Sequence record: PP418986.1 | Origin: Escherichia phage UPWr_E2 | Reading direction: 5' to 3' (one strand) | Length of the DNA: 64,000 nucleotides | Shown: one piece after another, positions 1 to 64,000 of the stretch | How the letters are laid out: each line of letters begins with the position of its first letter | Position numbering within the stretch: the first letter of the stretch is position 1 | Made by a program: the position numbers and the translations under genes | The notes under the pieces: model-generated | What the model was told of the DNA's origin: nothing | The model's database searches: none | The model's input: the letters and a program-made list of their open reading frames with translations, nothing else

Positions 1-140
1 TTGTAATGGACTTTGCTGTTCTTGATCAAGAAAGAAAAGCTGAGTTAGCTCCTCATGTAGAAAAATGTATTACAATGCAACTGCAAGATGCATTCAATAA
101 AAGGTCAAAGAAAAAGTTTAAATTCTTTTAAGGAGTAAGT

Positions 141-1568
141 GTGGTAGAAATTATTCTTTCTCATCTCATATTTGATCAAGCTTATTTTTCAAAAGTTTGG
201 CCATATATGGATTCAGAATATTTTGAAAGTGGTCCAGCTAAAAATACATTCAAATTAATTAAATCTCATGTTAATGAGTATCATAGCGTTCCATCTATTA
301 ATGCGTTAAATGTTGCATTAGAAAATAGTTCATTTACTGAAACAGAATATTCTGGTGTAAAAACACTTATTTCAAAACTGGCTGATTCTCCGGAAGACCA
401 CAGTTGGTTAATAAAAGAAACAGAAAAATATGTTCAGCAAAGGGCGATGTTTAATGCTACGTCTAAAATAATCGAAATTCAAACTAATGCTGAGCTTCCT
501 CCGGAAAAACGAAATAAGAAAATGCCAGATGTAGGTGCTATTCCTGACATCATGCGCCAAGCATTATCAATTTCATTTGATAGTTACGTTGGTCATGATT
601 GGATGGATGACTACGAAGCACGTTGGCTATCTTATATGAATAAAGCTCGTAAGGTTCCATTTAGACTCAAAATTCTAAATAAAATTACTAAAGGTGGAGC
701 TGAAACTGGAACACTGAACGTTTTAATGGCTGGTGTTAACGTCGGTAAGTCATTAGGTCTGTGTTCATTGGCAGCAGATTATTTGCAGCTCGGACATAAT
801 GTTCTTTACATTTCCATGGAAATGGCAGAAGAAGTCTGTGCTAAGCGTATTGATGCTAATATGCTTGATGTTTCTCTTGATGACATTGATGACGGGCATA
901 TTTCTTACGCTGAGTATAAAGGAAAAATGGAAAAATGGCGCGAGAAATCTACTCTCGGTCGTTTAATAGTTAAACAGTATCCTACTGGTGGAGCAGATGC
1001 TAATACATTTCGATCGCTTTTAAACGAATTAAAGCTCAAGAAGAATTTTGTTCCAACAATCATTATTGTCGACTATCTGGGTATTTGTAAATCTTGCCGC
1101 ATTAGAGTTTACTCAGAAAATAGTTACACAACTGTTAAAGCCATTGCAGAGGAATTACGTGCTCTTGCTGTTGAAACCGAAACTGTTCTTTGGACTGCAG
1201 CACAGGTTGGTAAACAAGCTTGGGATTCTTCTGATGTTAACATGAGCGATATTGCAGAATCTGCCGGTCTTCCAGCAACAGCTGATTTTATGCTTGCGGT
1301 CATTGAAACCGAGGAGCTAGCAGCTGCTGAACAACAACTCATTAAGCAAATCAAATCACGATACGGTGATAAGAATAAATGGAATAAGTTTTTGATGGGT
1401 GTTCAAAAAGGAAATCAGAAATGGGTAGAAATTGAACAAGATTCTACTCCAACTGAAGTGAACGAAGTAGCAGGTTCACAGCAAATTCAGGCTGAACAGA
1501 ATCGCTATCAAAGAAACGAATCCGCTCGAGCTCAGTTAGATGCTTTGGCAAATGAATTAAAATTTTAG
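141..1568 (+). CDS. 41: replicative DNA helicase gp41 (DnaB-like)
   Basis: 475-aa ORF with Walker A (GVNVGKS); size and position match T4 gp41. Confidence 0.95.
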   Translation: MVEIILSHLIFDQAYFSKVWPYMDSEYFESGPAKNTFKLIKSHVNEYHSVPSINALNVALENSSFTETEYSGVKTLISKLADSPEDHSWLIKETEKYVQQRAMFNATSKIIEIQTNAELPPEKRNKKMPDVGAIPDIMRQALSISFDSYVGHDWMDDYEARWLSYMNKARKVPFRLKILNKITKGGAETGTLNVLMAGVNVGKSLGLCSLAADYLQLGHNVLYISMEMAEEVCAKRIDANMLDVSLDDIDDGHISYAEYKGKMEKWREKSTLGRLIVKQYPTGGADANTFRSLLNELKLKKNFVPTIIIVDYLGICKSCRIRVYSENSYTTVKAIAEELRALAVETETVLWTAAQVGKQAWDSSDVNMSDIAESAGLPATADFMLAVIETEELAAAEQQLIKQIKSRYGDKNKWNKFLMGVQKGNQKWVEIEQDSTPTEVNEVAGSQQIQAEQNRYQRNESARAQLDALANELKF

Positions 1569-1597
1569 TTTACAAGCTGACAAGACTATGGTATAGT
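1568..1597 (+). promoter_or_regulatory. T4-type early promoter
   Basis: GTTTAC -35 at 1568 and TATAGT -10 at 1592. Confidence 0.6.
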
Positions 1598-1626
1598 AGT
1601 CTTGTTGGTTAAATGAGGAGATTGTT

Positions 1627-1809
1627 ATGGAATTGGTAAAGGTAGTTTTTATGGGGTGGTTTAAGAACGAAAGCATGTTTACTAAAGAGATCACAATGAT
1701 GAAAGATGACGTTCAATGGGCTACTACTCAATATGCTGAAGTTAATAAAGCACTAGTTAAAGCTTTCATTGATGACAAGAAGGTATGTGAAGTGGATTGC
1801 CGAGGATAA
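1627..1809 (+). CDS. dmd: Dmd-like antitoxin (60 aa)
   Basis: 60-aa ORF beginning MELVKVVF, GAGGAG SD; position between 41 and 61 as T4 dmd. Confidence 0.7.
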   Translation: MELVKVVFMGWFKNESMFTKEITMMKDDVQWATTQYAEVNKALVKAFIDDKKVCEVDCRG

Positions 1810-1810
1810 T

Positions 1811-2068
1811 ATGCATATCGTTTTATTTAAACCTACTCCGTATAATGTCAGGAAAAATACTCAATTCAAAGCACTTATTGCAGATACGTGGGAATTAGTA
1901 TTAGATATTCCGGCAGAAGAAAGCCCTCCATTTGGTCGAGTGGAATTTATTAAGTTTGCTGTGCGCCCTACAAAGCGACAGATTCGTCAATGCAAAAGAT
2001 ACTTTCGTAAAATCGCCAAGTTAGAGAAACAGTTTGTAACATGTGATTATGCAGAAGTTTTAAAATAA
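1811..2068 (+). CDS. hypothetical protein (61.4-like position)
   Basis: 85-aa ORF from ATG 1811 preceded by GAGGA. Confidence 0.5.
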   Translation: MHIVLFKPTPYNVRKNTQFKALIADTWELVLDIPAEESPPFGRVEFIKFAVRPTKRQIRQCKRYFRKIAKLEKQFVTCDYAEVLK

Positions 2069-2070
2069 CT

Positions 2071-2103
2071 GTTTACTTTTATTGGAAATTGAGATACTAT
2101 ATA
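2071..2103 (+). promoter_or_regulatory. T4-type early promoter
   Basis: GTTTAC at 2071, TACTAT at 2095. Confidence 0.5.
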
Positions 2104-2128
2104 AACATAAACTACTGAGGAGATTATC

Positions 2129-2422
2129 ATGAAAAAATTTATCTTTGCTGCAATTTTTGCTTTATCTTCTTGCGCTGCTCAGCCTGCTATGGCGGGTTAT
2201 GACAAAGATTTGTGCGAATGGTCTATGACTGCAGATCAGACTGAAGTTGAAATTCAAATTGAAGCGGATATTATGAATATCGTTGAACGTGATCGTCCTG
2301 AAATGAAAGCTGAAGTGCAAAAACAACTTAAATCTGGTGGTGTAATGCAGTATAATTATGTTCTGTATTGCGATAAAAACTTTAATAATAAAAATATCAT
2401 CGCTGAAGTGGTAGGTGAGTAA
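2129..2422 (+). CDS. sp: secreted/lipoprotein-like protein, probable Spackle (Sp)
   Basis: 97-aa ORF with N-terminal signal sequence (MKKFIFAAIFALSSCAAQPAMA); size and position as T4 sp. Confidence 0.55.
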   Translation: MKKFIFAAIFALSSCAAQPAMAGYDKDLCEWSMTADQTEVEIQIEADIMNIVERDRPEMKAEVQKQLKSGGVMQYNYVLYCDKNFNNKNIIAEVVGE

Positions 2423-2434
2423 TTAGAGGTTAGT

Positions 2435-2791
2435 ATGTATAGTTCTGAATTTTCATATTTAAAAATGGAAAAAATTTCATACGATTTTATAGATGAAAAG
2501 GTTTATTACAGTTTCCATGAACCACGTTTTAATAGTGAGGTTGGGTTTATTGTAGTAAAAGACAATTTTATTTTAAAAATATATTCAGCATTAAAGGATT
2601 TTCATTACGAAAATATTAACCTAAAATTTAATAAAGAAAACGTTCGTAATTGTGCAGTAACAATTACAGGAAATAAAGGCACATGTGTTATGCTATCTGA
2701 TGAAATTAATGATTTGCTAAATGATGCCGAAAAGGTTGCTATTCCATCTATTGATGACCAAATTTTTAATGCTTTTATGAATAGAGGTTAA
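2435..2791 (+). CDS. hypothetical protein (61.2 position)
   Basis: 118-aa ORF in the 41-61 intergenic cluster. Confidence 0.45.
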   Translation: MYSSEFSYLKMEKISYDFIDEKVYYSFHEPRFNSEVGFIVVKDNFILKIYSALKDFHYENINLKFNKENVRNCAVTITGNKGTCVMLSDEINDLLNDAEKVAIPSIDDQIFNAFMNRG

Positions 2792-2792
2792 T

Positions 2793-2957
2793 ATGAAAAC
2801 ATATAAAGAATTTATTAAAGAAGATATGGTTGCTGGAGATTCAGGTGGTAATCCTGAAAATATCTCTACTGGAACAACATCAGGTGCTGTAGTAAATAAA
2901 GGTCCTGAACAGATTCCTAAAAAGAAAAAAGAGGAATCTAAAGAAAAAGAAGAGTAA
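2793..2957 (+). CDS. small acidic/lysine-rich protein (54 aa)
   Basis: ORF below 60 aa, not in the supplied track; ATG 2793, stop TAA 2955-2957; immediately upstream of gene 61. Confidence 0.4.
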   Translation: MKTYKEFIKEDMVAGDSGGNPENISTGTTSGAVVNKGPEQIPKKKKEESKEKEE

Positions 2958-2960
2958 AGA

Positions 2961-3989
2961 ATGTCATCAATAGCTTGGATTGATAATGAGTTTGCATATC
3001 GTGCATTAGCTCATTTACCTAAATTCACACAAGTAAATAATAGTTCAACTTTTAAATTACGGTTTAGATGCCCAGTTTGTGGAGATTCAAAAACCGACCA
3101 AAATAAAGCGCGTGGATGGTATTATGGTGATAATAATGAAGGAAATATTCATTGTTATAACTGTAACTATCATGCGCCAATCGGAATATATTTAAAGGAG
3201 TTTGAACCTGATTTATATCGTGAGTATATCTTTGAAATAAGAAAAGAAAAAGGTAAAAGTCGTCCAGTAGAAAAACCTAAAGAACTTCCTAAACATCCTG
3301 AGAAGAAAATAATTAAATCTCTTCCGTCATGTGTTAGATTAGATAAACTGGCGGAAGACCATCCAATTATAAAATATGTAAAAGCTCGTTGTATTCCAAA
3401 GGATAAATGGAAATATCTTTGGTTTACAACCGAATGGCCTAAATTAGTTAATAGCATAGCACCGGGAACATACAAAAAGGAAATTTCTGAGCCTCGTCTT
3501 GTTATTCCAATTTATAATGCTAATGGAAAAGCTGAGTCTTTTCAAGGACGTGCATTAAAGAAAGATGCTCCTCAAAAATATATCACCATCAAAGCTTATC
3601 CTGAGGCAACAAAAATATATGGAGTCGAACGAGTTAAAGATGGTGATGTATATGTTCTAGAAGGACCTATAGATTCACTTTTTATTGAAAATGGTATAGC
3701 TATTACGGGTGGTCAATTAGACCTAGAAGTTGTTCCATTTAAAGATAGACGAGTGTGGGTTTTAGATAATGAGCCTCGTCACCCTGACACTATCAAGCGA
3801 ATGACTAAATTAGTTGATGCAGGAGAAAGGGTTATGTTTTGGGATAAATCTCCCTGGAAATCAAAAGATGTTAATGATATGATTAGAAAGGAAGGTGCAA
3901 CCCCTGAACAAATTATGGAATATATGAAAAATAATATTGCCCAGGGGTTAATGGCTAAAATGCGGTTATCTAAATATGCCAAGATTTAA
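2961..3989 (+). CDS. 61: DNA primase gp61
   Basis: 342 aa; Cys-rich zinc-ribbon region (CPVCGDS...CYNCNYH); matches T4 gp61. Confidence 0.95.
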   Translation: MSSIAWIDNEFAYRALAHLPKFTQVNNSSTFKLRFRCPVCGDSKTDQNKARGWYYGDNNEGNIHCYNCNYHAPIGIYLKEFEPDLYREYIFEIRKEKGKSRPVEKPKELPKHPEKKIIKSLPSCVRLDKLAEDHPIIKYVKARCIPKDKWKYLWFTTEWPKLVNSIAPGTYKKEISEPRLVIPIYNANGKAESFQGRALKKDAPQKYITIKAYPEATKIYGVERVKDGDVYVLEGPIDSLFIENGIAITGGQLDLEVVPFKDRRVWVLDNEPRHPDTIKRMTKLVDAGERVMFWDKSPWKSKDVNDMIRKEGATPEQIMEYMKNNIAQGLMAKMRLSKYAKI

Positions 3990-4186
3990 ATTAACCCAAC
4001 TAAAGCAAATGCTAAATCTACGAATGTATCAAGAGTAACTACTGGAATATTAATACCATGTGCAATTGCAATGGGTGATAAAATAAAGTTCCAGAGTAAA
4101 ATTCCTACCATAGCAGAAATAGTAAAAGCTATACGTTTTTTATTACCTTTTATGGCATCAACAAGTGCCATTAATTTTTGTGCCAT
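3986..4186 (-). CDS. small hydrophobic membrane protein (66 aa)
   Basis: Minus-strand ORF with AAGGAGG SD 5 nt upstream of ATG; hydrophobic sequence. Confidence 0.4.
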   Translation of the reverse strand: MAQKLMALVDAIKGNKKRIAFTISAMVGILLWNFILSPIAIAHGINIPVVTLDTFVDLAFALVGLI

Positions 4187-4230
4187 GTGTCCTCCTTTAA
4201 ATTAATATTTATCACAAATTTCATAAATTT

Positions 4231-4263
4231 GTTTACTTTCTCAGCTTGTTATGGTATTATAAA
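4231..4263 (+). promoter_or_regulatory. T4-type early promoter
   Basis: GTTTAC at 4231, TGGTATTATAAA -10 region. Confidence 0.6.
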
Positions 4264-4285
4264 ATAAATTGCTGAGGATGATATA

Positions 4286-5625
<1,340 letters not shown>

Positions 5626-5685
5626 TTGCTTACATACTCAAATGATATAATTATTTAACTTATTGATGAATTGAAAGGAAAAATA

Positions 5686-6204
5686 ATGGCTTACTTTAAC
5701 GAATGTAGTCAACTGATCGAAGGCGCTGATAAAGCTCAAAATGAATATTGGGATATTCTCGGTGATGAAAAAGACCCGCTGCAGGTAATGCTTGACATGC
5801 AGAAATCTCTGCAGATTCGTTTAGCTAAAGATAAACCTGAATATAACCGTCATCCTGATGATTTGGCTACTGCAGGTGAAGTTGTTGATTGGCTGCGTAA
5901 TCAGAAAGATTATATTGATGATGAATTCCGCGAACTTCTGACTTCTCTTGGTGGTATGAGCAATGGTGAAAAAGATGCATCTGCTGTATGGAAGCCTTGG
6001 AAAGCTCAACATGGTGAACGACGTGAAACTCTGATTACTGATTTGTCTCCACAAGACCAGTTGGAAATTAAATTCGAAATGATTGATATTCTTCATTTCG
6101 TTCTGAACATGTTCCAAGGCCTCGGTCTTACGGCTGAAGAAATCTTTAAACTTTATTATCTGAAAAATGCTGAAAATTTCGCTCGTCAAGACCGAGGTTA
6201 TTAA
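5686..6204 (+). CDS. 56: dCTP pyrophosphatase gp56
   Basis: ORF starting MAYFNECSQLIEG; size and position match T4 gp56. Confidence 0.9.
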   Translation: MAYFNECSQLIEGADKAQNEYWDILGDEKDPLQVMLDMQKSLQIRLAKDKPEYNRHPDDLATAGEVVDWLRNQKDYIDDEFRELLTSLGGMSNGEKDASAVWKPWKAQHGERRETLITDLSPQDQLEIKFEMIDILHFVLNMFQGLGLTAEEIFKLYYLKNAENFARQDRGY

Positions 6205-6234
6205 CAGCTCGTCTTAAAAGCCGCGAGAATTTAT

Positions 6235-6242
6235 TATAAATA
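6235..6242 (+). promoter_or_regulatory. late promoter TATAAATA (soc)
   Basis: Exact TATAAATA about 30 nt upstream of soc start. Confidence 0.65.
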
Positions 6243-6272
6243 ATCATGTAATTTAAATAAAAGGAGAATTAC

Positions 6273-6518
6273 ATGGCTAGTACTCGCGGTTATGTTAATA
6301 TCAAAACATTTGAGCAGAAATTAGATGGAAATAAGAAAATTGAAGGAAAGGAAATTTCAGTAGCTTTCCCTCTTTATTCTGACGTTCACAAAATTTCTGG
6401 TGCTCATTACCAGATATTCCCTTCAGAAAAAGCAGCATATTCTACAGTATATGAAGAAAATCAACGTGCTGCATGGATTGCTGCAAATGAAGATTTGTGG
6501 AAAGTAACTGGTGAATAA
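6273..6518 (+). CDS. soc: small outer capsid protein Soc
   Basis: 80 aa beginning MASTRGYVNIKTFEQKLDG; matches T4 Soc. Confidence 0.9.
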   Translation: MASTRGYVNIKTFEQKLDGNKKIEGKEISVAFPLYSDVHKISGAHYQIFPSEKAAYSTVYEENQRAAWIAANEDLWKVTGE

Positions 6519-6523
6519 ATTTA

Positions 6524-6548
6524 AGGACTCCTTCGGGAGTCCTTTTTT
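6524..6548 (+). terminator. rho-independent terminator
   Basis: AGGACTCC TTCG GGAGTCCT hairpin followed by T-run. Confidence 0.8.
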
Positions 6549-6558
6549 CATTTAAACG

Positions 6559-6588
6559 GTTTACTTTCCAAAATGAGTATGGTATAAT
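6559..6588 (+). promoter_or_regulatory. T4-type early promoter
   Basis: GTTTAC at 6559, TGGTATAAT at 6580-6588. Confidence 0.7.
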
Positions 6589-6614
6589 AAAAATATCTTA
6601 TAGAGGAGAACACC

Positions 6615-6827
6615 ATGTTAAATCGTTGGATTAAACCAAATGAAGACCTCCAGAAGGTTCTTGATAAAGCTATCTCTGATAAATGGGGTATGAAAAGCTG
6701 GGATTGTGATATCGTCACGCATTCATTCATGATGCATGCAGATGGTTCAGTCGAGTTCAATGCTGAAATGCGATACACTGACTGGGGTGGATTTCAAAGA
6801 GTCGAATTTCAAAGAGGCTTTTTGTAA
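6615..6827 (+). CDS. hypothetical protein
   Basis: 70-aa ORF downstream of early promoter. Confidence 0.4.
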   Translation: MLNRWIKPNEDLQKVLDKAISDKWGMKSWDCDIVTHSFMMHADGSVEFNAEMRYTDWGGFQRVEFQRGFL

Positions 6828-7168
6828 TGTTTATCTTTAATTGGTTTAAAAATTTCTTTACAGATTTTTTCTCTACGACTCCTGGAGAAGGTGTAGTTCC
6901 TATTTCAAATGACTACCTTCCTTTAACTGTAGTTGAGTATGTTTATATGGGAGATGGAACAGTAGAAGCAGTTACTATGACTTATGAAGAAGCCCAAGAA
7001 TATTATAAAAATCCTTGGCGCTGGTCAACACCTACTACATCATCTAATGCACAGAAAACACAGTCTAGTTCTGATTCATATGATACAAATGTTCCTGTTC
7101 ATGTATGGACGGGCGATTCATGTGGAAGTTCTTGTGATTCTAGTTGTTCATCTACATCTTGTGATTGA
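6827..7168 (+). CDS. hypothetical protein with Cys/Ser-rich C-terminal tail
   Basis: 113-aa ORF ending [18 protein letters not shown]. Confidence 0.4.
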
Positions 7169-7662
7169 GGAAAATTATGGAAGCAATTTTGTTTGAAATG
7201 TCTATCAATAGTATTAGTATGGCGTTTGTCAAGGATGTTCCAATTACCGTAGCAGTAATGATTGATAAAAGATATGACAATAACATGTATCTAGTAGAAG
7301 ATTTTATTTCAATGCAAATTCCAGAAGATGTTGAAATAAAACTTAAAAAGATCGGAATTATTGAAACTGTACAAAATTCTCCATTTATGGCAATTCAAGC
7401 ATTTACTAAATCTAACTATATTGATGTTAGTGAAGCATATTATAATAATAAACCGTTATCCTTCTATTCATATGATTCAATATATGATTGGAAAATAGAT
7501 AAAGGAAATAAATTTATAATTACGGACGAAAGTGCGCTATCATATTTTATTACCTCTTTATGGAATAAGTTAAATCCAAATTTACTAAAAATTCATAAAT
7601 TTGACGATGCTCCTACTATTGTTTTAGGTAAAATAAATGAAAGCTCTCAAGAAGATTCTTGA
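7165..7662 (+). CDS. hypothetical protein
   Basis: 165-aa ORF, start overlaps upstream stop. Confidence 0.4.
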
Positions 7663-7840
7663 ATGGTTCAATAGACCAAACTCGATGTATATTGACGATG
7701 GTTGGGTTGAACAAGCAAATAAAGAAATGCAGAACGAATCGGAAGAATGGATGAAATCAATGATTAGTGCTGAGAAAGAAAAGAAATTAGAACGCTCAGC
7801 GCTTAAATTGATGAGAGACATCTATGGTGATAAATCATGA
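7637..7840 (+). CDS. hypothetical protein
   Basis: 67-aa ORF. Confidence 0.3.
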
Positions 7841-7993
7841 ACAAAGATATGACATTGGAAGAAGCTAAAGCAAAAGCAAATGAAGCACTGGATTTGCTTC
7901 TTAAAATTGGCAGTAAAATGATGGAAGAAAATGAGAAATATATCCAGGAAAACAAAATTCCCGATGGTCCATTAGTAGGCAAAAGGAAATCAC

Positions 7994-8476
7994 ATGATTG
8001 AAGTAGCAAAACATTATTCAATAGAATTTATGTCTAAAGAAGGTAAATCAGTAAATACACTTGATAAAAAATGCTCATTAATTATTCCTTTAGCAGAAAA
8101 TCCGGATTTTTTAATTAAAGATATAAAAGAAAGAAAATATCCAGAAAATATTATTCTAATTATAAAGCATACTGAAGATATTTTGCAGAATACTGATTCA
8201 CCGTTTTCTTCTTCTGAAGCTTTAACTATTAAAGGCTATAAAAGAGCTCATGAATATGGTCTTTTTAACCTGTTTGAAGATGATAAAGTTAAATTAGCAC
8301 TTAATTTAGCAGGTCAACCTTCTAAAAGTAAAACATTCATCATTGAAGATATTAAAGACATAAATGCATTTGTTAAGATGGTCTGGGCCCATTTTGATGT
8401 TGGACTACGCTGGAGAATGTCCGAAGAAGAAAGAAAGATTATTGAAGCTAATCGTCAATTTGGTTTTTATCGCTAG
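7994..8476 (+). CDS. hypothetical protein (mrh-like position and size)
   Basis: 160-aa ORF upstream of modB. Confidence 0.4.
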
Positions 8477-8484
8477 GAATTAAT

Positions 8485-8667
8485 ATGGATTTATTTGAGA
8501 TGTTAGAAGATAATCATTCTACGAATAACCAGAATGATTCTAGTGATTATAAGAAAGAGTACCGTATAGTATTACAGAATTATGGAATTGAAGCCCCAGA
8601 TGCTCTTCTAGAAGAACTAGCTTCATACCATCTTGACCCTCCGCCTTGGGCTCCCTGGGCAAAATAA
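8485..8667 (+). CDS. hypothetical protein
   Basis: 60-aa ORF. Confidence 0.3.
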   Translation: MDLFEMLEDNHSTNNQNDSSDYKKEYRIVLQNYGIEAPDALLEELASYHLDPPPWAPWAK

Positions 8668-8678
8668 TTCAAAAAGTT

Positions 8679-8708
8679 GTTTACTTTCCTTTCTAACGAT
8701 GATATGAT
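8679..8708 (+). promoter_or_regulatory. T4-type early promoter
   Basis: GTTTAC at 8679, TATGAT at 8703. Confidence 0.55.
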
Positions 8709-8734
8709 AGTTTCTGAAGTATACGGAGGCTATC

Positions 8735-9358
8735 ATGATTATTAATCTTGCAGATGTTGAACAGTTATCTATAAAAGCTGAAAGCGTTGATTTTCAATAT
8801 GATATGTATAAAAAAGTCTGTGAAAAATTTACTGACTTTGAGCAGTCAATTCTTTGGCAATGTATGGAAGCTAAAAAGAATGAAGCTCTTCATCGGCAGT
8901 TGAATAAAATCGTTAAAAAGCATTTAACTAAATCACCTTATCAGTTATATCGTGGTATATCAAAATCGACAAAAGAACTCATTAAAGATTTACAAGTTGG
9001 AGAAGTGTTTTCAACGAATAGGGTAGATTCATTTACTACTAGTTTGCACACAGCATGTGGTTTTTCTTATGTTGAGTATTTCACTGAAATAATATTTCGC
9101 TTAAAAACTGATAAAGCTTTTAATTATTCTGACCATATCAGCGATATTATACTTTCTTCTCCTAATACTGAGTTTAAGTACACGTATGAAGATACTGATG
9201 GGCTAGATTCAGAGCGTACTGATAACTTAATGATGATTGTGCGTGAACAAGAATGGATGATTCCAATTGGAAAGTATAGAATAACTTCTATTTCAAAAGA
9301 AAAATTACACGATTCATTTGGAACATTTAAAGTTTATGATATTGAGGTAGTTGAATGA
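8735..9358 (+). CDS. modB: ADP-ribosyltransferase ModB-like
   Basis: 207 aa; first of two paralogous ORFs upstream of srd and dda, as in T4. Confidence 0.6.
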   Translation: MIINLADVEQLSIKAESVDFQYDMYKKVCEKFTDFEQSILWQCMEAKKNEALHRQLNKIVKKHLTKSPYQLYRGISKSTKELIKDLQVGEVFSTNRVDSFTTSLHTACGFSYVEYFTEIIFRLKTDKAFNYSDHISDIILSSPNTEFKYTYEDTDGLDSERTDNLMMIVREQEWMIPIGKYRITSISKEKLHDSFGTFKVYDIEVVE

Positions 9359-9957
9359 AATACTCAGTAATGCAACTAAAAGATTTTAAAATAAAATCAA
9401 TGGATGCATCTGTGCGTGCTTCTATTCGTGAAGAATTACTTTCTGAAGGATTTAATTTATCTGAAATTGAACTTTTAATTCATTGTATTACTAATAAACC
9501 AGATGACCATACTTGGTTAAATGAAATAATCAAATCTCGTTTGGAACCAAACGATAAACCTCTTTGGAGAGGTGTTCCAGCTGAGACTAAGCAGGTGTTA
9601 AATCAAGGAATTGATATTATTACATTTGATAAAGTCGTATCAGCTTCATATGATAAAAATATAGCTCTACATTTTGCTTCCGGTTTAGAGTATAACACAC
9701 AAGTTATTTTTGAATTCAAAGCTCCTATGGTATTCAATTTCCAGGAGTATGCTATAAAAGCTCTACGCTGTAAAGAATACAATCCAAACTTTAAGTTTCC
9801 GGATAGTCATCGTTATCGTAATATGGAATTAGTTTCAGATGAACAAGAAGTAATGATACCAGCTGGAAGTGTATTTAGAATTGCAGATAGATATGAGTAT
9901 AAAAAGTGTTCAACATACACTATCTATACTCTTGATTTTGAAGGATTTAATCTATAA
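9355..9957 (+). CDS. modA: ADP-ribosyltransferase ModA-like
   Basis: 200 aa; paralog of upstream ORF; T4 modA position. Confidence 0.6.
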   Translation: MKYSVMQLKDFKIKSMDASVRASIREELLSEGFNLSEIELLIHCITNKPDDHTWLNEIIKSRLEPNDKPLWRGVPAETKQVLNQGIDIITFDKVVSASYDKNIALHFASGLEYNTQVIFEFKAPMVFNFQEYAIKALRCKEYNPNFKFPDSHRYRNMELVSDEQEVMIPAGSVFRIADRYEYKKCSTYTIYTLDFEGFNL

Positions 9958-10014
9958 TGGAAGGACTTAGATTCATTATACCATGAAAGTTTTAAAGCAT
10001 TTTTACATAAAGTT

Positions 10015-10049
10015 GTTTACAAGTTAAGGTAAAAATGTTATAGTATAAG
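10015..10049 (+). promoter_or_regulatory. T4-type early promoter
   Basis: GTTTAC at 10015, TATAGTATAAG -10 region. Confidence 0.6.
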
Positions 10050-10080
10050 TAGTTAACCGTCCGTAAGATGTGAGAAAAAT

Positions 10081-10827
10081 ATGAAGCTGTCTAATAACCA
10101 AATTCGTAAAATTAAACGTCGTCTAGAGCATACTCAGGCATCTGCAAAAAGACGTTCTAAAGATTTTAACTTAGACTTCAATTACATTAAGAACATTTTA
10201 GATCAAAAAGTTTGTGCTTACTCGGGAGAACCTTTTGATAATCGTATTGAAGGAGAGAAATTATCATTAGAACGTTTTGATAATAACGTTGGATACATTA
10301 AAGGGAATGTTATTGCAGTAAAGAAAAAGTACAATACATTTCGTTCTGATTATACTTTAGAAGAGTTGATTGAAAAGCGTGATTTATTTGCTTTGCGAAT
10401 TGGTCGTTCATCTGCGAAAAAAGTTCATAAACTAAATTTAGATGAAAAGAAATGGGCTAAAATCAAAAAGACTTATAATCAAATTAAAGCTATACAGAAA
10501 AAACGTGAAAACCGAATTGAACACATTTCTCAGCTTTCTAAATCAAAACAGACCTCTGACATTAAGCTAAGGATTATAGCACTTAAAGCTCGTATTGATG
10601 GTTCTCGCATAGCAGAAGGCGCTGAAGTTGTTAAATTGAACGTTCTTCTTAAAGGCTCGGATTGGAAAATTGTGAAAAAGTTGTCAGAAGCAGAAATGCA
10701 ATATGATATGTGTGATAAAATTATTCAAGGTGTAGAGCGGTATCAAAACTTGTCTTTTATTGATAAACTTAAACTGAAAAGAGGATATCCGCTAAATTGT
10801 TCAATTTTTAAACTTATCCGAGGATAA
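10081..10827 (+). CDS. srd: Srd-like protein
   Basis: 248-aa basic ORF between modA and dda.1. Confidence 0.5.
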   Translation: MKLSNNQIRKIKRRLEHTQASAKRRSKDFNLDFNYIKNILDQKVCAYSGEPFDNRIEGEKLSLERFDNNVGYIKGNVIAVKKKYNTFRSDYTLEELIEKRDLFALRIGRSSAKKVHKLNLDEKKWAKIKKTYNQIKAIQKKRENRIEHISQLSKSKQTSDIKLRIIALKARIDGSRIAEGAEVVKLNVLLKGSDWKIVKKLSEAEMQYDMCDKIIQGVERYQNLSFIDKLKLKRGYPLNCSIFKLIRG

Positions 10828-10828
10828 T

Positions 10829-11140
10829 ATGGTTTATGTATATGCGATAGTTTACCGAGACAAAGACGGATTTACGGCGCCAGTTCCGCTTGATGAACAT
10901 CGTCCTGCTGTATTTTTTGAATGGAATATTGCTGATAAAGTATTTACTACTCTTAAAGAGCAGTATCGATTAGCTTTAGGTAAGGGAATTCCAAGATTAG
11001 TTGAGACTCCACGTAAATTTTGGTTTAATAAAATAGAAGTTAAACATGTTAAGCCTGACGTAGACACGCAAAGATTATATCAGCGAATTTTAGATACTGG
11101 GCGTATTGTTAGTATACCAATTGCAGGGAATTTACGATGA
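10829..11140 (+). CDS. hypothetical protein (dda.1 position)
   Basis: 103-aa ORF overlapping dda start. Confidence 0.45.
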   Translation: MVYVYAIVYRDKDGFTAPVPLDEHRPAVFFEWNIADKVFTTLKEQYRLALGKGIPRLVETPRKFWFNKIEVKHVKPDVDTQRLYQRILDTGRIVSIPIAGNLR

Positions 11141-12456
11141 CATTTGATGATTTGACCGAAGGCCAGAAAAATGCCTTTAACATCGTTATGAGGGCTATTA
11201 AAGAAAAGAAACATCATGTAACTATTAATGGACCTGCTGGTACTGGTAAGACTACTCTTACTAAGTTCATCATTGAAGCTTTAATATCTACGGGTGAAAC
11301 TGGTATTATTTTAGCAGCTCCTACTCATGCGGCTAAAAAGATTCTTTCAAAACTATCAGGGAAAGAAGCAAGTACTATTCATAGCATTCTTAAAATTAAC
11401 CCAGTAACATATGAAGAAAACGTTCTTTTTGAACAAAAAGAAGTACCGGATTTAGCTAAATGCAGAGTATTAATCTGCGACGAAGTGTCAATGTATGATA
11501 GAAAGCTATTTAAAATTCTGCTTTCAACTATCCCGCCGTGGTGTACTATAATTGGAATAGGTGATAATAAGCAGATTAGACCTGTTGACCCAGGAGAAAA
11601 CACTGCTTATATCAGTCCATTCTTTACACACAAAGATTTTTATCAGTGTGAACTCACTGAAGTTAAACGCAGTAATGCTCCTATTATTGATGTAGCTACT
11701 GACGTTCGCAACGGTAAGTGGATTTATGATAAAGTTGTTGACGGTCATGGAGTACGTGGATTTACTGGTGATACCGCTTTACGCGATTTTATGGTAAATT
11801 ATTTTTCAATCGTCAAATCACTAGATGATTTGTTTGAAAATCGCGTAATGGCATTTACGAATAAATCTGTTGACAAGTTAAATAGCATTATTCGTAAAAA
11901 GATTTTTGAAACTGATAAAGATTTTATTGTCGGTGAAATTATTGTAATGCAGGAACCATTAATTAAAACATATAAAATTGATGGAAAGCCTGTGTCAGAA
12001 ATTATTTTTAATAACGGACAATTAGTTCGTATTATAGAAGCAGAGTATACATCGACGTTTGTTAAAGCTCGTGGTGTTCCTGGAGAATATCTAATTCGTC
12101 ATTGGGATTTAACAGTAGAAACTTATGGCGATGATGAATATTATCGTGAAAAGATTAAAATAATTTCATCTGATGAAGAACTGTATAAGTTTAACCTATT
12201 TTTAGGTAAAACGGCAGAAACTTATAAAAATTGGAACAAAGGCGGAAAAGCTCCATGGAGTGATTTTTGGGATGCTAAATCACAGTTTAGTAAAGTGAAA
12301 GCACTTCCTGCATCAACATTCCATAAAGCTCAGGGTATGTCTGTAGACCGTGCTTTCATTTATACGCCTTGTATTCATTATGCAGATGCTGAACTAGCTC
12401 AGCAGCTTCTTTATGTTGGTGTAACACGTGGTCGTTATGATGTGTTTTATGTGTGA
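11137..12456 (+). CDS. dda: DNA helicase Dda (SF1)
   Basis: 439 aa; Walker A GPAGTGKTT; matches T4 Dda. Confidence 0.9.
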   Translation: MTFDDLTEGQKNAFNIVMRAIKEKKHHVTINGPAGTGKTTLTKFIIEALISTGETGIILAAPTHAAKKILSKLSGKEASTIHSILKINPVTYEENVLFEQKEVPDLAKCRVLICDEVSMYDRKLFKILLSTIPPWCTIIGIGDNKQIRPVDPGENTAYISPFFTHKDFYQCELTEVKRSNAPIIDVATDVRNGKWIYDKVVDGHGVRGFTGDTALRDFMVNYFSIVKSLDDLFENRVMAFTNKSVDKLNSIIRKKIFETDKDFIVGEIIVMQEPLIKTYKIDGKPVSEIIFNNGQLVRIIEAEYTSTFVKARGVPGEYLIRHWDLTVETYGDDEYYREKIKIISSDEELYKFNLFLGKTAETYKNWNKGGKAPWSDFWDAKSQFSKVKALPASTFHKAQGMSVDRAFIYTPCIHYADAELAQQLLYVGVTRGRYDVFYV

Positions 12457-12462
12457 GGCTAT

Positions 12463-12723
12463 ATGATTAACATCAATTCAAAATATTTAAATCGTCTAAT
12501 AGATGGTATAAGGAAGCATACTAATAAGCAAGATAATCTCGATGTTATGGTAACAGGAGCTGAGCTCCTTCATAAGCTTTATCTTATAAGTGATACTATA
12601 TTAGCAATTAAACGAATTGAAAAACAATCATATCACAGTAATACGGATACGGTAATTACATTAGATGAAAGTGTTTGTAAATTACTGATTAAATTTGAGG
12701 AAGCTATTCGTGGAAATAACTAA
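12463..12723 (+). CDS. hypothetical protein
   Basis: 86-aa ORF. Confidence 0.4.
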   Translation: MININSKYLNRLIDGIRKHTNKQDNLDVMVTGAELLHKLYLISDTILAIKRIEKQSYHSNTDTVITLDESVCKLLIKFEEAIRGNN

Positions 12724-12955
12724 AGATCAGTTTTATCTTCTTCAAGATAAAGTAAGCGAAATTTATGAAATTGCTTATAGCAAAAATCGTGAAACTGTAA
12801 AAATAGAATCTAGTAAGTTGAGGCTTCAATTAGAAGAAATTGAACGAGATTTAATTGCGTTAGAATTCTTTTGTGGTGAAGTGAAAACTGTTACAATCAA
12901 TGATTATATTTTAGGCGAAATTAGCTATCTTTATAAGGCGATTATTAATGATTGA
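12710..12955 (+). CDS. hypothetical protein
   Basis: ORF with probable GTG start 9 nt after GAGG; start uncertain. Confidence 0.35.
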   Translation: MEITKDQFYLLQDKVSEIYEIAYSKNRETVKIESSKLRLQLEEIERDLIALEFFCGEVKTVTINDYILGEISYLYKAIIND

Positions 12956-13190
12956 ATTGAGTTGGTACCAGTTTAAATCTCTTATGACAAATGTTAAAGC
13001 TGTCATTGAAGAAAATCAGGGTCCTGAAAATATTACTATTCGCGAAAAAGCTTTAAAGATAGTATACAGTCTTGAAGAAATACAAAAAGATATTGAATCT
13101 ATGGCAAAATTTATTGATGAACCTATTAATAAAGTTTATATTCAAGATTATACTGTAGGTCAAATTCGCGATTTAGCAAGGAAAATTTAA
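12948..13190 (+). CDS. hypothetical protein
   Basis: 80-aa ORF. Confidence 0.4.
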   Translation: MIELSWYQFKSLMTNVKAVIEENQGPENITIREKALKIVYSLEEIQKDIESMAKFIDEPINKVYIQDYTVGQIRDLARKI

Positions 13191-13873
13191 TGTTTGATTT
13201 TATTATAGATTTTGAAACAATGGGAAGCGGCGAAAAGGCAGCTGTTATTGATTTAGCTGTAATTGCTTTTGACCCTAATCCAGAAGTCGTTGAAACATTC
13301 GATGAATTAGTTTCACGTGGCATTAAAATCAAATTTGATTTAAAAAGCCAAAAAGGACATCGTCTTTTTACTAAAAGCACTATTGAATGGTGGAAGAACC
13401 AATCTCCTGAAGCTCGAAAAAATATTGCACCATCAGATGAAGATGTAAGCACTATCGATGGTATTGCAAAATTTAATGATTACATCAATGCGCATAACAT
13501 TGATCCTTGGAAATCTCAGGGCTGGTGCCGTGGAATGTCGTTTGATTTTCCAATTTTAGTCGATCTCATTCGTGATATTCAACGTCTTAATGGTGTTTCT
13601 GAGAATGAGCTTGACACATTTAAGTTAGAACCATGTAAATTCTGGAATCAGCGTGATATTCGTACCAGAATTGAAGCACTTCTGCTTGTTCGTGATATGA
13701 CCACGTGTCCTCTTCCAAAAGGAACTTTAGATGGATTCGTTGCGCATGATTCTATTCATGACTGTGCGAAAGATATTCTGATGATGAAGTATGCTTTGCG
13801 ATATGCTATGGGTCTTGAAGATGCTCCGTCAGAGGAAGATTGCGATCCTCTATCTCTTCCAACAAAACGATAA
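13190..13873 (+). CDS. dexA: exonuclease A (DexA)
   Basis: 227 aa beginning MFDFIIDFETMGSG (DEDD-type exonuclease motif); matches T4 DexA. Confidence 0.85.
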   Translation: MFDFIIDFETMGSGEKAAVIDLAVIAFDPNPEVVETFDELVSRGIKIKFDLKSQKGHRLFTKSTIEWWKNQSPEARKNIAPSDEDVSTIDGIAKFNDYINAHNIDPWKSQGWCRGMSFDFPILVDLIRDIQRLNGVSENELDTFKLEPCKFWNQRDIRTRIEALLLVRDMTTCPLPKGTLDGFVAHDSIHDCAKDILMMKYALRYAMGLEDAPSEEDCDPLSLPTKR

Positions 13874-13879
13874 AAAGTT

Positions 13880-13912
13880 GTTTACTTCCTCGGTTAGTTG
13901 TGGTATTATAAC
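13880..13912 (+). promoter_or_regulatory. T4-type early promoter
   Basis: GTTTAC at 13880, TGGTATTATAA -10 region. Confidence 0.6.
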
Positions 13913-13936
13913 ACCATAGCTACTGAGGATAATAAA

Positions 13937-14437
13937 ATGAAAATTTATCGTGTTGAATCATCGTTTAGTATTCTTGATTATGAAGATGCTATAACAATAC
14001 GTCGAAATCTTTGTGTTCAAATAACGCCGTACAGGAGTATAATAGATTCATGTAGCGAAGAGTGGCTATTACACGTAGGTTATGACAGACCTAATTTTAT
14101 GCATCATAGCGATAATAATAAAAGAATTCCTTTACCACACGAAGATAAACTATTAGTTAAAAACGCTAATATAGTAATTAATACTAAGTTCAAGAAAGAT
14201 TATGTTGGAGTAGAATATCATATTCCAGGATGGTTTATAGGTCTTTATCATTTTGCTTTCGCTAGTGAATATGATATGATGAGATGGTTCACACGAGAAG
14301 AGCGGGAAGAATTATCTTCTAAAGGATTTTATCTCGCTGTATACGAAGTTCCTGAAGATGAAGTTATCATTGGTGGGCACCAAGTAATGTTCCGCAAATC
14401 GCATGCTGAACTCGTAGATTTTATTGAAATGAGATAA
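13937..14437 (+). CDS. hypothetical protein
   Basis: ATG 13937 preceded by GAGGA. Confidence 0.45.
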   Translation: MKIYRVESSFSILDYEDAITIRRNLCVQITPYRSIIDSCSEEWLLHVGYDRPNFMHHSDNNKRIPLPHEDKLLVKNANIVINTKFKKDYVGVEYHIPGWFIGLYHFAFASEYDMMRWFTREEREELSSKGFYLAVYEVPEDEVIIGGHQVMFRKSHAELVDFIEMR

Positions 14438-14439
14438 TT

Positions 14440-14988
14440 ATGAAATTTAATTATAATCCTGAATACATACCAAATCCGGTAGCTAAACTGATTGATTTTG
14501 ATGTTGTAAGCACTTATGTATGCCCTGTTAAACCACTGGAAATTAAGGAACCTACTATGACTACCGCTATTGAAATCGGCAAAACCTACAAACTGGTTGA
14601 ACCTAAAATTAAAACTAATGCCTTGATTTCTGGTCATAAAACTCTGACTGATGTTTTTGGCGAAGGCGAATTTATTGTTGAAGAATTTGCCAAAAGTGAG
14701 TGGTTTGACAAATCTTACGTCATCCACGGTCGCCGGTTAGATAATAACAAAATAAAGAAAAACCTGGTTTATGAAGATGAGTTCATCCTGTTCCAAGAAG
14801 TTGAAGAACAAGACCCTACAGACCTGTTGTGTGCTGCTGTGTCTATCCGTCGTCCTTTTGATAATCCTATCTGTGGTTGGGTAACAGACCAGTGGATTGA
14901 AGATGGCGTTGAACTTCTGAACGTAGTTCATGCTGGAGAATACTCTGTAGTTCCTCGTAGCGCAGTGATTAATGTTCGTGTAAGCTAG
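14440..14988 (+). CDS. hypothetical protein, paralog of 15062-15553
   Basis: 182 aa; C-terminal WVTDQWIEDGVELLNVVHAGEYSVVPRS shared with next ORF. Confidence 0.5.
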   Translation: MKFNYNPEYIPNPVAKLIDFDVVSTYVCPVKPLEIKEPTMTTAIEIGKTYKLVEPKIKTNALISGHKTLTDVFGEGEFIVEEFAKSEWFDKSYVIHGRRLDNNKIKKNLVYEDEFILFQEVEEQDPTDLLCAAVSIRRPFDNPICGWVTDQWIEDGVELLNVVHAGEYSVVPRSAVINVRVS

Positions 14989-15017
14989 TTTACAAACTCT
15001 TGGGACCAGAGTATAAT
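14988..15017 (+). promoter_or_regulatory. T4-type early promoter
   Basis: GTTTAC at 14988, TATAAT at 15012. Confidence 0.65.
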
Positions 15018-15061
15018 GGTCCTGTGGAGTATAAAATCTTTTTAACAAGTGAGAGATAATT

Positions 15062-15553
15062 ATGAATATTAATATCGGTGAAATTGCTCGTGTATCTGAT
15101 AAATCCCGTTCTAAAGCAGCAGGAAAATTGGTCGAAGTTGTAAGCATTCAGCTTAAACACGGTGTTAAAGATGAAGATTCTGAAGTAAAAGTACGTATCA
15201 TTGCTAAAGATGGAATGTCTAAGCCCCAGTTTGGTTATGTTCGATGGAAATTTCTTGAGCCTGCGTTTTTGAAAGCTGTTCCTGCTAAAGGAATTGAAAC
15301 GATTGATACTTCGCATGTAGGTGTAGACTTTAAGTGGAAACTTGGTCAAGCTATCAAGTTCATTGCTCCTTATGAGTTTGAATTTACCGAAGGTGGACAA
15401 CCACTTCCTCAGCGTACTCGCGCTATGTGTGCATACATTACTGATCAATGGGTAGAAGATGGCGTTAAGTTATACAACGCGGTATTTTTAGGAACATACA
15501 AAGTCATTCCTGAAAGTTGGATTAAACACTACAGCAAAGCTCGCTATGCATAA
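15062..15553 (+). CDS. hypothetical protein (MotB-like size and position), paralog of 14440-14988
   Basis: 163 aa; C-terminal YITDQWVEDGVKLYNAVFLGTYKVIPES. Confidence 0.45.
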   Translation: MNINIGEIARVSDKSRSKAAGKLVEVVSIQLKHGVKDEDSEVKVRIIAKDGMSKPQFGYVRWKFLEPAFLKAVPAKGIETIDTSHVGVDFKWKLGQAIKFIAPYEFEFTEGGQPLPQRTRAMCAYITDQWVEDGVKLYNAVFLGTYKVIPESWIKHYSKARYA

Positions 15554-15724
15554 AGTTTAAAATTTTTTCATAAAACTATATACATCAGTAGTTGATTATG
15601 GTACTATATCAATATCAACTACTGATACAGAAAACAACTTGAAGAATAAAATGGATAATTCGTTAAAGGTGCGCTGATACTCTTCTGAAACGCATCGCTC
15701 CAATGTTCAATTAATGAGGAAATT

Positions 15725-15943
15725 ATGATGAAACGTAAAATTGTTCAGAATTGCACTAATGATGAATTTGAAGATGTATTATTCGATCCAGATTTGGTAG
15801 TAGTTCAAAAGGAACACACTATCAAGTTTACTCACTTGACTTCGGTTTATGTATATGAGAAAGTCGGTGATAAACAACCAATTTATGGTGTATTTCGTGA
15901 AATTACTGAAGATGGCACAACTTACTGGAAGGAAATTTATTAA
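15725..15943 (+). CDS. hypothetical protein
   Basis: 72-aa ORF with GAGGAAA SD. Confidence 0.4.
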
Positions 15944-16362
15944 TGGCTATTAAATTCGAAGTTAATAAATGGTATCAATTTAAAAATAAACAAGCTCAAG
16001 AAAATTTTATTAAAGACCATAATGATAACGGAATCTATGCGCGGCGTTTAGGTATGGAACCTTTTAAAGTTATAGATATTGACCATCTTGGTCGTCCTAC
16101 TAAAATTGTGACATCTACTGGAAGATTGGCGTTATCCTCCGGTAAAGATATTTTGGATGAAGATTTTATTTGGCTTTCATCGAATGAAGCTGAATTCTTT
16201 AATGAAGTTGAAAATCCATACCAGGCATCTGAAGAACAAGAGCAGGAAGAGCAAGAACAAATAGAAGATTTCACAGAATTCCCGATCATGAAAGTTACTA
16301 TTGAAAATAATGAACAAGCATGGTCCTTGTATCAGATGTTGAAAGCACACTTTAAGGAATAA
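15943..16362 (+). CDS. hypothetical acidic protein
   Basis: 139 aa with [10 protein letters not shown] acidic tract. Confidence 0.4.
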
Positions 16363-16364
16363 TT

Positions 16365-16541
16365 ATGCCAATGTATGATTATAAATGCCAATCCGAAGAT
16401 TGCGGGCATGAATATGAAAAAATCAAGAAAATTTCTGAAAGGGATACTGATGTATGTCCTGATTGTCATCGGATTGCTATTCGGTTAGTTTCCGCTCCTA
16501 AGCATGTGAATGGCGGATTTTACGACTTGCTTAAAGGGTAA
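16365..16541 (+). CDS. small zinc-ribbon protein (CxxC...CxxC)
   Basis: 58-aa ORF, not in track; MPMYDYKCQSEDCGHEY...CPDCH. Confidence 0.45.
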   Translation: MPMYDYKCQSEDCGHEYEKIKKISERDTDVCPDCHRIAIRLVSAPKHVNGGFYDLLKG

Positions 16542-16543
16542 TT

Positions 16544-16804
16544 ATGAAATATATTAATCGTTCTATTGCAGCATTAGTATTAGTAGTGTCTTTAGTAGGA
16601 TGTACTGATGCTGATAATGCAACCAAAGTTTTGTCTTCAAGCGGTTTTACTAATATTGAAATCACTGGATATAACTGGTTCGGTTGCTCTGAAAATGATT
16701 TCCAACATACTGGATTTCGTGCTATTGGACCTACTGGGCAGAAAGTAGAAGGAACAGTATGTTCTGGACTGTTCTTTAAGGATTCAACTATTCGTTTTAA
16801 ATAA
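16544..16804 (+). CDS. putative lipoprotein
   Basis: 86 aa; signal peptide with lipobox-like LVGC. Confidence 0.45.
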   Translation: MKYINRSIAALVLVVSLVGCTDADNATKVLSSSGFTNIEITGYNWFGCSENDFQHTGFRAIGPTGQKVEGTVCSGLFFKDSTIRFK

Positions 16805-16825
16805 AAGGCCTTCGGGCCTTTAGCT
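16803..16825 (+). terminator. rho-independent terminator
   Basis: AAGGCC TTCG GGCCTT hairpin followed by T-rich run. Confidence 0.65.
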
Positions 16826-16873
16826 TTATGATTACCGGAGTATAATATTCCCGAAACCAAACGAGGATAAGTG

Positions 16874-18691
16874 ATGATTAAGAATGAAATTAAAATTCTG
16901 AGCGATATTGAACATATCAAAAAGCGTAGCGGCATGTATATTGGCTCTTCTGCTAATGAAATGCATGAGCGCTTTCTGTTTGGTAAATGGGAAAGTGTTC
17001 AGTATGTACCTGGTCTTGTTAAGCTTATTGATGAAATTATCGATAACTCAGTAGATGAAGGTATTCGTACTAAGTTTAAATTCGCAAATAAAATTAATGT
17101 TACTATTAAAAACAATCAAGTAACAGTTGAAGATAACGGTCGTGGTATTCCGCAGGCGATGGTTAAAACACCTACCGGTGAAGAAATTCCTGGTCCTGTT
17201 GCTGCATGGACTATTCCAAAAGCAGGTGGTAACTTCGGTGATGATAAAGAACGCGTCACTGGTGGTATGAATGGTGTTGGTTCTAGTTTGACAAACATTT
17301 TTTCTGTGATGTTTGTCGGTGAAACTGGTGATGGTCAAAATAATATTGTAGTTCGTTGTTCAAATGGCATGGAAAATAAATCGTGGGAAACTATTCCTGG
17401 AAAATGGAAAGGAACTCGTGTTACTTTCATTCCTGATTTTATGTCATTTGAAACTAATGAGCTGTCCCAAGTTTATCTTGACATTACACTAGATCGTCTC
17501 CAGACACTTGCAGTAGTTTATCCTGATATTCAATTTACCTTTAATGGTAAAAAGGTTCAGGGCAATTTTAAGAAATATGCACGCCAATATGATGAGCATG
17601 CTATTGTTCAAGAACAAGAAAATTGTTCTATTGCGGTTGGTCGTTCACCGGATGGTTTTCGTCAATTAACATACGTCAATAACATTCACACTAAGAATGG
17701 TGGCCATCACATTGACTGTGTTATGGATGATATTTGTGAAGACCTTATTCCACAAATCAAACGTAAGTTCAAAATTGATGTAACTAAAGCGCGTGTTAAA
17801 GAATGTTTGACTATCGTTATGTTTGTTCGTGATATGAAAAACATGCGATTTGATTCTCAAACTAAAGAGCGTTTGACTTCTCCATTTGGCGAAATTCGTA
17901 GTCATATTCAACTTGATGCTAAAAAGATTTCACGCGCTATTCTAAATAATGAAGCAATTCTAATGCCGATTATTGAAGCTGCTTTGGCTCGTAAATTGGC
18001 GGCAGAAAAAGCAGCAGAAACTAAAGCAGCTAAAAAGGCTTCTAAAGCTAAGGTTCATAAACATATCAAAGCGAATCTTTGTGGTAAAGATGCTGACACT
18101 ACTCTTTTCTTGACTGAGGGTGATTCGGCTATCGGATATCTTATTGATGTTCGTGATAAAGAACTTCACGGTGGTTATCCATTGCGCGGTAAAGTTCTCA
18201 ACAGTTGGGGTATGTCTTATGCAGATATGCTTAAAAACAAAGAACTATTTGATATTTGCGCAATCACTGGATTAGTTCTCGGTGAAAAAGCTGAAAACTT
18301 GAATTATCATAATATTGCTATTATGACTGATGCTGACCATGATGGTCTAGGAAGCATTTATCCTTCTCTGCTCGGGTTTTTTAGTAATTGGCCAGAACTG
18401 TTTGAGCAAGGAAGAATTCGTTTTGTCAAAACTCCTGTAATCATCGCTCAGGTCGGTAAAAAACAAGAATGGTTTTATACAGTCGCTGAATATGAGAGTG
18501 CTAAAGATGCTCTACCTAAACATAGCATCCGTTATATTAAAGGACTTGGCTCTTTGGAAAAATCTGAATATCGTGAGATGATTCAAAATCCAGTATATGA
18601 TGTTGTTAAACTTCCTGAGAACTGGAAAGAGCTTTTTGAAATGCTCATGGGAGATAATGCTGACCTTCGTAAAGAATGGATGAGCCAGTAG
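16874..18691 (+). CDS. 39: DNA topoisomerase II large (ATPase) subunit gp39, uninterrupted
   Basis: 605 aa from ATG 16874 (GAGGA SD); GHKL ATPase motifs; no gene-60 split. Confidence 0.9.
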   Translation: MIKNEIKILSDIEHIKKRSGMYIGSSANEMHERFLFGKWESVQYVPGLVKLIDEIIDNSVDEGIRTKFKFANKINVTIKNNQVTVEDNGRGIPQAMVKTPTGEEIPGPVAAWTIPKAGGNFGDDKERVTGGMNGVGSSLTNIFSVMFVGETGDGQNNIVVRCSNGMENKSWETIPGKWKGTRVTFIPDFMSFETNELSQVYLDITLDRLQTLAVVYPDIQFTFNGKKVQGNFKKYARQYDEHAIVQEQENCSIAVGRSPDGFRQLTYVNNIHTKNGGHHIDCVMDDICEDLIPQIKRKFKIDVTKARVKECLTIVMFVRDMKNMRFDSQTKERLTSPFGEIRSHIQLDAKKISRAILNNEAILMPIIEAALARKLAAEKAAETKAAKKASKAKVHKHIKANLCGKDADTTLFLTEGDSAIGYLIDVRDKELHGGYPLRGKVLNSWGMSYADMLKNKELFDICAITGLVLGEKAENLNYHNIAIMTDADHDGLGSIYPSLLGFFSNWPELFEQGRIRFVKTPVIIAQVGKKQEWFYTVAEYESAKDALPKHSIRYIKGLGSLEKSEYREMIQNPVYDVVKLPENWKELFEMLMGDNADLRKEWMSQ

Positions 18692-18720
18692 TTTACTTTA
18701 CCACAAGGATGTGGTATAAT
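18691..18720 (+). promoter_or_regulatory. T4-type early promoter
   Basis: GTTTAC at 18691, GTGGTATAAT at 18711-18720. Confidence 0.7.
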
Positions 18721-18745
18721 TAATTGGGCAAATGAGGATATTGAA

Positions 18746-18949
18746 ATGAAATCATATAAAGTAAATTTAGAACTTTTTGATAAAGCAGTTCATCGAGAAT
18801 ATAGAATCATTCAACGCTTTTTCGATATGGGAGAAGCCGAAGAATTTAAAAACCGCTTTAAAGATATTAGAGATAAAATTCAATCCGACACCGCAACTAA
18901 AGATGAACTACTAGAAGTTGCCGAAGTTATTAAACGTAATATGAATTAA
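18746..18949 (+). CDS. hypothetical protein
   Basis: 67-aa ORF with GAGGA SD. Confidence 0.4.
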
Positions 18950-18959
18950 TGAGGAAATT

Positions 18960-21137
18960 ATGATTATCACCACTGAAAAAGAAACAATTCTTGGCAATGG
19001 TTCTAAATCAAAAGCATTTAGCATCGCAGCAAATCCTAAAGTATTTAAAATTCTATCATCTGATTTGTATACAAACAAGATTCGCGCAGTGGTCCGTGAA
19101 TTAATTACTAACATGATTGATGCCCATGCTCTCAATGGAAATCCTGAAAAATTTATCATTCAAGTTCCAGGACGATTAGACCCGCGATTTGTTTGTCGAG
19201 ATTTTGGTCCGGGTATGAGTGATTTTGATATTCAGGGTGATGATAATTCTCCTGGGTTGTATAATTCATACTTCAGTTCATCTAAAGCTGAATCTAATGA
19301 CTTTATTGGCGGATTTGGTTTAGGTTCTAAATCTCCGTTTAGTTATACTGATACGTTTAGTATTACTTCGTATCATAAAGGTGAAATTCGTGGTTATGTA
19401 GCTTACATGGATGGTGATGGCCCACAGATTAAACCTACATTCGTAAAAGAAATGGGTCCAGATGATAAAACTGGTATTGAAATCGTAGTTCCAGTTGAAG
19501 AAAAAGACTTTAGAAACTTTGCTTATGAAGTTTCTTATATCATGCGACCGTTCAAAGATTTGGCTATCATTAATGGTCTTGACCGCGAAATTGATTATTT
19601 TCCGGATTTTGATGATTATTATGGCGTAAATCCAGAAAGATACTGGCCAGATCGTGGTGGATTATATGCTATCTATGGCGGTATTGTTTATCCTATCGAT
19701 GGTGTTATTAGAGACCGTAACTGGCTAAGCATTCGCAATGAAGTGAATTACATTAAGTTTCCAATGGGTTCACTTGATATTGCTCCATCTCGCGAGGCTC
19801 TTTCACTGGATGATCGTACTCGTAAAAATATTATTGAACGAGTTAAAGAACTCAGTGAGAAAGCATTTAATGAAGATGTAAAACGATTTAAAGAATCCAC
19901 ATCTCCCCGTCATACATATCGTGAATTGATGAAGATGGGGTATTCTGCTCGAGATTATATGATTAGTAATTCAGTCAAATTTACGACTAAAAATCTGTCA
20001 TATAAGAAGATGCAAAGCATGTTTGAACCTGATAGTAAGTTATGCAATGCAGGAGTTGTGTATGAAGTAAATCTTGACCCTCGACTGAAACGCATTAAGC
20101 AAAGCCATGAAACTTCAGCCGTTGCATCAAGTTATCGTCTGTTTGGTATTAATACAACAAAAATTAATATCGTTATTGATAATATTAAAAATCGTGTTAA
20201 TATTGTCCGTGGATTAGCACGTGCATTAGATGATAGTGAATTTAATAACACTTTAAATATTCATCACAATGAGCGTCTTCTGTTTATTAATCCGGAAGTA
20301 GAATCACAGATTGATTTACTCCCTGATATTATGGCAATGTTTGAAAATGATGAAGTTAACATTCATTATTTGTCAGAAATCGAAGCTTTAGTTAAAAGCT
20401 ATATTCCAAAGGTAGTTAAAAGTAAAGCTCCTCGTCCTAAAGCTGCTACAGCATTTAAGTTTGAAATTAAAGACGGGCGCTGGGAAAAAGAGGAATTATT
20501 TACGCTCACATCAGAAGCAGATGAAATTACTGGTTATGTAGCGTATATGCATCGTTCTGATATTTTCTCTATGGATGGTACTACATCTCTTTGTCATCCA
20601 TCTATGAATATTTTGATTCGTATGGCTAATCTTATTGGCATTAATGAATTTTATGTTATTCGTCCGCTTTTACAGAAAAAGGTAAAAGAACTCGGTCAGT
20701 GCCAATGTATTTTTGAAACTTTGCGTGATTTATATGTAGATGCTTTTGATGATGTAGATTATGATAAGTACGTAGGTTATTCAAGTTCAGCTCAACGATA
20801 TATTGATAAAATTATCAAGTATCCTGAGTTAGATTTTATGATGAAGTACTTCAGTACAGATGAAGTTTCTGAAGAATATACACGACTCGCTAATATAGTT
20901 AGTTCATTGCGCGGTGTATATTTTAATGGTGGAAAAGATACCATTGGTCATGACATCTGGACAGTAACTAATCTTTTTGATGTATTATCAAATAATGCTT
21001 CAAAAAACAGTGATAAAATGGTTGCTGAGTTTACCAAGAAATTCCGAATTGTTTCCGACTTCATCGGATATCGCAACTCTTTAAGTGATGATGAAGTTTC
21101 TCAAATCGCTAAAACTATGAAGGCCCTTGCGGCCTAA
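18960..21137 (+). CDS. rIIA: rIIA protein
   Basis: 725 aa; matches T4 rIIA in size and position. Confidence 0.95.
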
Positions 21138-21148
21138 TAAGGAAAATT

Positions 21149-22087
21149 ATGTACAATATTAAATGCCTGACCAAAAACGAACAAGCTGAAATTGTTAAAC
21201 TATATTCAAGTGGTAATTACACCCAACAGGAATTGGCTGATTGGCAAGGTGTATCGGTTGACACAATCCGTCGTGTTTTGAAAAATGCTGAAGAAGCTAA
21301 ACGCTCTAAAGTTACTATTAGCGGTGATATTACAGTTAAAGTTAATAGCGATGCAGTTATTGCTCCAGTTGCTAAATCTGACATTATTTGGAATGCATCT
21401 AAAAAATTCATTTCAATTACTGTTGACGGTGTAACTTATAACGCAACTCCTAATACTCATTCAAACTTCCAGGAAATTCTTAATCTGCTTGTAGCGGATA
21501 AGTTGGAAGAAGCGGCACAAAAAATTAATGTTCGTCGCGCTGTTGAAAAATATATTTCCGGCGATGTTCGAATTGAAGGTGGAAGCTTGTTCTATCAAAA
21601 TATTGAATTGCGGTCTGGTTTGGTTGATCGTATTCTTGATTCGATGGAAAAAGGCGAAAACTTTGAATTTTATTTTCCGTTCTTGGAAAATCTGCTGGAA
21701 AACCCAAGCCAAAAAGCGGTATCTCGACTCTTTGATTTCTTGGTAGCAAACGATATTGAAATTACAGAAGATGGTTACTTCTATGCTTGGAAAGTAGTTC
21801 GTAGCAATTACTTTGACTGTCACTCAAATACCTTTGATAACAGTCCTGGTAAAGTAGTTAAAATGCCACGTACTCGTGTGAATGACGATGATACACAAAC
21901 TTGTTCTCGCGGTCTGCATGTGTGTTCTAAATCTTATATTCGTCACTTTGGCAGTTCAACTAGCCGAGTTGTAAAAGTTAAAGTACATCCGCGTGATGTA
22001 GTATCAATTCCGATTGATTACAACGATGCTAAAATGCGTACCTGCCAATACGAAGTAGTTGAAGACGTTACTGAACAATTTAAATAA
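21149..22087 (+). CDS. rIIB: rIIB protein
   Basis: 312 aa; immediately downstream of rIIA. Confidence 0.95.
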   Translation: MYNIKCLTKNEQAEIVKLYSSGNYTQQELADWQGVSVDTIRRVLKNAEEAKRSKVTISGDITVKVNSDAVIAPVAKSDIIWNASKKFISITVDGVTYNATPNTHSNFQEILNLLVADKLEEAAQKINVRRAVEKYISGDVRIEGGSLFYQNIELRSGLVDRILDSMEKGENFEFYFPFLENLLENPSQKAVSRLFDFLVANDIEITEDGYFYAWKVVRSNYFDCHSNTFDNSPGKVVKMPRTRVNDDDTQTCSRGLHVCSKSYIRHFGSSTSRVVKVKVHPRDVVSIPIDYNDAKMRTCQYEVVEDVTEQFK

Positions 22088-22115
22088 GGGCTTCGGTCCT
22101 TAACTGAGGAAAATT

Positions 22116-22310
22116 ATGTTAGGTTATCAAGCACGAGTAAAAGAAGAATACGATCAATTAATGCTCAAAATTAATGCACTGAGCAAATTTTTAGAAAGCG
22201 CAAAGTTTCTAACAGTTAGTGCAGTTGAGCAAGAACTGTTACTTTCGCAGTTTATCTCAATGAAATCTTATGCTGACTGTTTAGAGAAAAGAATTGAACA
22301 ATTCAAATAA
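22116..22310 (+). CDS. hypothetical protein
   Basis: 64-aa ORF with GAGGAAAAT SD. Confidence 0.4.
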   Translation: MLGYQARVKEEYDQLMLKINALSKFLESAKFLTVSAVEQELLLSQFISMKSYADCLEKRIEQFK

Positions 22311-22313
22311 AAT

Positions 22314-22336
22314 AAGGGCTTCGGCCCTTTTGTTTT
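22314..22336 (+). terminator. rho-independent terminator
   Basis: AGGGC TTCG GCCCT hairpin followed by TTTGTTTT. Confidence 0.75.
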
Positions 22337-22346
22337 AAGGTAAATT

Positions 22347-22676
22347 ATGATTTATTGTATGAATATCGGTGACACCGACATAAAAGAAATTTCTCTACAT
22401 GGTAATCATTACGCTAATATTGTGTACTGCAATAAATTCGAGTTTGGGCATGAAAAACTTGGAGTTCTTTACTGCAATGATGTTATAGTCATGGACAAAA
22501 AGAATCTCGATGAACTTGATCGTAATTCTTTAGATGAAAATGATCGAATTTACTATGGTACTCTTAAAGTGTATAACGCTTATCTTAGTAGTAAAAAGGA
22601 AAGTTTAAATGCAGAAAACGAATCCGGGGTTACAGAGACTATTTCAGATTCCGACATTTACCCTATCGAACAGTGA
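22347..22676 (+). CDS. hypothetical protein
   Basis: 109-aa ORF. Confidence 0.35.
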   Translation: MIYCMNIGDTDIKEISLHGNHYANIVYCNKFEFGHEKLGVLYCNDVIVMDKKNLDELDRNSLDENDRIYYGTLKVYNAYLSSKKESLNAENESGVTETISDSDIYPIEQ

Positions 22677-23166
22677 CTTGACTAGTGAAATGAAGGTCAA
22701 AATTGCTGATACAGCAAGATACTCTTTAAAACAAAATCCGAATCAGGATAAGGCAGAAGTTATCGAAAGATGCCGTATCGCTGTGTACGCAGAATTTTTT
22801 GTAGCAGATTGGCTAAGCGGGTATGTTAACAAAGGCCAAGAGGATGTTAATGACCCATATACATATGCATGGGATGTATTGGCGCATCCAAAATACTGTG
22901 GGCTTCGTGTAGAAGTCAAAACACATCAAACTGACTCACGATGGATTTCGGTAACAACCGGATGCAGCGGAGAGTATCCATACGGTTCTGGAATAAATCT
23001 AGGGCCCATTCTGAATCATCAAGTCGCTGACTGTATAATTATATTCAACACTAAAGAAATTCATCCAGGTGTCATCCAGTACACTCCGAAGTTCATTGGT
23101 GATAGAGAAGACCTTCGTAAGGTTGTAAGAAAAAGCAACTACAACGGATGGTATCTTTCCATTTAA
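22609..23166 (+). CDS. denB: hypothetical protein, possibly endonuclease IV (DenB)
   Basis: 185-aa ORF with AAGGA SD; size and position as T4 denB; no motif verified. Confidence 0.4.
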   Translation: MQKTNPGLQRLFQIPTFTLSNSDLTSEMKVKIADTARYSLKQNPNQDKAEVIERCRIAVYAEFFVADWLSGYVNKGQEDVNDPYTYAWDVLAHPKYCGLRVEVKTHQTDSRWISVTTGCSGEYPYGSGINLGPILNHQVADCIIIFNTKEIHPGVIQYTPKFIGDREDLRKVVRKSNYNGWYLSI

Positions 23167-23188
23167 AAAAAAATTTTTTCACAAAACG

Positions 23189-23220
23189 GTTTACATACCA
23201 CAAGGACCGTGGTACTATAC
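23189..23220 (+). promoter_or_regulatory. T4-type early promoter
   Basis: GTTTAC at 23189, GTGGTACTATAC -10 region. Confidence 0.65.
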
Positions 23221-23245
23221 AACTATCAACTACGGAGGAACAAAA

Positions 23246-23509
23246 ATGAAATTTAAATTCTTTTATGTTAAACATAAAATCACAGGTGAATTTGTTCATG
23301 TACAATATTCTGAAATTGACGATGCAACATCATTTATTTCATTGGGATTGTCTAAATATGAATCAGATCAACCATATCTTACCGATAAATTGCAGCAAGA
23401 GCGTTTGTTGAATGGTGATTTAAACAATTCTTGGGAAGTTCTTATTTACGATGATTTAAAGAAAGCTATTAAAGAAAATAATCTTGAAATCATTGAGATT
23501 GAGCTATGA
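23246..23509 (+). CDS. hypothetical protein
   Basis: 87-aa ORF with GGAGGAAC SD. Confidence 0.45.
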   Translation: MKFKFFYVKHKITGEFVHVQYSEIDDATSFISLGLSKYESDQPYLTDKLQQERLLNGDLNNSWEVLIYDDLKKAIKENNLEIIEIEL

Positions 23510-23693
23510 GTTCACTATGGTGGTGTTTTGTTTGGTTAATTAGTATTCCAGTAATTTGTTTAACATTTACTTTTGTGATGAGGTTATTATGAAAATTTTG
23601 AATTCTGTACTTATTGCTTGTGCGTGGTGGGTTGCGCAGGTTTCAGCGGTAGTAGTTGGTATTCACATTTATTACGAATATTTTTAAAAAGTT

Positions 23694-23725
23694 GTTTACA
23701 AGACTGTTCTTCCGTGGTACTATTA
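23694..23725 (+). promoter_or_regulatory. T4-type early promoter
   Basis: GTTTAC at 23694, GTGGTACTAT at 23714-23723. Confidence 0.65.
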
Positions 23726-23751
23726 CCCTATCAACTACGGAGGAACAGAAA

Positions 23752-23865
23752 ATGAAAAAGATTATTAAAGCTATATGGAATGTAGTTATAATACTAATAG
23801 TTTTGAGTATATTCCCAATCGTTTTAATGATTGATGTATTAAACGTTTACTTTGGATTTATGTGA
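23752..23865 (+). CDS. small hydrophobic membrane peptide (37 aa)
   Basis: ATG 23752 after GGAGGAAC SD; hydrophobic. Confidence 0.4.
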   Translation: MKKIIKAIWNVVIILIVLSIFPIVLMIDVLNVYFGFM

Positions 23866-23872
23866 GGAAAAT

Positions 23873-24070
23873 ATGAAGCGTAAACGCAGTGCTTTTACAT
23901 TTATTGAATGGTTTTTCGATAATATTTTTCCGGCTTTATTCATTTTCATGCTGATTTTTGCCTTAGGTTCAGTTGTAGTTGGAATCTATTTGATGACAGT
24001 AGTCGGAATTGATATTCATCAAAATGGTTTAAAATCCGTGGTTGAAACAATTTGGAATGGTGTAAAATGA
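23873..24070 (+). CDS. small membrane protein (65 aa)
   Basis: ATG 23873 after GAGGAAAAT SD; hydrophobic. Confidence 0.4.
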   Translation: MKRKRSAFTFIEWFFDNIFPALFIFMLIFALGSVVVGIYLMTVVGIDIHQNGLKSVVETIWNGVK

Positions 24071-24185
24071 TGAATTTGCTGAGCGGTTGGTTTTATATTC
24101 TTATGTTTTACATTGGTGCAAATTTTCCATATTGGATGGGATGGTCAACAACTGCGTTTGGATTTTATACTCCTTGAGGTGAATT

Positions 24186-24401
24186 ATGAAAAGTTTTAAA
24201 GATGTAAAAGTTGGTGAAATTTTTTGTTTAGATAACGGTGATCAGTTAATTCGTATTTCACCTCTTAAGAGCACTAGCGAAAAAATGACAGTTAATGCTA
24301 CTTTAGCAAATAACAGTAATGAACGTTTCTGTATTGAAAATGATACTGAAACTTATACCGTAGAAGAGTTTTGGGAATTGAGCGTCGACTGCGACGATTA
24401 A
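24186..24401 (+). CDS. hypothetical protein
   Basis: 71-aa ORF. Confidence 0.4.
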   Translation: MKSFKDVKVGEIFCLDNGDQLIRISPLKSTSEKMTVNATLANNSNERFCIENDTETYTVEEFWELSVDCDD

Positions 24402-24461
24402 TTTAATGGCCGCGTGTATTCATGCGGCCTTGGAGTAGAAAATAATTTAGAGGAAATTAAT

Positions 24462-24920
24462 ATGAAATACATGACTGTTACTGATCTGAATAATGCAGGC
24501 GCTACTGTTATTGGTACAATCAAGGGTGGTGAGTGGTTTTTGGGAACTCCGCATAAAGATATTTTATCTAAACCTGGATTTTATTTTTTAGTAAGTAAAT
24601 TAGATGGTCGTCCATTTAGTAATCCATGTGTGTCTGCACGATTTTATGTAGGTAATCAGCGTTCTAAGCAAGGATTCAGTGCAGTTCTAAGTCATATTCG
24701 TCAACGTCGGTCTCAGCTTGCACGTACTATTGCAAATAACAATATGGTATACACAGTATTTTATCTGCCTGCTTCTAAGATGAAACCTCTGACGACGGGA
24801 TTTGGAAAAGGACAGTTAGCTTTAGCGTTTACTCGTAATCATCATTCTGAGTATCAAACACTTGAAGAAATGAACCGTATGTTGGCTGATAATTTTAAAT
24901 TCGTTTTGCAGGCATATTAA
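24462..24920 (+). CDS. ndd: hypothetical protein, possibly Ndd (nucleoid disruption)
   Basis: 152 aa from MKYMTVTD; immediately upstream of stp and ac as in T4. Confidence 0.45.
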
Positions 24921-25000
24921 TGAGTAATTTCCACAACGAACACGTGATGCAGTTCTATCGTAATAATCTTAAAACTAAAGGCGTCTTCGGACGCCAGTGA
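24920..25000 (+). CDS. stp: Stp peptide (26 aa)
   Basis: Translation [26 protein letters not shown] matches recalled T4 Stp. Confidence 0.8.
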
Positions 25001-25007
25001 GGAAAAT

Positions 25008-25166
25008 ATGAATATCGCAAAATTATTAGGAGTTATTTCATTTATTTGTTGGATAGTAGCATGTGTTTTAACTATCTGTATTGATGCCAGCAGTGTGTTT
25101 TCGCAAGCTTTAGCTCAGGGTATGTGTGCATATTTAACATTTGTGTTGTTATCTACTAATGATTAA
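25008..25166 (+). CDS. ac: small membrane protein Ac-like (52 aa)
   Basis: Hydrophobic 52-aa ORF downstream of stp with GAGGAAAAT SD. Confidence 0.55.
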   Translation: MNIAKLLGVISFICWIVACVLTICIDASSVFSQALAQGMCAYLTFVLLSTND

Positions 25167-25299
25167 GAAAATCTTGGGCTATTCATTAGCCCTTGCTATT
25201 TTATTGATAGCATTATATTACGGAATAATGTTCGGATTAATTCAAGTCGTGCTTTTCATTTCTGATGTTATTATGGCACTACATTCACTAGTATGGTAA
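25159..25299 (+). CDS. small membrane peptide (46 aa)
   Basis: Hydrophobic ORF between ac and 52. Confidence 0.35.
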   Translation: MIKKILGYSLALAILLIALYYGIMFGLIQVVLFISDVIMALHSLVW

Positions 25300-25303
25300 A
25301 TTT

Positions 25304-26632
25304 ATGCAACTGAATAATCGTGATTTAAAAAGTATCATTGATAATGAAGCATTGGCTTATGCTATGTACACGGTTGAAAATCGTGCCATTCCAAATATGA
25401 TTGACGGATTTAAGCCAGTTCAACGATTTGTTATTGCTCGAGCTCTTGATTTGGCACGAGGAAATAAAGATAAGTTTCACAAACTCGCTTCTATCGCAGG
25501 CGGTGTAGCGGACCTTGGATATCATCATGGTGAAAACTCTGCGCAAGACGCAGGTGCTTTGATGGCTAACACTTGGAATAATAACTTTCCTCTGTTAGAC
25601 GGTCAAGGAAACTTTGGTTCTCGTACTGTCCAAAAGGCAGCAGCAAGTCGTTATATTTTTGCTCGTGTAAGTAAAAATTTCTATAACGTATATAAAGATA
25701 CTGAATATGCTCCAGTACATCAAGATAAAGAACACATTCCGCCTGCTTTCTATTTGCCTATTATTCCTACTGTTCTTCTTAATGGCGTTTCCGGTATTGC
25801 AACTGGTTATGCAACTTACATTCTTCCTCATAGTGTTTCTTCTGTCAAGAAAGCTGTACTACAAGCTCTTCAAGGAAAGAAAGTAACTAAACCGAAGGTA
25901 GAATTCCCAGAATTTCGTGGTGAAGTCGTTGAAATTGACGGTCAATATGAAATTCGTGGAACGTACAAGTTTACTTCACGAACTCAAATGAATATCACTG
26001 AGATTCCGTATAAGTATGATCGTGAAACTTACGTGAGTAAAATCTTAGACCCGCTTGAAGATAAAGGCTTCATTACATGGGATGATGCTTGTGGTGAGCA
26101 TGGTTTTGGCTTTAAAATTAAATTCCGCAAAGAATACTCTTTGAGCGATAACGAAGAAGAACGCCATGCAAAAATCATGAAAGACTTTGGATTGATTGAG
26201 CGTCGTTCTCAGAATATTACCGTTATTAATGAGAAAGGAAAGCTGCAAGTTTACGATAACGTAGTTGATTTAATCAAAGACTTCGTTGAAGTTCGTAAAA
26301 CTTATGTCCAAAAACGAATTGATAATAAAATCAAAGAAACTGAATCAGCATTTCGTTTAGCCTTTGCCAAGGCACATTTCATTAAGAAAGTAATTTCAGG
26401 TGAAATTGTTGTACAAGGTAAAACTCGCAAAGAACTGACCGAAGAACTTTCTAAAATTGATATGTATTCTTCTTATGTTGATAAACTAGTTGGAATGAAC
26501 ATTTTTCATATGACTTCCGACGAAGCAAAGAAACTTGCTGAAGAAGCTAAAGCCAAAAAAGAAGAAAACGAATATTGGAAAACTACTGATGTAGTTACAG
26601 AATACACCAAAGATTTAGAGGAAATCAAATGA
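25304..26632 (+). CDS. 52: DNA topoisomerase II medium subunit gp52
   Basis: 442 aa; GyrA-like N-terminus; matches T4 gp52. Confidence 0.95.
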   Translation: MQLNNRDLKSIIDNEALAYAMYTVENRAIPNMIDGFKPVQRFVIARALDLARGNKDKFHKLASIAGGVADLGYHHGENSAQDAGALMANTWNNNFPLLDGQGNFGSRTVQKAAASRYIFARVSKNFYNVYKDTEYAPVHQDKEHIPPAFYLPIIPTVLLNGVSGIATGYATYILPHSVSSVKKAVLQALQGKKVTKPKVEFPEFRGEVVEIDGQYEIRGTYKFTSRTQMNITEIPYKYDRETYVSKILDPLEDKGFITWDDACGEHGFGFKIKFRKEYSLSDNEEERHAKIMKDFGLIERRSQNITVINEKGKLQVYDNVVDLIKDFVEVRKTYVQKRIDNKIKETESAFRLAFAKAHFIKKVISGEIVVQGKTRKELTEELSKIDMYSSYVDKLVGMNIFHMTSDEAKKLAEEAKAKKEENEYWKTTDVVTEYTKDLEEIK

Positions 26633-26778
26633 GTCCATTCATTGGTATCACAAGCGCTGCATTAGTATCTGGTGGCATTTTACTGGCGGGTTTAGGTGTT
26701 GTTCCTGCCGTAGCAGGAGGTCTTCTTGCGTTCGGAATTCAACGTGTTATCATGACAGTTATCACAGTCATGCAGTAA
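26629..26778 (+). CDS. small membrane peptide (49 aa)
   Basis: Gly/Ala-rich hydrophobic ORF overlapping gene 52 stop. Confidence 0.35.
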   Translation: MSPFIGITSAALVSGGILLAGLGVVPAVAGGLLAFGIQRVIMTVITVMQ

Positions 26779-26783
26779 TTTTA

Positions 26784-26810
26784 GGGAGAGCCGAGGCTCT
26801 CCCTTTTTTA
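26784..26810 (+). terminator. rho-independent terminator
   Basis: GGGAGAGCC GA GGCTCTCCC hairpin followed by T-run. Confidence 0.8.
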
Positions 26811-26834
26811 TTTCAAAAATTTTTTCACAAAACG

Positions 26835-26866
26835 GTTTACAACCAAAGCATACTGTGGTACTATAC
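26835..26866 (+). promoter_or_regulatory. T4-type early promoter
   Basis: GTTTAC at 26835, GTGGTACTATAC -10 region. Confidence 0.65.
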
Positions 26867-26913
26867 AACTATCAAATAAATGAACTGAAACAAACAACCC
26901 GGAGATACAAAAA

Positions 26914-27141
26914 ATGAAATTTAAAATCGAAAACGAAATCGTTAAAGCTAAAAATGCTCTGACTGCTAACAAACTGGTTGTAGATGGTATTGAATATGAT
27001 ATCTGTGGAGTTCGTGAAGAAAAACCTGGTGTTCTGACTTTCTTCACAATGATTTTTAAATTTAAAGGTGACACAGAATTCAAACAGTTTGATTTTGCCC
27101 ATGAAGACGAAATCGAAGTTCGTAATCTGAACATTAAGTAA
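26914..27141 (+). CDS. hypothetical protein
   Basis: 75-aa ORF with GGAG SD. Confidence 0.45.
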   Translation: MKFKIENEIVKAKNALTANKLVVDGIEYDICGVREEKPGVLTFFTMIFKFKGDTEFKQFDFAHEDEIEVRNLNIK

Positions 27142-27180
27142 GTACTTTATTAGAGCTCTTGAAAAAGAGTGCAAAAAAGT

Positions 27181-27211
27181 GTTTACTTCTGCTTTAAACA
27201 TGATACTATAG
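27181..27211 (+). promoter_or_regulatory. T4-type early promoter
   Basis: GTTTAC at 27181, TACTAT at 27204. Confidence 0.6.
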
Positions 27212-27246
27212 ACCTATCAAATAAATGAACTGAAACGGAGATTAAA

Positions 27247-27882
27247 ATGTCTAAAGTAACTTACATCATCAAAGCTTCTAACGATGTTCTGAATGAAAAA
27301 ACTGCTGCGATTTTAATTACCATTGCTAAGAAAGATTTCATTACAGCTGCAGAAGTTCGTGAGGTGCATCCAGATTTAGGTAACGCAGTAGTTAATAGTA
27401 ATATTGGGGTATTGATTAAAAAAGGCCTGGTGGAGAAATCTGGTGATGGATTAATCATTACAGGTGAAGCTCAAGATATTATTTCAAACGCAGCAACTTT
27501 ATACGCGCAGGAAAATGCTCCGGAACTACTGAAAAAACGAGCAACTCGTAAAGCTCGTGAGATTACTTCTGATATGGAAGAAGATAAAGACCTCATGTTA
27601 AAACTTTTAGATGAAAATGGATTTGTTCTTAAAAAGGTTGAAACTTATCGTAGTAATTATCTTGCCATTTTAGAAAAACGCACTCACGGAATTCGTAATT
27701 TTGAAATTAACAATAATGGAAATATGCGAATTTTTGGATACAAAATGATGGAACATCATATTCAGAAATTTACTGATATCGGAATGTCATGTAAAATCGC
27801 TAAAAACGGTAATGTGTATCTTGACATTAAACGCTCGGCAGAAAACATTGAAGCTGTAATCACTGTAGCATCTGAACTGTGA
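27247..27882 (+). CDS. motA: middle transcription activator MotA
   Basis: 211 aa beginning MSKVTYIIKASNDVLNEKTAAILITIAKKDFITAAEVREVHPDL; matches T4 MotA. Confidence 0.9.
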   Translation: MSKVTYIIKASNDVLNEKTAAILITIAKKDFITAAEVREVHPDLGNAVVNSNIGVLIKKGLVEKSGDGLIITGEAQDIISNAATLYAQENAPELLKKRATRKAREITSDMEEDKDLMLKLLDENGFVLKKVETYRSNYLAILEKRTHGIRNFEINNNGNMRIFGYKMMEHHIQKFTDIGMSCKIAKNGNVYLDIKRSAENIEAVITVASEL

Positions 27883-27892
27883 GGAATAAATA

Positions 27893-28222
27893 ATGAACAA
27901 GTTAGAAATTGTCAATGAACTTCGTCGTTGTGTAGAACCTACTCAAGAGGGTTGGGACATCTGGTACCATGGAGCTTATCTTGGAACTATCGTAAAGATT
28001 AAGACTGGTAAATACATGATTATTCGTGAAAGTAAAGATGCTCCAGTAGGTATTCGCAATAATTTTATGGCAGCGATAAGTTCATTTACGGATGCAGCTT
28101 ACGAAATTTACCTTGCTGATTATAAAGAATTTCAGGAATCTCAACCAGTTATTCGTTCAATTGGTGTTAACAAAGCTCAACAGAAAACTTTATGGCAACG
28201 TATTAAAGGATGGTTTAAATGA
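27893..28222 (+). CDS. hypothetical protein
   Basis: 109-aa ORF with GAGGAA SD. Confidence 0.45.
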
Positions 28223-28680
28223 ACCCATTTATTAATCGTTTAAAAATGCTGAATGTTCCTTTATGTCGTGAAACTCCAGAAAGTCTTGTTGAAAAATTTA
28301 AAGCGCATGGTTATAAATGCACAGAAGAAGATATTCTAAAAGAAGTTCCTGAAATCTGTTGGCAGACCGCATACTGGGATGAAAACCAAAAGTATCAACG
28401 ACGAATTGTTTGTGCCGCCAACCGTTTTAAATTAAAAGATGGACGAACTCTTGTTATTCCAGGTGCTCGTCATTATTCTAAAGATATGGCAGAAGTTTTA
28501 GATGTAGTTAAACCCCAATTAGTTACTCAGCAAGTTTGTGATGATGACCAAGGGTTTATTGATCAGTATAGCAATTACTGGACACGTGAAGAAGCAATGA
28601 TTATTGCAACTTACGCTGGACAAGTACGTATTGAACGTGGTGGTAGTGAAAAAGAACTTTACTCTGAGGACCTTTACTAA
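28219..28680 (+). CDS. hypothetical protein
   Basis: 153-aa ORF, translationally coupled. Confidence 0.45.
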
Positions 28681-28976
28681 TGAATATTAAAAAGTTTCAA
28701 ATTGATGGAATTATGAATCAAATCCAGGCGCTGGAATATGCCAATAAAATGATGTCAACTAATTGGGGAATTTATACCAATGAACCGGGATTTAAATTCT
28801 GTGATATGGAATTAACTAAAAAGCTCGTAGGAAAAGATTATGTATGTCCATTTAGTTCTCCAGTAAATGGAATGTTAAAACCTGCTTTACGCGATCTTTA
28901 TATTGCGATGAACGAAGAAATGATAAAAGAATTAAAACGTCAACTGAAGGTGATTCAATTTGGCCAGGGAAATTAA
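28680..28976 (+). CDS. hypothetical protein
   Basis: 98-aa ORF. Confidence 0.4.
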   Translation: MNIKKFQIDGIMNQIQALEYANKMMSTNWGIYTNEPGFKFCDMELTKKLVGKDYVCPFSSPVNGMLKPALRDLYIAMNEEMIKELKRQLKVIQFGQGN

Positions 28977-29178
28977 TTCAAAATCTGACTATTTTAATTC
29001 TCTCAATGATAAAGATAAAAATCTAATACGGCATTTTATTGTTGAGATGGGATATATTGATACACGTGATTTAAGAGAACATATATTTGAATGTGGTGTA
29101 GCTAAAAAGTTTTCATTCACATGCAAATGTTTGAGAGAGGTAATTCAGCACTATGAACAATTTAGTCGCAAAACATAA
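28960..29178 (+). CDS. hypothetical protein
   Basis: 72-aa ORF with non-ATG start in track; start uncertain. Confidence 0.3.
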   Translation: MAREINSKSDYFNSLNDKDKNLIRHFIVEMGYIDTRDLREHIFECGVAKKFSFTCKCLREVIQHYEQFSRKT

Positions 29179-29261
29179 TTTTAATAAAGCTTCTGTTCAT
29201 AAGGATAAGAAGAAAGCGTTTAAAGAATCTAATCGCAAACAGAAACATAAGGGGAAGGTCT

Positions 29262-29540
29262 ATGATTATTGATTCTCAATCTGTGGTTCAATACACAATC
29301 AAAATTGATATTCTAGAAAAGCTATATAAGTTTCTACCAAATTTATACCACTCAATTGTTAATGAATTAATTGAAGAACTACATCTTGAGAATAATGATT
29401 TCTTGATTGGAACTTATAAAGACCTCTCAAAAGCAGGATATTTTTACGTAATTCCAGCTCCAGGAAAAAGTATTGATGATGTATTAGAAACTATAATGAT
29501 TTATGTCCATGATTACGAAATTGAAGATTATTTCGAATGA
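29262..29540 (+). CDS. arn: anti-restriction nuclease Arn
   Basis: 92 aa beginning MIIDSQSVVQYT; size and position as T4 arn. Confidence 0.75.
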   Translation: MIIDSQSVVQYTIKIDILEKLYKFLPNLYHSIVNELIEELHLENNDFLIGTYKDLSKAGYFYVIPAPGKSIDDVLETIMIYVHDYEIEDYFE

Positions 29541-29701
29541 GTCATAATCTTGAAATGGTAATCGAGCATAATGTAGCTCAGGAACGCGAGTCGTTCAAGG
29601 AATTCGTAGAAAAAATTTTTGAAGAAAATAACACAGACCAGTTTACAAATCAAGCGTCTGATGATATTATAATAAAGTCAACTAATTGAGTGGTATAGTT
29701 A

Positions 29702-29974
29702 ATGAATAAAAACATTGATACAGTTCGTGAAATTATTACTGTTGCATCTATTTTGATTAAATTTTCCAGAGAAGATATTGTTGAGAATCGTGCTAATTTT
29801 ATTGCATTTCTTAATGAGATTGGAGTAACGCATGAAGGTAGAAAGTTAAATCAGAATTCATTTCGTAAAATTGTTTCTGAATTAACTCAAGAAGATAAGA
29901 AAACCCTCATCGACGAATTCAACGAGGGTTTTGAGGGTGTATATCGATATCTAGAAATGTATACGAACAAATAA
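29702..29974 (+). CDS. asiA: anti-sigma70 factor AsiA
   Basis: 90 aa beginning MNKNIDTVREIITVASILIKFSREDIVENRANFIAFLNEIGVTHEGRKL; matches T4 AsiA. Confidence 0.9.
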   Translation: MNKNIDTVREIITVASILIKFSREDIVENRANFIAFLNEIGVTHEGRKLNQNSFRKIVSELTQEDKKTLIDEFNEGFEGVYRYLEMYTNK

Positions 29975-30631
29975 TTATTTAGCCCTTCCTAATATTCTGG
30001 CCGCCTGAGCACATATTGATTCAAGGCGGTCATTACTTATATGATCATTTCTATACCAGTACATGGTTATCGTTCCAGCATAGATATTATCCAAATTAAA
30101 ATATGGACAACTGTACATGTAGTTTATTTCGGGAGTAGGCTTTTTAGTTGGTAAAAAAGCAAATTTTGAGTCGGAATAATAATGACGTCCATTTAAATGA
30201 ACTGTATATTCATCCATAGTTTTATCAACAGGATATCCTCCAAGTGATTTTTCACTTATTGTTGAAGGTAATTTTCCTTCATATGCTATAATATCAACAA
30301 AATAGTTTAAGTTTTTAGGGCGGAAAGAATACACCGCACTAAAGTCTGCCTCAGATGATATATGAACTATCTGGAGTTGTTCCAGGGCGACAGATTCAAA
30401 GCGTGCATTTCTTTCCTTTTCAATAATTTCACTGTATGTTTCATACTTTGATTGCTTATAGTACTCAAAGAAACTATCTCCCCTATACCAAACAATCGCC
30501 ATCATAAATAAAAGAATTACGACAGCTACCCGGGAAGCAAGAACTTTCCCGGTAGCGTTATCTTTGAACAAGCGATCTAGAACACCAAATAGAATATCAG
30601 AGGGCGAAAATGATATTCTAGGTGCTGCCAT
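29975..30631 (-). CDS. t: holin T
   Basis: 218 aa with single TM segment after a short N-terminus; matches T4 holin in size and position. Confidence 0.9.
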   Translation of the reverse strand: MAAPRISFSPSDILFGVLDRLFKDNATGKVLASRVAVVILLFMMAIVWYRGDSFFEYYKQSKYETYSEIIEKERNARFESVALEQLQIVHISSEADFSAVYSFRPKNLNYFVDIIAYEGKLPSTISEKSLGGYPVDKTMDEYTVHLNGRHYYSDSKFAFLPTKKPTPEINYMYSCPYFNLDNIYAGTITMYWYRNDHISNDRLESICAQAARILGRAK

Positions 30632-30649
30632 AGACCCTCCTTTTAGGGG

Positions 30650-30657
30650 TATTTATT
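30650..30657 (-). promoter_or_regulatory. possible late promoter (AATAAATA variant) for t
   Basis: Minus-strand AATAAATA about 20 nt upstream of t start, AAGGAGGG SD. Confidence 0.3.
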
Positions 30658-30662
30658 CAAAA

Positions 30663-31460
30663 TTATACTCTTGGACCATATATTACTCCAACATTTTGCC
30701 AAGTTGGAGCAGATCCTATGACAGCATAACCTGCTGCTCCTCCTGCACCAACCTTTAGAACTTTACCACCATCAGACCAGGCATTTTGTCCATTTCCTCC
30801 GGCATCGCCGCCCTGGCCAGAGTGAGCATTTCCGTATTGGTAACCACCTCCTGGGGCGACGTATGAAGCTGCGCCACCTGAGTAACCACCGCCACCACCT
30901 GGGCCAAATGGTCTTCCGCCGCCACCACCAATATCTTGCCAGTCTGCCCCTGAGTGAACACGGTAAGCAATGCCGCCACCACCGCCTCCGCCACCACAGA
31001 TTACTCCACCATTGTTAATTCTTAATCGTCCACCAATGTCGTTTTGAATACAATGCCCGCCTTGTTGTCCATTACCATCTCCACCGGAATGAGTCCATCC
31101 ACCTTGTCCACCTCTACCCCACATATGAGCGCCAATAATATTTAACTGAACATATTCATTTGGTGTATCTCCGTACATGAAGAATAAAGGAACATCTTTA
31201 GAATATGATACTAAATCACCTGTAATATTAAACACTATAGGTGCATTACCTGCCTCAAAACATCTATCTCGGAACCATTGACCATTGAAGTTATGGTCTG
31301 CTCCAAGCGTGTGAATAATTTCTCGTGAGCGACCTGCAAATTGACTCATCCAGCAAGGAACACCCAATCTTAATTGACCAGCCGCTTGACTCATCCAGCG
31401 CTGTCCTGTTTCATTTGCGGCTGAACTTCCAATCCAACCAGGAACACCAACTACTGCCAT
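30663..31460 (-). CDS. 38: tail-fibre adhesin gp38 (T2-type, glycine-rich motifs)
   Basis: 265 aa with repeated poly-Gly islands (GGGGGGGG, GGGGG) separating variable segments; immediately downstream of gene 37. Confidence 0.85.
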
Positions 31461-31472
31461 AATTTATACTCC

Positions 31473-31492
31473 AAAGGGGGCATTTCCCCCTT
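31473..31492 (-). promoter_or_regulatory. intercistronic stem-loop between 37 and 38
   Basis: GGGGGAAATGCCCCC hairpin between gene 37 stop and gene 38 SD. Confidence 0.4.
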
Positions 31493-31496
31493 GTTG

Positions 31497-32741
31497 TTAG
31501 AATTTAAAATATTTACTAATTTTGCGAGCAATTTTAGTAAAGAAAGGAGTTTTCAATTCTTTAATTTCTTCACTCATTTCCTGAATAGCCTTAATTAAAA
31601 GAGCATTCACAGCAGAGTTAGAAATTGTCAGAACATCAGATCCATCAACTTCAACTTTAGATACAGCTTCCGGTAATTCCTTTTCAAGGTCCTGAGCAAT
31701 AATACCAACTTCACGTTTAATAACACTACGGTCTTTAATAGACTTAACTTTATCGTAAATATAAACTTTCAGTCGACATACTTTTTCAAGTGCTCCGTTT
31801 TCTAGCTCTTTTTTATTAATCTTAAGACGACCATCGGAACGAATATACACATCGTTAAAGTTACCATTACCAGGAGAATAGAAAGTACCGTCGTAATGAA
31901 ATTCAAATACCGCGTTAGGGTGTCCAGCCGCTGGCGATGCCTCCGCAGATCCAACACGAATAGTTGCTTGCCCCCAATTGTTAGGGACACGACGAATACC
32001 AAGATCGACGGCAGTTACAAACCCTTGATTGGTGATTACACTTCTTCCTTTGAGAATCGGATAATAACAATCCTGTGAAACATAACCATGATCGACGAAT
32101 ATTGGTGCTTCTACTCGCCATTGGTTGCCCCAATCACCCGGTTGTCTAGCAATCCATCCAGAACCGTTAATGTGTACACGATCGCGGTTAACGTTAACCA
32201 TTGCGATATTTTGTGGATTTAGCGAAATCTCACCATTGTTTGTGATATGTACTGCCGCCTGAGTAGCATAGCTATAAAATGCTAGCGAATTATCAGCACC
32301 ACCCTTACCAATATACCAGTTACCACTCCCGTCTACGTCACCACGAATATGCAAAGCATTACCAGCAGTTGTTGATAATACAATAGAATCACCCGGACGT
32401 TTAATAATCAATCTACCTTCGGATTCAATTTCACCAAAAAATTTAGTCTTAATTGCACCAGTCGCTAAAGTACGTTCAGTGGAAAAATGAACGCCTTTGC
32501 TGTCTTCTAACTGAATAATGTTATCGCGCGCATTATTACTATCACCCCAATGATTAAACCGGAAATAATCACGTGATTGCTTACCACCCGCTTCAAACGT
32601 CAGCGTACCTTTACTTAAATTAACATCACCGCTAAAGGTAGCAGCAAGAGAATCACGTTCTAATTTTAAAACGTTAGCACCACTAGTACCACCTAAAGTA
32701 ACATCACCAGTTCTCAATTCATAACGGAAAGGTCTAATCAC
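31497..32741 (-). CDS. 37: long tail fibre distal subunit gp37, C-terminal reading frame (disrupted gene)
   Basis: 414-codon frame; first ~116 residues re-encode the duplicated segment [12 protein letters not shown]...IIKRPGD. Confidence 0.6.
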
Positions 32742-33084
32742 CCGGACGTTTAATAATCAATCTACCTTCGGATTCAATTTCACCAAAAAATTTAGTCTTA
32801 ATTGCACCAGTCGCTAAAGTACGTTCAGTGGAAAAATGAACGCCTTTGCTGTCTTCTAACTGAATAATGTTATCGCGCGCATTATTACTATCACCCCAAT
32901 GATTAAACCGGAAATAATCACGTGATTGCTTACCACCCGCTTCAAACGTCAGCGTACCTTTACTTAAATTAACATCACCGCTAAAGGTAGCAGCAAGAGA
33001 ATCACGTTCTAATTTTAAAACGTTAGCACCACTAGTACCACCTAAAGTAACATCACCAGTTCTCAATTCATAACGGAAAGGTCT
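32387..33084. repeat. perfect 349-bp direct tandem duplication (2 copies) inside gene 37
   Basis: Copies 32387-32735 and 32736-33084 identical at every position on manual comparison. Confidence 0.9.
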
Positions 33085-34833
33085 ATTTGTATTATAGTTT
33101 CCATTTTGATCATCTTCGTTGGTGGAAAGAATATAAAGATTCTCTCCATAAGTACGGAAAATTGTACCAAAATTTCCGGCATACATACGGAATGCATTAG
33201 ATGAGCGAAATTTAACTTCTGTTTTAAAAGTGGTAGTGTTATTAAGGTTAACAGTAGAGTTAAAATTGGTAGGAGCACCGAAGTTAACAGCACCATTAAA
33301 ATCTTGTTGAGCTGTCCATGTGTGGCAACCATCTTCAAGAACAACACGGCGGACTGTGCAAGTTCTATTTCCAGAATTACCGAACACACTAACGACAAAA
33401 TAACGGTAGTTTGTCTGGGATACAGTACCACGCCAAACCTGAACAGTACGTCCTGTGCTAGTGTGCTCGCTAGGACCAACAGAAAACATAATTAAGTTTC
33501 CGTCAATCGTACCCCAATCCATATTAGCTGGCATGTTCTTTATTTTGTTCAAAGGAACGCTAAACATACTACCAGGAACAAAATCAAATGTTTGCCAGTC
33601 TAACTCTGCTAAGTTAGATTTAATACCACCCATACCCAAAGTAATTGGAAGAGAGTAAGATGTATATACTTCGTTCCATGTACCCCAAACACCGCCGGTA
33701 TATGCACGCTCAAAAATACGATCGCGGGTAGTTGCACCTGTTCCGGCAGTAGTAAATTTTTGGAAAATAGCACCACCAGAAGCACGCTGTTTAACTTCCA
33801 GCAAACCAACAATAACGGTTGGTAAACCTTCACCTGTAGGACAGTTAATAACGGCATCAGTGCCTAAAATGTTATATAACCCAGGAGCTTTAAAATCATT
33901 CAGGTCTCCGTCATAGAAAGTCGCCGGTGTGACATTACCGACTTGTTGCCACGGTCCCCATTTAGGCGCAGATGCATCCCATGCAGCAGCAAGACAGCGA
34001 GTATAAACAACACCAAATCTGGTCGTATATCTCTGTGTGCGAGAATAGTTTCCACCTTCATATACTTCTAAAAGTCCTTGAGCTGACAATCCTTCTTCTG
34101 GGAAATTTCTGTCAAAGGTAGCAATGGAATTTGAACCATTTCGCCACAAACCAAGGTGTTCAGCGCCTCCTAGATCATTAAGATCAATCGTTGTTGACAG
34201 TGGACGAGTACCAGATTGAATATTTCGCCACGCACTCCACGGACCGTTTACTCCGTTCCATGTAGCAGTCAAGGAACGAATATAAACATTTCCGTATCTA
34301 GTTGTATATCTCTGAGTACCAGCAAATTGACCGGCCACAAATACTTCTAGAACACCTACAGCATTTTCTTCTGGAAATTTATTTGCTGGTTGAGCGTTGG
34401 TTGAAGTTGTTTTCGACCAAACTCCAAGATATTCTTCAACAGGCCCATACTCATCTAAATTAGCATCAACAGGTAATTCGCCGTTATTTTTTATAAACGT
34501 TGTGCTATTGACATTTATGTCAGATGGAGTTAGCGTGATATCTTTTGACCCATCAAAGGATATACCATTAATTTTTCGTGCTGTTTTTAATTTCGTTGCA
34601 GTTGCAGCGTTACCTGTTAAATTTCCAATTATGTTTCCATTAACAGTTAAAGAACCATCAATTGTTCCTCCATATTTTAAACCTAATTCTATAACACTAC
34701 CTGAGTCATCTTTTGTGAAAATTGTTTTATCTTTTAAGTTTATAGCCAATTCACCTTCGGCTAATACTGAAGCAGCAGGACGTTGACCTGCAGTTTTGCT
34801 TCTTTTAAATTGTATTTGTTTTAAAGTAGCCAT
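32734..34833 (-). CDS. 37: long tail fibre distal subunit gp37, N-terminal reading frame (terminated by frameshifting duplication)
   Basis: 699-codon ORF starting next to gene 36 stop; ends ...IIKRPGD* at the duplication junction. Confidence 0.65.
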
Positions 34834-34841
34834 AAGTCCTC

Positions 34842-35492
34842 TTAATAATAGCCGAAATCTTGAACAGAATCCTTAATTACGATTTGGTCAAATCGTGGAA
34901 CGTGTGAAGGTTGAGATGCAGGATTCTGTGAAAAAAGGTTTGGCGCAGTTAAATTTCCTGTCATAGTGTCTCCAGAGCGTAATACCCTAGAGTTTGCATT
35001 TGCTGTAACAGTATTTATTGCTCCATCAACATAATCTTTACGAGTAACATCAGATGCTGCGGAAGGAGTAGATGTAACAGTTACAGATGGAGCCGTTACA
35101 GCTTTGGTAAATGTTGTCAAACCTTCTGGCGTAATCGTAATTTGTCCAGTAGTGATTTCACTACCTGCTGGTCTAAAACTAATACCGCCAGAAGAGCCAC
35201 CAACTACAAGAGTATTACCAGTGCCGCCACCAGAACGAATTCGGATGGGGGTTTCATTATTACTTAATTGAAGATAACTATTTACCCCGTAATTAATAGT
35301 AATTGGACCGGTGTAAGTACCACCATTAGCTTTAGAAACGAAATCGTTATCAGCTGCCTGCGGTTTATTATATTCTGAATATATTTTAAATGATTTGTAG
35401 AGTACATCGTCACCGGCTGAATTCAATGGAAAATTTCCTTGATGCCAAATGACAGATCCACCCACAGTTGAACCTACTTTTAAATCAGCCAT
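34842..35492 (-). CDS. 36: long tail fibre subunit gp36
   Basis: 216 aa beginning [23 protein letters not shown]; T4 gp36-like. Confidence 0.9.
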
Positions 35493-35515
35493 TATATGCC
35501 CCTTTATTTTAATAT

Positions 35516-35523
35516 TATTTATA
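35516..35523 (-). promoter_or_regulatory. late promoter TATAAATA (gene 36)
   Basis: Minus-strand TATAAATA about 25 nt upstream of gene 36 start. Confidence 0.6.
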
Positions 35524-35549
35524 AAGAAAAAGGGAACCCGAAGGCTCCC
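35524..35549 (-). terminator. probable terminator after gene 35
   Basis: Minus-strand GGGAGCC TTCG GGTTCCC hairpin followed by TTTTTCTTT. Confidence 0.55.
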
Positions 35550-35554
35550 TCAGT

Positions 35555-36670
35555 TTAAACTTCTCTAAATTCCTGTCCAAACACTTTGCCAGTTTTAGAA
35601 GAGGCTTGTGTAGGAAGTACCATTATATCTGGAGGTGAAGCCGATTCACAGACATAATTAACGCGAATACCGTTGACGCCAAATTCGGCAGGTTTTGAAA
35701 TGCCGCCATTTCTTGATACTTCAGAAAAACTTAAATTTCTCATGCCGCCTTGACCTGCTTGAGCAGTTCTTTGTGCATATATCGTAAATCCTACTGCATT
35801 TTCAGGAACAACTACATAATCTTCTTTTAATTCCCAAGACCCAGCTTGCCCAGTAAACTCAGCTTGGGTCGAGGAAATATATCCATTTGATGCATCATAA
35901 AAACGAATAGATATATTTGTAGTTCCAAGATCAAGTAAATCAGCATCAGCATATAGTTGTGCTTTAAGATAAAGAACATCACCAGGAATTAAATTGTAGT
36001 CAGAAAGTTTACTTATAGCAGCTGAAGTTGGCAATCGCGCAATTTCATTATTAGTTCCTCCAACCGCAGACATAAATTGCTCAACGCTTTCGTATGTTCT
36101 TTTAGGAAATCCTGTAGCTCCGACGTCTTCTAAACTATCAAATACAACATCTAAAATAGTTTGATAATCATCTGTGCTTTTTCTATTACTTAGTTTAACA
36201 TGCTCTAATGCAATAACTCTTTTAGAAGAAGTATAAAAAGCAGCATATGACACGTCAAATCTTGACAATACTGAATCTGATGGAAAAACTGAAGTTCCTG
36301 CTCCCCTTAACCAAGATACCACTTCAGGAGGAAAATTAACCTTTCCGCTAGTTAATATAGCAACAAGTCTATTGTTTGACAAAGAATTCATGAAACTGAC
36401 AAAAGCGGCAGATGTTGTATCGTTTGAAGCAGAAAAAGCATATGACTTGCTATCAACTAATGCTCCCGTAGAAGGGTCAAAAACTCTTAAATGAAGACCT
36501 GCACTAAATGTTTGATTTCCAACGGGATTATCCTGAAATTTAACATATGGCCCCGCAGTAGAAAGCGGGCAAGAACCCGCTATGCTTATTTTATATCTTA
36601 CTGAATTGCTTTCCGATAAAAATGGCGTTTGGACATATCCTTGTCCAAACTCTGCCATAAATTTTTCCAT
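35555..36670 (-). CDS. 35: long tail fibre hinge protein gp35
   Basis: 371 aa; between 34 and 36. Confidence 0.9.
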   Translation of the reverse strand: MEKFMAEFGQGYVQTPFLSESNSVRYKISIAGSCPLSTAGPYVKFQDNPVGNQTFSAGLHLRVFDPSTGALVDSKSYAFSASNDTTSAAFVSFMNSLSNNRLVAILTSGKVNFPPEVVSWLRGAGTSVFPSDSVLSRFDVSYAAFYTSSKRVIALEHVKLSNRKSTDDYQTILDVVFDSLEDVGATGFPKRTYESVEQFMSAVGGTNNEIARLPTSAAISKLSDYNLIPGDVLYLKAQLYADADLLDLGTTNISIRFYDASNGYISSTQAEFTGQAGSWELKEDYVVVPENAVGFTIYAQRTAQAGQGGMRNLSFSEVSRNGGISKPAEFGVNGIRVNYVCESASPPDIMVLPTQASSKTGKVFGQEFREV

Positions 36671-36678
36671 AATACCTC

Positions 36679-39600
36679 TTATTCAATCCACTCAAATTTA
36701 ACAGTTTTATTCACTGGGTCAGGAATAATGCGAACATTACCAATTCGCAAGAAATCGCGAATAGTAAGATTACCTATTATTCCATTATCAGATGGGATCG
36801 CTCCTATATCTGAAGGTTGAGGAGGGTTACCTCCGTCAAATACCTGAACAAAACTTGACCAAGAGTTTTTGGTTTTCTGCCATGTACGTGTCCAGCGAGT
36901 GGTACGTGCTTCTGGGGTCGTTGGATAAGTAATCCAATCTTGGTAAAGTGAATCAAGTGTGTTACCAAACTGAGTCAATGTACCAGGAGATTTAACTTCT
37001 TCACCACGTTCTAAGTATGGAAGTCCAGTCACTTCATTAGTTTTTTCAACCATTTTAAAATAACCCGGGAACTGGTTATAAGTGGCTGAATCATTAATAT
37101 CGATTGACCAGAATCCTACTGTATCAGATGTTGGCGCACGGGTATATAAATCAGAGGTTTTAGTACCCTGAGAACGAATTCTCGAGTTAACAGTCAAACC
37201 ACCCGAACTTATAGTAGCACCTTTTGCAATGATTAAGCTTTCACCAATCGTTACTTGGCCAGATGCATTATTAATAGCTAAAGGACGCAATCCATTAAAT
37301 CCGCCAGTTTGATCACCCGATGCAGTAAGCATAAAATTCGTTACTGACCCGTCATTGCGAACAATGAAACCATAATTTCCGCTAATAGCACGGAAAGCAT
37401 TTGCGCTTCGAGAAATAATTTCACCAGTTGCAGTGACTGAATTACCAAATGTTGCTACACCATTTGCATTCAATGTTCCTGAAGCATTAACATTTATCGG
37501 TGTTACTGTACCGTTGATATTAAATGTTATATTTCCAGCTTTATTACGCTGAGAATAAAAATGACTAGACGTTTCATCACTAACTTCAAATACGGTAGAA
37601 CGTGTTGTGTCTGATTCCCCACTAAACTGATTTCCCCACACTCTGACTGTCATCGTTTGAGCTGGGTTTGTTCCAGTTTGAGGTCCTTTCTCAAAAATCA
37701 GACGAGTTGCCGTTCCAGTATTAGAAATAGTTAATGTACTATTTGCTGAAACTGATCCACCGAATGTAGCAGTACTAGATGATACAAGAGGGGCACTCAG
37801 ATTCGTTTGTTGGGTTAAGGTTAGTGAACCATTAACTGTTTGTGCAATGTCCCTACGAATGAACTGGAGCGAATCTAGACCATCTAATAAATTACTATCT
37901 ACAGCTTTTGCTTTTAATGGCAAATAATTTGCTAATACGCGATTTAATTCATATGGTGATACTGCATAACCATTTTTCTCATATGATTCTAATGGCTGTG
38001 TTGAACCTACCGTATCATTACCAACAAACGTTAATGAACCAGAAGAAGTTTTAACAAACCCTCTTATCAGAGTAGTTGCTGCCCAAGTTGGTTCACTCTG
38101 CACAATCCATTTTAAATTTTTTGGAGATACAGCAGTATTTGCTGACGTTCCAGTCACAGTTTCAGACTGAGTTGCAACTTTAATAACACCTTCTTGCGAT
38201 TCGGTAGATTTAGTACCTAAAAGCTTTTTAGGAGTTATTAAAACATTATCTAATGTTCCTGCAGCAGCTTCAACTTGTGTAGCTACACGAAGTGTACCAC
38301 GCTGTGTCTCATTTGCTTCAAGAATATTAAGGGTATAATGGTCCCAGAGAGTTCCTGATTCAACTAATCCAGATAGAGCAACAACAGAAGTACGATCAGT
38401 ACTATTAAATCTGGTTTTAATTTTTAATGGTGTAGAGATACGAGTATCGTCGACGCCTGCGTCGAATTCAACCTGTGTAGCAATTTCAGCTATACCACTT
38501 AAACTTTCAGTTGCTCTACGGTCATTTAAAGTTTTAGGAGTGACTGCACGAGTATAGTCAGTTCCTGTATTAACTTCACTTTGCGTAGCAATTTCAATTA
38601 AACCAATTCTTCCATCAGTTGATGTCTTTTTATGTAACGTTTCTGGCGTTACAACCGCATTTGCCCATCCTTCTTGGCTTTGTCCAGCAATTACTTCACT
38701 TTCAACTGCTAAAATTACTGCGCCTTGTTGCGTTGGAGTAGCTTTATACTGATCCAAAGCTTTAGGTGAAACAACTAAATTATTAGTGTTTTTATTATAA
38801 ACATTCGTACCATTTAATTCACGACTAGAAGCTGGAGTAGCTCCTGCGGTAGATACAAAAGTTACAATACCCGATAATGTTTCAGAACCTTGACGAGCTT
38901 GAAGCTTTTTAGGAGTGATGATTGTAGTATCATCAGTACCTGTATTAGTTTCCTGCTGCGTAGCAATTTCAGCGACACCTCTGCGAGTTTCTGTAGCAGT
39001 TCTTTCATTCAGCTTTTTAGGAGTGATGATAAGGTCATCTGCAAAAGAGAATGTGGTGTTCTGATTCACTTGAGCAGTAGTTGCTATTCTTGCAATACCT
39101 CTGCGAGTTTCTGTAGCAGTACGATTAGCTAACGTTTCTGGAGTAATTGCCAATTCTTTTTGCGGAGAATTTTCTAAATCAGCATTTGCTTGAGCTTGTG
39201 TAGCTAAAGCAATTACGCCTAATCTTGCTCTAGTAGAATTATTTAAAGAATCGACTCTTTCAACTGTTGGAACGTTTTGCTGTACAACCCAGTATTTTCC
39301 ATCAGAATCTTCTATATAAGCAAGTTGCAAAACTGGTACATAATTAGTTTCACCATTAAAAACTAATTCTTGAACTGTTACCCATTCAGCTTCAGGCGGA
39401 TATTCTGAACGTTTTGGGAATTGCAGCAATTGAACTGAAGAAGCAATTTTATCTTCACCGGCAGCTTTGATTTTAACTGTTTGTCCTTTTCTCATGTAAT
39501 TCATGGAAATTTTAACAGTATCACCAACAGAAATATCAGTCGGAAGCTGAAGTTCAATTGTTTGGGTTGTTCCATTATTCGCGCCAAATACCATGACTTC

Positions 39601-40548
39601 TTCATTTGGACGAATATTTGAATTAGTTGTTATAATGCGTAAACGTGCTTTACTATCCCCGTCAAACAATCTCCACAATTTCTCATTATCGTCAAACATC
39701 AAGAAACCGTCAATCGATGTACGGCCTTCAATGGAATGAGTTCCAACTTCTTGTACTGAAGTCGTTTCATCGTATGTAGTAACAATTGTATGATAAAGTG
39801 GATTCAGTTTATCTAAATCAACGAAATTAATAATATCGCCATGATTAGCAAATCTCGGAAGTTTAACATTAATTGGTGCAGCAGAAGTAAATCTACGTAC
39901 GATAAAATCATTAGATTGTGCTTGATATGCAGTCGATGGAGTAACAATCGCAGCTTCTCTGCTATAATCAGCAATATACATTTGCCACAAACGATTATTA
40001 AAAATGAATACCATCTGTGACTTTGGATGAGTCATTAAAACTGAACGTACCTGTTCACCTCTAAAATTGACAATACTCTGATTTGAAGAATTTATTTTAA
40101 CCTGATTTATGCCAGGTTTTCCACCGATATCTTGAATTATTACGGTTTCTCCATCAAGCGGAGAAGGTGGTAAAGTAAACTCAATGTCATTGCCAACTGA
40201 TGTATCTACTGAAATTGCTTCTCCGGATTTTAATTGATATGGTCCAGATGATACGGTTGTATATACGGCATCAGTACGTAATGCTTTCCAACGAATTCTA
40301 TTAAAATTTCCAGCAGGTTTTGGAATATTATCCGTTGCTGCCCAAAAACGATTATTATAAATGATTACAAAATCTTTTAAATATCCACGAGTTGGGTCAT
40401 ATTGCTGAACTGTGTTTTCTTGAATTAAGTAATCAACGTTAACACCGTCAGTTCCTACGGTACGATCAGCTAAAGCTACGTTGATTATTTTATCGCCACC
40501 TGCGTCCAGACCATCTTCTGCTCTGAACTTTCTTTTAATCTCGGCCAT
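36679..40548 (-). CDS. 34: long tail fibre proximal subunit gp34
   Basis: 1289 aa beginning MAEIKRKFRAEDGLDAGGDKIINVALADRT; same length as T4 gp34. Confidence 0.95.
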   Translation of the reverse strand: MAEIKRKFRAEDGLDAGGDKIINVALADRTVGTDGVNVDYLIQENTVQQYDPTRGYLKDFVIIYNNRFWAATDNIPKPAGNFNRIRWKALRTDAVYTTVSSGPYQLKSGEAISVDTSVGNDIEFTLPPSPLDGETVIIQDIGGKPGINQVKINSSNQSIVNFRGEQVRSVLMTHPKSQMVFIFNNRLWQMYIADYSREAAIVTPSTAYQAQSNDFIVRRFTSAAPINVKLPRFANHGDIINFVDLDKLNPLYHTIVTTYDETTSVQEVGTHSIEGRTSIDGFLMFDDNEKLWRLFDGDSKARLRIITTNSNIRPNEEVMVFGANNGTTQTIELQLPTDISVGDTVKISMNYMRKGQTVKIKAAGEDKIASSVQLLQFPKRSEYPPEAEWVTVQELVFNGETNYVPVLQLAYIEDSDGKYWVVQQNVPTVERVDSLNNSTRARLGVIALATQAQANADLENSPQKELAITPETLANRTATETRRGIARIATTAQVNQNTTFSFADDLIITPKKLNERTATETRRGVAEIATQQETNTGTDDTTIITPKKLQARQGSETLSGIVTFVSTAGATPASSRELNGTNVYNKNTNNLVVSPKALDQYKATPTQQGAVILAVESEVIAGQSQEGWANAVVTPETLHKKTSTDGRIGLIEIATQSEVNTGTDYTRAVTPKTLNDRRATESLSGIAEIATQVEFDAGVDDTRISTPLKIKTRFNSTDRTSVVALSGLVESGTLWDHYTLNILEANETQRGTLRVATQVEAAAGTLDNVLITPKKLLGTKSTESQEGVIKVATQSETVTGTSANTAVSPKNLKWIVQSEPTWAATTLIRGFVKTSSGSLTFVGNDTVGSTQPLESYEKNGYAVSPYELNRVLANYLPLKAKAVDSNLLDGLDSLQFIRRDIAQTVNGSLTLTQQTNLSAPLVSSSTATFGGSVSANSTLTISNTGTATRLIFEKGPQTGTNPAQTMTVRVWGNQFSGESDTTRSTVFEVSDETSSHFYSQRNKAGNITFNINGTVTPINVNASGTLNANGVATFGNSVTATGEIISRSANAFRAISGNYGFIVRNDGSVTNFMLTASGDQTGGFNGLRPLAINNASGQVTIGESLIIAKGATISSGGLTVNSRIRSQGTKTSDLYTRAPTSDTVGFWSIDINDSATYNQFPGYFKMVEKTNEVTGLPYLERGEEVKSPGTLTQFGNTLDSLYQDWITYPTTPEARTTRWTRTWQKTKNSWSSFVQVFDGGNPPQPSDIGAIPSDNGIIGNLTIRDFLRIGNVRIIPDPVNKTVKFEWIE

Positions 40549-40582
40549 TCTCCCGGGCTCCTATTGTGTTTTCAATAATAAG

Positions 40583-40590
40583 TATTTATA
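40583..40590 (-). promoter_or_regulatory. late promoter TATAAATA (gene 34)
   Basis: Minus-strand TATAAATA about 35 nt upstream of gene 34 start. Confidence 0.65.
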
Positions 40591-40593
40591 CCT

Positions 40594-40623
40594 GTTTACT
40601 TTAAGATTTAGATAGTATATAAT
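40594..40623 (+). promoter_or_regulatory. T4-type early promoter (rnh)
   Basis: GTTTAC at 40594, TATAAT at 40618. Confidence 0.6.
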
Positions 40624-40652
40624 AGAAATCTCACTAATTGAACGAGGTTCAT

Positions 40653-41570
40653 ATGGATTTAGAAATGATGCTGGATGAAGATTACAAAGAAGGAATTTGC
40701 TTTATTGACTTTAGTCAAATTGCTCTTTCAACTGCTCTGGTAAACTTCCCAGATAAAGAAAAAATTAATTTATCAATGGTTCGTCATTTGATATTGAACT
40801 CAATTAAGTTTAATGTCAAAAAAGCAAAAACGCTTGGATACACTAAAATTGTGCTGTGTATTGATAACGCGAAATCTGGATACTGGCGTCGTGATTTTGC
40901 TTATTATTATAAGAAAAACCGTGGAAAAGCACGAGAAGAATCTACTTGGGACTGGGAAGGTTATTTTGAATCCAGCCATAAAGTTATAGATGAATTGAAA
41001 GCTTATATGCCATACATTGTTATGGATATTGATAAGTATGAAGCAGATGACCATATTGCTGTTCTTGTTAAAAAGTTCTCTTTAGAAGGACACAAGATTT
41101 TAATCATTTCGTCGGATGGTGACTTTACACAGCTTCACAAATATCCAAATGTTAAGCAATGGTCACCGATGCATAAGAAATGGGTTAAAATTAAAAGCGG
41201 TTCTGCTGAAATTGACTGTATGACTAAAATCCTTAAAGGCGACAAAAAGGATAACGTTGCTTCAGTTAAAGTACGATCTGACTTTTGGTTTACCAGAGTT
41301 GAAGGTGAACGAACTCCTTCAATGAAAACTTCAATCGTTGAAGCTATTGCTAATGACCGTGAGCAAGCTAAGGTGCTTCTCTCAGAATCTGAGTATAATC
41401 GTTATAAAGAAAATTTAGTTCTAATTGATTTTGATTATATTCCTGATAATATTGCTTCAAACATTGTGAATTACTATAATTCATATAAATTACCACCGCG
41501 TGGCAAAATTTATTCATATTTTGTAAAAGCGGGTCTTTCTAAATTAACTAATAGCATTAATGAATTTTGA
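40653..41570 (+). CDS. rnh: RNase H (5'-3' flap exonuclease)
   Basis: 305 aa from MDLEMMLDEDYKEGICFIDFSQ; matches T4 RNase H. Confidence 0.9.
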   Translation: MDLEMMLDEDYKEGICFIDFSQIALSTALVNFPDKEKINLSMVRHLILNSIKFNVKKAKTLGYTKIVLCIDNAKSGYWRRDFAYYYKKNRGKAREESTWDWEGYFESSHKVIDELKAYMPYIVMDIDKYEADDHIAVLVKKFSLEGHKILIISSDGDFTQLHKYPNVKQWSPMHKKWVKIKSGSAEIDCMTKILKGDKKDNVASVKVRSDFWFTRVEGERTPSMKTSIVEAIANDREQAKVLLSESEYNRYKENLVLIDFDYIPDNIASNIVNYYNSYKLPPRGKIYSYFVKAGLSKLTNSINEF

Positions 41571-41578
41571 GGTGAATA

Positions 41579-41848
41579 ATGGCTAAAAAAGAAATGGTTG
41601 AATTTGATGAAGCTATCCATGGCGAAGACTTGGCTAAATTTATTAAAGAAGCATCTGATCATAAACTGAAAATTTCCGGTTATAATGAATTGATTAAAGA
41701 TATTCGAATTCGTGCCAAAGATGAACTTGGCGTTGATGGTAAGATGTTTAATCGTCTATTAGCTTTGTATCATAAAGATAACCGTGATGTGTTTGAAGCT
41801 GAAACTGAAGAGGTAGTTGAACTTTATGACACAGTTTTCTCTAAATGA
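41579..41848 (+). CDS. dsbA: dsDNA-binding protein DsbA
   Basis: 89 aa; position between rnh and 33. Confidence 0.8.
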   Translation: MAKKEMVEFDEAIHGEDLAKFIKEASDHKLKISGYNELIKDIRIRAKDELGVDGKMFNRLLALYHKDNRDVFEAETEEVVELYDTVFSK

Positions 41849-42164
41849 CATTCGTCCGGTCGATGAGACCGGTCTTTCAGAAAAAGAACTTTCAATCAAG
41901 AAAGAAAAGGATGAAATAGCAAAGCTTCTTGATCGTCAAGAAAATGGATTTATTATTGAAAAAATGGTAGAAGAGTTTGGAATGAGTTATCTTGAAGCTA
42001 CAACAGCATTCTTAGAAGAAAACTCTATTCCTGAAACTCAATTTGCTAAATTTATTCCTTCGGGTATAATTGAAAAAATTCAGTCAGAAGCCATTGACGA
42101 AAATCTTTTACGTCCTTCTGTTGTTCGTTGTGAAAAAACTAATACATTAGATTTTCTGCTATGA
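41826..42164 (+). CDS. 33: late transcription co-activator gp33
   Basis: 112 aa from MTQFSLNDIRPVDETG. Confidence 0.8.
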   Translation: MTQFSLNDIRPVDETGLSEKELSIKKEKDEIAKLLDRQENGFIIEKMVEEFGMSYLEATTAFLEENSIPETQFAKFIPSGIIEKIQSEAIDENLLRPSVVRCEKTNTLDFLL

Positions 42165-42814
42165 TTAAACTCCGCATGCCTGCTGGTGGTGAAAGATACA
42201 TTGATGGTAAATCAGTTTATAAATTATACTTAATGATAAAACAACATATGAATGGAAAGTATGATGTTATTAAGTATAATTGGTGCATGCGGGTGTCTGA
42301 TGCCGCTTATCAAAAGCGAAGGGATAAGTATTTTTTCCAGAAGTTATCAGAAAAATATAAATTAAAGGAACTTGCTTTAATCTTTATAAGCAATCTTGTT
42401 GCTAACCAGGATGCTTGGATTGGCGACATCTCTGACGCTGATGCACTTGTGTTTTATCGTGAATATATCGGACGCTTAAAGCAAATTAAATTTAAGTTTG
42501 AAGAAGATATTCGCAACATTTATTATTTTAGTAAGAAAGTTGAAGTTTCTGCTTTTAAAGAAATCTTTGAGTATAATCCAAAAGTTCAATCAAGTTATAT
42601 TTTTAAACTACTTCAATCGAATATAATTTCGTTTGAAACGTTTATCTTGCTTGATTCGTTTTTAAATATAATTGATAAACACGATGAACAGACTGATAAT
42701 TTAGTCTGGAATAATTATTCTATAAAGTTAAAGGCTTATAGAAAAATTTTAAATATTGATTCACAGAAAGCTAAAAATGTTTTCATTGAAACTGTGAAAT
42801 CTTGCAAGTATTGA
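42161..42814 (+). CDS. 59: helicase loader gp59
   Basis: 217 aa; matches T4 gp59 in size and position. Confidence 0.9.
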   Translation: MIKLRMPAGGERYIDGKSVYKLYLMIKQHMNGKYDVIKYNWCMRVSDAAYQKRRDKYFFQKLSEKYKLKELALIFISNLVANQDAWIGDISDADALVFYREYIGRLKQIKFKFEEDIRNIYYFSKKVEVSAFKEIFEYNPKVQSSYIFKLLQSNIISFETFILLDSFLNIIDKHDEQTDNLVWNNYSIKLKAYRKILNIDSQKAKNVFIETVKSCKY

Positions 42815-42815
42815 T

Positions 42816-43448
42816 ATGAATATAGTATATTGGTTTACATTTGAAGACCGTGTCAAAAATAAGACTCCGCCATACTATTATATCGGTAGTAAATTAAATT
42901 GCTCATTTGAGAACGGAATAATATATGACTCTTCCGGAAAGGAATACTGGAGCTCATGTAAACAAAAAAGATTTTTGAATGCGCTAATGCTTCAAAAACC
43001 GAGCGTTAAAATAATTCAAATTGATGATGACTTGGATGTTATTGAAGCAGAACGAAAATACCAACTTGAAGTAAATGCCAGAGATAATCCAGACTATTTT
43101 AATCTGGTATATGCTGGTGGTGGATTTGGTGTGAGTGGTGAAACTCATCCAGCCAAAGACCCGGAAGTTAGAGAGCATATGAGATTGGCTAATTATATGA
43201 ACCGTGACGATTTTAGACCTTGGAAAACATCACGAGCTAATATAGAGTCTTGGAAATTATCTCATATTGCTTACGAGAATTATGTGTTATTATTATCCTC
43301 TAATCTGTACGGTAAAACTCCTGGATGGCGAAGAGTTAAAGGTAATATAAATATAACTGATACAACTGCTAAATCGATGGTAAAGTATTTCAACTCAGGT
43401 TGGATACCTCTCGAAGACCCAGAGTATTGCGAATTATGCCAGCTATGA
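42816..43448 (+). CDS. segG: GIY-YIG homing endonuclease (SegG-like)
   Basis: 210 aa; N-terminal GIY-YIG-like motif (IVYWFTF...YYYIGSK); between 59 and 32 as T4 segG. Confidence 0.6.
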   Translation: MNIVYWFTFEDRVKNKTPPYYYIGSKLNCSFENGIIYDSSGKEYWSSCKQKRFLNALMLQKPSVKIIQIDDDLDVIEAERKYQLEVNARDNPDYFNLVYAGGGFGVSGETHPAKDPEVREHMRLANYMNRDDFRPWKTSRANIESWKLSHIAYENYVLLLSSNLYGKTPGWRRVKGNINITDTTAKSMVKYFNSGWIPLEDPEYCELCQL

Positions 43449-43507
43449 GGTAAAGTGTCATAGCACCAACTGTTAATTAAATTAAATTAAATTAAAAAGG
43501 AAATAAA

Positions 43508-44413
43508 ATGTTTAAACGTAAATCTACTGCTGAACTTGCTGCACAAATGGCTAAACTGAATGGCAATAAAGGTTTTTCTTCTGAAGATAAAGGCGAGTGG
43601 AAACTGAAACTCGATAATGCGGGTAACGGTCAAGCAGTAATTCGTTTTCTTCCGTCTAAAAATGATGAACAAGCACCATTCGCAATTCTTGTAAATCACG
43701 GTTTCAAGAAAAATGGTAAATGGTATATTGAAACATGTTCATCTACCCATGGTGATTACGATTCTTGCCCAGTATGTCAGTACATCAGTAAAAATGATCT
43801 GTACAACACTGGCAATAAAGAGTACAGTCTTGTTAAACGTAAAACTTCTTACTGGGCTAATATTCTTGTTGTAAAAGACCCAGCTGCTCCAGAAAATGAA
43901 GGTAAAGTATTTAAATATCGTTTCGGTAAGAAAATCTGGGATAAAATCAACGCGATGATTGCGGTTGATGTTGAAATGGGTGAAACTCCGGTTGATGTAA
44001 CTTGTCCGTGGGAAGGTGCTAACTTTGTACTGAAAGTTAAACAAGTTTCCGGATTTAGTAACTACGACGAATCTAAATTCCTGAATCAATCTGCGATTCC
44101 AAACATTGATGATGAATCTTTCCAGAAAGAACTGTTCGAACAAATGGTTGACCTTTCTGAAATGACTTCTAAAGATAAATTCAAATCATTTGAAGAACTG
44201 AATACTAAATTCGGTCAAGTTATGGGAACTGCTGTGATGGGCGGTGCCGCTGCAACTGCTGCTAAGAAAGCTGATAAAGTTGCTGATGATTTGGATGCAT
44301 TCAATGTTGATGACTTCAATACAAAAACTGAAGATGATTTTATGAGCTCAAGCTCTGGCAGTTCATCTAGTGCTGATGACACGGACCTGGATGACCTTTT
44401 GAATGACCTTTAA
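43508..44413 (+). CDS. 32: ssDNA-binding protein gp32
   Basis: 301 aa; acidic Ser/Asp-rich C-terminal tail; matches T4 gp32. Confidence 0.95.
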
Positions 44414-44436
44414 TAGATTATATTACTAATTAATTG

Positions 44437-44461
44437 GGGACCTCTAGGGTCCCCTTTTTTA
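44437..44461 (+). terminator. rho-independent terminator
   Basis: GGGGACC TCTA GGGTCCCC hairpin followed by T-run. Confidence 0.8.
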
Positions 44462-44484
44462 TTTCAAAATTTTTTCACAAAACT

Positions 44485-44516
44485 GTTTACATCCTTGTCC
44501 TTCTATGGTACTATAC
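44485..44516 (+). promoter_or_regulatory. T4-type early promoter
   Basis: GTTTAC at 44485, ATGGTACTATAC -10 region. Confidence 0.65.
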
Positions 44517-44557
44517 AACTATTGGCAATACTGCTGATGATTAAAGAGGAAAATAAT

Positions 44558-44785
44558 ATGGCTAAAGTTGATATTGACATCGTTGATTTTGAATATATTG
44601 AAGAGATTATTCGTAATCGTTATCCTGAACTTAGTATCACAAGCGTGCAAGATTCTAAGTTTTGGAGTATTCAAATCGTTATTGAAGGTCCTCTTGAAGA
44701 CCTCACCCGCTTTATGGCTAATGAATATTGTGATGGTATGGATGCTGAAGACACAGAATTTTACATGGGAATGATTGAACAATAA
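44558..44785 (+). CDS. hypothetical protein
   Basis: 75 aa from ATG 44558 after AGAGGAAA SD. Confidence 0.45.
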
Positions 44786-44830
44786 TTATCAAGGGGCTAT
44801 TAAGCCCCTATTAAAATGAGGAAAATCAAA

Positions 44831-45217
44831 ATGGAAATCGGCAAAAAATACGAGTTAAATCCACACCGTATTAAATCTTTCATTGATATTAGTTCATCAA
44901 ATGCTAATATGGTCGGCATCATTCAAGAAAATGGTGGTTGGTTTGAAGTTAAATCAATATCAAGTTTAGATGGCTTTGATTATGTAACCGAAATCATTTG
45001 TGCTAATGGTGAAATCTATAATGATGATGGTATGGGTGATGATTATTTTGAACTTAGTGAAGAAGAGTTTTATTGTTTCCGCGAATATAAAGAACCGACT
45101 TCTGAAGAAGATGAAGTCAAAGACAAGGTTTCTGGCGTAACAAAAATTCACTGCATTGTTGACGAAAACAATGTAGATGAAATCATTGAACTTTTGCGAA
45201 AAACTTTCAAAAAGTAG
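44831..45217 (+). CDS. hypothetical protein
   Basis: 128 aa from ATG 44831 after GAGGAAAAT SD. Confidence 0.45.
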   Translation: MEIGKKYELNPHRIKSFIDISSSNANMVGIIQENGGWFEVKSISSLDGFDYVTEIICANGEIYNDDGMGDDYFELSEEEFYCFREYKEPTSEEDEVKDKVSGVTKIHCIVDENNVDEIIELLRKTFKK

Positions 45218-45248
45218 TTTACAGAAGGGTAGTAGTGTGATACTATTA
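45217..45248 (+). promoter_or_regulatory. T4-type early promoter
   Basis: GTTTAC at 45217, TACTAT at 45241. Confidence 0.6.
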
Positions 45249-45355
45249 CCCTATCAAAATTAATGGAGAAAAGAAAATGTTCGCACCTTATATTATGGCA
45301 GCAGTTATGTTGGTCTGTTTATATCTTTTGATTAAAGCTTGCTAAGGAGAATAAA

Positions 45356-45598
45356 ATGAGATTACAACGCCAGAGCATCAAAGATTCAGAAGTTAGAGGT
45401 AAATGGTATTTTAATATCATCGGTAAAGATTCTGAACTTGTTGAAAAAGCTGAACATCTTTTACGTGGCATGGGATGGGAAGATGAATGTGATGGATGCC
45501 CTCTTTATGAGGATGGAGAAAGCGCAGGATTTTGGATTTACCATTCTGACGTCGAGCAGTTTAAAGCTGATTGGAAAATTGTGAAAAAGTCTGTTTAA
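45356..45598 (+). CDS. hypothetical protein
   Basis: 80-aa ORF with AAGGAG SD. Confidence 0.45.
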   Translation: MRLQRQSIKDSEVRGKWYFNIIGKDSELVEKAEHLLRGMGWEDECDGCPLYEDGESAGFWIYHSDVEQFKADWKIVKKSV

Positions 45599-45608
45599 GG
45601 AAAATAAT

Positions 45609-46637
<1,029 letters not shown>

Positions 46638-46638
<1 letters not shown>

Positions 46639-47186
46639 TGAAACAATACCAATTTTTAATTAAAGATATCCTGGAAAATGGCTACGAAACCGATGACCGA
46701 ACAGGCACAGGAACAATTGCTTTGTTCGGTACTAAATTACGCTGGGATTTAACTAAAGGTTTTCCTGCAGTAACAACTAAGAAGCTCGCCTGGAAAGCTT
46801 GCATTGCTGAGCTGCTTTGGTTTTTATCGGGAAGCACAAATGTCAATGATTTGCGATTAATTCAACATGATTCGTTAATCCAAGGCAAAACAGTTTGGGA
46901 TGAAAATTACGAAAATCAAGCAAAAGATTTAGGATACCATAGCGGTGAACTTGGTCCAATTTATGGAAAACAGTGGCGTGATTTTGGTGGCGTAGACCAA
47001 ATTATAGAAGTTATTGATCGTATTAAAAAATTGCCAAATGATAGGCGTCAAATTGTTTCAGCATGGAATCCAGCTGAACTCAAGCAGATGGCATTACCGC
47101 CTTGTCATATGTTCTATCAGTTTAATGTGCGTAATGGCTATTTGGATTTGCAGTGGTATCAACGATCAGTAGATGTTTTCTTGGGT
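46638..47186 (+). CDS. td: thymidylate synthase, exon 1
   Basis: Starts MKQYQFLIKDILENGYETDDRTGTGT; ends ...VFLG at the conserved CTTGGGT 5' splice site. Confidence 0.9.
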
Positions 47187-47506
47187 TAATTGAGGCCTGA
47201 GTATAAGGTGACTTATACTTGTAATCTATCTAAACGGGGAACCTCTCTAGTAGACAATCCCGTGCTAAATTGTAGGACTACCCTTTAATAATTTCATCAG
47301 GATTAGTTACTTATCGTGTAAAATCTGATAAATGGAATTGGTTCTACATAAATGCCTAACGACTATCCCTTTGGGGAGTAGGGTCAAGTGACTCGAAACG
47401 ATAGACAACTTGCTTTAACAAGTTGGAGATATAGTCTGATCTGCATGGTGACATGCAGCTGGATATAATTCCGGGGTAAGATTAACGACCTTATCTGAAC
47501 ATAATG
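47187..47506 (+). other. group I self-splicing intron in td, without homing-endonuclease ORF
   Basis: Starts TAATTGAGGCCTGAG, ends ...ACATAATG; joining exons restores a 286-aa TS frame; holds only the last ~19 codons of an I-TevI-like ORF. Confidence 0.85.
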
Positions 47507-47818
47507 CTTCCATTTAATATTGCATCATATGCTACGTTAGTTCATATTGTAGCTAAGATGTGTAATCTTATTCCGGGAGATTTGATATTTTCCGGTGGTA
47601 ATACTCATATCTATATGAATCACGTAGAACAATGTAAAGAAATTTTGCGTCGTGAACCTAAAGAGCTTTGTGAACTGGTAATAGGCGGATTGCCTTATAA
47701 ATTCCGCTATCTTTCTACTAAAGAACAATTGGAATACATTCTTAAACTCAGGCCTAAAGATTTCGTTCTCAAAGATTATCAGTCCCACGGCGTCTTGAAA
47801 GGAAAAATGGCGGTGTAA
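47507..47818 (+). CDS. td: thymidylate synthase, exon 2
   Basis: Continues LPFNIASYATLVHIVA... in frame with exon 1. Confidence 0.9.
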   Translation, partial: LPFNIASYATLVHIVAKMCNLIPGDLIFSGGNTHIYMNHVEQCKEILRREPKELCELVIGGLPYKFRYLSTKEQLEYILKLRPKDFVLKDYQSHGVLKGKMAV

Positions 47819-47841
47819 TTTTAATTTAATTGTGAGGATTT

Positions 47842-48105
47842 ATGATTTTACGATTTAAAGATACTTCTGGTGTAGTTCTTTTTACACTTCCTAACCCAAG
47901 TGAGTTAGAAGTTCCAGGACCAAATCAGCCTATTATCATTTATGGCAAAAAATATTATACTCATAAAATGACTCGTGAGTATTTTGATAATAAAATTTCC
48001 ACAGTTAAAACTTCTTCTGACTGTTACTACGATATTACTGTTTTAACGGAAAAACAATATGCCGAATTATCACCGCGCGGGCCGTCTATGTCGGGTAGTG
48101 AATAA
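47842..48105 (+). CDS. hypothetical protein
   Basis: 87-aa ORF with GAGGA SD. Confidence 0.45.
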
Positions 48106-48385
48106 ATACAAATCCGACTTTGATGTTAATATTCACCGTGGTACATTTTGGGGAAATTACGTCGGTAAAGATGCTGGCAGCCGGGAGGCTGCCATTGAAT
48201 TATTCAAAAAAGATTTTATACGTCGAATTAAATCCGGAGAAATAACTAAAGCACATTTAGAGCCTTTACGTGGAATGAGGCTAGGATGCACATGTAAACC
48301 AAAGCCGTGTCATGGTGATATAATAGCTCATATAGTTAACCGACTGTTTAAAGACGATTTTCAAGTTGAGGACTTATGCAATTAA
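48059..48385 (+). CDS. hypothetical protein
   Basis: 108-aa ORF overlapping upstream ORF; start uncertain. Confidence 0.35.
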
Positions 48386-50640
48386 TTAATGTTATCAAAA
48401 GTAGTGGTGTTTCTCAGAGCTTTGACCCGCAAAAAATTATTAAAGTTTTATCTTGGGCATCTGAGGGAACATCAGTAGATCCTTATGAATTATATGAAAA
48501 TATTAAATCATATCTCCGTGATGGAATGACAACTGATGACATTCAGACTATTGTCATTAAGGCTGCTGCGAATTCTATTTCGGTTGAAGAGCCTGATTAT
48601 CAATATGTAGCTGCACGCTGTTTAATGTTCGCTCTTCGTAAGCATGTTTATGGGCAGTATGAACCACGTTCATTTATTGACCATATTTCTTACTGTGTAA
48701 ATGAAGGTAAATATGACCCTGAATTATTGTCAAAATATTCAGCAGAAGAAATTACATTTTTAGAATCAAAAATTAAGCACGAGCGGGATATGGAATTTAC
48801 TTATTCCGGGGCGATGCAATTAAAAGAAAAATATCTAGTTAAAGATAAAACCACTGGTCAAATTTATGAAACTCCGCAGTTTGCATTTATGACTATTGGA
48901 ATGGCATTGCATCAAGATGAACCTGTTGATAGATTAAAACATGTTATTCGTTTTTATGAAGCAGTATCTACTCGACAGATTTCATTACCAACTCCTATTA
49001 TGGCTGGTTGCCGTACTCCAACTCGGCAGTTTAGTTCATGCGTTGTTATTGAGGCAGGCGATTCACTGAAGTCTATCAATAAGGCTTCTGCTTCAATTGT
49101 TGAATATATCTCTAAACGCGCTGGAATTGGTATTAACGTTGGTATGATTCGTGCTGAAGGTTCTAAGATTGGCATGGGTGAAGTGCGTCATACTGGTGTT
49201 ATTCCTTTTTGGAAACATTTTCAGACTGCTGTTAAATCATGCTCACAGGGTGGAATTCGTGGCGGCGCTGCTACTGCTTATTATCCTATTTGGCATTTGG
49301 AAGTTGAAAATCTTCTCGTTTTGAAAAATAACAAAGGCGTAGAAGAAAACCGCATTCGTCATATGGATTATGGTGTTCAGCTGAATGATTTGATGATGGA
49401 ACGATTCGGAAAGAACGATTACATTACTTTGTTCAGTCCGCATGAAATGGGTGGCGAGCTTTATTATTCTTATTTTAAAGACCAAAACCGTTTCCGTGAA
49501 TTATACGAAGCAGCAGAAAAAGACCCTAATATTCGTAAAAAGCGTATTAAAGCCCGTGAACTATTTGAATTGCTCATGACTGAACGTTCAGGAACCGCAA
49601 GGATTTATGTGCAGTTCATTGATAATACGAATAACTATACTCCGTTTATTCGTGAAAAGGCGCCTATTCGTCAGAGTAACTTGTGTTGTGAAATTGCTAT
49701 TCCAACAAATGATGTGAATAGTCCTGATGCTGAAATTGGATTGTGTACTCTCTCTGCATTCGTACTAGATAATTTTGACTGGCAAGACCAAGATAAAATT
49801 AATGAATTGGCAGAAGTTCAAGTTCGTGCTCTTGATAATCTGTTGGATTACCAAGGATATCCAGTTCCTGAAGCAGAAAAAGCTAAAAAGCGTCGTAACC
49901 TCGGTGTAGGTGTTACCAACTATGCAGCTTGGCTGGCAAGTAACTTTGCTTCTTATGAAGATGCTAATGATTTAACACATGAACTATTTGAGAGATTACA
50001 GTATGGACTCATTAAAGCATCCATTAAGCTCGCCAAAGAAAAAGGACCTTGCGAATATTATTCAGACACTCGTTGGTCTCGAGGCGAATTACCTATCGAC
50101 TGGTACAATAAAAAGATTGACCAAATCGCAGCTCCAAAATACGTTTGTGACTGGTCGGCGCTGCGGGAAGACCTTAAGCTCTTTGGCATCCGTAATAGCA
50201 CATTATCAGCACTTATGCCATGTGAGTCATCTTCCCAAGTTTCTAACAGTACAAACGGTATCGAGCCTCCACGTGGACCAGTCTCTGTTAAAGAATCAAA
50301 AGAGGGTTCCTTTAATCAAGTCGTGCCCAATATTGAACATAACATAGACCTATATGATTATACATGGAAATTAGCTAAGAAAGGTAATAAACCTTATCTT
50401 ACGCAGGTAGCTATTATGCTGAAATGGGTATGTCAATCAGCTTCAGCGAATACATATTATGACCCGCAGATTTTTCCAAAAGGAAAGGTTCCAATGTCAA
50501 TAATGATTGATGACATGCTATACGGATGGTATTATGGCATTAAAAACTTCTATTATCATAATACTCGTGATGGTTCCGGTACTGATGATTATGAAATAGA
50601 AACTCCAAAAGCCGATGATTGCGCAGCGTGTAAATTGTAA
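48376..50640 (+). CDS. nrdA: ribonucleotide reductase large subunit NrdA
   Basis: 754 aa; class Ia RNR alpha features; matches T4 NrdA. Confidence 0.95.
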   Translation: MQLINVIKSSGVSQSFDPQKIIKVLSWASEGTSVDPYELYENIKSYLRDGMTTDDIQTIVIKAAANSISVEEPDYQYVAARCLMFALRKHVYGQYEPRSFIDHISYCVNEGKYDPELLSKYSAEEITFLESKIKHERDMEFTYSGAMQLKEKYLVKDKTTGQIYETPQFAFMTIGMALHQDEPVDRLKHVIRFYEAVSTRQISLPTPIMAGCRTPTRQFSSCVVIEAGDSLKSINKASASIVEYISKRAGIGINVGMIRAEGSKIGMGEVRHTGVIPFWKHFQTAVKSCSQGGIRGGAATAYYPIWHLEVENLLVLKNNKGVEENRIRHMDYGVQLNDLMMERFGKNDYITLFSPHEMGGELYYSYFKDQNRFRELYEAAEKDPNIRKKRIKARELFELLMTERSGTARIYVQFIDNTNNYTPFIREKAPIRQSNLCCEIAIPTNDVNSPDAEIGLCTLSAFVLDNFDWQDQDKINELAEVQVRALDNLLDYQGYPVPEAEKAKKRRNLGVGVTNYAAWLASNFASYEDANDLTHELFERLQYGLIKASIKLAKEKGPCEYYSDTRWSRGELPIDWYNKKIDQIAAPKYVCDWSALREDLKLFGIRNSTLSALMPCESSSQVSNSTNGIEPPRGPVSVKESKEGSFNQVVPNIEHNIDLYDYTWKLAKKGNKPYLTQVAIMLKWVCQSASANTYYDPQIFPKGKVPMSIMIDDMLYGWYYGIKNFYYHNTRDGSGTDDYEIETPKADDCAACKL

Positions 50641-51371
50641 TGAATTATCAAAAAATCTATAACGACCTAATTTCCCGAGCTCAGGCTCGGGAATCTTTAC
50701 TAGAATATAAAGAGACACATCATATAATCCCTAAATGTATGGGAGGTTCTGATGATAAGGAAAATTTAGTTGAATTAACAGCCAGAGAACATTTTATAGC
50801 TCATCTATTACTATGTAAGATAAATGAAGGCCATTTTGGTCTTGCCTCTGCGTTAACGTTGATGGCAACAGATAAAGCTGGCAATAGAATTAATAACAGA
50901 TTGTACAGCTTACACAGAAAATTATTTGCTAAAGCTAATTCTGAGTTCTTTAAGAAATATTGGAAAAATAATCCTCATCCTAAAGGGATGCTAGGCAAGC
51001 ATCATAAAAACGAAACTAAACAGCATGTATCTAACGTGAATAGATATGCGTGCCCATCTGTAGAAATACATAAATTCTCATTAGATGGGGATTTCATAGA
51101 AACCTTTCACTCTATTGCGGCAGCGTCCCGGTCAGTTAATGGAAACGGGTCAAATATCAAATATTGTGCCGAGGGTAAATTTCAATATGCTTATGGATTT
51201 AGATGGTCATATCAACTTGATGCAAAGTTTGACAAAATAAAACCAAGAGATTATAAAGGAATCCGCGGTAAGAAATGGATTAATAATGGAAGTGAATGCA
51301 CGCTTATAGGTAAAGATGATATTATACCGCCAGGTTGGAAACGCGGCAGAATTTTAAAGAGGAAAAATTAA
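50640..51371 (+). CDS. mobE: HNH homing endonuclease (MobE-like)
   Basis: 243 aa; HNH motif HHIIPKCMGGSDDKENLVELTAREHFIAH; between nrdA and nrdB. Confidence 0.7.
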   Translation: MNYQKIYNDLISRAQARESLLEYKETHHIIPKCMGGSDDKENLVELTAREHFIAHLLLCKINEGHFGLASALTLMATDKAGNRINNRLYSLHRKLFAKANSEFFKKYWKNNPHPKGMLGKHHKNETKQHVSNVNRYACPSVEIHKFSLDGDFIETFHSIAAASRSVNGNGSNIKYCAEGKFQYAYGFRWSYQLDAKFDKIKPRDYKGIRGKKWINNGSECTLIGKDDIIPPGWKRGRILKRKN

Positions 51372-52549
51372 TGTCTACAGTTTTTAATACAAATCCAGTT
51401 GATGTTTTAAAAGAACCTATGTTTTTTGGTTCAGGTCTTGGTATTGCGCGTTATGATATTCAACGTCATAAAGTTTTTGAAGATTTAACCGAAAAGCAGT
51501 TGTCATTTTTCTGGCGTCCTGAAGAAGTAAACTTAATGATGGATGCTGCACAGTTTAATAAGCTTCCTCAGTACCAGCAAAATATTTTTACTAACAACCT
51601 GAAGTATCAATCACTTTTAGATAGCATTCAGGGTCGTGCGCCGTCTGCTGTACTTATGTCATTAATTTCAGACCCAAGTCTTGATACATGGGTTGCTACA
51701 TGGACTTTTAGTGAAACTATTCACAGTCGTTCATATACTCATATCATGCGAAATCTTTATACTGATCCATCGAAGGTATTTGATGAGATTGTATTAGATG
51801 AAGCTATTATGAAACGTGCTGAATCCATTGGACGTTATTATGATGATGTTCTGATTAAAACTCGTTATTGGGAAAACGCTAAAGCTGATATCGAATACCA
51901 AAAAGAAATTAATGCAGACGAAGACGTTATTGAAGATGCTATTGAGCATGAGACATATTGGAAGCGTGAGCTAATGAAATCTCTTTACCTCTGTTTGCAT
52001 GTAATCAACGCATTGGAAGCTATTCGTTTTTATGTATCTTTTGCATGTACCTTTAACTTCCATAAGAACATGGAAATCATGGAAGGTAATGCCAAGATTA
52101 TGAAGTTCATTGCACGCGATGAACAGCTTCACCTTAAAGGCACCCAATATATTATTCGTCAACTTCAACTTGGCACTGACGGCGATGAATGGGTTAAAAT
52201 TGCTCAAGAGTGCGAGCAAGAAGCAGTTGATATTTTCATGGAAGTTAACCGCCAAGAAAAAGATTGGGCAGTTCATTTATTTAAAGATGGCGATGTTCCT
52301 GGATTAAATACAAATAGCATGTGGAGCTTTATTGATTACTTAACTGTATCTCGTATGAAACAGTGTGGTCTTCCATGCCCGATTACCGATGCTCCGGTTA
52401 AACATCCATATCCTTGGATTCGTGAATACCTTAATTCTGATAATGTTCAATCCGCGCCGCAAGAAGTAGAACTGTCATCTTATCTTGTTGCACAGATTGA
52501 TAATGATGTTGATGATAAAGTTATGATGAGTTTTAAAAAATACTTTTAA
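51371..52549 (+). CDS. nrdB: ribonucleotide reductase small subunit NrdB (intronless)
   Basis: 392 aa from MSTVFNTNPVDVLKEPMFF; single continuous ORF. Confidence 0.95.
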   Translation: MSTVFNTNPVDVLKEPMFFGSGLGIARYDIQRHKVFEDLTEKQLSFFWRPEEVNLMMDAAQFNKLPQYQQNIFTNNLKYQSLLDSIQGRAPSAVLMSLISDPSLDTWVATWTFSETIHSRSYTHIMRNLYTDPSKVFDEIVLDEAIMKRAESIGRYYDDVLIKTRYWENAKADIEYQKEINADEDVIEDAIEHETYWKRELMKSLYLCLHVINALEAIRFYVSFACTFNFHKNMEIMEGNAKIMKFIARDEQLHLKGTQYIIRQLQLGTDGDEWVKIAQECEQEAVDIFMEVNRQEKDWAVHLFKDGDVPGLNTNSMWSFIDYLTVSRMKQCGLPCPITDAPVKHPYPWIREYLNSDNVQSAPQEVELSSYLVAQIDNDVDDKVMMSFKKYF

Positions 52550-52554
52550 GGAGT

Positions 52555-52576
52555 GGGCCGCAAGGCCCATTTTATT
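52555..52576 (+). terminator. rho-independent terminator
   Basis: GGGCC GCAA GGCCC hairpin followed by ATTTTATT. Confidence 0.65.
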
Positions 52577-54164
<1,588 letters not shown>

Positions 54165-54167
54165 GCT

Positions 54168-54198
54168 GTTTACAAGTCCCTCGTGTTGTGTTATAGTA
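54168..54198 (+). promoter_or_regulatory. T4-type early promoter
   Basis: GTTTAC at 54168, TATAGT at 54193. Confidence 0.6.
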
Positions 54199-54225
54199 GT
54201 CTTACTGACATAACATGAGGACTTT

Positions 54226-54732
54226 ATGATGGATTTGCAGCTTATTACTACTGAAATGGTCGTTGAAGCATACGGTGATACTACAGATGGGATTTCTGTA
54301 TTTAAAGGAAATCGTCGAGTTGGATATATCACCGATCTTAAGAAAGATTTAGCTAAGCAAGTCAAGCGGAAAACGACCATTAAAGAATATCGAAATCGTC
54401 GTCTTGAGCAAGCCCGTGATATGCTTCCTGATGCGGTTGAGGAGATGAAAGTCTTTTTAGAAAATCAGCTTGCGAAATATGATTGCGATGTGTTCATTAA
54501 TCAGACTCAACCTAATGTTCATATTAACAACTGTAAATGCTATATCATCGTTAATCCTTTAACGGGAAAACATCGTCTTGGAATTAGTAATCCAAATCGT
54601 AGCGCATCGGATATGGCAGAAGATGTTGAGGCATGCTTTAAAATTTCTAAATCTCCGGCTGAACATCATATTTTAATTAACGGTCTTTCTCAAGACGATA
54701 TTATAGAGGTTATTAAAACTTTATGCAATTAA
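54226..54732 (+). CDS. alc: Alc (host transcription termination on C-containing DNA)
   Basis: 168 aa beginning MMDLQLITTEMVVEAYGDTTDG; between rnlA and pseT. Confidence 0.8.
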   Translation: MMDLQLITTEMVVEAYGDTTDGISVFKGNRRVGYITDLKKDLAKQVKRKTTIKEYRNRRLEQARDMLPDAVEEMKVFLENQLAKYDCDVFINQTQPNVHINNCKCYIIVNPLTGKHRLGISNPNRSASDMAEDVEACFKISKSPAEHHILINGLSQDDIIEVIKTLCN

Positions 54733-55076
54733 GTAATACGACAGCAGGTTTGCTATTAATTGTAATTGCATTAGGCGGAACTTCTTTAATTTTAAAAAAT
54801 AAAATTGAAAGATTAGAAACGTCTGTTGTAGAAATTACAAAAACGGCCAATGAAAACGCCTTAGCATTAAATAATTTGCGAATTCAGTATAATTATATTG
54901 ATGCGATGAATAATAAAAATCGTGAGGCGATTGCTGCTATTGAGCGTGAAAATGAAAAACTGCGCAAAGATGCAAAGAAGGCGGATGTGGTGGCTCGTAA
55001 GCCAGGATTGGTTGAAAAACAAATCAACAACTCCTTCAACAAGTTCGCAGAAGACATCCAGGACCTTTCTAAATGA
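54723..55076 (+). CDS. hypothetical protein
   Basis: 117-aa ORF with N-terminal hydrophobic segment. Confidence 0.45.
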   Translation: MQLSNTTAGLLLIVIALGGTSLILKNKIERLETSVVEITKTANENALALNNLRIQYNYIDAMNNKNREAIAAIERENEKLRKDAKKADVVARKPGLVEKQINNSFNKFAEDIQDLSK

Positions 55077-55372
55077 TTAGACTATCAGCAGTAATATTAT
55101 CTATCGGTCTTCTAGCTGGTTGTTCGACAAAGCCTCTAGAAGTAAAGAAAGAAACAGTTCATCCTAATTGGCCTGTACAGATAAAGTCATATGATGAAGC
55201 TAAACTATCTTGGCAAGTTAAAGTTATTGATGGTAAAGCTTGGGTCGGTATGCCATTTGAAGATTCCCAGGAATTTCGTATTTGGCTTAATGATGTAAAA
55301 CGATATGTACATGACCAAAAAACTATGATATGTTATTATCGTCAAGAGTTAAAAGAGGATAAATGTAAATGA
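55073..55372 (+). CDS. hypothetical lipoprotein-like protein
   Basis: 99 aa; signal sequence with LAGC lipobox. Confidence 0.45.
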   Translation: MIRLSAVILSIGLLAGCSTKPLEVKKETVHPNWPVQIKSYDEAKLSWQVKVIDGKAWVGMPFEDSQEFRIWLNDVKRYVHDQKTMICYYRQELKEDKCK

Positions 55373-55595
55373 TTTCATGGCATCAATTTGAACATCTCAA
55401 AGGATTGATTTATGAATCCGAGATGGCTGCAATGATTTATGGACGCCAGATTCAGCGGTTAGAATCTTTACCTCCAACTAATGATGTTTTATTAGCTCAA
55501 TCCCGTGCTAATCTCAAAAATGAATATCAAAATAAGTGGGGTAAAGCATCTAAAGACCTGCATGATTATATTCAATCATTAGTTGAGAAAAATAA

Positions 55596-55599
<4 letters not shown>
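55369..55599 (+). CDS. hypothetical protein
   Basis: 76-aa ORF. Confidence 0.4.
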
Positions 55600-56817
<1,218 letters not shown>

Positions 56818-56818
<1 letters not shown>

Positions 56819-57015
56819 TGGCTTGGCACCATGAAACTTGGGCTATTGTTATTGTAAATAGCGGTTTAGTTGGTACTAGTAATGGGCAATTTTGTGTATT
56901 TACTAGTGAAAATAGAGCATGGGAGGAATGCCTTAAATTAAGAGAAAAGAATCCTGATGTTGAACTAGTAGTAAAGAAAACTAAACTGCCTTTACCATGG
57001 AAAACGTATGAATAA
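56818..57015 (+). CDS. hypothetical protein
   Basis: 65 aa from ATG overlapping pseT stop (TAATG). Confidence 0.4.
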
Positions 57016-57208
57016 CCTAGAAAAGATTTATCGTCTTTGTGATAAAATTGAAAAAGAAAAGAAATATCTATTTTGTCTATGGCCTATTGTTGACGGAAGA
57101 GTAGGCCTAGATGTTCTTGATTATGAAACAGAAGACAAAGTAGATGGCGCAACTTTTGATAACGCTTTGGATGTTATTGATTGGCTTGAAGAAAATTATG
57201 TGAGGTAA
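57008..57208 (+). CDS. hypothetical protein
   Basis: 66-aa ORF. Confidence 0.4.
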   Translation: MNNLEKIYRLCDKIEKEKKYLFCLWPIVDGRVGLDVLDYETEDKVDGATFDNALDVIDWLEENYVR

Positions 57209-57210
57209 AT

Positions 57211-57486
57211 ATGTTTCCGACTTACTCTAAAATCGTAGAAGTAGTGTTTAGCCAAATTATCGCTAATAATATGTTTGAAAAACTTGATAACGCAGCTGAG
57301 CTTCGAATCCATGCTCAAGTGACTCATGTATTGAACACTTTGCTTCCAGACCAGGTGGATTCTGTTGCCATCACGTTGTATCCAGGTTCCGCGCATATCA
57401 TTGTCGTATTCGGTCTTGATGCTGAGCTAGTCATCAAAGGCGATATTCGCTTTGAATCACAGACATCAGAATTCAAAGCAATTTAA
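57211..57486 (+). CDS. hypothetical protein
   Basis: 91-aa ORF. Confidence 0.4.
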   Translation: MFPTYSKIVEVVFSQIIANNMFEKLDNAAELRIHAQVTHVLNTLLPDQVDSVAITLYPGSAHIIVVFGLDAELVIKGDIRFESQTSEFKAI

Positions 57487-57487
57487 A

Positions 57488-57520
57488 GTTTACTTTACGG
57501 TAGAGTTGTGATATTATAGC
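57488..57520 (+). promoter_or_regulatory. T4-type early promoter
   Basis: GTTTAC at 57488, TATTAT at 57513. Confidence 0.55.
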
Positions 57521-57547
57521 TCTACCAAAACAAACGAGGAAATTGAA

Positions 57548-58075
57548 ATGAGCGAATGGTTTGAAGAAGATAAGGTTTATCGCTTTAAAACTGGGTATAA
57601 AGATATTTTTAATGAAACTTGCGGGGCTAATAAACGAATTGCCCAGTTTATTGGGGAAAATTCATTTAAAGTAAAAATAGATCCTGCGAAAAATGTTATT
57701 AGCATTAAACGCGAAATTGATGACTGCTGGTATAAAGCTGTTGATGTAATGGGCGAATCCTATAAAGTTAGCCCGTTATTTTCAATTGCTTATATGTTAG
57801 AATATTCTTTTTTCGAAGAAGTTCAAAAAGATGATTCTGCCAGTAAATTTGAAATTAAAACTGATAAAGAAATTAAGTGGAAAGTAGTAGGTATTACTGG
57901 TTGTATGTTTTATATCTATGCTCAAACTGATACGAAGGAAGAAGCTAAAAATAAAGCTCTAGAATATCTTGAAGAGTATGAAGAAGGTCCGGTAATGATT
58001 ACTCAAGATGCTGAATTAGTTTCTGTCAAATTAGTTAAAAACGTTGAAAGTAAGGAGCTGGGATCAACATGCTAA
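57548..58075 (+). CDS. hypothetical protein
   Basis: 175-aa ORF with GAGGAAA SD. Confidence 0.45.
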   Translation: MSEWFEEDKVYRFKTGYKDIFNETCGANKRIAQFIGENSFKVKIDPAKNVISIKREIDDCWYKAVDVMGESYKVSPLFSIAYMLEYSFFEEVQKDDSASKFEIKTDKEIKWKVVGITGCMFYIYAQTDTKEEAKNKALEYLEEYEEGPVMITQDAELVSVKLVKNVESKELGSTC

Positions 58076-58305
58076 GTGAAAAACCAATTACTGTTAAAGA
58101 ATTCCAAGAAAAAGTTAAACTATTTGCACAGGAATTAGTAAATAAGGTTTCTGAACGATTTCCTGAAACGTCGGTTCGTGTTATTACCGAAACTCCTCGT
58201 TCAGTATTAGTAATTGTGAATCCAGGTGATGGCGATCAAATATCGCATCTTAAACTGGATTTTGATGGATTAGTTGAAGCACAAAGGGTGTATGGCGTAC
58301 TATGA
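58069..58305 (+). CDS. hypothetical protein
   Basis: 78-aa ORF. Confidence 0.4.
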   Translation: MLSEKPITVKEFQEKVKLFAQELVNKVSERFPETSVRVITETPRSVLVIVNPGDGDQISHLKLDFDGLVEAQRVYGVL

Positions 58306-58640
58306 TGAATTTAACTGATATAATTGATAATTGTCTTGAAAATGATACTGGCGATCATAGAGCGCTTGACTCTGAAACAGCACAGTTCATTAGAATAACT
58401 TTAATGAATGACACTCTAGTGAATAGTATTCATCCTTCTGTGTATGATGCTATTATTGTGACGAAGTATCCAGTTGAGCTTCACAAAAAGATGGTTGGCG
58501 CAATTTTTATTGATAAGAAAAACCGCTTTAAAGATGGGCAGAATATAATTAGTTCTGTTATTAAAAGTATAACTAAACTTCGTCACGAAATTTATCGTGT
58601 TGAAACTGCTAAATCTGCTTATCTGGTGATTATGAAATGA
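58302..58640 (+). CDS. hypothetical protein
   Basis: 112-aa ORF. Confidence 0.4.
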   Translation: MMNLTDIIDNCLENDTGDHRALDSETAQFIRITLMNDTLVNSIHPSVYDAIIVTKYPVELHKKMVGAIFIDKKNRFKDGQNIISSVIKSITKLRHEIYRVETAKSAYLVIMK

Positions 58641-59218
58641 AAGCGAGTACAGTACTTCAAATTGCATATTTAGTATCACAAGAATCAAAATGTTGCTCCT
58701 GGAAGGTAGGAGCAGTAATTGAAAAGAATGGACGTATTATTTCTACTGGGTATAATGGTTCACCCGCAGGGGGTGTGAACTGTTGTGATTATGCTGCTGA
58801 GCAAGGTTGGTTATTGAATAAGCCTAAACATACTATCATTCAAGGTCATAAGCCTGAATGCGTATCATTTGGTTCAACTGATCGTTTTGTCTTGGCGAAA
58901 GAACATCGTAGTGCTCACTCGGAATGGTCATCTAAAAATGAAATTCATGCTGAACTAAATGCGATTTTGTTTGCTGCACGAAATGGCTCTTCTATTGAAG
59001 GTGCTACTATGTATGTAACACTTTCTCCTTGTCCAGATTGTGCAAAAGCGATAGCTCAATCTGGTATTAAAAAGCTGGTTTATTGCGAAACATATGATAA
59101 AAATAAACCTGGCTGGGATGATATTCTGCGAAATGCAGGTATTGAAGTGTTTAATGTTCCTAAGAAAAACTTGAATAAGTTAAACTGGGAAAATATCAAC
59201 GAATTCTGTGGTGAATAA
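58637..59218 (+). CDS. cd: dCMP deaminase
   Basis: 193 aa; zinc-binding HAE...PCPDC deaminase motifs. Confidence 0.9.
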   Translation: MKASTVLQIAYLVSQESKCCSWKVGAVIEKNGRIISTGYNGSPAGGVNCCDYAAEQGWLLNKPKHTIIQGHKPECVSFGSTDRFVLAKEHRSAHSEWSSKNEIHAELNAILFAARNGSSIEGATMYVTLSPCPDCAKAIAQSGIKKLVYCETYDKNKPGWDDILRNAGIEVFNVPKKNLNKLNWENINEFCGE

Positions 59219-59454
59219 TGAAATTTCGTTTGGTACAACTCACAGCAATTAGTTCTTATTCCAACGAGAACATTTCATTTGCTGTAGAGTATAAGAAATA
59301 TTTTTTCTCTAAATGGAAGCAGTATTATAAGTCAGAATGGGTTTGTATTGATAGACCATATAGTTGGAAATCTGATTTAGAAAAATGCCAAAAATTACTT
59401 TCCACCCTTAAAGAACGTGGAACAACTCATATTAAAACTGTAATAGGTAAATAA
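59218..59454 (+). CDS. hypothetical protein
   Basis: 78-aa ORF. Confidence 0.4.
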   Translation: MKFRLVQLTAISSYSNENISFAVEYKKYFFSKWKQYYKSEWVCIDRPYSWKSDLEKCQKLLSTLKERGTTHIKTVIGK

Positions 59455-59763
59455 ATGAAACTGACAACTGAGCAGAAAGTAGCAATTCGTGAAATTTTGA
59501 AAACTAAATTGTCCATGGGTGTTTCAAACGTAGTTTTTGAAAAGTCTGACGGTACTATTCGTGTTATGAAAGGTACTCGCGATGCTGACTTTATGCCAAC
59601 CATGCAAACTGGTAAATTGACTGAATCTACTCGGAAAGAATCTACTGATATGATTCCAGTATTTGATGTTGAACTTGGTGCATGGCGAGGTTTTTCTATT
59701 GACAAATTGATTTCCGTTAATGGTATGAAAGTTGAGCATTTGCTCCAATTTATTGGTAAATAA
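59455..59763 (+). CDS. hypothetical protein
   Basis: 102-aa ORF. Confidence 0.4.
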   Translation: MKLTTEQKVAIREILKTKLSMGVSNVVFEKSDGTIRVMKGTRDADFMPTMQTGKLTESTRKESTDMIPVFDVELGAWRGFSIDKLISVNGMKVEHLLQFIGK

Positions 59764-59819
59764 ATGCTTTAAGAATTATTTGTTATTATTAATTCATCTG
59801 TTAACAAAAAGGAAAAACG

Positions 59820-60155
59820 ATGTCTGAAGTACAACAGCTACCAATTCGTGCTGTCGGTGAATATGTTATTTTAGTTTCTGAACCTGCACAAGCCGGTGAT
59901 GAAGAAGTTACAGAATCAGGACTTATTATCGGTAAACGTGTTCAAGGTGAAGTTCCTGAACTGTGTGTAGTTCACTCTGTCGGTCCTGATGTTCCTGAAG
60001 GTTTCTGTGAAGTTGGTGATTTGACTTCTCTTCCAGTTGGTCAAATTCGAAATGTTCCGCATCCTTTTGTAGCTCTGGGTCTTAAGCAGCCAAAAGAAAT
60101 TAAACAAAAATTCGTTACTTGTCACTATAAAGCTATTCCGTGTCTTTATAAGTGA
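59820..60155 (+). CDS. 31: co-chaperonin gp31 (GroES analogue)
   Basis: 111 aa beginning [35 protein letters not shown]. Confidence 0.9.
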
Positions 60156-60302
60156 TATAAATAATAATATGAATTGGGTGTCGGAATAATAAGTTAACCG
60201 AACAATTCTATGTGGTAGTCTACAACTGAGAGATCTGTCGAAAGAAGATGAAATTCAGAAGAACGTGACTACCGAGTTTTAATCTCTAACGAGAATTTTT
60301 AA

Positions 60303-60551
60303 ATGATTAAACAATTACAACACGCTCTTGAACTGCAACGAAACGCATGGAATAATGGTCACGAAAACTATGGCGCATCTATTGATGTTGAAGCCGAAGC
60401 TCTTGAAATCCTGCGTTATTTCAAACATCTGAATCCTGCTCAAACTGCATTAGCTGCTGAGCTTCAGGAAAAAGATGAACTTAAATATGCTAAGCCTCTG
60501 GCTTCTGCTGCACGAAAAGCAGTTCGTCACTTTGTGGTAACACTGAAGTAA
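60303..60551 (+). CDS. rIII: rIII lysis-inhibition accessory protein
   Basis: 82 aa beginning MIKQLQHALELQRNAWNNGHENYG; downstream of gene 31. Confidence 0.85.
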   Translation: MIKQLQHALELQRNAWNNGHENYGASIDVEAEALEILRYFKHLNPAQTALAAELQEKDELKYAKPLASAARKAVRHFVVTLK

Positions 60552-60949
60552 TTTATTGGAGAGTCACTGCCTTAGTGTGAAGTTAAAACGAGGAGCCGTC
60601 GAACTGTCTGATTAATGATTTGCGAATCATTATAGTTTTAAGACCCCGGCAGTTTTACGGTGTACCTCTTGAATGTTATTCTTATAGCGGCAAGTGCATG
60701 CTACCCCGAGGTGATGGCCAATCGGGAGTACGCCTCAAGGCCTATATATCCATCAGTATATATCTTATCCTCGAGAAATCGAACCCGGAACCTTTAAGCT
60801 AACGGTGTGCAACAGATAAGAGCTATAAGGTATGATGACGGGTTTATAGTTATCCTGGTCGTTAAATATCCAAAAACTTATGTTCCCCTTGAGGGCTTGC
60901 GCAGGCAATGCCAATAAGTCCTGCATTTTCATTTAAAAGAGAATTTATA

Positions 60950-61126
60950 ATGGCAAAACAAGCTAAAGCAAAGAAAGCAGTTGAAAAGAAAGTTGGTGAT
61001 TCTAAACGCGCTGGCTACAAGCGTGGGTCGAACTCTCGTATCAATCAAACTGTTGAGAAGATCATGCGCCGAGCACGTGCGGTTCTTCGAGATGATGCTT
61101 CTCGTTTTGGTAAGCAGAAAGCATAA
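60950..61126 (+). CDS. small lysine-rich basic protein
   Basis: ORF MAKQAKAKKAVEKK...; start uncertain (track begins 60908); followed by strong terminator. Confidence 0.4.
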   Translation: MAKQAKAKKAVEKKVGDSKRAGYKRGSNSRINQTVEKIMRRARAVLRDDASRFGKQKA

Positions 61127-61130
61127 GTTG

Positions 61131-61160
61131 AGGACTCCTTCGGGAGTCCTTTTTTATTTT
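61131..61160 (+). terminator. rho-independent terminator
   Basis: AGGACTCC TTCG GGAGTCCT hairpin and T-run; same hairpin as after soc. Confidence 0.8.
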
Positions 61161-61179
61161 CCAAAGATTGCATAAAGTT

Positions 61180-61212
61180 GTTTACAGTATGGTTCCTTTG
61201 TGATAGTATTAT
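61180..61212 (+). promoter_or_regulatory. T4-type early promoter
   Basis: GTTTAC at 61180, TGATAGTATTAT -10 region. Confidence 0.6.
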
Positions 61213-61236
61213 CTTACACAAACAAAGGAGAATAAA

Positions 61237-61560
61237 ATGAAAACGATTAATCTGAACGCTGCAGTTAAAACTAAATGCTTCAATGGTAAATATGATGAAA
61301 CTATGTGGTTCTTAATGGCAGTTGAAGGTGATATTATTGAAGTAGAAACAACAGAAGGTATGGGAACAGATTTCACCTTTACAATTCAAGTTCATAATTT
61401 CTTTACTGGTTGGATTTATGAATTGAATACAGTAATCGTTGGAAAAATTGAACAAAATGAATTAGGTGAATGGTATTATGTTACAGCTCGCCAACGTGCC
61501 GAACGCTTAATTGAGAAGATGAAAAAGTTGGTAAACTTGACATGCAGCATTGGAAAGTAG
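61237..61560 (+). CDS. hypothetical protein
   Basis: 107-aa ORF with AAGGAG SD. Confidence 0.45.
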   Translation: MKTINLNAAVKTKCFNGKYDETMWFLMAVEGDIIEVETTEGMGTDFTFTIQVHNFFTGWIYELNTVIVGKIEQNELGEWYYVTARQRAERLIEKMKKLVNLTCSIGK

Positions 61561-61570
61561 TAAAATAATT

Positions 61571-61602
61571 GTTTACTTTGGTACAGGATATGATATTATA
61601 TA
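61571..61602 (+). promoter_or_regulatory. T4-type early promoter
   Basis: GTTTAC at 61571, TATTAT at 61595. Confidence 0.6.
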
Positions 61603-61635
61603 CCTGTACCGCAATTAAACATCTTGGAGAATAAA

Positions 61636-62001
61636 ATGAACTACATCAACTTTGAACGTAAATATGTTTCTAATGGTATTGCAGGTTCTATTGATACTAT
61701 TTGCCTTTGGAAACATCAAAATGGATCAGTATGCGAAATTGAGCAGTATATGACTCCTAATTACGTTTATATGCGATTTGAAAACGGTATCACGGTTTCA
61801 ATCACGATGGAAGGTTCCAACTTTAAAATCGCTCTGGATGATGATTTCCGTGAACGCGATTTAGGGACTCATCCTTGCTGGAATGGCGTTAATCGCAAGC
61901 TTTTGGTTAAAACTTGGATTCGTCATATTCTGAGTAACAGAGCTAAACCTGAGCATCTTGAAGCAATCTTTGATGTAGTTCTTAACGAATTTGATATTTA
62001 A
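61636..62001 (+). CDS. hypothetical protein
   Basis: 121 aa from ATG 61636 after GGAGAA SD. Confidence 0.45.
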   Translation: MNYINFERKYVSNGIAGSIDTICLWKHQNGSVCEIEQYMTPNYVYMRFENGITVSITMEGSNFKIALDDDFRERDLGTHPCWNGVNRKLLVKTWIRHILSNRAKPEHLEAIFDVVLNEFDI

Positions 62002-62041
62002 AATAAATGAGGGGCTTTGGCCCCTTACTGAGGAAAATGTT

Positions 62042-62329
62042 ATGTTTATGACTACTTATTTTGATACCCGTAAAAACTTCTGCGAAGTAGTTTTCTCAAA
62101 GGCGCCTAAAGACCTTCCTGCACATTTGCAACCTACCAGTGAATCGATTAAAAACTACGTTAATGTAGTCTGCCCTTTAGAGTTCCGTACTGTAAATGGG
62201 CGCGATACTTTAGCTATCACTAAACTCAATCGTGAAATTGACATTGACCCTTCAATTGCGCGCGAAATTAATATTTCTGATATTGGTGGAGGTAATGTTA
62301 AATCGCATGGTTTTCAGATGAGGTTCTAA
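62042..62329 (+). CDS. hypothetical protein
   Basis: 95 aa from ATG 62042 after GAGGAAAAT SD. Confidence 0.4.
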   Translation: MFMTTYFDTRKNFCEVVFSKAPKDLPAHLQPTSESIKNYVNVVCPLEFRTVNGRDTLAITKLNREIDIDPSIAREINISDIGGGNVKSHGFQMRF

Positions 62330-62526
62330 TGAAATTCTTTTTAGATCAAACCGTTGAATTAAAGGGAGTTGGTATACCTGGATTAATTTCTAAGGTTTTA
62401 CCTGCATTTAAATTGGGAGATGTTCAAGTAAAAGAGGCTTATATTGTTTCTTGGGTAGATGGAAATGAAGACCTTCGTATGGGTGATGAATTATCTCCTA
62501 TCTACGGATTAAAGGAATTAGTATGA
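62329..62526 (+). CDS. hypothetical protein
   Basis: 65-aa ORF. Confidence 0.4.
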   Translation: MKFFLDQTVELKGVGIPGLISKVLPAFKLGDVQVKEAYIVSWVDGNEDLRMGDELSPIYGLKELV

Positions 62527-62729
62527 ATATAATTAATAAGATTTTTGGAATTCAGTACATTAAGGTCACATATAAAGTAACAGATAAAAATCCATATACC
62601 GATGAACATGAAGAACCACAAATTGAGTCTATTATATTAGAAAAAGGCAGTGACTGGCCAGTTGAATTTCGTCTACCAAACTATGGTCATTGGGCTGATG
62701 TTGAAATTATAAGCATTGAAAATGTCTGA
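62523..62729 (+). CDS. hypothetical protein
   Basis: 68-aa ORF. Confidence 0.4.
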   Translation: MNIINKIFGIQYIKVTYKVTDKNPYTDEHEEPQIESIILEKGSDWPVEFRLPNYGHWADVEIISIENV

Positions 62730-63180
62730 GTTAGAGATTAGAAGTAATTTTAGGTGGCCATCATGTGCATTAAGTAATTTCGCCCATTGGCCTTTCGTTA
62801 TGGATGGTATTCAATTTGGAGGTCTTGAAGGATTCCTCCAAGGATGCAAGGTGAAAAACGTTGAACAACAACGTCGTATATTTGGGTTATCCGGGCTTGC
62901 CGCTCAACAAGCTGGAAGGTCTTATGCTAGAGCTCAGGACCGTGGGACCCTCTTCTGGCTTGGAGTTCCATTTTCAAGATACTCCCCGGCGTGGAAAGAA
63001 TTATGCACAAATGCATATTTTGAAGCAGCGATTCAAAACAAGGGCTTTCGTGATGCATTACAAGCCTCGAAAGGAAAAGTTTTGAAGCACAGCATGGCTA
63101 GTGGTCTAACAAAAGATGATACAATACTAACCGAAGCTGAATTTATTGATGTGTTAAACCTATTAAGAGACTCTCTATGA
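62716..63180 (+). CDS. NADAR-like (YbiA/DUF1768-like) domain protein
   Basis: 154 aa; LSNFAHWPF..DGIQF..LEGFLQGCK resembles the NADAR core FSNFAAWP..DG..EHYFQAQK. Confidence 0.5.
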   Translation: MKMSELEIRSNFRWPSCALSNFAHWPFVMDGIQFGGLEGFLQGCKVKNVEQQRRIFGLSGLAAQQAGRSYARAQDRGTLFWLGVPFSRYSPAWKELCTNAYFEAAIQNKGFRDALQASKGKVLKHSMASGLTKDDTILTEAEFIDVLNLLRDSL

Positions 63181-64000
63181 AGCCTACTATTTTAACTGAT
63201 ATTGATGGAGTATGTTTAAGCTGGCAATCAGGTCTTCCTTATTTTGCTCAGAAATATAATCTTCCGTTAGAACATATTTTAAAAATGATCCAGGATGAGA
63301 AATTTATTTCTCCAGGTAAACTCTTTAATTGTGACGAAGAACTTGGCGTCAAGCTAATTGAAAAATACAATCGTTCAGATTTTATTCGTTACTTGTCTCC
63401 ATATAAAGATGCTCTGTGTGTAATTAACAAATTAAAAGAAGATTATAATTTTGTAGCTGTTACAGCATTGGGTGATTCTATTGACGCTCTGCTGAATCGT
63501 CAATTTAATTTGAACGCTCTTTTTCCTGGTGCCTTCTCAGAAGTACTGATGTGTGGTCATGATTCTTCAAAAGAAGAGTTGTTTAAAAAGGCAAAAGAGA
63601 AATATAACGTGATTTGTTATATTGACGATCTCGCTCACCATTGCGATCATGCGAGTGAAATATTAAATGTTCCTGTTTATTGGATGGCTCGAGGAGAGCG
63701 TGACAATATTCCAAAAACTGCTCAGCGAGTTTATACATGGAATGATGTAGAAAATAAGCTTTTTCCATCGAAGGAAAATAAAGAAAGTTTTGATAGTGAA
63801 AAATCTATAAAAGATGTAATTGAAAAGATGATTAAAAACGATTCTTTTCCTTGGAACACTACCTGGAGAACTCCTGGATTTAATCCTTATAATCATCTAT
63901 ATCATCCATATCAGACGCATCCGTTTCAGACATGGAACTATATTAAACCCGGTGGCATAGAGTATTTGTATAATAGACCTACTGGTGCTAATAATATTTT
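63177..64000 (+). CDS. HAD-superfamily hydrolase-like protein (3' end beyond window)
   Basis: Open frame from ATG 63177 to window end with no stop; N-terminal ILTDIDGV HAD motif I. Confidence 0.5.
   Translation, partial: MKPTILTDIDGVCLSWQSGLPYFAQKYNLPLEHILKMIQDEKFISPGKLFNCDEELGVKLIEKYNRSDFIRYLSPYKDALCVINKLKEDYNFVAVTALGDSIDALLNRQFNLNALFPGAFSEVLMCGHDSSKEELFKKAKEKYNVICYIDDLAHHCDHASEILNVPVYWMARGERDNIPKTAQRVYTWNDVENKLFPSKENKESFDSEKSIKDVIEKMIKNDSFPWNTTWRTPGFNPYNHLYHPYQTHPFQTWNYIKPGGIEYLYNRPTGANNI

What the first reader, a model, noticed from the sequence alone, without database searches (positions are those of the whole stretch)
30663..31460. T2-type gp38 adhesin with glycine-rich islands and variable segments
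The protein downstream of gene 37 is not a T4-type chaperone-only gp38. It carries several poly-glycine runs ([31 protein letters not shown]) that in T2-like phages frame the hypervariable receptor-binding loops. It is therefore the likely host-range determinant, and its function depends on the C-terminus of gp37, which the tandem duplication disrupts.
Basis: partly seen in the sequence, partly recalled or inferred. Interest (0 to 1): 0.45.

Follow-up and report, generated by a model that had tools for sequence, protein, structure and literature searches.

The report
Known T-even phage gp38 tail-fibre adhesin
This gene encodes an ordinary, already-sequenced gp38 receptor-binding protein that caps the long tail fibre of a T4-like coliphage and most likely recognises the outer-membrane protein OmpA; it is a correct annotation, not a discovery.

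Summary
It matches Pfam GP38 (E 1e-66) and Gp38_N (E 1.5e-19). It also matches the crystal structures of PP01 gp38 (9V85, E 8e-73) and S16 gp38 (6F45_D, E 3e-51). It shows no similarity to the T4 gp38 chaperone (E about 0.8). The DNA is 100% identical to seven GenBank Tequatrovirus records, and the protein is identical to QZI80336.1.

The protein is a mosaic. Residues 1-47, the attachment domain, are 100% identical to phage M1 and 96% to T6. Residues 109-265, the specificity domain, are 156/157 identical to phage AV119 and 155/157 to FL08. Both are experimentally OmpA-dependent "type 1" adhesins. The one shared difference is D173 for N173, in hypervariable segment 2. Identity to T2 gp38 itself is only 44%.

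A perfect 349-bp tandem duplication puts a TAG into gene 37 after codon 699 of 995, upstream of the gp38 docking tip. This out-of-frame duplication is absent from every related record and is probably an assembly artefact.

Novelty: already known. Interest is low.

The parts
30663..31460 (-). Gene 38: T2/T6-type gp38 tail-fibre adhesin, 265 aa plus a TAA stop at 30663-30665
   Evidence: ORF. Pfam GP38 and Gp38_N. PDB 9V85 and 6F45_D. DNA 100% identical to MZ234027 and six other records. Protein identical to QZI80336.1.
31320..31460 (-). Attachment domain, aa 1-47, which docks on the gp37 trimer tip. Contains the three conserved Trp residues W9, W22 and W37. It is the T6/M1 subtype.
   Evidence: Gp38_N matches aa 1-42. 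47/47 identical to M1, 45/47 to T6, and only 25-27/47 to AV119 and FL08. The Trp residues are invariant or nearly invariant. Their role is taken from the S16 structure (PMC6851490). This is the low-confidence part of the model, with pLDDT 35-61 for aa 1-40.
31137..31319 (-). Conserved central part, aa 48-108, forming the start of the beta-helix body
   Evidence: 94-98% identical to AV119, FL08, SH7, M1, Ac3 and FL18, and 89% to T6. Predicted strands have pLDDT above 90 from about aa 51.
30666..31136 (-). Specificity domain, aa 109-265: five glycine-rich motifs alternating with four hypervariable segments. Approximate glycine-rich motifs: 115-120, 156-163, 178-188, 215-223, 241-249. Approximate hypervariable segments: HVS1 121-131, HVS2 164-177, HVS3 189-214, HVS4 224-240.
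   Evidence: Entropy profile of 50 homologues. 156/157 identical to AV119 and 155/157 to FL08. The model superposes on 9V85_C with TM 0.87.
30942..30944 (-). Codon 173 (Asp) in HVS2. It is the only specificity-domain difference from the OmpA-binding AV119 adhesin (Asn), and one of two from FL08. The position is polymorphic: D, N or H.
   Evidence: It sits next to the R165-A170 stretch (FL08 numbering; R167-A172 here) that Lutz 2025 predicted to contact OmpA loops.
31497..34833 (-). Gene 37, the distal half-fibre and partner of gp38, interrupted as written. A 699-codon N-terminal ORF (32734-34833) is followed by a 414-codon out-of-frame ORF (31497-32741). The second ORF carries the gp38 docking tip and the S74 intramolecular chaperone.
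   Evidence: Removing one repeat copy restores a 995-aa ORF collinear with QZI80337.1.
32387..33084 (.). Perfect tandem duplication of 349 bp (copies 32387-32735 and 32736-33084). It comprises codons 584-699 of gene 37 plus one base and creates a TAG at the junction.
   Evidence: It is absent from PYps55T (99.8% identical) and from every other related record listed, all of which align without it. The junction was not found in IMG/VR.
29975..30631 (-). Holin gene t, immediately downstream. It completes the 37-38-t gene order of T-even phages.
   Evidence: Pfam Phage_holin_T, E 1.9e-117. Same gene order in T4, T2 and CHD2BS1.

Best explanation
The gene encodes a monomeric gp38 adhesin of the T2/T6/S16 type, which is the receptor-binding cap of the long tail fibre of a Tequatrovirus.

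Mechanism, taken from the solved S16 and PP01 structures and from genetics on close relatives:
- The N-terminal three-helix attachment domain places three conserved tryptophans (W9, W22, W37) into pockets at the base of the gp37 trimer. That surface is exposed after the C-terminal S74 chaperone domain of gp37 is cleaved off.
- The rest of the protein forms a beta-helix.
- The glycine-rich motifs extend from the beta-helix as polyglycine-II helices packed into a sandwich.
- The hypervariable segments form the distal loops that touch the host outer-membrane protein.

The specificity domain differs by one residue (D173 for N173) from the adhesin of phage AV119 and by two from that of FL08. Both phages need OmpA to infect E. 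coli K-12 and tolerate all eight OmpA loop variants tested. The predicted primary receptor is therefore OmpA, of the broad 'type 1' kind.

Shown here: family membership, domain mosaic, fold prediction, and identity to known alleles. Inferred: OmpA specificity, docking on gp37, and function in this particular genome.
For: Family and fold:
- Pfam GP38 E 1.2e-66 and Gp38_N E 1.5e-19.
- PDB 9V85 (PP01 gp38 receptor-binding domain) E 7.9e-73, and 6F45_D (S16 gp38) E 2.7e-51.
- The AlphaFold2 model has mean pLDDT 85.3. Its only significant PDB matches are 9V85 (E 9e-28, TM 0.87) and 6F45_D (E 4e-24, TM 0.77).
- Glycine-rich and hypervariable segments alternate, and the three Trp residues are conserved.
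- The gene order is 37-38-t.

Receptor:
- Residues 109-265 are 156/157 identical to AV119 and 155/157 to FL08.
- Those two phages lose plaque formation on an ompA deletion mutant and infect strains carrying all eight OmpA variants (PMC12032242).
- The residues that paper predicted to contact OmpA are all present here: R165-A170, R181, D217 and R262 in FL08 numbering correspond to R167-A172, R183, D219 and R264.
- Swapping gp38 from HVS2 onwards is enough to switch the porin receptor in related phages (bioRxiv 10.64898/2026.04.02.716166).

Viability of the allele:
- Seven plaque-forming phages carry the identical allele.
- In CHD2BS1, the record whose gene 37 was examined, it is paired with an almost identical gp37 C-terminal third that has a single T-to-I difference.
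Against: - No adsorption data exist for this exact allele.
- The one substitution, N173D, lies in HVS2 directly beside the predicted OmpA-contact stretch. In this family a single HVS residue can switch receptor, as with RB68 Q206L, which changes OmpF to OmpW.
- Close alleles occur in phages isolated on Yersinia pseudotuberculosis and Shigella, whose receptors have not been determined.
- The OmpA contact residues come from AlphaFold-multimer and molecular-dynamics predictions, not from a solved complex.
- As the window is written, gene 37 is truncated before the docking tip, so in this exact sequence the adhesin would have nothing to bind.
Confidence: 0.85

Rival explanations
1. It is the same kind of adhesin, but the D173 allele recognises a different or additional receptor rather than E. 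coli OmpA alone. Candidates are Tsx, OmpC, OmpF, FadL or a Yersinia outer-membrane protein.
For: Position 173 lies in HVS2 next to the predicted contact residues and is polymorphic, D, N or H. Single HVS changes can switch receptor (RB68 Q206L). A few HVS2/HVS3 changes let the T6-like PST adhesin work on Yersinia. The D173 allele, with small insertions, is also found in Yersinia phage PYps55T.
Against: There is only one change in 157 residues relative to an OmpA-dependent adhesin. All the other predicted contact residues are retained. In published trees, closely related gp38 sequences share their receptor. Yersinia and E. coli OmpA are themselves close, so infection of Yersinia does not require leaving OmpA.
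Confidence: 0.1
2. In this genome the long-tail-fibre locus is truly defective. The 349-bp duplication is real, gp37 ends at residue 699, and gp38 is made but cannot be mounted. The sequence would then represent a non-infective variant or a minority genotype.
For: As written, a TAG follows codon 699. The docking tip and S74 domain are encoded only in another reading frame, behind a GTG codon with no evident ribosome-binding site. Tandem duplications inside gene 37 do occur in public T-even records, including an in-frame 153-bp one in UPWr_E4.
Against: - Gene 37 is essential for infectivity (established T4 genetics), so a plaque-purified phage could not carry this change as its consensus.
- The two copies are 349/349 identical.
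- The duplication is absent from every related record listed, including the 99.8%-identical PYps55T; 716 records matched.
- The junction is absent from IMG/VR.
- Record G3G7 has a 127-bp perfect out-of-frame duplication in the same gene. It was assembled with SPAdes, whose largest default k-mer is 127 (my own knowledge). This shows that such repeats can enter records as terminal-overlap artefacts.
Confidence: 0.2
3. It is a T4-type gp38: a chaperone for gp37 folding that is not part of the virion.
For: Only the gene's position downstream of gene 37 supports this.
Against: There is no sequence similarity to T4 gp38 (E about 0.8). The matches to adhesin families and structures are strong. The gp37 encoded here carries its own S74 intramolecular chaperone domain.
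Confidence: 0.01

Closest known systems
gp38 of Escherichia phages vB_EcoM-CHD2BS1, G3F6, G3F8, G3G7, PM105, PM107 and PM108 (MZ234027 and related records; protein QZI80336.1; Loose et al. 2021, PMC8614997)
   Same: The gene is 100% identical at the nucleotide level in all seven records. The protein is identical to that of CHD2BS1, the one translated and compared. In CHD2BS1 and G3G7 it lies in the same 37-38-t or 37-38 context.
   Different: Nothing differs in gene 38. The neighbouring gene 37 is about 98% identical and, in CHD2BS1, is uninterrupted. The records label the protein 'tail protein and peptidase' or 'hypothetical protein', which is an uninformative annotation.
Type 1 OmpA-binding gp38 of phages AV119 and FL08 (Lutz et al. 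2025, PMC12032242)
   Same: The specificity domain, aa 109-265, is 156/157 and 155/157 identical. All predicted OmpA-contact residues are retained.
   Different: The attachment domain belongs to another subtype, with 53-57% identity over aa 1-47 and a 2-aa length difference. D173 replaces N173 in HVS2.
gp38 of phages M1 (OmpA) and T6 (Tsx)
   Same: The attachment domain is 100% (M1) and 96% (T6) identical. The central part is 98% and 89% identical.
   Different: The specificity domain is only 52% identical, with different hypervariable segments.
PP01 gp38 receptor-binding domain (PDB 9V85; binds OmpC of E. coli O157; PMC12892980)
   Same: Same fold: TM 0.87, rmsd 2.9 A, 63% identity over 221 columns. 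The region from the end of the attachment domain through the central part (aa 38 to about 150) is almost identical.
   Different: The hypervariable loops differ, and the receptor is OmpC.
S16 gp37-gp38 tip complex (PDB 6F45; Dunne et al. 2018)
   Same: Same three-domain architecture: attachment domain, beta-helix and polyglycine-II sandwich. The G8 helix and the GGGGGRPFG motif are the same.
   Different: 45% identity, a Salmonella host and different loops.
T2 gp38 (FadL/OmpF)
   Same: Same family and same arrangement of glycine-rich motifs.
   Different: Only 44% identity. The attachment and central domains belong to a different subtype: 64% and 39% identity.
T4 gp38
   Same: Same gene name and same position downstream of gene 37.
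   Different: An unrelated protein (E about 0.8). It is an assembly chaperone and is not present in the virion.

Membership tests
T2/T6/S16-type gp38 adhesin (Pfam PF05268 GP38 plus PF21721 Gp38_N) | Sequence matches the family profiles above the curated cut-offs | tested here: met
   GP38 scores 225.1 bits against a cut-off of 25 and covers profile positions 1-218 of 218. Gp38_N scores 70.1 bits against a cut-off of 25.
T2/T6/S16-type gp38 adhesin | N-terminal attachment domain with three conserved tryptophans that dock on the gp37 trimer | tested here: met
   W9, W22 and W37 are present. W22 is invariant, and W9 and W37 are at least 90% conserved among 50 homologues. Their role is taken from 6F45. 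Docking itself was not tested.
T2/T6/S16-type gp38 adhesin | C-terminal domain in which conserved glycine-rich motifs alternate with four hypervariable segments | tested here: met
   In the entropy profile the low-entropy glycine columns lie at 115-120, 156-163, 178-188, 215-223 and 241-249. The variable stretches lie between them.
T2/T6/S16-type gp38 adhesin | Fold consisting of a beta-helix plus a polyglycine-II sandwich | tested here: met
   The AlphaFold2 model has pLDDT 85.3. Its only significant PDB matches are 9V85 (TM 0.87) and 6F45_D (TM 0.77). This is a prediction, not a solved structure.
T2/T6/S16-type gp38 adhesin | Encoded directly downstream of a gene 37 whose product ends in a cleavable S74 intramolecular chaperone domain | tested here: met
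   Gene 38 starts 36 nt after the gene 37 stop. Peptidase_S74 matches ORF aa 302-360. Caveat: gene 37 is interrupted upstream by the 349-bp duplication.
T2/T6/S16-type gp38 adhesin | Protein present at the fibre tip in virions and required for adsorption | not testable with these tools
   Needs virion proteomics, immuno-electron microscopy or adsorption assays.
Type 1 OmpA-binding gp38 subgroup (AV119/FL08; Lutz 2025) | Specificity-domain sequence clusters with AV119 and FL08 and keeps their characteristic residues | tested here: met
   156/157 and 155/157 identical. R167-A172, R183, D219 and R264 are retained. N173D is the one change shared against both.
Type 1 OmpA-binding gp38 subgroup | Infection depends on OmpA and tolerates OmpA loop variants | not testable with these tools
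   Needs plating on an ompA deletion mutant and on OmpA-variant strains.
T4-type gp38 tail-fibre assembly chaperone | Sequence similarity to T4 gp38 (NP_049864) | tested here: not met
   BLASTP best E is 0.80 over 20 residues.

The most novel reading that the evidence does not exclude
The D173 allele could have a receptor range different from that of its N173 relatives. The change sits beside the predicted OmpA-contact stretch of HVS2, at a position that varies between D, N and H among phages isolated on UPEC, Shigella and Yersinia pseudotuberculosis. It might, for example, extend recognition across OmpA variants of these hosts or add a second porin. A single natural residue would then tune host range across genera.
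Probability: 0.1. Interest if true: 0.35.

Novelty: already known. Interest (0 to 1): 0.1.

Why it matters
The main value is a correct annotation. In the public records this allele is labelled 'tail protein and peptidase' or 'hypothetical protein', although it is the long-tail-fibre adhesin. Near-identity to characterised adhesins predicts that it binds OmpA. That prediction is useful for designing phage cocktails or anticipating resistance through ompA loss. It adds nothing new to gp38 biology. The only point affecting how the sequence is used is that the gene 37 duplication should be verified before this genome is treated as encoding a functional fibre.

Tried and rejected
- T4-type chaperone reading: rejected by a direct BLASTP against T4 gp38.
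- Closest to T2 itself: rejected. Identity is 44%, and the attachment and central subtype differs.
- A receptor assignment for the closest named phages (JK08, AV119, fFiEco06, HP3) was sought in the supplements of the 2026 receptor-screen preprint. Nothing was found.
- The Yersinia phage paper (PMC8762354) gives host ranges and gp38 alignments, but I found no receptor assignment for these phages.
- The 349-bp duplication junction was searched for in IMG/VR, with no match. This cannot tell whether the duplication is real.
- An apparent 11-kb length difference from PYps55T proved to be an artefact of how BLAST pieces were joined. Window 35000-64000 is a single collinear block at 99.976% identity.
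- K3 and Ox2 gp38 were not retrieved by name, so they were not aligned. M1, T6, Ac3, FL18, T2 and an S16-like protein stood in for them.
- The promoter and terminator scan around the gene gave nothing above shuffled expectation for promoters.

Full report
**Observation.** An ORF of 265 codons occupies exactly 30663-31460 on the minus strand. Glycine makes up 26% of the protein and 36% of residues 109-265. The gene starts 36 nt after the stop of the gene 37 reading frame. It is followed by the T-holin gene t at 29975-30631 (Pfam Phage_holin_T, E 1.9e-117). This is the 37-38-t order seen in T4, T2 and phage CHD2BS1.

**What it is.** The protein matches Pfam GP38 (E 1.2e-66, full profile length) and Gp38_N (E 1.5e-19). 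Among solved structures it matches the PP01 gp38 receptor-binding domain (9V85, E 7.9e-73) and S16 gp38 in the gp37-gp38 tip complex (6F45_D, E 2.7e-51). The identity of 9V85 was confirmed in PMC12892980. BLASTP against T4 gp38 (NP_049864, taken from NC_000866) finds nothing, with a best E of 0.80. T2 gp38 aligns end to end at 44% identity (E 5e-41). An AlphaFold2 model built on 50 homologues has mean pLDDT 85.3. Its only significant PDB matches are 9V85 (E 9e-28, TM 0.87, rmsd 2.9 A) and 6F45_D (E 4e-24, TM 0.77). The first 40 residues are modelled at low confidence. That is expected for an attachment domain modelled without its gp37 partner.

**It is already in the databases.** The 798 bases are 100% identical to seven GenBank Tequatrovirus records: vB_EcoM-CHD2BS1, G3F6, G3F8, G3G7, PM105, PM107 and PM108. 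They are at least 99% identical to 33 records in all. The protein is identical to CHD2BS1 QZI80336.1. These phages come from a breeding study on uropathogenic E. coli (PMC8614997). The wider window is a mosaic relative of Yersinia phage PYps55T. Region 35000-64000 is 99.976% identical and collinear with it. Gene 37 is 99.8% identical. Region 6000-30700 is only about 97.5% identical to any record.

**Anatomy.** In an alignment of 50 homologues, the conserved glycine columns fall at about aa 115-120, 156-163, 178-188, 215-223 and 241-249. The high-entropy stretches lie between them at 124-131, 164-177, 189-195, 206-214 and 224-240. This is the scheme of five glycine-rich motifs and four hypervariable segments described by Trojet et al. 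2011 (PMC3157838). In the S16 crystal structure, the glycine-rich motifs form polyglycine-II helices packed into a three-layer sandwich, and the hypervariable segments form the distal loops. Three conserved tryptophans of the attachment domain occupy hydrophobic pockets on the gp37 trimer (PMC6851490). Here those tryptophans are W9, W22 and W37, and they are invariant or nearly invariant.

**Domain mosaic and receptor prediction.** A homologue search returned named relatives.
- Residues 1-47 are 47/47 identical to phage M1 and 45/47 to T6. They are only 25-27/47 identical to AV119 and FL08.
- Residues 48-108 are 89-98% identical to AV119, FL08, SH7, M1, T6, Ac3 and FL18. They are only 39-45% identical to T2 and the S16-like CGG4-1 protein.
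- Residues 109-265 are 156/157 identical to AV119 and 155/157 to FL08. They are only about 52% identical to M1 and T6, and 42% to T2.

AV119 and FL08 are the 'type 1' OmpA-dependent phages of Lutz et al. 2025. They lose plaque formation on an MG1655 ompA deletion and infect strains carrying all eight OmpA variants tested (PMC12032242). The residues that paper predicted to contact OmpA are R165-A170, R181, D217 and R262 in FL08 numbering. They correspond here to R167-A172, R183, D219 and R264, and all are present. The only difference shared against both references is D173 for N173, in HVS2 next to that stretch. The same position is N in JK08 and PYPS2T, H in a metagenomic relative, and D in PYps55T. 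In related phages, exchanging gp38 from HVS2 onwards switches the porin receptor. One HVS3 residue also switches OmpF to OmpW in RB51 and RB68 (bioRxiv 10.64898/2026.04.02.716166). I therefore predict OmpA as the receptor with good but not complete confidence. That step is inference.

**The clause about gene 37.** Gene 37 (31497-34833, minus strand) contains a perfect tandem duplication of 349 bp. The copies lie at 32387-32735 and 32736-33084, with one base of junction homology. The repeat unit is codons 584-699 plus one base. The frame therefore shifts, and a TAG follows codon 699 immediately...GGT GAT TAG. Removing one copy restores a 995-aa ORF collinear with CHD2BS1 gp37. The second ORF of 414 codons carries the S74 intramolecular chaperone domain at ORF aa 302-360, which is about gp37 residues 883-941. 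Its C-terminal region also aligns with the S16 gp37 chain of 6F45.

I doubt the duplication is biological, for four reasons:
- Gene 37 is essential for infectivity.
- The two copies are 349/349 identical.
- None of the related records listed carries the duplication, including the 99.8%-identical PYps55T.
- The junction is not in IMG/VR.

There is a direct precedent. Record G3G7 has a perfect 127-bp out-of-frame duplication that splits gene 37 into two annotated CDS. That genome was assembled with SPAdes, whose largest default k-mer is 127 (my own knowledge). This is the signature of an untrimmed terminal overlap. UPWr_E4 has an in-frame 153-bp duplication in the same gene, so real duplications are also possible. 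Only the reads or a PCR can settle the question.

**Comparison and verdict.** This is a member of the T2/T6/S16-type gp38 adhesin family, and every defining feature I could test was met. Within the family it combines a T6/M1-type attachment domain with the AV119/FL08 type 1 OmpA specificity domain. Such modular exchange is what Trojet 2011 described for this protein. The exact allele is already public. The finding is a correct annotation of an ordinary gene. Novelty is 'already known', and interest is low.

Noticed in passing
window 32387-33084 (gene 37, minus strand): A perfect 349-bp tandem duplication places a TAG after codon 699 of gene 37. It is absent from all related public records. It is probably an assembly artefact, but reads or a PCR are needed to settle it.
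   Followed up: partly
L004 1277-1530 (MZ234040 vB_EcoM-G3G7) and L005 1843-2148 (PP418987 UPWr_E4): Two public records carry perfect tandem duplications inside gene 37. In G3G7 the repeat is 127 bp and out of frame, splitting the gene into two CDS; 127 matches the SPAdes k-mer size. In UPWr_E4 it is 153 bp and in frame. Gene 37 may be a hotspot for contig-end artefacts or for genuine duplications.
   Followed up: partly
window 31461-31496 (spacer between genes 37 and 38, minus strand): A GC-rich hairpin (GGGGGAAATGCCCCC) sits between the gene 37 stop and the GGAG ribosome-binding site of gene 38. The terminator scan flagged it only on the opposite strand. Its role was not examined.
   Followed up: no
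window 6000-30700 compared with 35000-64000: The window is mosaic. The right-hand 29 kb is 99.98% identical to Yersinia phage PYps55T. The left-hand 25 kb is only about 97.5% identical to any record. Gene 38 is identical to the E. coli CHD2BS1/G3 phages rather than to PYps55T, whose gp38 has 4 extra residues. This implies recombination breakpoints near the 37-38 region.
   Followed up: partly
GenBank annotations of the identical allele (for example QZI80336.1): The adhesin is annotated as 'tail protein and peptidase' or 'hypothetical protein' in most of the identical records. These labels are uninformative or wrong.
   Followed up: no

Follow-up and report, generated by a model that had tools for sequence, protein, structure and literature searches.

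A tail-fibre gene which, on gene order and sequence identity, is gene 37 of a T4-like phage, encoding gp37, the long tail fibre's distal subunit of T2/T6 type, carries in the window (the whole stretch of 64,000 nucleotides that was analysed) a perfect tandem duplication of 349 bp that splits its reading frame in two. The most probable explanation, to which we give roughly 85%, is that the second copy is an untrimmed overlap between contig ends, an artefact of assembly or finishing, in which case gene 37 of the real phage is intact. The preliminary description of this DNA had offered either a recent, unstable duplication or an assembly artefact. The latter has gained from a precedent in the record of the related phage vB_EcoM-G3G7, from the break in the reading frame and from the junction having no match in the public collections searched, and the former has lost ground.

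The two copies, at window positions 32387-32735 and 32736-33084, abut and are the same base for base on direct string comparison, as had been claimed. Tandem Repeats Finder places the array at 32387-33085 with a period of 349, 2.0 copies, 100% matches, 0 indels and a score of 1398, and a separate repeat search also recovers a two-copy array of 349 bp; this pair is the sole tandem array with a score of at least 100 in the 64-kb window. The copy number is exactly two, at 100% identity and without an indel, and a perfect repeat of this length cannot have arisen by chance. Beyond the copies, identity runs on at one side only, by 1 base, and the microhomology at the junction of copy 1 and copy 2 is likewise 1 base, no more than expected by chance. 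The sequence reads CCGGGTGATT up to the junction and AGACCTTTCCG after it, and can also be written as AAACGTCCGGGTGATT followed by AGACCTTTCCGTTATG.

Since 349 is 3 x 116 + 1, the duplication destroys the frame of gene 37, whose structural product is essential. The preliminary description had a frame of 699 residues starting at 34833 and ending in IIKRPGD, with a further frame of 414 codons at 31497-32741, and the list of open reading frames agrees on both (ORF1 and ORF2 in Table 1). It had also placed the stop two codons into the next copy, which needs correcting, as the TAG is formed by the junction itself: its T is the final base of copy 1 (32736) and its AG the initial two bases of copy 2 (32735-32734). 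The uninterrupted frame of about 995 codons expected of gp37 is absent as written (699 + 414 aa) and present only after removal of one copy; deleting one 349-bp copy in silico yields a single ORF of 995 aa, as had been anticipated. Pfam finds Gp34_trimer at residues 522-587 of ORF1 and nothing else there, and in ORF2 it finds gp37_trimer at 122-176 and Peptidase_S74 at 302-360 (2.1e-11), neither of which is found in ORF1. Because Peptidase_S74 and the C-terminus sit in ORF2, ORF1 is left without the folding domain and the adhesin-docking tip, and the earlier statement that gp37 as written loses its C-terminal part holds. Pfam describes Peptidase_S74 as a chaperone, and the domain drives trimerisation of such tail fibres. 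The GTG of ORF2 lies 5 nt upstream of the TAG of ORF1, the two frames overlapping at GTGATTAG (GTG ATT AG / GAT TAG). When the sequence at the junction was read, no Shine-Dalgarno sequence was found 5-10 nt upstream of this GTG and no slippery heptamer at CCGGGTGATTAGACC, and the sole matching landing codon able to restore the frame is 349 nt distant.

Table 1. Repeat copies, reading frames and neighbouring tail-fibre genes, in window coordinates.
Feature	Position	Strand	Basis or remark
Copy 1 of the 349-bp unit (first in gene orientation)	32736..33084	-	codes for gp37 residues 584-699; frame correct
Copy 2 of the 349-bp unit, identical to copy 1	32387..32735	-	in the correct gp37 frame via ORF2 only
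ORF1 (699 aa), covering the N-terminus and shaft of gp37	32734..34833	-	ORF list; without the C-terminal chaperone domain
ORF2, 414 aa, mechanical GTG start	31497..32741	-	repeats residues 584-699, then continues to the true gp37 C-terminus
TAG stop from the copy 1/copy 2 junction (T, then AG), closing the 699-aa ORF	32734..32736	-	read from the sequence
gp38, glycine-rich T2/T6-type adhesin capping the processed gp37 tip	30663..31460	-	Pfam GP38 1.2e-66 and Gp38_N
gp36, hinge connector of the distal half fibre	34842..35492	-	synteny, Pfam
gp35, long tail fibre proximal connector	35555..36670	-	synteny
Holin t, downstream of gp38, marking the end of the cassette	29975..30631	-	PF11031, synteny

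To place the split gene, we considered its neighbours and its closest annotated counterparts. The frames in the window follow the order gp34-gp35-gp36-gp37-gp38-holin t, the same order as in the annotated PYps55T and, by Pfam labels, in the MZ234 phages. Window 31400-34900 shows 99.8% DNA identity to Yersinia phage PYps55T (MT515756, Tequatrovirus ecombl75), in which gene 37 is one 995-aa CDS annotated as tail fibre. The gp37 restored by removing one copy differs from that of PYps55T at 7 of 995 residues, and its length of 995 aa matches the proteins of PYps55T, PM108 and G3F8 as well as the restored protein of G3G7. The hallmark of the T2/T6 type is also present, namely a C-terminal Peptidase_S74 (in ORF2) followed by a separate gene for a glycine-rich gp38; in phages of this type gp37 loses its C-terminus by cleavage, and the gp38 adhesin caps the tip (PMC3157838). 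The original assignment to tail-fibre gene 37 is thus upheld by the synteny of the cassette together with the 99.8% identity to PYps55T.

The junction itself was sought in public collections. A 40-mer centred on it occurs in none of 50,697 phage records and none of 5,426 complete E. coli genomes, and a junction 32-mer is missing from IMG/VR, from the GTDB genomes (one per species) and from the JGI metagenome contigs. Exact-protein look-ups likewise gave no record of the 699-aa product of ORF1 or of the window's gp35. At the junction every close relative aligns in two pieces with a span of 350 bp, so that each has one copy. In the 60 best gene-37 relatives the 349-bp segment is single-copy without exception (60 of 60), and a query carrying one copy is collinear with 58 of the 60, the exceptions being G3G7 and UPWr_E4, which have other duplications in gene 37. 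We also considered an ancient duplication or domain repeat and rejected it, given the zero divergence between the copies and the absence of the arrangement in relatives.

The first of these exceptions, vB_EcoM-G3G7 (MZ234040, Tequatrovirus ecombl75), carries within gene 37 a perfect duplication (2 x 127 bp) that breaks the frame; the repeat lies at 2848-3103 of MZ234040.1 63616-67894, and the gene is annotated as two CDS (G3G7_132/133). The 127-bp unit is exactly the top k-mer of SPAdes, and the length of the record minus 127 equals the length of the sister isolate G3G6, 168,522 bp. The isolate is wild type; its MiSeq 2x300 reads were assembled with SPAdes 3.13/3.14, and its plaquing host range of 49% was the joint-highest in its study (PMC8614997). 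The G3G7 record begins at base 1 of a CDS, indicating that it was rotated after assembly. As G3G7 forms plaques, which would be impossible with a broken gene 37, its 127-bp duplication is very likely an end overlap moved inside by rotation and left uncorrected in the public record. The repeat described here resembles that of G3G7 in being a perfect, abutting, two-copy and out-of-frame repeat that splits gene 37 into two ORFs, in the same species and with single-copy relatives. It differs in its unit, which is 349 bp and not the SPAdes k of 127, so that another assembler or a manual join has to be assumed.

The second exception, UPWr_E4 (PP418987), has a perfect duplication of 2 x 153 bp in gene 37, at 2250-2556 of PP418987.1 62939-67236; it is in frame, and the encoded gp37 is 1045 aa long as against 994-995 aa. 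UPWr_E4 is a close relative, and its repeat resembles ours in consisting of two perfect tandem copies within gene 37 and in having a junction homology of 1 bp, but it is in frame, is contained in one annotated CDS and would allow the fibre to function. It may be a real duplication of the shaft or one more artefact. The junction homology is 1-2 bp in all three duplications (349, 127 and 153 bp). Neither the G3G7 record nor that of HP3 has a terminal overlap at its ends. The circular record of HP3 (KY608967.1) has its origin within the hypervariable part of gp38, adjacent to gene 37, and is thus a further assembly opened within the host-range cassette.

An end overlap could have come to lie within gene 37 in the following way. 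Genomes of the T4 type, being circularly permuted, assemble as a circle, from which the assembler outputs a linear contig with overlapping ends. If such a contig were rotated to a conventional start, or two contigs were joined, without trimming, the overlap would turn into a perfect internal tandem duplication; in this assembly the closure point would have fallen in gene 37. The real phage would then have a single gene 37 of 995 codons and a normal T2/T6-type distal half fibre, made up of a shaft, a Peptidase_S74 intramolecular chaperone at the C-terminus, lost by cleavage, and a tip that carries the gp38 adhesin as its cap. Base 1 of the window aligns to base 31,996 of six records (MZ234030/34/36/37/39/40), among which that of G3G7 was checked for a start at a CDS, and to judge from this alignment the source record probably uses the same rotated start as the MZ234 records, which would make the window its positions 32,001-96,000. 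Because rotation moves an end overlap into the interior, a shared start convention would supply the step that the artefact needs. We infer that the source record underwent rotation once assembled and that the junction is crossed by no read. The phage was grown and sequenced, and its consensus should therefore not carry a duplication that destroys gene 37. Published guidelines for phage assembly state that contigs may exceed 100% of the genome and that duplicated regions should be checked (PMC8785237). The unit of 349 is not a standard de Bruijn k (the maximum in SPAdes is 127), and this counts against an artefact, which would require an overlap-type assembler, over-extension of a path or a manual join of contigs; the length is compatible with overlap assemblers or with a manual join of reads of 250-400 nt. 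A low-quality long-read assembly was rejected as the source, as the single 1-bp indel relative to PYps55T across 39 kb speaks for high base quality. A contig break at a variant site was rejected too, the window-specific SNPs lying at gp37 residues 482/503 and 841 and the borders of the unit at 584/699.

Outside the repeat, the window was compared with PYps55T. From 25 to 64 kb there are 13 SNPs, one single-base indel and two in-frame indels in gp38, and the right 39 kb are 99.96% identical. Each of the 13 SNPs changes a residue in whichever open frame over it is longest, although two of these frames are short and perhaps not genes; one SNP lies in gp35 and seven lie in gp37, where all are nonsynonymous. 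Six of the seven gp37 changes are derived in this lineage (A142T, S233G, S249L, R482S, R503C and I841T), and since every one of the six is nonsynonymous, gp37 is evolving fast here. The substitutions look as though the long tail fibre had recently come under selection, perhaps during host-range adaptation in the laboratory. In the neighbouring gene, gp38 has in-frame deletions of 3 and 9 nt relative to PYps55T, at window 30974 and 31114. The gp38 protein is 100% identical to that of MZ234036/MZ234051 and related phages, and exact matches occur in MZ234 phages only; the adhesin allele is thus held in common with E. coli phages and not with PYps55T. The left part of the window (1-25000, from uvsX/41 to rIIA/rIIB) is a mosaic with about 97% identity to PYps55T and the MZ234 phages, with peaks of divergence at 6-7, 16-17 and 22-24 kb, and by these comparisons the phage looks like a recombinant. 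The single-base indel is a 1-base deletion relative to PYps55T at window 61527, in the A-run GATGAAAAAGTT, towards the 3' end of a small homologue of PYps55T_042, so that one of the two records has altered C-terminal residues.

It is conceivable, although we consider it unlikely, that the repeat is a genuine and very recent tandem duplication carried by a substantial fraction of the sequenced population, defective and transient. Such an event would come from illegitimate recombination or replication slippage during T4-type recombination-dependent replication, and its carriers, having no functional distal half fibre, would survive by complementation in mixed infections or by reversion through homologous recombination. 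The zero divergence between the copies is consistent with a very young event, the in-frame 153-bp duplication of UPWr_E4 may be real, and the seven of seven nonsynonymous differences in gp37 together with the mosaic left third suggest a recently selected or bred lineage, possibly a mixed population. Tandem duplications in tail-fibre genes do arise and reach high frequency under selection, as in EfV12-phi1 (PMC6365445) and, reportedly, in T4 gene 37 (Tetart 1996). The present duplication, however, is out of frame and costs gp37 both its chaperone domain and its adhesin-docking tip, so that it would be deleterious with no evident advantage and would not be expected at consensus frequency. Deletions and duplications in T4 reportedly occur, for the most part, at short direct repeats (Singer and Westlye in 1988 and Tetart in 1996 are said to have found this), and the homology at this junction is only 1 bp. 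The junction is unmatched in five public collections, and the nearest analogue, the 127 bp of G3G7, is accounted for by its assembler. A further variant, that the duplication is genuine and also tolerated, with full-length or two-piece gp37 still being made, is scarcely credible. Translation would have to pass the junction by termination and reinitiation at GTGATTAG, or by frameshifting or bypassing as in T4 gene 60, the classic case of translational bypassing, and the product would be a fibre whose shaft contains a 116-residue segment twice, or else one that is split. The overlap of the ORF1 stop with the ORF2 GTG does have a geometry able to support translational coupling, and an in-frame duplication of 51 shaft residues is apparently tolerated in UPWr_E4, if that record is correct. 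Set against this, the GTG has no Shine-Dalgarno sequence before it and the junction no slippery heptamer; an N-terminal fragment lacking Peptidase_S74 is unlikely to fold or to join a separate C-terminal fragment; and the arrangement would be a chance product of the junction, without evolutionary history and missing from all relatives. The bypass gap in T4 gene 60 is 50 nt, and a bypass of 349 nt would be far longer. A programmed frameshift or bypass of the gene 60 type was accordingly rejected, there being no slippery site, a landing codon 349 nt off and a junction found in no relative.

The distribution of these duplications does not sit easily with the artefact explanation. The perfect repeats of 349, 127 and 153 bp are all found in gene 37, a gene that makes up 1.8% of the genome, and such a repeat is present in 2 of the 60 closest relatives. 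Together with the HP3 origin in gp38, three cases within a gene of 3 kb amount to clustering beyond what random closure points would give, and this counts against an artefact. A plausible account of the clustering is that lysates may vary at the host-range cassette and that graph assemblers would open the circle there. One could instead suppose that gene 37 of this Tequatrovirus clade is a real hot spot at which tandem duplications arise spontaneously, whatever their length, the clustering being biology and the out-of-frame cases, such as the 349-bp unit, persisting abundantly in lysates as an off-state of the long tail fibre that reverts fast by recombination and serves as a switch or reservoir for host range, but we regard this as very improbable.

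If the second copy is an untrimmed contig-end overlap, the deposited sequence misrepresents the host-range gene of a therapeutic-type T4-like phage, and pipelines will split or pseudogenise gp37, so that comparisons of receptor-binding proteins and machine learning inherit a truncated protein. At least one GenBank record (MZ234040) would then contain an error of this kind in gene 37 as well. If the duplication is real, lysates of T-even phages can hold defective tail-fibre duplications at high frequency, which would bear on the origin of host-range variation; there is little support for this. The 349-bp repeat thus serves mainly as a data-quality flag for its own record and for MZ234040.

The repeat was also compared with duplications described in other phages. 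Searches of the literature on tandem duplication of gp37 and host range, and on illegitimate recombination in T4, gave no usable match, and those for G3G7 or UPWr_E4 by name gave incidental mentions only. Of the hallmarks of an adaptive duplication, a unit that is a multiple of three is absent here (349 = 3 x 116 + 1), as is a repeat motif or microhomology at the junction (1 base). Tetart, Repoila, Monod and Krisch are said to have reported in 1996 that duplications in T4 gene 37 are in frame, involve the C-terminal adhesin domain, originate between short motifs that recur (His boxes) and widen the host range. The repeat described here is like those host-range duplications in that it is tandem and lies in a T-even phage's gene for the distal tail fibre. 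It is unlike them in that its unit is out of frame, covers shaft residues 584-699 and has 1 bp of homology, in a T2/T6-type gp37 with a separate gp38 adhesin. In the Enterococcus phage EfV12-phi1, in-frame tandem duplications of 1.8 kb arose repeatedly in the long tail fibre gene under selection during coevolution, and they were confirmed by coverage, PCR and MinION reads (PMC6365445). The present case shares with EfV12-phi1 the perfect tandem copies in the long tail fibre gene of a myovirus, the copy number in EfV12-phi1 being unstable, and differs from it in having a unit that is out of frame.

What the first reader, a model, noticed from the sequence alone, without database searches (positions are those of the whole stretch)
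47187..47506. td group I intron has lost its homing-endonuclease ORF but keeps the ORF's 3' end
Thymidylate synthase is split after CTTGGGT (47186) and resumes at 47507; the 320-nt insert has the recalled T4 td intron ends (TAATTGAGGCCTGAG... and ...ACATAATG). It has no long ORF, yet 47306-47362 still encodes LVTYRVKSDKWNWFYINA-stop, matching the C-terminus of I-TevI as I recall it. This looks like an internal deletion of the endonuclease gene from an otherwise intact ribozyme, the loss phase of the homing cycle. nrdB in this window is intronless.
Basis: partly seen in the sequence, partly recalled or inferred. Interest (0 to 1): 0.6.

Follow-up and report, generated by a model that had tools for sequence, protein, structure and literature searches.

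The report
td intron that lost its endonuclease
The thymidylate synthase gene of this T4-like phage carries the classic self-splicing td intron with its homing-endonuclease gene cleanly deleted, a real but already familiar stage in the decay of a selfish genetic element.

Summary
The window is Yersinia phage PYps55T (a Tequatrovirus). Its td gene is split at exactly the T4 site: exon 1 is 46638-47186, a 320-nt group I intron is 47187-47506, and exon 2 is 47507-47818.

The intron is the T4 td intron minus 696 bp. That deletion removes the I-TevI late-promoter/RBS region and codons 1-223.

All 14 ribozyme helices are intact. The last 19 nt of the remnant (47341-47359) are themselves the 3' strands of P6a and P6 plus J6/7, which explains part of the retention. 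The other 50 nt are leftover: other ORF-less alleles lack them.

The same junction occurs in 16 GenBank records, and at least four other ORF-less alleles with different breakpoints exist. SNPs hugging the junction match a divergent full-length intron (phage sutha), so the allele is an older deletion now sitting in a mosaic background.

Naturally deleted endonuclease genes in T-even introns are already documented, and laboratory ORF-less td introns splice. This is a well-supported but ordinary finding. Splicing itself could not be tested here.

The parts
46638..47186 (+). td exon 1 (549 nt, 183 codons), ending in the UUGGGU that forms P1
   Evidence: Same exon length and junction as T4.
47187..47506 (+). 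ORF-less td group I intron, 320 nt
   Evidence: Rfam RF00028 at 66.9 bits. 3 mismatches to the PYPS2T intron and 7 to the T4 intron outside the deletion.
47507..47818 (+). td exon 2 (312 nt including the stop)
   Evidence: The spliced product is 286 aa.
47181..47200 (+). P1: exon UUGGGU (47181-47186) paired with the internal guide GCCUGA (47195-47200). The U47186·G47195 wobble marks the 5' splice site.
   Evidence: P1 variants in other alleles (U-A/U·G, G·U/A-U) all keep the pairing.
47201..47265 (+). P2 (47201-07/47212-18); the 5' strand of P3 (47225-30); P4 (47235-39/47258-62); P5 (47244-46/47252-54); the 5' strand of P6 (47264-65, equivalent to T4 G78-C79)
   Evidence: PMC2729099 for the G78-C865 pair of P6.
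47272..47278 (+). P6a 5' strand GUAGGAC, pairing with 47341-47347
47289..47292 (+). Deletion junction. The AA at 47290-47291 is shared microhomology. The I-TevI late-promoter/operator region, RBS and codons 1-223 are missing.
   Evidence: The 5' context is TTTAATAA|ATAC and the 3' context is TTTTAAAA|TTTC (TTTTGAAA in sutha).
47291..47359 (+). I-TevI remnant: codons 224-245 (ISSGLVTYRVKSDKWNWFYINA) plus the TAA stop. There is no in-frame start codon after the upstream stop.
47341..47359 (+). The part of the remnant that doubles as ribozyme: P6a 3' strand (47341-47), P6 3' strand (47354-55) and J6/7
   Evidence: [quoted passage not shown]
47361..47506 (+). 3' core: P7 (47361-66/47431-36, pseudoknotted with P3, whose 3' strand is 47400-05); P7.1 (47367-69/47374-76); P7.2 (47381-85/47390-94); P8 (47406-12/47419-25); P9 (47441-47/47452-58); P9.1 (47459-63/47470-74); P9.2 (47475-80/47490-95); terminal G at 47506
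   Evidence: Identical to the PYPS2T full-length intron over this stretch.

Best explanation
This is the phage T4-type td group I intron (subgroup IA2 from my own knowledge, not tested here) after a single illegitimate-recombination deletion of 696 bp. The deletion lies inside the loop of helix P6a. It removed the I-TevI homing-endonuclease gene from its late promoter/operator and ribosome-binding site through codon 223.

The ribozyme is untouched, so the intron should still excise itself from td pre-mRNA and give a normal 286-aa thymidylate synthase. This step is inferred, not shown.

Without I-TevI the intron can no longer cut intronless td alleles, so it cannot home on its own. It can only be inherited vertically or by ordinary recombination. 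Because the intron still splits the I-TevI recognition site, this td allele should stay resistant to I-TevI from co-infecting phages. That rests on established knowledge of homing and was not tested here.

The last 19 nt of the surviving I-TevI tail are kept because they are the 3' strands of P6a and P6. The preceding 50 nt are neutral leftover fixed by where the breakpoint happened to fall.

The deletion arose once, in an intron lineage like that of phage sutha. It has since spread or been patched by recombination into several T4-like backgrounds, including this PYPS2T-like one.
For: Identity and breakpoints:
- 100% identity to PYps55T, and 99.4% to siblings that carry 696 extra bases at this site.
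- A single gap with 3 mismatches to PYPS2T and 7 to T4, visible in the multiple alignments.

Intact ribozyme:
- Rfam hit above the gathering score.
- The MFE fold recovers P2-P9.1.
- All 75 pairs of P1-P9.2 are standard pairs in the window.
- Across 13 natural alleles 99.8% of cells pair, with compensatory double changes in P7.2, P8 and P9.2, against 29-45% pairing in slid controls.
- The 3' core is base-for-base the same as in PYPS2T, which keeps an intact I-TevI.

No endonuclease:
- Only residues 224-245 remain, there is no start codon in frame, and there is no other copy in the window.

Single origin and mosaicism:
- The identical junction was verified in HP3, Elenatom, Pinarejo and 235Ecol030PP, and 16 records give a single-piece full-length match.
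- The variants at 47280, 47296 and 47299 are those of the full-length sutha intron. Both remnant changes are synonymous in the I-TevI frame, so they predate the deletion.

Literature:
- Most of the ORF lies in a non-essential loop and its 3' end contributes core nucleotides (PMC2988022).
- td introns with shortened P6a fold or self-splice (PMC2729099).
- The laboratory deletion tdΔ1-3 cuts homing from 33% to 1% (PMC1865063).
Against: Splicing of this allele was not observed; it is inferred from sequence identity and from laboratory deletions with different end points. The percentage-paired figure is inflated because the structure was written from the window's own sequence, so only the compensatory changes are independent evidence. 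The single-origin claim rests on five sequences inspected directly plus BLAST summaries for the rest. Resistance to I-TevI is assumed from the homing literature.
Confidence: 0.9

Rival explanations
1. This is an ancestral ORF-less intron that never contained I-TevI. The full-length form would then be the derived state, after endonuclease-gene invasion of the P6a loop.
For: Shorter ORF-less td introns exist whose P6a is closed by a neat tetraloop (262-nt allele, GUAGGAC-UUUG-GUUCUAC) or replaced by a small hairpin (254-nt allele). Those could in principle be pre-invasion forms.
Against: The 320-nt allele holds 66 nt that read in frame as I-TevI residues 224-245 at 22/22 identity. Of these, 47 nt lie outside any ribozyme helix. 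It also holds the first part of the sequence upstream of the I-TevI start, up to the middle of the TTTAATAAATA stretch. An intron that never held the gene would carry neither. Its two remnant differences from T4 are synonymous in the I-TevI frame and are shared with a full-length allele.
Confidence: 0.02
2. The short intron is an assembly or sequencing artefact: a collapsed region in one genome record.
For: Seven other Y. pseudotuberculosis phage isolates with PYps/PYPS names (PYPS2T, PYps5T, 10T, 11T, 14T, 15T, 35T) all carry the full-length intron.
Against: The identical 320-nt intron (100% identity) is in Escherichia phages Shinka, 101112UKE3-1 and MLP2. Close variants are in about a dozen further records from several countries (Germany, Poland and the USA among those checked). 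No repeat that could collapse an assembly flanks the junction; there are only 2 nt of microhomology.
Confidence: 0.01
3. The intron is a splicing-dead relic and td is a pseudogene in this phage, which would rely on the host thyA.
For: td is dispensable for T4 in thyA+ hosts (established knowledge). Splicing was not measured here.
Against: Both exons are open and conserved. Every core pair is intact, and the 3' core is identical to that of introns with a live I-TevI. The allele persists with few changes in many independent isolates. Laboratory td introns with shortened P6a regions fold or self-splice (PMC2729099).
Confidence: 0.05
4. Loss of I-TevI is positively selected rather than neutral decay. 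The ORF-less intron would be kept as a cheap 'vaccination' of td against I-TevI cleavage, while removing the cost that I-TevI translation imposes on splicing.
For: At least five different ORF-less alleles all keep the ribozyme. They total about 35 of roughly 230 intron-bearing GenBank records. Premature I-TevI translation lowers td splicing and gives a thymidine-dependent phenotype (PMC2988022). Intronless targets remain abundant, so decay through lack of targets alone is an incomplete explanation.
Against: There is no fitness or cross data. Full-length introns still outnumber deleted ones by about 6 to 1. Recurrent deletion is equally expected under neutrality for a 700-bp dispensable loop. 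Database counts are biased by duplicate records and sampling.
Confidence: 0.2

Closest known systems
Phage T4 td group I intron with I-TevI (NC_000866, td join 143235..145112)
   Same: Same host gene and same insertion site after codon 183. Same 5' and 3' ends. The same P1-P9.2 core, with 7 substitutions outside the deletion.
   Different: T4's intron is 1017 nt and encodes the 245-aa GIY-YIG endonuclease I-TevI in the P6a loop. Here 697 nt of that loop are gone and only codons 224-245 remain.
Laboratory ORF-deleted td introns (tdΔ1-3, shortened-P6a constructs, P6a-permuted td intron)
   Same: The endonuclease loop is removed and the core kept. Such constructs fold or splice (PMC2729099, PMC8554844) and tdΔ1-3 is nearly homing-dead (PMC1865063).
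   Different: Those are engineered with other end points. This is a natural allele with its own junction (47289-47292), found in many wild isolates.
T4 nrdB intron with the internally deleted, defunct I-TevIII (intact in phage RB3)
   Same: A natural internal deletion of the intron-encoded endonuclease in a T-even phage, leaving a non-mobile intron (PMC2790892, PMC1865063, PMC2993671 citing Eddy & Gold 1991).
   Different: A different gene (nrdB), endonuclease family (HNH) and deletion. The nrdB gene in this window has no intron at all.
Other natural ORF-less td alleles in GenBank
   Same: Same intron, same td site, ribozyme retained. Examples: G28-type 445 nt, Klebsiella phage EI 315 nt, 215Ecol030PP/BYEP01 262-263 nt, CJY920-type 254 nt.
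   Different: Independent breakpoints. G28-type is joined at CATTTTAAA and keeps the start of the ORF. EI is joined at GGAAT and keeps the ATG plus about 5 codons. The 262- and 254-nt forms lack the 47291-47340 equivalent entirely.

Membership tests
Group I intron (Rfam RF00028), T4 td type | Covariance-model score above the curated gathering threshold | tested here: met
   66.9 bits against 50, E = 8.5e-15, model positions 1-253 of 253.
Group I intron (Rfam RF00028), T4 td type | P1 formed by the 5' exon and the internal guide sequence, with a U·G wobble at the 5' splice site | tested here: met
   47181-86 pairs with 47195-200, with U47186·G47195. All variants in 13 alleles keep the pairing.
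Group I intron (Rfam RF00028), T4 td type | Conserved core P3-P8 including the P3/P7 pseudoknot | tested here: met
   All pairs are standard in the window. P3, P4, P5, P6 and P7 are invariant, and P7.2 and P8 show compensatory changes across natural alleles. The P7 sequence is identical to T4.
Group I intron (Rfam RF00028), T4 td type | Terminal guanosine at the 3' splice site | tested here: met
   G at 47506, in ...ACAUAAUG|CUU.
Group I intron (Rfam RF00028), T4 td type | Insertion at the T4 td site with exons that join in frame | tested here: met
   Exon 1 is 549 nt and exon 2 is 312 nt, as in T4. The joined ORF is 286 aa.
Group I intron (Rfam RF00028), T4 td type | Self-splicing activity | not testable with these tools
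   Needs RT-PCR, RNA-seq or in vitro splicing.
I-TevI (GIY-YIG homing endonuclease) | N-terminal GIY-YIG catalytic domain | tested here: not met
   tblastn of T4 I-TevI finds only residues 224-245 in the window.
I-TevI (GIY-YIG homing endonuclease) | A translatable ORF with a start codon and RBS | tested here: not met
   No ATG, GTG or TTG between the upstream in-frame stop and the remnant. No ORF is listed in that frame. The AAAGAGG RBS and the ATG lie within the deleted segment.
Mobile (homing-competent) group I intron | A functional endonuclease in cis that cuts the intronless allele | tested here: not met
   The gene is absent. A trans-acting helper was not tested. An HNH endonuclease gene lies 3.1 kb downstream but its target is unknown.

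The most novel reading that the evidence does not exclude
ORF-less td introns may be maintained by selection rather than being decaying relics. On this reading they act as a low-cost resistance allele that blocks I-TevI cleavage of td while avoiding the splicing penalty of I-TevI translation. Their recurrent, independent origin (at least five junctions) and their spread into unrelated backgrounds by short recombination patches would reflect that advantage.
Probability: 0.2. Interest if true: 0.45.

Novelty: already known. Interest (0 to 1): 0.15.

Why it matters
It is a clean natural example of the stage where a homing endonuclease gene is lost while its host ribozyme survives, in the best-studied mobile-intron system. 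Its practical value is mostly for annotation. In PYps55T and most other carriers, td is deposited as two separate 'thymidylate synthase' CDSs with no intron feature, and some records call spurious ORFs inside the intron. The allele series in GenBank (320, 445, 315, 262 and 254 nt) could support a population study of endonuclease loss. The phenomenon itself is not new.

Tried and rejected
- **2004 survey paper.** I tried to read the T-even intron survey (Sandegren & Sjöberg, JBC 279:22218) and the SegH/Hef paper. Neither is held, so what I say about the 2004 paper rests on my own recollection of its abstract.
- **2004 GenBank submissions.** I looked for that study's td submissions to see whether a deleted allele was deposited then. 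AY262150-152 and AY262154 are not in the collection. AY262153 is 1877 nt, the same length as the full-length LZ2 and U5 td records.
- **IMG/VR junction search.** The exact deletion junction gave 0 hits. A control search with a core 32-mer found only one contig, with a full-length intron, so that collection says nothing about prevalence.
- **Promoter/terminator scan.** The sigma-70 and terminator scan of 46300-48000 gave no more sites than shuffles. It is not designed for T4 late promoters.
- **Translated remnant.** I considered a translated micro-ORF or a DNA-binding fragment from the remnant. I rejected it because there is no start codon in frame and only 22 of 245 residues remain.
- **Other rejected readings.** An assembly artefact and a never-invaded intron are both rejected; see the rival explanations.

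Full report
**What the window is**

The region 45800-49000 is 100% identical to Yersinia phage PYps55T (MT515756.1), genus Tequatrovirus. It was isolated in Germany from bird-of-prey faeces on Y. pseudotuberculosis. Gene order around the finding is as in T4: frd, td, nrdA.2-like, nrdA.1-like, nrdA, nrdB.

**Checking the observation**

- The td ORF starts at 46638 and runs to ...TTCTTGGGT at 47186.
- The insert 47187-47506 begins TAATTGAGGCCTGAG and ends ACATAATG.
- The frame resumes at 47507 (CTT CCA TTT ...) and runs to the stop at 47818.
- Joining the exons gives a 286-aa thymidylate synthase, identical to T4's at 273 of 287 positions counting the stop.
- Rfam's group I intron model (RF00028) matches 47177-47458 over its full length, at 66.9 bits against a gathering score of 50. 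It is the only Rfam family found in the 64 kb.
- The insert has no ORF in the I-TevI frame.
- tblastn with T4 I-TevI finds exactly one segment in the window: residues 224-245 at 47291-47356, 22/22 identical, followed by TAA at 47357-47359.

The string LVTYRV...INA-stop is at 47303-47359, and four more codons (ISSG) survive upstream. nrdB (51335-52549) is uninterrupted.

**Mapping the deletion**

Against the T4 intron (1017 nt) and the intron of the closest full-length relative, PYPS2T (1016 nt), the 320-nt insert aligns as two blocks with one gap. The gap is 697 bp against T4 and 696 bp against PYPS2T. There are 7 and 3 mismatches respectively.

The junction falls at 47289-47292. The two bases AA (47290-47291) can be assigned to either side. 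The flanks form only an imperfect repeat, TTTAATAA versus TTTTAAAA. This looks like illegitimate recombination or replication slippage at minimal microhomology.

The deleted block begins inside the TTTAATAAATA stretch just upstream of the I-TevI start. According to the T4 mobile-DNA review, that is where the I-TevI late promoter and its overlapping autorepression operator lie (PMC2988022). The block takes out the RBS, the ATG and codons 1-223.

**Is the ribozyme intact?**

I wrote out P1-P9.2 on the window sequence, including the P3/P7 pseudoknot. For this I used the Rfam alignment, the MFE fold (which recovers P2 through P9.1 on its own) and the published P6 pair G78-C865 (PMC2729099). That pair maps to 47264-47355.

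All 75 pairs are standard pairs in the window. I then aligned 13 natural alleles with the ORF loop trimmed. Five carry the ORF (T4, PYPS2T, sutha, U5, Salmonella phage CGG4-1) and eight are ORF-less. On that alignment:
- 99.8% of cells pair, against 29-45% when partners are slid by 1-3 columns.
- Five pairs in P7.2, P8 and P9.2 show changes on both sides.

The percentage is biased because the structure was derived from the window. The compensatory changes are not.

More simply, from 47300 to the 3' end the window is base-for-base identical to the PYPS2T intron, which still carries an intact I-TevI gene.

Published work supports the same conclusion. td introns with shortened or permuted P6a loops fold and splice (PMC2729099, PMC8554844). 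The review states that most of the ORF sits in a non-essential loop while its 3' end contributes nucleotides to critical structures (PMC2988022). I therefore infer that this intron splices, but that was not shown here.

The remnant has two parts.
- **47341-47359** (GTTCTACATAAATGCCTAA, the tail of the Trp codon then F Y I N A stop) is the 3' strand of P6a (47341-47347), the 3' strand of P6 (47354-47355) and J6/7. It cannot be lost without breaking the ribozyme.
- **47291-47340** lies outside any core helix. It is absent from the 262/263-nt, 254-nt and 315-nt alleles. It is simply what the breakpoint left behind.

In the MFE fold this leftover extends P6a as a long imperfect hairpin. It cannot be translated. 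The frame has a stop just upstream and no ATG, GTG or TTG after it.

**History of the allele**

The same 320-nt intron gives a single-piece, full-length match in 16 GenBank records (H1-6, 9, 14-22). These include some duplicates and HP3 derivatives. I checked the junction directly in HP3, Elenatom, Pinarejo and 235Ecol030PP, and it is identical.

The three positions where the window differs from PYPS2T (47280, 47296, 47299) hug the junction. They carry the bases found in all other 320-nt carriers and in the full-length intron of phage sutha. Sutha's I-TevI is 217/245 identical to T4's. The two changes inside the remnant are synonymous in the I-TevI frame (TCG to TCA and TCT to TCA). That fits inheritance from a working sutha-like gene rather than change after the deletion.

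Further out, the window carries PYPS2T/T4-type bases where HP3-type carriers have sutha-type or private ones (intron positions 13-14 and 54, the T/C about 14 nt past 47299, and the end of P8). So this copy is a mosaic: a short sutha-type patch containing the deletion, inside a PYPS2T-like intron and exons. The deletion is therefore old relative to this phage and has been moved or patched by recombination.

Signs of drift appear in some carriers. 235Ecol030PP has lost one more base in the remnant. Elenatom has an extra remnant substitution and a mismatch in P9.1.

**Population context**

GenBank holds at least four further ORF-less td alleles with different junctions:

| Allele | Length | Records | Junction or feature |
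|---|---|---|---|
| G28-type | 445 nt | 8 | joined at a CATTTTAAA repeat |
| Klebsiella phage EI | 315 nt | 1 | joined at GGAAT; keeps the ATG and about five codons |
| 215Ecol030PP/BYEP01-type | 262-263 nt | 5 | P6a closed by UUUG |
| CJY920-type | 254 nt | 5 | P6a replaced by GUUC-UUUU-GAAC |

With the 16 records of the 320-nt allele, that makes about 35 ORF-less records. About 197 records hold a near-full-length intron.

A spliced exon-junction query matches 575 records. Of these, 402 cover it in one place. Subtracting the short-intron records leaves roughly 365 intronless td genes.

These counts are rough because of duplicate records, sampling bias and megablast sensitivity. They do show that intronless targets are still the majority. 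The classical picture of endonuclease decay after the population saturates (summarised in PMC5009752) fits only in a local sense.

An alternative is that losing I-TevI is mildly advantageous, because its translation interferes with splicing (PMC2988022), while the intron still protects the site. I cannot test this and give it about 0.2.

**Comparison with what is known**

Natural inactivating deletions of intron endonuclease genes in T-even phages are textbook material. The T4 nrdB intron carries a deleted I-TevIII that is intact in RB3 (PMC2790892, PMC1865063, PMC2993671).

From my own recollection of its abstract, the 2004 survey by Sandegren and Sjöberg reported that several of the intron endonuclease genes had suffered deletions. 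I could not read that paper here.

ORF-less td introns are standard laboratory tools. The tdΔ1-3 deletion lowers homing from 33% to 1% (PMC1865063). The identical sequence is already public. I therefore rate this as already known, correctly read by the first stage, and of low interest.

**What led nowhere**

See the separate 'tried and rejected' field: unavailable papers and accessions, uninformative IMG/VR scans, and a promoter/terminator scan with nothing above background.

Noticed in passing
window 50640-51371 (+): A 243-aa free-standing HNH homing endonuclease gene (Pfam HNH plus NUMOD1; phrog_655 'homing endonuclease', E = 3e-57) sits between nrdA and nrdB, where T4 has mobE and nrdB.1. 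Its 3' end overlaps the listed nrdB ORF. It may be the Hef-type gene reported to replace mobE in some T4 relatives, but I did not verify that or its target.
   Followed up: partly
window 46432-46638 (+): A 68-aa ORF lies between frd and td, overlapping both ends by 1-4 nt. T4 has no counterpart there, since its frd and td overlap directly. It matches phrog_9550 (unknown function, E = 1e-45) and has no Pfam hit. The homolog in PYPS2T is annotated 'flagellar biosynthesis protein', which looks spurious.
   Followed up: partly
L003 (T4), L002 (PYPS2T), L013 (sutha), L004 (G28) versus L005, L006, L007, L009: At gathering threshold, Rfam's group I intron model detects the four short ORF-less td introns scanned (254-320 nt, 63.8-75.7 bits). 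It misses the full-length T4, PYPS2T and sutha introns and the 445-nt G28 intron. The canonical ORF-containing td intron is therefore invisible to a default Rfam scan.
   Followed up: partly
GenBank records behind L001, L010, L011, L007: Annotation problems. PYps55T and most carriers list td as two unrelated 'thymidylate synthase' CDSs with no intron feature. Elenatom and Pinarejo call three 32-33-aa 'hypothetical proteins' inside the intron. Klebsiella phage EI notes 'with intron of plasmid pMTL007C-E2', probably (my guess) because that plasmid carries a td-derived intron.
   Followed up: no
L006 701-954 (CJY920; also N2, 236Ecol005PP, HMD-9, GRNsp7) and L005/L008 (215Ecol030PP, BYEP01): Two minimal natural td introns. 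In the 254-nt form, P6a is replaced by an unrelated hairpin, GUUC-UUUU-GAAC. In the 262/263-nt form, P6a is closed by a UUUG tetraloop. Whether these are secondary trimmings or pre-invasion forms of the intron is unresolved.
   Followed up: partly
L007 701-1015 (Klebsiella phage EI): A td intron about 90% identical to the coliphage one sits at the same td site in a Klebsiella phage classified in a different genus (Marfavirus). It has its own I-TevI deletion. This suggests the intron has crossed genus and host boundaries, or is old.
   Followed up: partly
window 47507-47509 versus T4: Exon 2 starts CUU here (also in PYPS2T and HP3) but CUA in T4. With the guide-loop GAG, this could give a 3-pair P10 (C-G, U-A, U·G) instead of T4's 2 pairs. 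Sutha, EI and CGG4-1 pair CUA with a changed guide, UAG. This possible exon-guide co-variation was not analysed further.
   Followed up: no
L002 3773-4897 (PYPS2T nrdA): In PYPS2T, nrdA is annotated as two overlapping CDSs. This looks like a frameshift or sequencing error. In the window nrdA is a single 754-aa ORF (48376-50640).
   Followed up: no

What the first reader, a model, noticed from the sequence alone, without database searches (positions are those of the whole stretch)
50640..51371. Free-standing HNH endonuclease between nrdA and an intronless nrdB
A 243-aa ORF with HNH motif HHIIPKCMGGSDDKENLVELTAREHFIAH lies between nrdA and nrdB, overlapping the nrdA stop. nrdB here is one continuous 392-codon ORF. 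The window thus holds homing elements at different life-cycle stages: an intact HNH gene without an intron here, and an intron without its endonuclease in td.
Basis: partly seen in the sequence, partly recalled or inferred. Interest (0 to 1): 0.4.

Follow-up and report, generated by a model that had tools for sequence, protein, structure and literature searches.

The report
RB3-type mobE homing endonuclease gene
The 243-codon gene between nrdA and nrdB is the already named mobE homing-endonuclease gene of T4-like phages, in the version first deposited for phage RB3, so the finding is correct but ordinary.

Summary
ORF 50640-51371 (243 aa) carries an HNH motif. It overlaps the nrdA stop and the nrdB start by one base each, and nrdB is an intronless 392-codon ORF. 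The td gene holds a 320-nt group I intron without I-TevI.

The window is 100% identical to Yersinia phage PYps55T (Tequatrovirus), where the gene is annotated 'homing endonuclease'. It is 97-98% identical to the gene deposited as mobE of phage RB3. It sits at the locus of T4 mobE, a free-standing HNH homing endonuclease gene. T4 MobE-dependent nicking of T2 nrdB and its super-Mendelian inheritance were shown in 2009.

One detail goes beyond the annotation. This allele shares only its first ~57 codons (HNH core plus an internal terminator hairpin) with T4/T6 mobE. Its C-terminal module is unrelated: NUMOD1 here, NUMOD3 plus a zinc-finger-like end in T6.

This phage's nrdB is identical to T2's across the mapped T4-MobE nick site. 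I therefore infer that the RB3-type enzyme has a different target, probably at the nrdA-end/spacer junction. That remains an inference.

dN/dS of 0.08-0.12 and invariant catalytic residues argue for a working protein.

Verdict: already known, low interest.

The parts
48376..50640 (+). nrdA (RNR large subunit, 754 aa). Upstream flank and transcription/translation donor for the endonuclease gene. Its last 25 nt carry the six substitutions that separate all mobE carriers from empty-site Tequatrovirus phages.
   Evidence: (ATP-cone, Ribonuc_red_lgN/lgC)
50640..51371 (+). RB3-type mobE: free-standing HNH homing-endonuclease gene, 243 aa. TAATG overlaps with nrdA on one side and nrdB on the other.
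50640..50809 (+). 5' segment (gene nt 1-170, codons 1-57) shared at about 96% DNA identity with T4/T6 mobE. It encodes the HNH catalytic core.
50672..50693 (+). Intrinsic-terminator-like hairpin inside the ORF: 9-bp stem, 4-nt loop, then UCUUUACU. The stem is identical to the experimentally mapped T4 mobE internal terminator.
   Evidence: PMC2790892
50718..50804 (+). HNH motif, residues 27-55. H27, H28, N42, E50, H51 and H55 are invariant in 56 homologues.
50810..51357 (+). Allele-specific cassette (codons ~58-240) with no DNA or protein similarity to T4/T6 mobE. It is the presumed DNA-binding region.
51078..51170 (+). NUMOD1 helix-turn-helix-like DNA-binding motif, residues 147-177.
51298..51325 (+). 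Candidate MotA-type middle promoter for nrdB inside the 3' end of the ORF (GCACGCTTAT-12 nt-TATTAT). It is conserved in RB3 and found only with a loosened pattern.
   Evidence: inference only
51358..51370 (+). Retained nrdB ribosome-binding stretch (AGAGGAAAAATTA), homologous to the last 13 nt of the empty-site spacer. It marks the right edge of the insertion.
51371..52549 (+). Intronless nrdB (392 aa).
51492..51496 (-). Positions equivalent to the T4-MobE nick site (nrdB nt 122-126, non-coding strand). The sequence here is identical to the sensitive T2 sequence.
47187..47506 (+). ORF-less td group I intron (320 nt). It is mentioned in the finding's reasoning but is not part of the mobE element.

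Best explanation
This is the RB3-type allele of mobE, a free-standing Mob-family HNH homing-endonuclease gene lodged between nrdA and nrdB of a Tequatrovirus (PYps55T).

Shown here or in the literature for the T4 allele: the gene has no promoter of its own and is read from nrdA transcripts. Its AUG overlaps the nrdA stop (UAAUGA), which suggests translational coupling. A hairpin terminator about 30 nt into the ORF attenuates it.

Inferred for this allele: in a mixed infection with a relative that has the empty 54-nt nrdA-nrdB spacer, the enzyme nicks or cuts the rival genome near that junction. Phage recombination-dependent repair then copies mobE and its flanking nrd sequence into the rival.

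The protein is modular. Residues 1-57 form the HNH core and are shared with T4/T6 MobE. The remaining residues form a different DNA-binding module (NUMOD1 plus a C-terminal beta element). Its target is therefore inferred to differ from the T4-MobE site in nrdB (nt 122-126). The likeliest location is the nrdA 3' end/spacer, which the insertion itself replaces.
For: Identity. The window is 100% identical to PYps55T, where the gene is annotated 'homing endonuclease'. The C-terminal 184 residues are 97.8% identical to RB3 'mobE: MobE' of the same length and position. PHROG 655 matches at E=3e-57.

Locus and mobility signature. The position is the same as T4/T6 mobE. About 383 phage records have an empty 54-56-nt junction, including T2 and the sibling phage PYps15T.

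Selection. dN/dS is 0.08-0.12 between alleles, including across genera.

Regulation. The terminator hairpin is at 50672-50693. A hairpin at the same ORF position is kept with a different sequence in other genera.

Different module and target. DNA homology to T4/T6 stops at gene nt ~170-188. Pfam finds NUMOD1 here and NUMOD3 x2 in T6. This phage's nrdB nt 7-179 is identical to T2's, whereas T4 differs from T2 at 31 positions in nt 39-141.

Mechanism for the T4 allele. MobE-dependent nicking, HNH-dependent super-Mendelian inheritance and the internal terminator are documented in PMC2790892.
Against: There is no activity or inheritance data for the RB3-type allele. Even T4 MobE has never been shown to be active in vitro.

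Pfam HNH is just under its cut-off, and Foldseek E=9e-3 is weak.

The proposed target is only an inference. The six fixed nrdA-end substitutions are shared with T4-type carriers and could simply be hitch-hiking flanks. The sample is also small: six carriers and five empty sites.

The candidate nrdB promoter needed a loosened MotA-box pattern.
Confidence: 0.85

Rival explanations
1. It has the same specificity as T4 MobE. The RB3-type enzyme nicks nrdB at nt 122-126, directed by the shared HNH domain, and the carrier genome is protected in some other way.
For: The first 57 residues are 91-95% identical to T4/T6 MobE. Wilson & Edgell grouped RB3 with the mobE-containing phages and proposed that the HNH domain reads the polymorphic nt 114-131.
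Against: This phage's nrdB nt 7-179 equals the sensitive T2 sequence, so it would nick itself. The presumed DNA-binding modules are unrelated. Carriers are polymorphic at that site, T2-like in some and T6-like in others.
Confidence: 0.08
2. It is a resident, no longer mobile gene. The ORF is kept because it now carries nrdB expression signals (terminator, promoter, RBS) or serves another role. It does not drive homing.
For: The insertion replaced the spacer that holds a TATAAT in empty-site phages. A candidate nrdB promoter and the RBS lie inside the ORF. Wilson & Edgell argue that such signals select against deletion. One homologue (STML-198) is truncated to 146 aa.
Against: dN/dS of about 0.1 applies over the whole protein and the catalytic residues are invariant. 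Selection therefore acts on the protein and not only on the embedded DNA signals. The presence/absence pattern among near-identical phages fits ongoing gain and loss.
Confidence: 0.1
3. It is mainly a competition weapon against the other mobE allele or against unrelated targets, rather than a homing element for empty sites.
For: Two allele types plus Hef occupy one locus. RB3-type carriers with T6-like patches at the T4-MobE site exist, namely IME537 and Aplg8.
Against: No target in T4-type genomes can be pointed to. T4-type carriers share the same nrdA end as RB3-type carriers.
Confidence: 0.05

Closest known systems
MobE of phage RB3 (GenBank AY262130.2 / NC_025419; also RB5, RB7, RB10)
   Same: Same locus, same length (243 aa) and same overlaps with nrdA and nrdB. 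The C-terminal 184 residues are 97.8% identical.
   Different: RB3 has an intron with I-TevIII in nrdB, whereas this phage's nrdB is intronless. There are a few substitutions in the N-terminal part.
MobE of phages T4 and T6 (Wilson & Edgell 2009, PMC2790892)
   Same: Same insertion site, the same UAAUGA overlap, an identical internal terminator stem, and the first ~57 codons at about 96% DNA identity.
   Different: From codon ~58 onward the sequences are unrelated. T6 has two NUMOD3 motifs and a zinc-finger-like end in 213 aa, while this protein has NUMOD1 in 243 aa. T4/T6 nrdB is diverged around the nick site and this phage's is not.
T4 MobB (between alpha-gt and the gene 55 region)
   Same: Same PHROG 655. 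It is 40% identical over residues 1-191 and also has NUMOD1-like repeats after the HNH domain.
   Different: It lies at a different locus and has a duplicated C-terminal repeat. Its target is unknown.
I-HmuI (PDB 1U3E), intron-encoded HNH nicking endonuclease of Bacillus phage SPO1
   Different: I-HmuI is intron-encoded. Identity over the aligned residues is only 12-15%.
Hef of phage U5 (544 aa)
   Same: It occupies the same nrdA-nrdB site in other T-even phages.
   Different: It has no sequence similarity to this gene. A tblastn search with Hef finds nothing in the window.

Membership tests
Mob-family free-standing HNH homing endonuclease at the mobE locus | Separate ORF in the nrdA-nrdB intergenic space, in the same orientation, not inside an intron or intein | tested here: met
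   (no intron hit near it)
Mob-family free-standing HNH homing endonuclease at the mobE locus | N-terminal HNH motif with conserved catalytic residues | tested here: met
   Residues 27-55. H27, H28, N42, H51 and H55 are invariant in 56 homologues. The first 57 residues are 91-95% identical to T4/T6 MobE.
Mob-family free-standing HNH homing endonuclease at the mobE locus | Homology to a protein named MobE | tested here: met
   RB3 MobE at 97.8%. Homology to T4/T6 MobE covers the first ~100 residues only, at 62-65%.
Mob-family free-standing HNH homing endonuclease at the mobE locus | Presence/absence polymorphism among close relatives (empty sites exist) | tested here: met
   About 383 records have a 54-56-nt spacer, including T2 and PYps15T
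Mob-family free-standing HNH homing endonuclease at the mobE locus | Promoterless gene, UAAUGA overlap with nrdA, internal intrinsic terminator | tested here: met
   Sequence; hairpin. The sigma-70 scan is not above its shuffles, and no MotA or late promoter pattern lies upstream of the ATG. Transcription itself was not measured.
Mob-family free-standing HNH homing endonuclease at the mobE locus | Site-specific nicking or cleavage of endonuclease-lacking genomes, and super-Mendelian inheritance | not testable with these tools
   Shown only for the T4 allele (PMC2790892)
HNH (beta-beta-alpha-metal) nuclease superfamily | Match to the Pfam HNH profile above its curated cut-off | tested here: inconclusive
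   19.7 bits against a cut-off of 21.4, E=9e-4. T6 MobE passes at 24.4 bits.
HNH (beta-beta-alpha-metal) nuclease superfamily | Beta-beta-alpha fold around the motif, resembling solved HNH enzymes | tested here: met
T4/T6-type MobE (same specificity allele) | Homologous C-terminal DNA-binding module | tested here: not met
   No DNA or protein similarity after codon ~58-63, and the Pfam modules differ
T4/T6-type MobE (same specificity allele) | Carrier's own nrdB diverged at the nick site (nt ~100-135) | tested here: not met
   Zero mismatches to T2 in nt 7-179
Hef | Sequence similarity to U5 Hef | tested here: not met
Intron-encoded HNH endonuclease (I-TevIII / I-HmuI type) | ORF embedded in a group I intron | tested here: not met
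   The only Rfam hit in the window is the td intron. nrdB is colinear with T2.
Group I intron (td intron of T-even phages), ORF-less form | Rfam Intron_gpI above its gathering score, correct splice junctions restoring Td, and no I-TevI ORF | tested here: met
   66.9 bits against a cut-off of 50. The spliced product is 286 aa and identical to T4 Td at 272 of 286 residues. T4 intron nt ~107-795 are absent.

The most novel reading that the evidence does not exclude
RB3-type and T4/T6-type mobE may be two specificity alleles made by swapping the DNA-binding module just after the HNH core (codon ~57), and they compete for one insertion site. On this reading the RB3-type enzyme cuts at the nrdA-end/spacer junction that its own insertion destroys. 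RB3-type carriers such as this phage keep the T2-like nrdB sequence, so they would be nicked and overwritten by T4-type mobE in mixed infections. The short T6-like nrdB patch in IME537, and the longer T6-like tract in Aplg8, would then be traces of that conflict: resistance acquired by gene conversion.
Probability: 0.35. Interest if true: 0.45.

Novelty: already known. Interest (0 to 1): 0.18.

Why it matters
As stated, the finding adds nothing new. mobE between nrdA and nrdB is a textbook free-standing homing endonuclease of T-even phages, and this allele was deposited under that name for RB3 about twenty years ago.

The modest added value is comparative. About 75 phage records carry this type or a 60-80%-identical relative. 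About 80 carry the T4/T6 type and about 380 have neither. The two types differ in their whole presumed DNA-binding half.

The published nick-site logic was worked out for T4 and pooled RB3 with the 'mobE-containing' phages. It probably does not apply to this allele. If confirmed, the locus would be a compact natural system for studying how homing endonucleases change specificity by module exchange, and how alleles compete for one site.

Tried and rejected
- **Single-sequence AlphaFold model:** pLDDT 35, unusable. It was replaced by a model built with a 56-sequence alignment.
- **Sequence search of the PDB:** nothing significant. The best hit was the HNH part of a group II intron maturase at E=0.09.
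- **Sandegren, Nord & Sjöberg 2005 (SegH and Hef):** this paper surveyed mobE among T-even phages but is not held in the library. I could not check what it says about RB3 mobE.
- **IMG/VR scan with NrdB:** it returned only 34 loci, few of them Tequatrovirus. The carrier-versus-empty comparison therefore rests on six carriers and five empty sites, which is too few for statistics.
- **Strict MotA-box pattern:** it finds the known T4/T6 promoter but nothing in this allele. Only a loosened pattern gives a candidate.
- **Rejected: Hef.** No similarity.
- **Rejected: orthologue of T4 MobE in the sense of shared specificity.**
- **Rejected: intron-encoded endonuclease.**
- **Considered and dropped:** nrdB codon 2 (TCT against AGC) as an immunity change. 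Aplg8 carries the RB3-type gene together with AGC.
Full report
**1. The observation**

Listing ORFs over 46000-54500 gives an ATG-initiated ORF at 50640-51371 on the + strand, 243 aa. The raw sequence shows ...AAATTGTAATGAATTAT... at 50632-50648. The ATG therefore shares its A with the nrdA stop codon TAA. At the other end, AAAATTAATGTCT shows the gene's TAA sharing its last A with the nrdB ATG at 51371.

The quoted HNH motif is residues 27-55. The upstream ORF (48376-50640, 754 aa) matches Pfam ATP-cone, Ribonuc_red_lgN and Ribonuc_red_lgC. The downstream ORF, read from 51371, is 392 aa and matches Ribonuc_red_sm in a single stretch.

nrdB is colinear with the intronless nrdB of phage T2 (392 aa, 382 identical). 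Relative to T4, the intron is simply absent between nrdB nt 674 and 677.

**2. Where the window comes from and what the gene is called**

Window 50000-52000 is 100% identical to Yersinia phage PYps55T (MT515756.1, Tequatrovirus). In that record the ORF is PYps55T_064, 'homing endonuclease'.

A tblastn search with residues 60-243 finds 54 phage records at 95% identity or more. Among them are the RB3 nrd fragment AY262130.2 and the genomes of RB3, RB5, RB7 and RB10, where the gene is annotated 'mobE: MobE / putative homing endonuclease'. In AY262130.2 the gene is 732 nt long and overlaps nrdA and nrdB exactly as it does here.

The same position is occupied by mobE in T6 (213 aa). In T4 it is annotated as mobE of 141 aa plus nrdB.1.

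**3. What is known about mobE**

Wilson & Edgell 2009 (PMC2790892) reported the following for T4 mobE:

- It has no promoter and is co-transcribed with nrdA.
- A hairpin 27 nt after the AUG acts as a weak intrinsic terminator.
- A middle promoter for nrdB lies in the 3' part of the gene.
- The gene is inherited at about twice its input in T4 x T2 crosses.
- Deleting residues 33-62 reduces that inheritance.
- The defunct nrdB intron with I-TevIII is mobilised in trans.

The Edgell review (PMC2988022) adds the UAAUGA overlap as probable translational coupling. It also notes that all Mob proteins combine a conserved N-terminal HNH domain with a protein-specific C-terminal region.

**4. Anatomy of this allele**

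*Nuclease core.* Pfam HNH matches residues 22-44 at 19.7 bits, just under the 21.4-bit cut-off. NUMOD1 matches residues 147-177 above its cut-off. PHROG 655 'homing endonuclease' matches at E=3e-57.

A database search found 811 homologues at E<=1e-10, of which 23 are full-length relatives at 46-99% identity. In an alignment of 56 of them, M1, Y7, E25, H27, H28, P31, G36, N42, E50, H51, H55 and L57 are invariant.

*Regulatory features.* A hairpin with a 9-bp stem and 4-nt loop, followed by UCUUUACU, lies at 50672-50693. It folds at -16.8 kcal/mol with z=-4.2. Its stem is identical to that of the T4 terminator.

Homologues in other genera have a hairpin at the same place in the ORF. In vB_EcoM_RZ it differs partly in sequence. 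In CF1 and an S16-like phage it differs completely (GGAGAGGC-GAAAA-GCCUCUCC, then UUUC). So the structure is conserved even where the sequence is not.

A strict MotA-box search recovers the T4/T6 nrdB middle promoter (GCGTGCTTAA-12-TACAAT) but nothing in this allele. A looser pattern gives GCACGCTTAT-12-TATTAT at 51298-51325, which is also present in RB3. I treat that only as a candidate.

The last 13 nt before the nrdB ATG are homologous to the end of the empty-site spacer. They contain the RBS and mark the right edge of the insertion.

*Selection.* Nei-Gojobori dN/dS is 0.08 against RB3 (dS 0.17). It is 0.09-0.12 against the RZ and CF1 homologues. The protein as a whole is under purifying selection. 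One homologue, in STML-198, is truncated at 146 aa.

**5. The allele is a mosaic relative to T4/T6 mobE**

Protein identity to T4/T6 MobE is confined to the first ~100 residues (62-65%). The first 57 residues are 91% identical, and 95% between RB3 and T4.

At the DNA level, homology to T4 runs from nrdA through gene nt 170 at 96%, and to T6 through nt 188. It then disappears until the last two bases before nrdB.

Pfam describes the two C-terminal halves differently. T6 MobE has two NUMOD3 motifs and weak zinc-finger hits. This protein has NUMOD1 and a weak I-HmuI_NUMOD-like hit. Its C-terminal half is in fact closer to T4 MobB (30-40% identity).

Full-length relatives of the RB3 type sit at the same nrdA|nrdB position in other genera. 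These are Gaprivervirus RZ (73.5%), Citrobacter phage CF1 (~65%) and S16-like Salmonella phages (~61%).

Rough census in the phage collection:

| Occupant of the nrdA-nrdB site | Records |
|---|---|
| RB3 type | 54 at >=95% identity, plus 21 at 60-80% |
| T6/T4 type | 39 at >=95% identity, plus 43 at 60-80% |
| Empty junction | about 383 |

Hef (544 aa, unrelated) is a third occupant of the site.

**6. Where does this enzyme cut? (inference)**

I compared carriers with empty-site Tequatrovirus phages: T2, PYps15T and three IMG/VR contigs.

T4 differs from T2 at 31 positions within nrdB nt 39-141. This is an island around the mapped nick site with near-identity on either side. This phage has no difference from T2 between nt 7 and 179. 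It therefore carries the sequence that T4 MobE nicks. An enzyme with that specificity would attack its own genome.

Other RB3-type carriers vary at this site. RB3, an IMG/VR contig and EC121 are T2-like. IME537 has a T6-like patch confined to about nt 96-131. Aplg8 has the whole T6-like nt 1-150.

The only positions at which all six carriers differ from all five empty sites are six substitutions in the last 25 nt of nrdA, one at -120, and the replaced spacer. The nrdB codon-2 change (TCT against AGC) is not fixed, because Aplg8 has AGC.

From this I infer that the RB3-type target is not the T4-MobE site. It most probably lies at the nrdA-end/spacer junction, which the insertion itself disrupts.

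Several cautions apply:

- The nrdA-end substitutions are shared with T4-type carriers and may simply be co-converted flanks.
- The carriers' nrdA tail resembles that of empty-site phages of another genus. The Tequatrovirus empty sites could therefore equally be resistant variants.
- The sample is small.

**7. The td intron**

Rfam's only hit in the 64-kb window is Intron_gpI at 47177-47458 (66.9 bits). Alignment with T4 td places exon 1 at 46638-47186, the intron at 47187-47506 (320 nt) and exon 2 at 47507-47818.

Splicing yields a 286-aa Td that is identical to T4's at 272 of 286 residues. The intron lacks T4 intron nt ~107-795. That is nearly all of the I-TevI ORF, which spans nt 133-870.

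The same short intron occurs in other phages, for example Shinka at 100% identity. Many relatives have the full intron with I-TevI, and others, such as T2, have none. The GenBank record annotates two separate 'thymidylate synthase' CDSs and no intron.

**8. Verdict**

The finding is accurate and its interpretation is right, but it describes a named and previously deposited gene of a well-studied family. Novelty: already known.

What my analysis adds is unproven. The RB3-type allele differs from the characterised T4 allele in its entire presumed DNA-binding half. Its carriers keep the T4-MobE-sensitive nrdB sequence. Its specificity is therefore probably different. Interest is low (0.18). The allele-competition reading would deserve moderate interest if crosses confirmed it.

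Noticed in passing
window 47187-47506: The td gene is split by a 320-nt ORF-less group I intron (the T4 intron minus nt ~107-795, i.e. minus I-TevI). GenBank MT515756.1 annotates two separate thymidylate synthase CDSs and no intron. The same short intron occurs in phages Shinka and Elenatom.
   Followed up: yes
window 42816-43448 (+): A second free-standing 'homing endonuclease' gene (211 codons, PYps55T_076) lies between gene 32 (ssDNA-binding protein) and gene 59 (helicase loader). From memory, this is the position of segG in T4. It has no Pfam hit at E<=1.
   Followed up: partly
window 46432-46638 (+): A 68-aa ORF lies between frd and td, where in T4 those two genes overlap directly. It has no Pfam hit but is present in about 237 phage records as a 'hypothetical protein'.
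   Followed up: partly
window 48059-48385 (+): A 108-aa ORF with a strong DUF4326 match (E=5.5e-22) lies at the T4 nrdA.1 position. It is not annotated in the PYps55T GenBank record, which has a gap at 47601-47870 in record coordinates.
   Followed up: no
L046 (IME537) nrdB nt ~96-131; L045 (Aplg8) nrdB nt 1-150: These are RB3-type mobE carriers whose nrdB carries T6-like sequence exactly around the T4-MobE nick site. In IME537 it is a short patch flanked by T2-like sequence. In Aplg8 it is a longer tract, and the endonuclease ORF there is 248 aa and runs 17 nt into nrdB.
   Followed up: partly
L012 (Salmonella phage STML-198) 2275-2715: The RB3-type homologue at the nrdA-nrdB site is truncated to 146 aa, which looks like a decaying copy. 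The S16-like relative L013 is intact at 242 aa.
   Followed up: no
L014, L018-L020, L024, L025, L030, L032, L033 (upstream of nrdB, locus ~2500-3000): In other T4-like genera the nrdA-nrdB gap is 235-510 nt and holds one or two small ORFs (54-127 aa) with no similarity to mobE or Hef. L028 and L037 hold Hef (65% and 99% identical to U5 Hef).
   Followed up: partly
L004 (T4 NC_000866) 5717-6417: The T4 reference annotates mobE as 141 aa followed by a separate nrdB.1 (83 aa). T6 has one 213-aa ORF whose C-terminal part is nearly identical to T4 nrdB.1. T4 mobE therefore appears split, or differently read, in its middle.
   Followed up: no

What the first reader, a model, noticed from the sequence alone, without database searches (positions are those of the whole stretch)
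60552..60949. GC-rich ~400-bp non-coding gap between rIII and a lysine-rich small ORF
Genes here are tightly packed, yet this stretch has no credible ORF and is visibly GC-richer than its AT-rich surroundings (e.g. GGCAAGTGCATGCTACCCCGAGGTGATGGCCAATCGGGAGTACGCCTCAAGGCC, CCTTGAGGGCTTGCGCAGGCAATGCC). It has short inverted repeats but no early-promoter box. It could be a structured RNA, an intron or mobile-element remnant, or a replication or packaging signal. I could not fold a tRNA cloverleaf from it.
Basis: seen in the sequence. Interest (0 to 1): 0.45.

Follow-up and report, generated by a model that had tools for sequence, protein, structure and literature searches.

The report
New structured RNA in T4-like phages
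The middle 155 bases of this gap encode a compactly folded RNA, not described before, that more than 400 T4-like phages keep but T4 itself lacks, so it is a good candidate for the first regulatory or catalytic RNA of this phage group beyond tRNAs and introns.

Summary
Window 60552-60949 is exactly the interval between the rIII stop and the gp30.9 start. It has no conserved ORF, promoter, terminator or tRNA, and its GC is 41.7% against 35.4% for the window.

The gap is not one element. Its core, 60679-60833 on the + strand, is a ~155-nt structured RNA. A closing helix P1 leads into a perfect four-way junction. Two hairpin loops form a 6-bp kissing interaction. A further arm carries a GAAA-type hairpin and a large invariant loop.

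Across 34 distinct sequences from at least 12 phage genera, 96% of cells pair. 30 of 51 pairs show compensatory changes, against 7-9 in slid controls, and every helix covaries, including the kissing loop. G·U pairs put the RNA on the gene strand.

The core is 80-96% identical between genera in eight of nine comparisons, where the neighbouring rIII gene is 67-75% identical. It always lies between rIII and 30.9.

T4 and T2 lack it, as do many close relatives; some carry an unrelated ~48-nt cassette at the same site. It matches no Rfam 15 family, bacterial genome, plasmid, or T4 rnaC/rnaD, and I found no paper describing it.

Its function is unknown. My best guess is an aptamer-like binding domain in the rIII-30.9 transcript.

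The parts
60679..60833 (+). Structured RNA motif (whole covariance-model match, 155 nt)
   Evidence: Models R1 and R2 score 186 bits, E about 1e-38. It is the only hit in the 64-kb window. T4 lacks the block ~60677-60829.
60681..60688 (+). P1 5' strand (CUUAUAGC), pairs with 60822-60829
   Evidence: The closing helix differs in sequence between genera but is kept (TATAGC/GCTATA, TAAAC/GTTTA, ACAC/GTGT). 7 of 8 pairs have compensatory changes.
60822..60829 (+). P1 3' strand (GCUAUAAG)
60689..60691 (+). P2 5' strand (GGC), pairs with 60740-60742 (GCC)
   Evidence: 100% paired. C-G becomes U-A in Yersinia phage fHe-Yen9-01.
60692..60699 (+). Invariant internal-loop strand AAG-N-GCAU (J2/3), opposite 60734-60739 (CUCAAG)
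   Evidence: CGGYAAGNGCAU is invariant in all 34 sequences.
60700..60733 (+). P3/P3a arm: stem 60700-60708 with 60723-60733; P3a 60709-60711 with 60718-60722; loop L3 60712-60717
   Evidence: 9 of 12 pairs have compensatory changes and 99% of cells pair. The stem sequence is entirely replaced, yet still paired, in fHe-Yen9-01.
60712..60717 (+). L3 kissing-loop strand UGAUGG
   Evidence: Pairs with 60750-60755. Variants are UGAUGG/CCAUCA, CGAUGG/CCAUCG, CUAUGG/CCAUAG and CAAUGA/UCAUUG. All 34 sequences pair at all 6 positions, and 3 positions covary.
60743..60762 (+). P4 hairpin (stem 60743-60749 / 60756-60762) with loop L4 CCAUCA 60750-60755
   Evidence: 3 of 7 stem pairs are compensatory and 99.6% of cells pair. 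L4 is the partner of L3.
60763..60769 (+). P5 5' strand (UCUUAUC), pairs with 60815-60821 (GAUAAGA)
   Evidence: 100% paired, 3 compensatory pairs.
60771..60782 (+). P6 hairpin UCGA-GAAA-UCGA
   Evidence: 3 of 4 pairs are compensatory (CUGA/UCAG, CAGA/UCUG, CCA/UGG). The loop is GAAA in most, GUAA, UAAA or UAAU in some.
60783..60808 (+). P7 (60783-60787 / 60803-60808) enclosing the conserved loop GGAnCC...UUUAAGCUAA (60788-60802)
   Evidence: 2 of 5 pairs are compensatory (A-U to U-A in Cronus, G-C to A-U in fHe-Yen9-01). The loop residues GGA.CC and GCUAA are invariant.
60809..60814 (+). Invariant junction strand GCAACA (J7/5)
   Evidence: GCUAAYGGNGNGCAACAGAU is invariant in all members.
60590..60668 (+). 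Separate 5' module: long irregular hairpin (GAGG...CCUC) between rIII and the RNA
   Evidence: Present in T4 and in Tequatrovirus and Mosigvirus only. Predicted in the MFE fold. It is not part of the RNA family.
60831..60871 (+). Separate module A: UAUGAUG-ACG..GUUAUCC..CGUUAAA (hairpin with conserved loop; mini-ORF MMTGL* here)
   Evidence: Present in T4. It lies downstream of the RNA here, but upstream of it in Klebsiella phages and Muldoon.
60884..60924 (+). Separate 3' hairpins (CCCCUUGAGGG; GCAGG...CCUGC) in the 30.9 leader
   Evidence: Invariant among Tequatrovirus and Mosigvirus including T4. The GUACCCCUUGAGGGCUUG hairpin recurs in other genera on either side of the RNA.
60303..60551 (+). 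rIII (lysis inhibition accessory protein), upstream neighbour
   Evidence: phrog_1457, E 5e-44. Annotated as rIII in related records.
60950..61126 (+). gp30.9, the lysine-rich 58-aa protein of unknown function, downstream neighbour
   Evidence: phrog_1427, E 2e-31. No Pfam family. T4 30.9 is annotated at the same position.
61130..61151 (+). Intrinsic terminator ending the transcription unit that contains the RNA
   Evidence: 9-bp GC-rich stem followed by a T run. Annotated as a terminator in JB75.
60156..60163 (+). TATAAATA (T4 late-promoter consensus) upstream of rIII; a likely source of late transcripts through the RNA
   Evidence: Read from the sequence. The consensus is established T4 knowledge. 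Use of this promoter here is inferred.

Best explanation
Window 60679-60833 (+) encodes a structured RNA of a family not described before. It is specific to T4-like phages of Enterobacterales.

It has no promoter or terminator of its own. It is therefore made as part of the rIII-30.9 transcript, which starts at promoters upstream (for example the late promoter at 60156) and ends at the terminator at 61130.

Shown: it folds into a self-contained domain. P1 closes a linker-free four-way junction. The P2-P3 arm and the P4 hairpin lie side by side, locked by a 6-bp loop-loop kissing helix. The P5 arm branches into a GAAA-type hairpin (P6) and P7 with a large invariant loop.

Inferred: this scaffold presents the invariant unpaired nucleotides (AAG-N-GCAU, GGAnCC, GCUAAYGG-GCAACAGAU) as a binding pocket for a conserved partner, either a small molecule or a host or phage protein. 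The RNA would then act as an aptamer-type regulatory domain on its own transcript. It could control the downstream 30.9 leader, where in many lineages an AAGAG/AAGG Shine-Dalgarno-like sequence and an AUG sit in or just after the P5/P1 3' strands. It could also control processing or stability.

The RNA is accessory. It is frequently lost, and T4 does without it.

That this is a real, selected RNA structure I rate at about 0.95. The specific cis-acting aptamer mechanism I rate at about 0.35-0.4, and that is the figure given as confidence.
For: Structure:
- RNAalifold on 10 genera gives 45 pairs, 20 of them with compensatory changes.
- On 34 distinct sequences 96.3% of cells pair. 30 of 51 pairs have double changes, against 7-9 for slid partners and 0 of 500 shuffles. 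Every one of the 8 helices covaries.
- The kissing helix is 100% paired at 6 positions with 3 covarying.

Strand:
- G·U pairs are frequent on the + strand (for example U·G in 31 of 34 sequences at one P4 pair and G·U in 13 of 34 in P3a). These would be A·C on the other strand.
- The GAAA and GUAA loops also read as such on the + strand.

Selection:
- The RNA core is 80-96% identical between genera in eight of nine comparisons where rIII DNA is 67-75% identical; the ninth, EcS1, is 71% for the RNA against 73% for rIII.
- Flanks are unalignable between E. coli and Klebsiella phages.
- No reading frame is conserved.

Context:
- Always rIII then RNA then 30.9, in sense.
- All 20 RNA-bearing IMG/VR loci have 30.9 100-200 nt downstream.
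- There is no promoter or terminator in the gap.
- An SD-like sequence and an AUG follow P1 in the window, JS98, Moon, L074, COW86c, EcS1 and fHe-Yen9-01.

Novelty:
- No Rfam 15 hit at E<=10 on either strand.
Against: - No expression platform is conserved across genera. 100-200 nt of other, independently folding modules separate the RNA from the 30.9 ribosome-binding site.
- The order of the RNA and module A differs between genera.
- In Klebsiella phages no AUG follows P1. The mini-ORF after P1 varies in length and frame, so SD sequestration may be incidental.
- Phages with identical RIII and gp30.9 proteins exist with and without the RNA, so neither neighbour depends on it.
- No transcript data were available.
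- The fold energy of the single sequence is only modestly better than shuffles (z = -1.8).
Confidence: 0.38

Rival explanations
1. The RNA is cut out of the rIII-30.9 transcript and accumulates as a stable ~150-nt RNA that acts in trans. It could be a decoy or sponge for a host factor or a host anti-phage system, or part of a small ribonucleoprotein. This would resemble the way T4 tRNAs and rnaC/rnaD are processed from longer transcripts.
For: - The domain is self-contained and closed by P1.
- Its position relative to the other intergenic modules is variable, while its own sequence is almost invariant.
- In Moon, L074 and Cronus it sits directly after the rIII stop, far from the 30.9 start.
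- Presence varies among near-identical phages, as is typical of accessory and counter-defence functions.
- It is found in 161 Klebsiella and 27 Enterobacter phage records but in only ~130 of ~580 E. coli phage records that share the gap.
Against: - It has no promoter or terminator of its own, and no conserved processing signals were identified.
- It has no similarity to any host sequence that it could mimic.
- No partner is known.
Confidence: 0.27
2. It is a new class of self-cleaving ribozyme, or another RNA-processing element, that separates the rIII and 30.9 cistrons.
For: - It has a compact junction fold with a tertiary loop-loop contact and blocks of invariant unpaired nucleotides, as in hammerhead, hairpin and twister-sister ribozymes.
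- From my own knowledge, many small ribozyme classes occur in phage intergenic regions.
- It is always in sense orientation within an mRNA.
Against: - It matches no known ribozyme family in Rfam.
- Known small ribozymes are usually multi-copy and found in many contexts. This one is single-copy and fixed at one locus.
- No candidate cleavage site can be named.
Confidence: 0.13
3. The element works at the DNA level, as a mobile cassette, recombination site, or origin or packaging signal. Its conservation would then reflect recent horizontal spread rather than RNA function.
For: - The site is a three-allele indel hotspot: empty in T4, the RNA here, or an unrelated ~48-nt cassette.
- The RNA is 100% identical between Tequatrovirus and Mosigvirus (JS10), which suggests exchange.
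- Module order is shuffled between genera. This resembles the modular shuffling of PeSL cassettes described in PMC2839356 and PMC4122927.
Against: - Compensatory substitutions in all helices and in the kissing loop across 12 genera show long-term selection on base pairing, not just recent transfer.
- G·U pairs fit only one strand.
- There are no terminal duplications and no promoter as in PeSLs.
- It is single-copy and absent from bacteria and plasmids.
Confidence: 0.04
4. It is a decayed or very small protein-coding gene, as several GenBank annotations imply.
For: Different records annotate hypothetical ORFs over it: JB75_0063A, COW86c_228, MVRL236, a 'Sixpack prediction' in PhiKpNIH-6, and a minus-strand ORF in Phi_KR8.
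Against: - These ORFs differ in frame and strand.
- No frame stays open in all members.
- Indels are not multiples of three.
- The substitution pattern is pairwise-compensatory, not codon-like.
Confidence: 0.02

Closest known systems
Junction-type riboswitch aptamers with a loop-loop contact (lysine riboswitch RF00168 with its 6-bp L2-L3 kissing helix; purine riboswitch)
   Same: A P1-closed multi-helix junction. Two neighbouring hairpin arms are held parallel by a Watson-Crick kissing interaction. Junction nucleotides are invariant while stems covary. The element lies in sense upstream of a gene.
   Different: No sequence or structure similarity detectable by Rfam models. It is a four-way junction with an extra three-way branch. 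No recognisable expression platform and no known ligand. The downstream gene has no known function, and the host is a lytic phage.
T4 rnaC and rnaD (species 1 and 2 stable RNAs)
   Same: Small (~120-140 nt) RNAs of T-even phages with unknown function, made by processing of longer transcripts.
   Different: They lie in a different locus (the tRNA cluster). Model R2 with filters off gives no match there (best 5 bits). T4 has rnaC and rnaD but lacks this RNA.
PeSL / PmSL mobile regulatory cassettes of T4-type phages (Arbiol 2010, PMC2839356; Comeau 2014, PMC4122927)
   Same: Short conserved intergenic modules associated with insertions, deletions and replacements between closely related T4-like genomes.
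   Different: PeSLs are a simple stem-loop plus an early (or middle) promoter. This element has no promoter, is a 155-nt multi-helix fold with tertiary pairing, and sits at one fixed locus.
Candidate cis-regulatory structured RNAs of phages upstream of gp20 and gp32 (Fremin et al. 2023, PMC10690425), and the T4 gene 32 and gene 43 translational operators (review PMC3014915)
   Same: Conserved RNA structures in leaders of T4-type genes, supported by covariation.
   Different: Those are tied to a known autoregulating protein or a specific gene start. That paper's text does not mention rIII. Its supplementary catalogue was not available, so overlap with one of its 10,006 anonymous candidates cannot be excluded.
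Hairpin ribozyme (natural four-way-junction form)
   Same: A perfect, linker-free four-way junction in which two adjacent arms dock through tertiary contacts.
   Different: No match to RF00173. The docking here is a Watson-Crick kissing helix between terminal loops, not loop A-loop B docking. No cleavage-site motif. Catalysis was not tested.

Membership tests
Any Rfam 15 family (4227 models, including riboswitches, ribozymes, introns, sRNAs) | Covariance-model score at or near the family's gathering threshold | tested here: not met
   No match at E<=10 inside 60552-60949 in a 2.5-kb scan. None at all for 60670-60840 alone on either strand.
tRNA / tmRNA | Cloverleaf or tmRNA detected by ARAGORN | tested here: not met
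   0 genes in the whole window.
T4 rnaC / rnaD | Homology to the annotated T4 stable RNAs | tested here: not met
   Model R2 with filters off on T4 68500-74500: best 5.2 bits, E 1.4, and not at rnaC/rnaD.
Riboswitch (generic) | Conserved aptamer fold with covarying stems and invariant junction nucleotides | tested here: met
Riboswitch (generic) | Consistent position upstream of the same gene | tested here: met
   gp30.9 lies 100-200 nt downstream in 20 of 20 RNA-bearing loci. This is also explained by simple synteny.
Riboswitch (generic) | Expression platform (terminator, or SD sequestration that alternates with P1) | tested here: inconclusive
   An SD-like AAGAG/AAGG and an AUG follow P1 in several genera but not in Klebsiella phages. 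No terminator follows. Other structured modules intervene before the 30.9 RBS.
Riboswitch (generic) | Specific ligand binding | not testable with these tools
   Needs in-line probing or ITC.
Self-cleaving ribozyme | Site-specific self-scission | not testable with these tools
   Needs an in vitro cleavage assay. Known classes are excluded by Rfam.
PeSL regulatory cassette | Stem-loop immediately followed by a sigma-70-like early promoter | tested here: not met
   No promoter-like site in 60552-60949.
PeSL regulatory cassette | Sits at indel boundaries between close relatives | tested here: met
   Three alleles at the same site among phages with 89-100% identical RIII.
Group I / II intron | Interrupts a gene; intron core detectable | tested here: not met
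   Intergenic, 155 nt, no Rfam intron hit.
Protein-coding gene | Reading frame conserved among homologues | tested here: not met
   No frame is open in all 34 sequences. Indels are not in threes.
Transposable element / MITE | Multiple copies, target-site duplication, varied insertion sites | tested here: not met
   408 places in 407 records. One hit in the window. Always the rIII-30.9 interval. No duplication at the T4 / non-T4 boundary.

The most novel reading that the evidence does not exclude
This is the aptamer of a new riboswitch class or a new ribozyme class, native to T-even-type phages. It would be the first such RNA in this model phage group. It went unnoticed for decades because T4 and T2 happen to carry the deleted allele. 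Alternatively it could be an RNA-only counter-defence decoy.
Probability: 0.3. Interest if true: 0.88.

Novelty: new variant of a known kind. Interest (0 to 1): 0.72.

Why it matters
T4 is the reference system for phage gene regulation. [quoted passage not shown] This element is such a candidate.

Its fold is well defined and supported by covariation, with a tertiary kissing contact. Its sequence is better conserved than the neighbouring gene in eight of nine genus comparisons. It occurs in more than 400 sequenced phages, including many Klebsiella, Enterobacter and E. coli phages proposed for therapy.

Nature provides isogenic-like controls: near-identical phages with and without it. Function should therefore be directly testable.

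There is also a practical point. Several GenBank records annotate spurious ORFs over it.

Tried and rejected
- **Rfam and tRNA.** Rfam at E<=10 on 2.5 kb and on the element alone gave nothing in the gap. ARAGORN gave nothing.
- **Reverse-strand tRNA.** By eye the reverse strand contains GGTTCGA, like a T-arm. ARAGORN and the covariation (G·U pairs, GNRA loop on the + strand) rule out a minus-strand tRNA-like gene.
- **Host origin or mimicry.** The invariant 20-mer had one match in 185,579 bacterial and archaeal genomes, in the cyanobacterium Moorena, with unrelated surrounding sequence. BLAST found no match in plasmids or in 5,426 E. coli genomes.
- **More distant members.**
  - A second pattern spanning both invariant ends found 12 new viral contigs. 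All were chance matches, with no model hit and unrelated sequence.
  - The metagenome scan gave 14 true hits, all ordinary T4-like sequences, and 9 chance hits.
  - 26 of 46 rIII loci have no hit with default filters; five of them were also searched with filters off, again without a hit at the site.
- **The alternative cassette as a decayed copy.** No model similarity.
- **Homology to T4 rnaC/rnaD.** None.
- **Extra helix AGGCG/CGCCU.** Rejected because it conflicts with the covarying lower P3 pairs.
- **J2/3 pairing with J7/5 (UGCA/UGCA).** Not supported. The variable positions do not covary, and U140 pairs with A108 instead.
- **11-nt GAAA-receptor reading of CCUCAAG/AUGG.** Does not fit the canonical motif.
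- **Literature.** Searches for the sequence itself and for T4-like structured RNAs returned nothing relevant. The supplement of Fremin et al. 2023 was not available.
- **An error of mine.** My PHROG query for gp30.9 was one base out of frame. It is corrected.

Full report
**1. The observation**

The window is a Tequatrovirus segment, 99.9% identical to Escherichia phage vB_EcoM_JB75 over 1.15 kb. On the + strand it carries:
- cd
- two small ORFs that T4 annotates as 31.2 and 31.1
- gene 31, at 59820-60155
- rIII, at 60303-60551
- a gap
- gp30.9, at 60950-61126
- an intrinsic terminator, at 61130-61151

The flagged interval 60552-60949 is exactly the rIII-30.9 intergenic space. Its GC is 41.7% against 35.4% for the window, the 95.6th percentile. 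It holds no promoter-like or terminator-like site and no tRNA. Nothing in it matches Rfam 15 at E<=10.

**2. The gap is modular, and T4 lacks the middle**

Aligning the gap with T4 shows that T4 has the first ~125 nt and the last ~120 nt but lacks a block of ~153 nt, roughly 60677-60829.

That same block is 96% identical in Klebsiella phage Phi_KR8, where the sequences on either side cannot be aligned with the window.

A BLAST of the block alone finds 407 phage records, in 408 places. By host name these include Klebsiella 161, Escherichia 130, Shigella 27, Enterobacter 27, Yersinia 18, Salmonella 7, Citrobacter 7, Serratia 6, Raoultella 4 and Erwinia 4.

In every record examined the block lies between rIII and the 30.9 homologue, on the gene strand. 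These records cover Phi_KR8, PhiKpNIH-6 (Marfavirus), KLB31 (Kanagawavirus), myPSH1140 (Karamvirus), Merlin (Moonvirus), Muldoon, COW86c, Cronus (Roskildevirus), EcS1 (Kagamiyamavirus), JS98/JS10 (Mosigvirus) and fHe-Yen9-01.

Between the window and eight of the nine genera compared, rIII DNA is 67-75% identical while the block is 80-96% identical. The exception is EcS1, at 71% for the block and 73% for rIII.

**3. It is an RNA structure**

RNAalifold on ten genera predicted 45 pairs, 20 of them with compensatory double changes. I refined the model by hand and built covariance models R1 and R2. I then collected 39 matches, 34 of them distinct, from GenBank loci, IMG/VR and metagenomes.

On that alignment:
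- 96.3% of 1731 cells are standard pairs. Sliding the partner by one to three columns gives 31-42%.
- 30 of 51 pairs carry changes on both sides. Slid controls give 7-9, and the shuffle mean is 12.7, with 0 of 500 shuffles reaching the observed value.
- All eight helices have at least one compensatory pair.

The alignment was fitted to the model, which favours it somewhat. However, the earlier MAFFT-only alignment gave the same picture: 95.7% paired and 25 of 51 compensatory pairs.

The most divergent member is Yersinia phage fHe-Yen9-01, at 126 bits. It replaces the whole P3 stem sequence and changes single pairs in P2 and P7, always in a compensatory way.

The architecture in window coordinates is:
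- P1, 60681-88 with 60822-29, closes a four-way junction that has no unpaired linkers.
- Arm 1 is P2 (60689-91 / 60740-42), an 8x6 internal loop with invariant AAG-N-GCAU, P3, P3a and the six-base loop L3 (60712-17).
- Arm 2 is hairpin P4 with the six-base loop L4 (60750-55).
- Arm 3 is P5 (60763-69 / 60815-21). It branches into P6, a 4-bp stem with a GAAA loop that is GUAA, UAAA or UAAU in some members. It also branches into P7, whose ~15-nt loop carries invariant GGAnCC and GCUAA.
- The invariant strand GCAACA follows P7.

L3 and L4 are complementary over all six bases. They covary at three positions: UGAUGG/CCAUCA, CGAUGG/CCAUCG, CUAUGG/CCAUAG and CAAUGA/UCAUUG. All 34 sequences are fully paired there. 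This is an intramolecular kissing complex.

G·U pairs are common (for example 31 of 34 sequences at one P4 pair), and A·C is essentially absent. The pairing constraint therefore acts on the + strand, the strand of the genes.

No reading frame is conserved. The hypothetical ORFs that several GenBank records place over the element disagree in frame and strand.

**4. Distribution and evolution**

The family is confined to T4-like phages of Enterobacterales.
- The invariant 20-mer occurs in 19 true IMG/VR contigs, all 165-178 kb T4-like genomes or fragments, and in 14 true metagenome contigs.
- Its only match in 185,579 bacterial and archaeal genomes is one unrelated sequence.
- BLAST finds nothing in plasmids or in E. 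coli genomes.
- A looser two-anchor pattern added only chance matches.

Of 46 IMG/VR loci that encode RIII, 20 carry the RNA. Five loci whose RIII is 100% identical to the window's do not.

At the same site some phages have nothing (T4 type). Others have an unrelated ~48-nt cassette (L035, L038, L039, L044) that shows no similarity to the model.

The position of the RNA relative to another conserved module (module A, below) differs between genera.

The picture is of an old, mostly vertically inherited accessory element. It is under strong purifying selection where present, is repeatedly lost, and sits in an intergenic region that is rearranged module by module. The RNA is 100% identical in Tequatrovirus and the Mosigvirus JS10, which also points to some recombinational exchange.

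**5. How it probably works**

- **Shown:** a self-contained fold with tertiary pairing, sense orientation inside the rIII-30.9 transcription unit, no promoter or terminator of its own, and dispensability.
- **Inferred:** the invariant single-stranded blocks, held by the junction and the kissing loop, form a binding site for a conserved partner.

I favour an aptamer-type cis element acting on its own transcript, at about 0.38.
- It always precedes 30.9.
- In many lineages an SD-like AAGAG/AAGG plus an AUG lies in or right after the P5/P1 3' strands.
- Against this, there is no conserved expression platform, and other folded modules separate it from the 30.9 ribosome-binding site.

A processed, trans-acting stable RNA, such as a decoy or counter-defence RNA, is nearly as likely at about 0.27. 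It fits the patchy distribution and the module shuffling.

A new self-cleaving ribozyme gets about 0.13. The fold style fits, but the element is single-copy at a fixed locus and matches no known class.

DNA-level or mobile-element readings (0.04) and a decayed ORF (0.02) are contradicted by the covariation.

**6. Comparison with what is known**

Nothing in Rfam 15 matches on either strand. The model finds nothing at T4's own orphan stable RNAs, rnaC and rnaD.

The closest analogues in architecture are junction riboswitch aptamers with loop-loop contacts (lysine, purine) and the four-way-junction hairpin ribozyme. These are resemblances of design, not membership.

PeSL cassettes (PMC2839356, PMC4122927) share the indel-prone behaviour. 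They are a stem-loop plus a promoter, which this is not.

Searches of the paper library for the sequence and for T4-like structured RNAs found no description. Fremin et al. 2023 list 10,006 anonymous phage candidates and discuss ones upstream of gp20 and gp32. Their text does not mention rIII, and their supplement could not be read, so overlap cannot be excluded.

The T4 review PMC3014915 notes that no riboswitch or trans-acting regulatory RNA had been functionally characterised in T4, and that relatives might provide candidates.

**7. Verdict**

This is a real, well-supported and apparently undescribed structured RNA family. It was missed because the model phages T4 and T2 carry the deletion allele. 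Its function is open.

I rate it as a new variant of a known kind, meaning a structured phage regulatory or non-coding RNA. There is about a 0.3 chance that it is a new riboswitch, ribozyme or decoy class. Interest is 0.72.

Noticed in passing
window 60214-60280 (31-rIII intergenic region): A second covarying RNA element lies in the rIII leader: GGUAGUC-UACAAC-UGA-GAGAUCU-GUCGAAAGA-AGAU-GAAAU-UCA-GAAGAACGUG-ACUACC. Klebsiella, Enterobacter and Citrobacter phages have the same element in a different place, between the new RNA and 30.9. There it reads GGGAGC-UACAAC-CGA-AAGAACU-GUCGAAAGA-AGUU-...-UCG-GAAGAACGUG-CUCCC, with compensatory changes in all three stems. It looks like a portable 5'-UTR module. 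It has no Rfam hit.
   Followed up: partly
window 60831-60871: Module A is UAUGAUG-ACG..GUUAUCC..CGUUAAA, a hairpin with a conserved loop that starts with AUGAUG. It opens a mini-ORF whose length is not conserved: MMTGL* here, ~34 codons in T4, MMTWLVVIRSLNIQNY* in L074, MMWTLLVIPT* in Klebsiella phages. It lies downstream of the RNA here but upstream of it in Klebsiella phages and Muldoon.
   Followed up: partly
window 60590-60668: A long irregular hairpin (GAGG...CCUC, with an inner UAAUGAUU-UGCG-AAUCAUUA hairpin) lies between rIII and the RNA. It is shared with T4 and Mosigvirus only. It contains GGAG, which from my own knowledge is the RegB endoribonuclease target motif, and shows a few wobble or compensatory changes.
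   Followed up: partly
L035, L038, L039, L044 (aligned to window ~60677-60829): An alternative ~48-nt cassette (TACTATCAYGCGTCAGAAAAG.GTTATCTGT.TAAG...) occupies the site where the RNA sits, in phages otherwise nearly identical in the flanks. It has no similarity to the RNA model. Its nature is unknown.
   Followed up: partly
window 60884-60896, and L049, L058, L055 and others: The hairpin GUACCCCUUGAGGGCUUG recurs across genera. It sits either right after the rIII stop (COW86c, EcS1) or after the RNA (Klebsiella phages, the window). It has no U tract, so it is not an obvious intrinsic terminator.
   Followed up: no
window 60908-61126; OL964735.1 T73t3_204: A 72-aa ORF starting at 60908 extends gp30.9 upstream. 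One T4 record annotates this as '1,4-alpha-glucan branching enzyme, GH-13-type', which is clearly an annotation error for a 72-aa lysine-rich protein. RefSeq T4 uses the 58-aa form.
   Followed up: no
window 61082-61165: There is a weak Rfam hit to Rhizobiales sRNA Atu_C8 (31 bits against a gathering score of 50). It is just the 30.9 terminator hairpin plus its U tract and is not meaningful.
   Followed up: yes
window 60156-60163: TATAAATA, the T4 late-promoter consensus, lies immediately after the gene 31 stop codon. It leaves a 140-nt structured leader before rIII.
   Followed up: no
Klebsiella, Enterobacter and Citrobacter phage loci (e.g. L055 ~3075-3116): The sequence AUGUAUUUCUCCAAAAUGGAAGA just upstream of the 30.9 start is conserved. 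It can form a hairpin that sequesters the GGAAGA Shine-Dalgarno-like sequence, and in some phages it reads as an in-frame N-terminal extension of 30.9.
   Followed up: no
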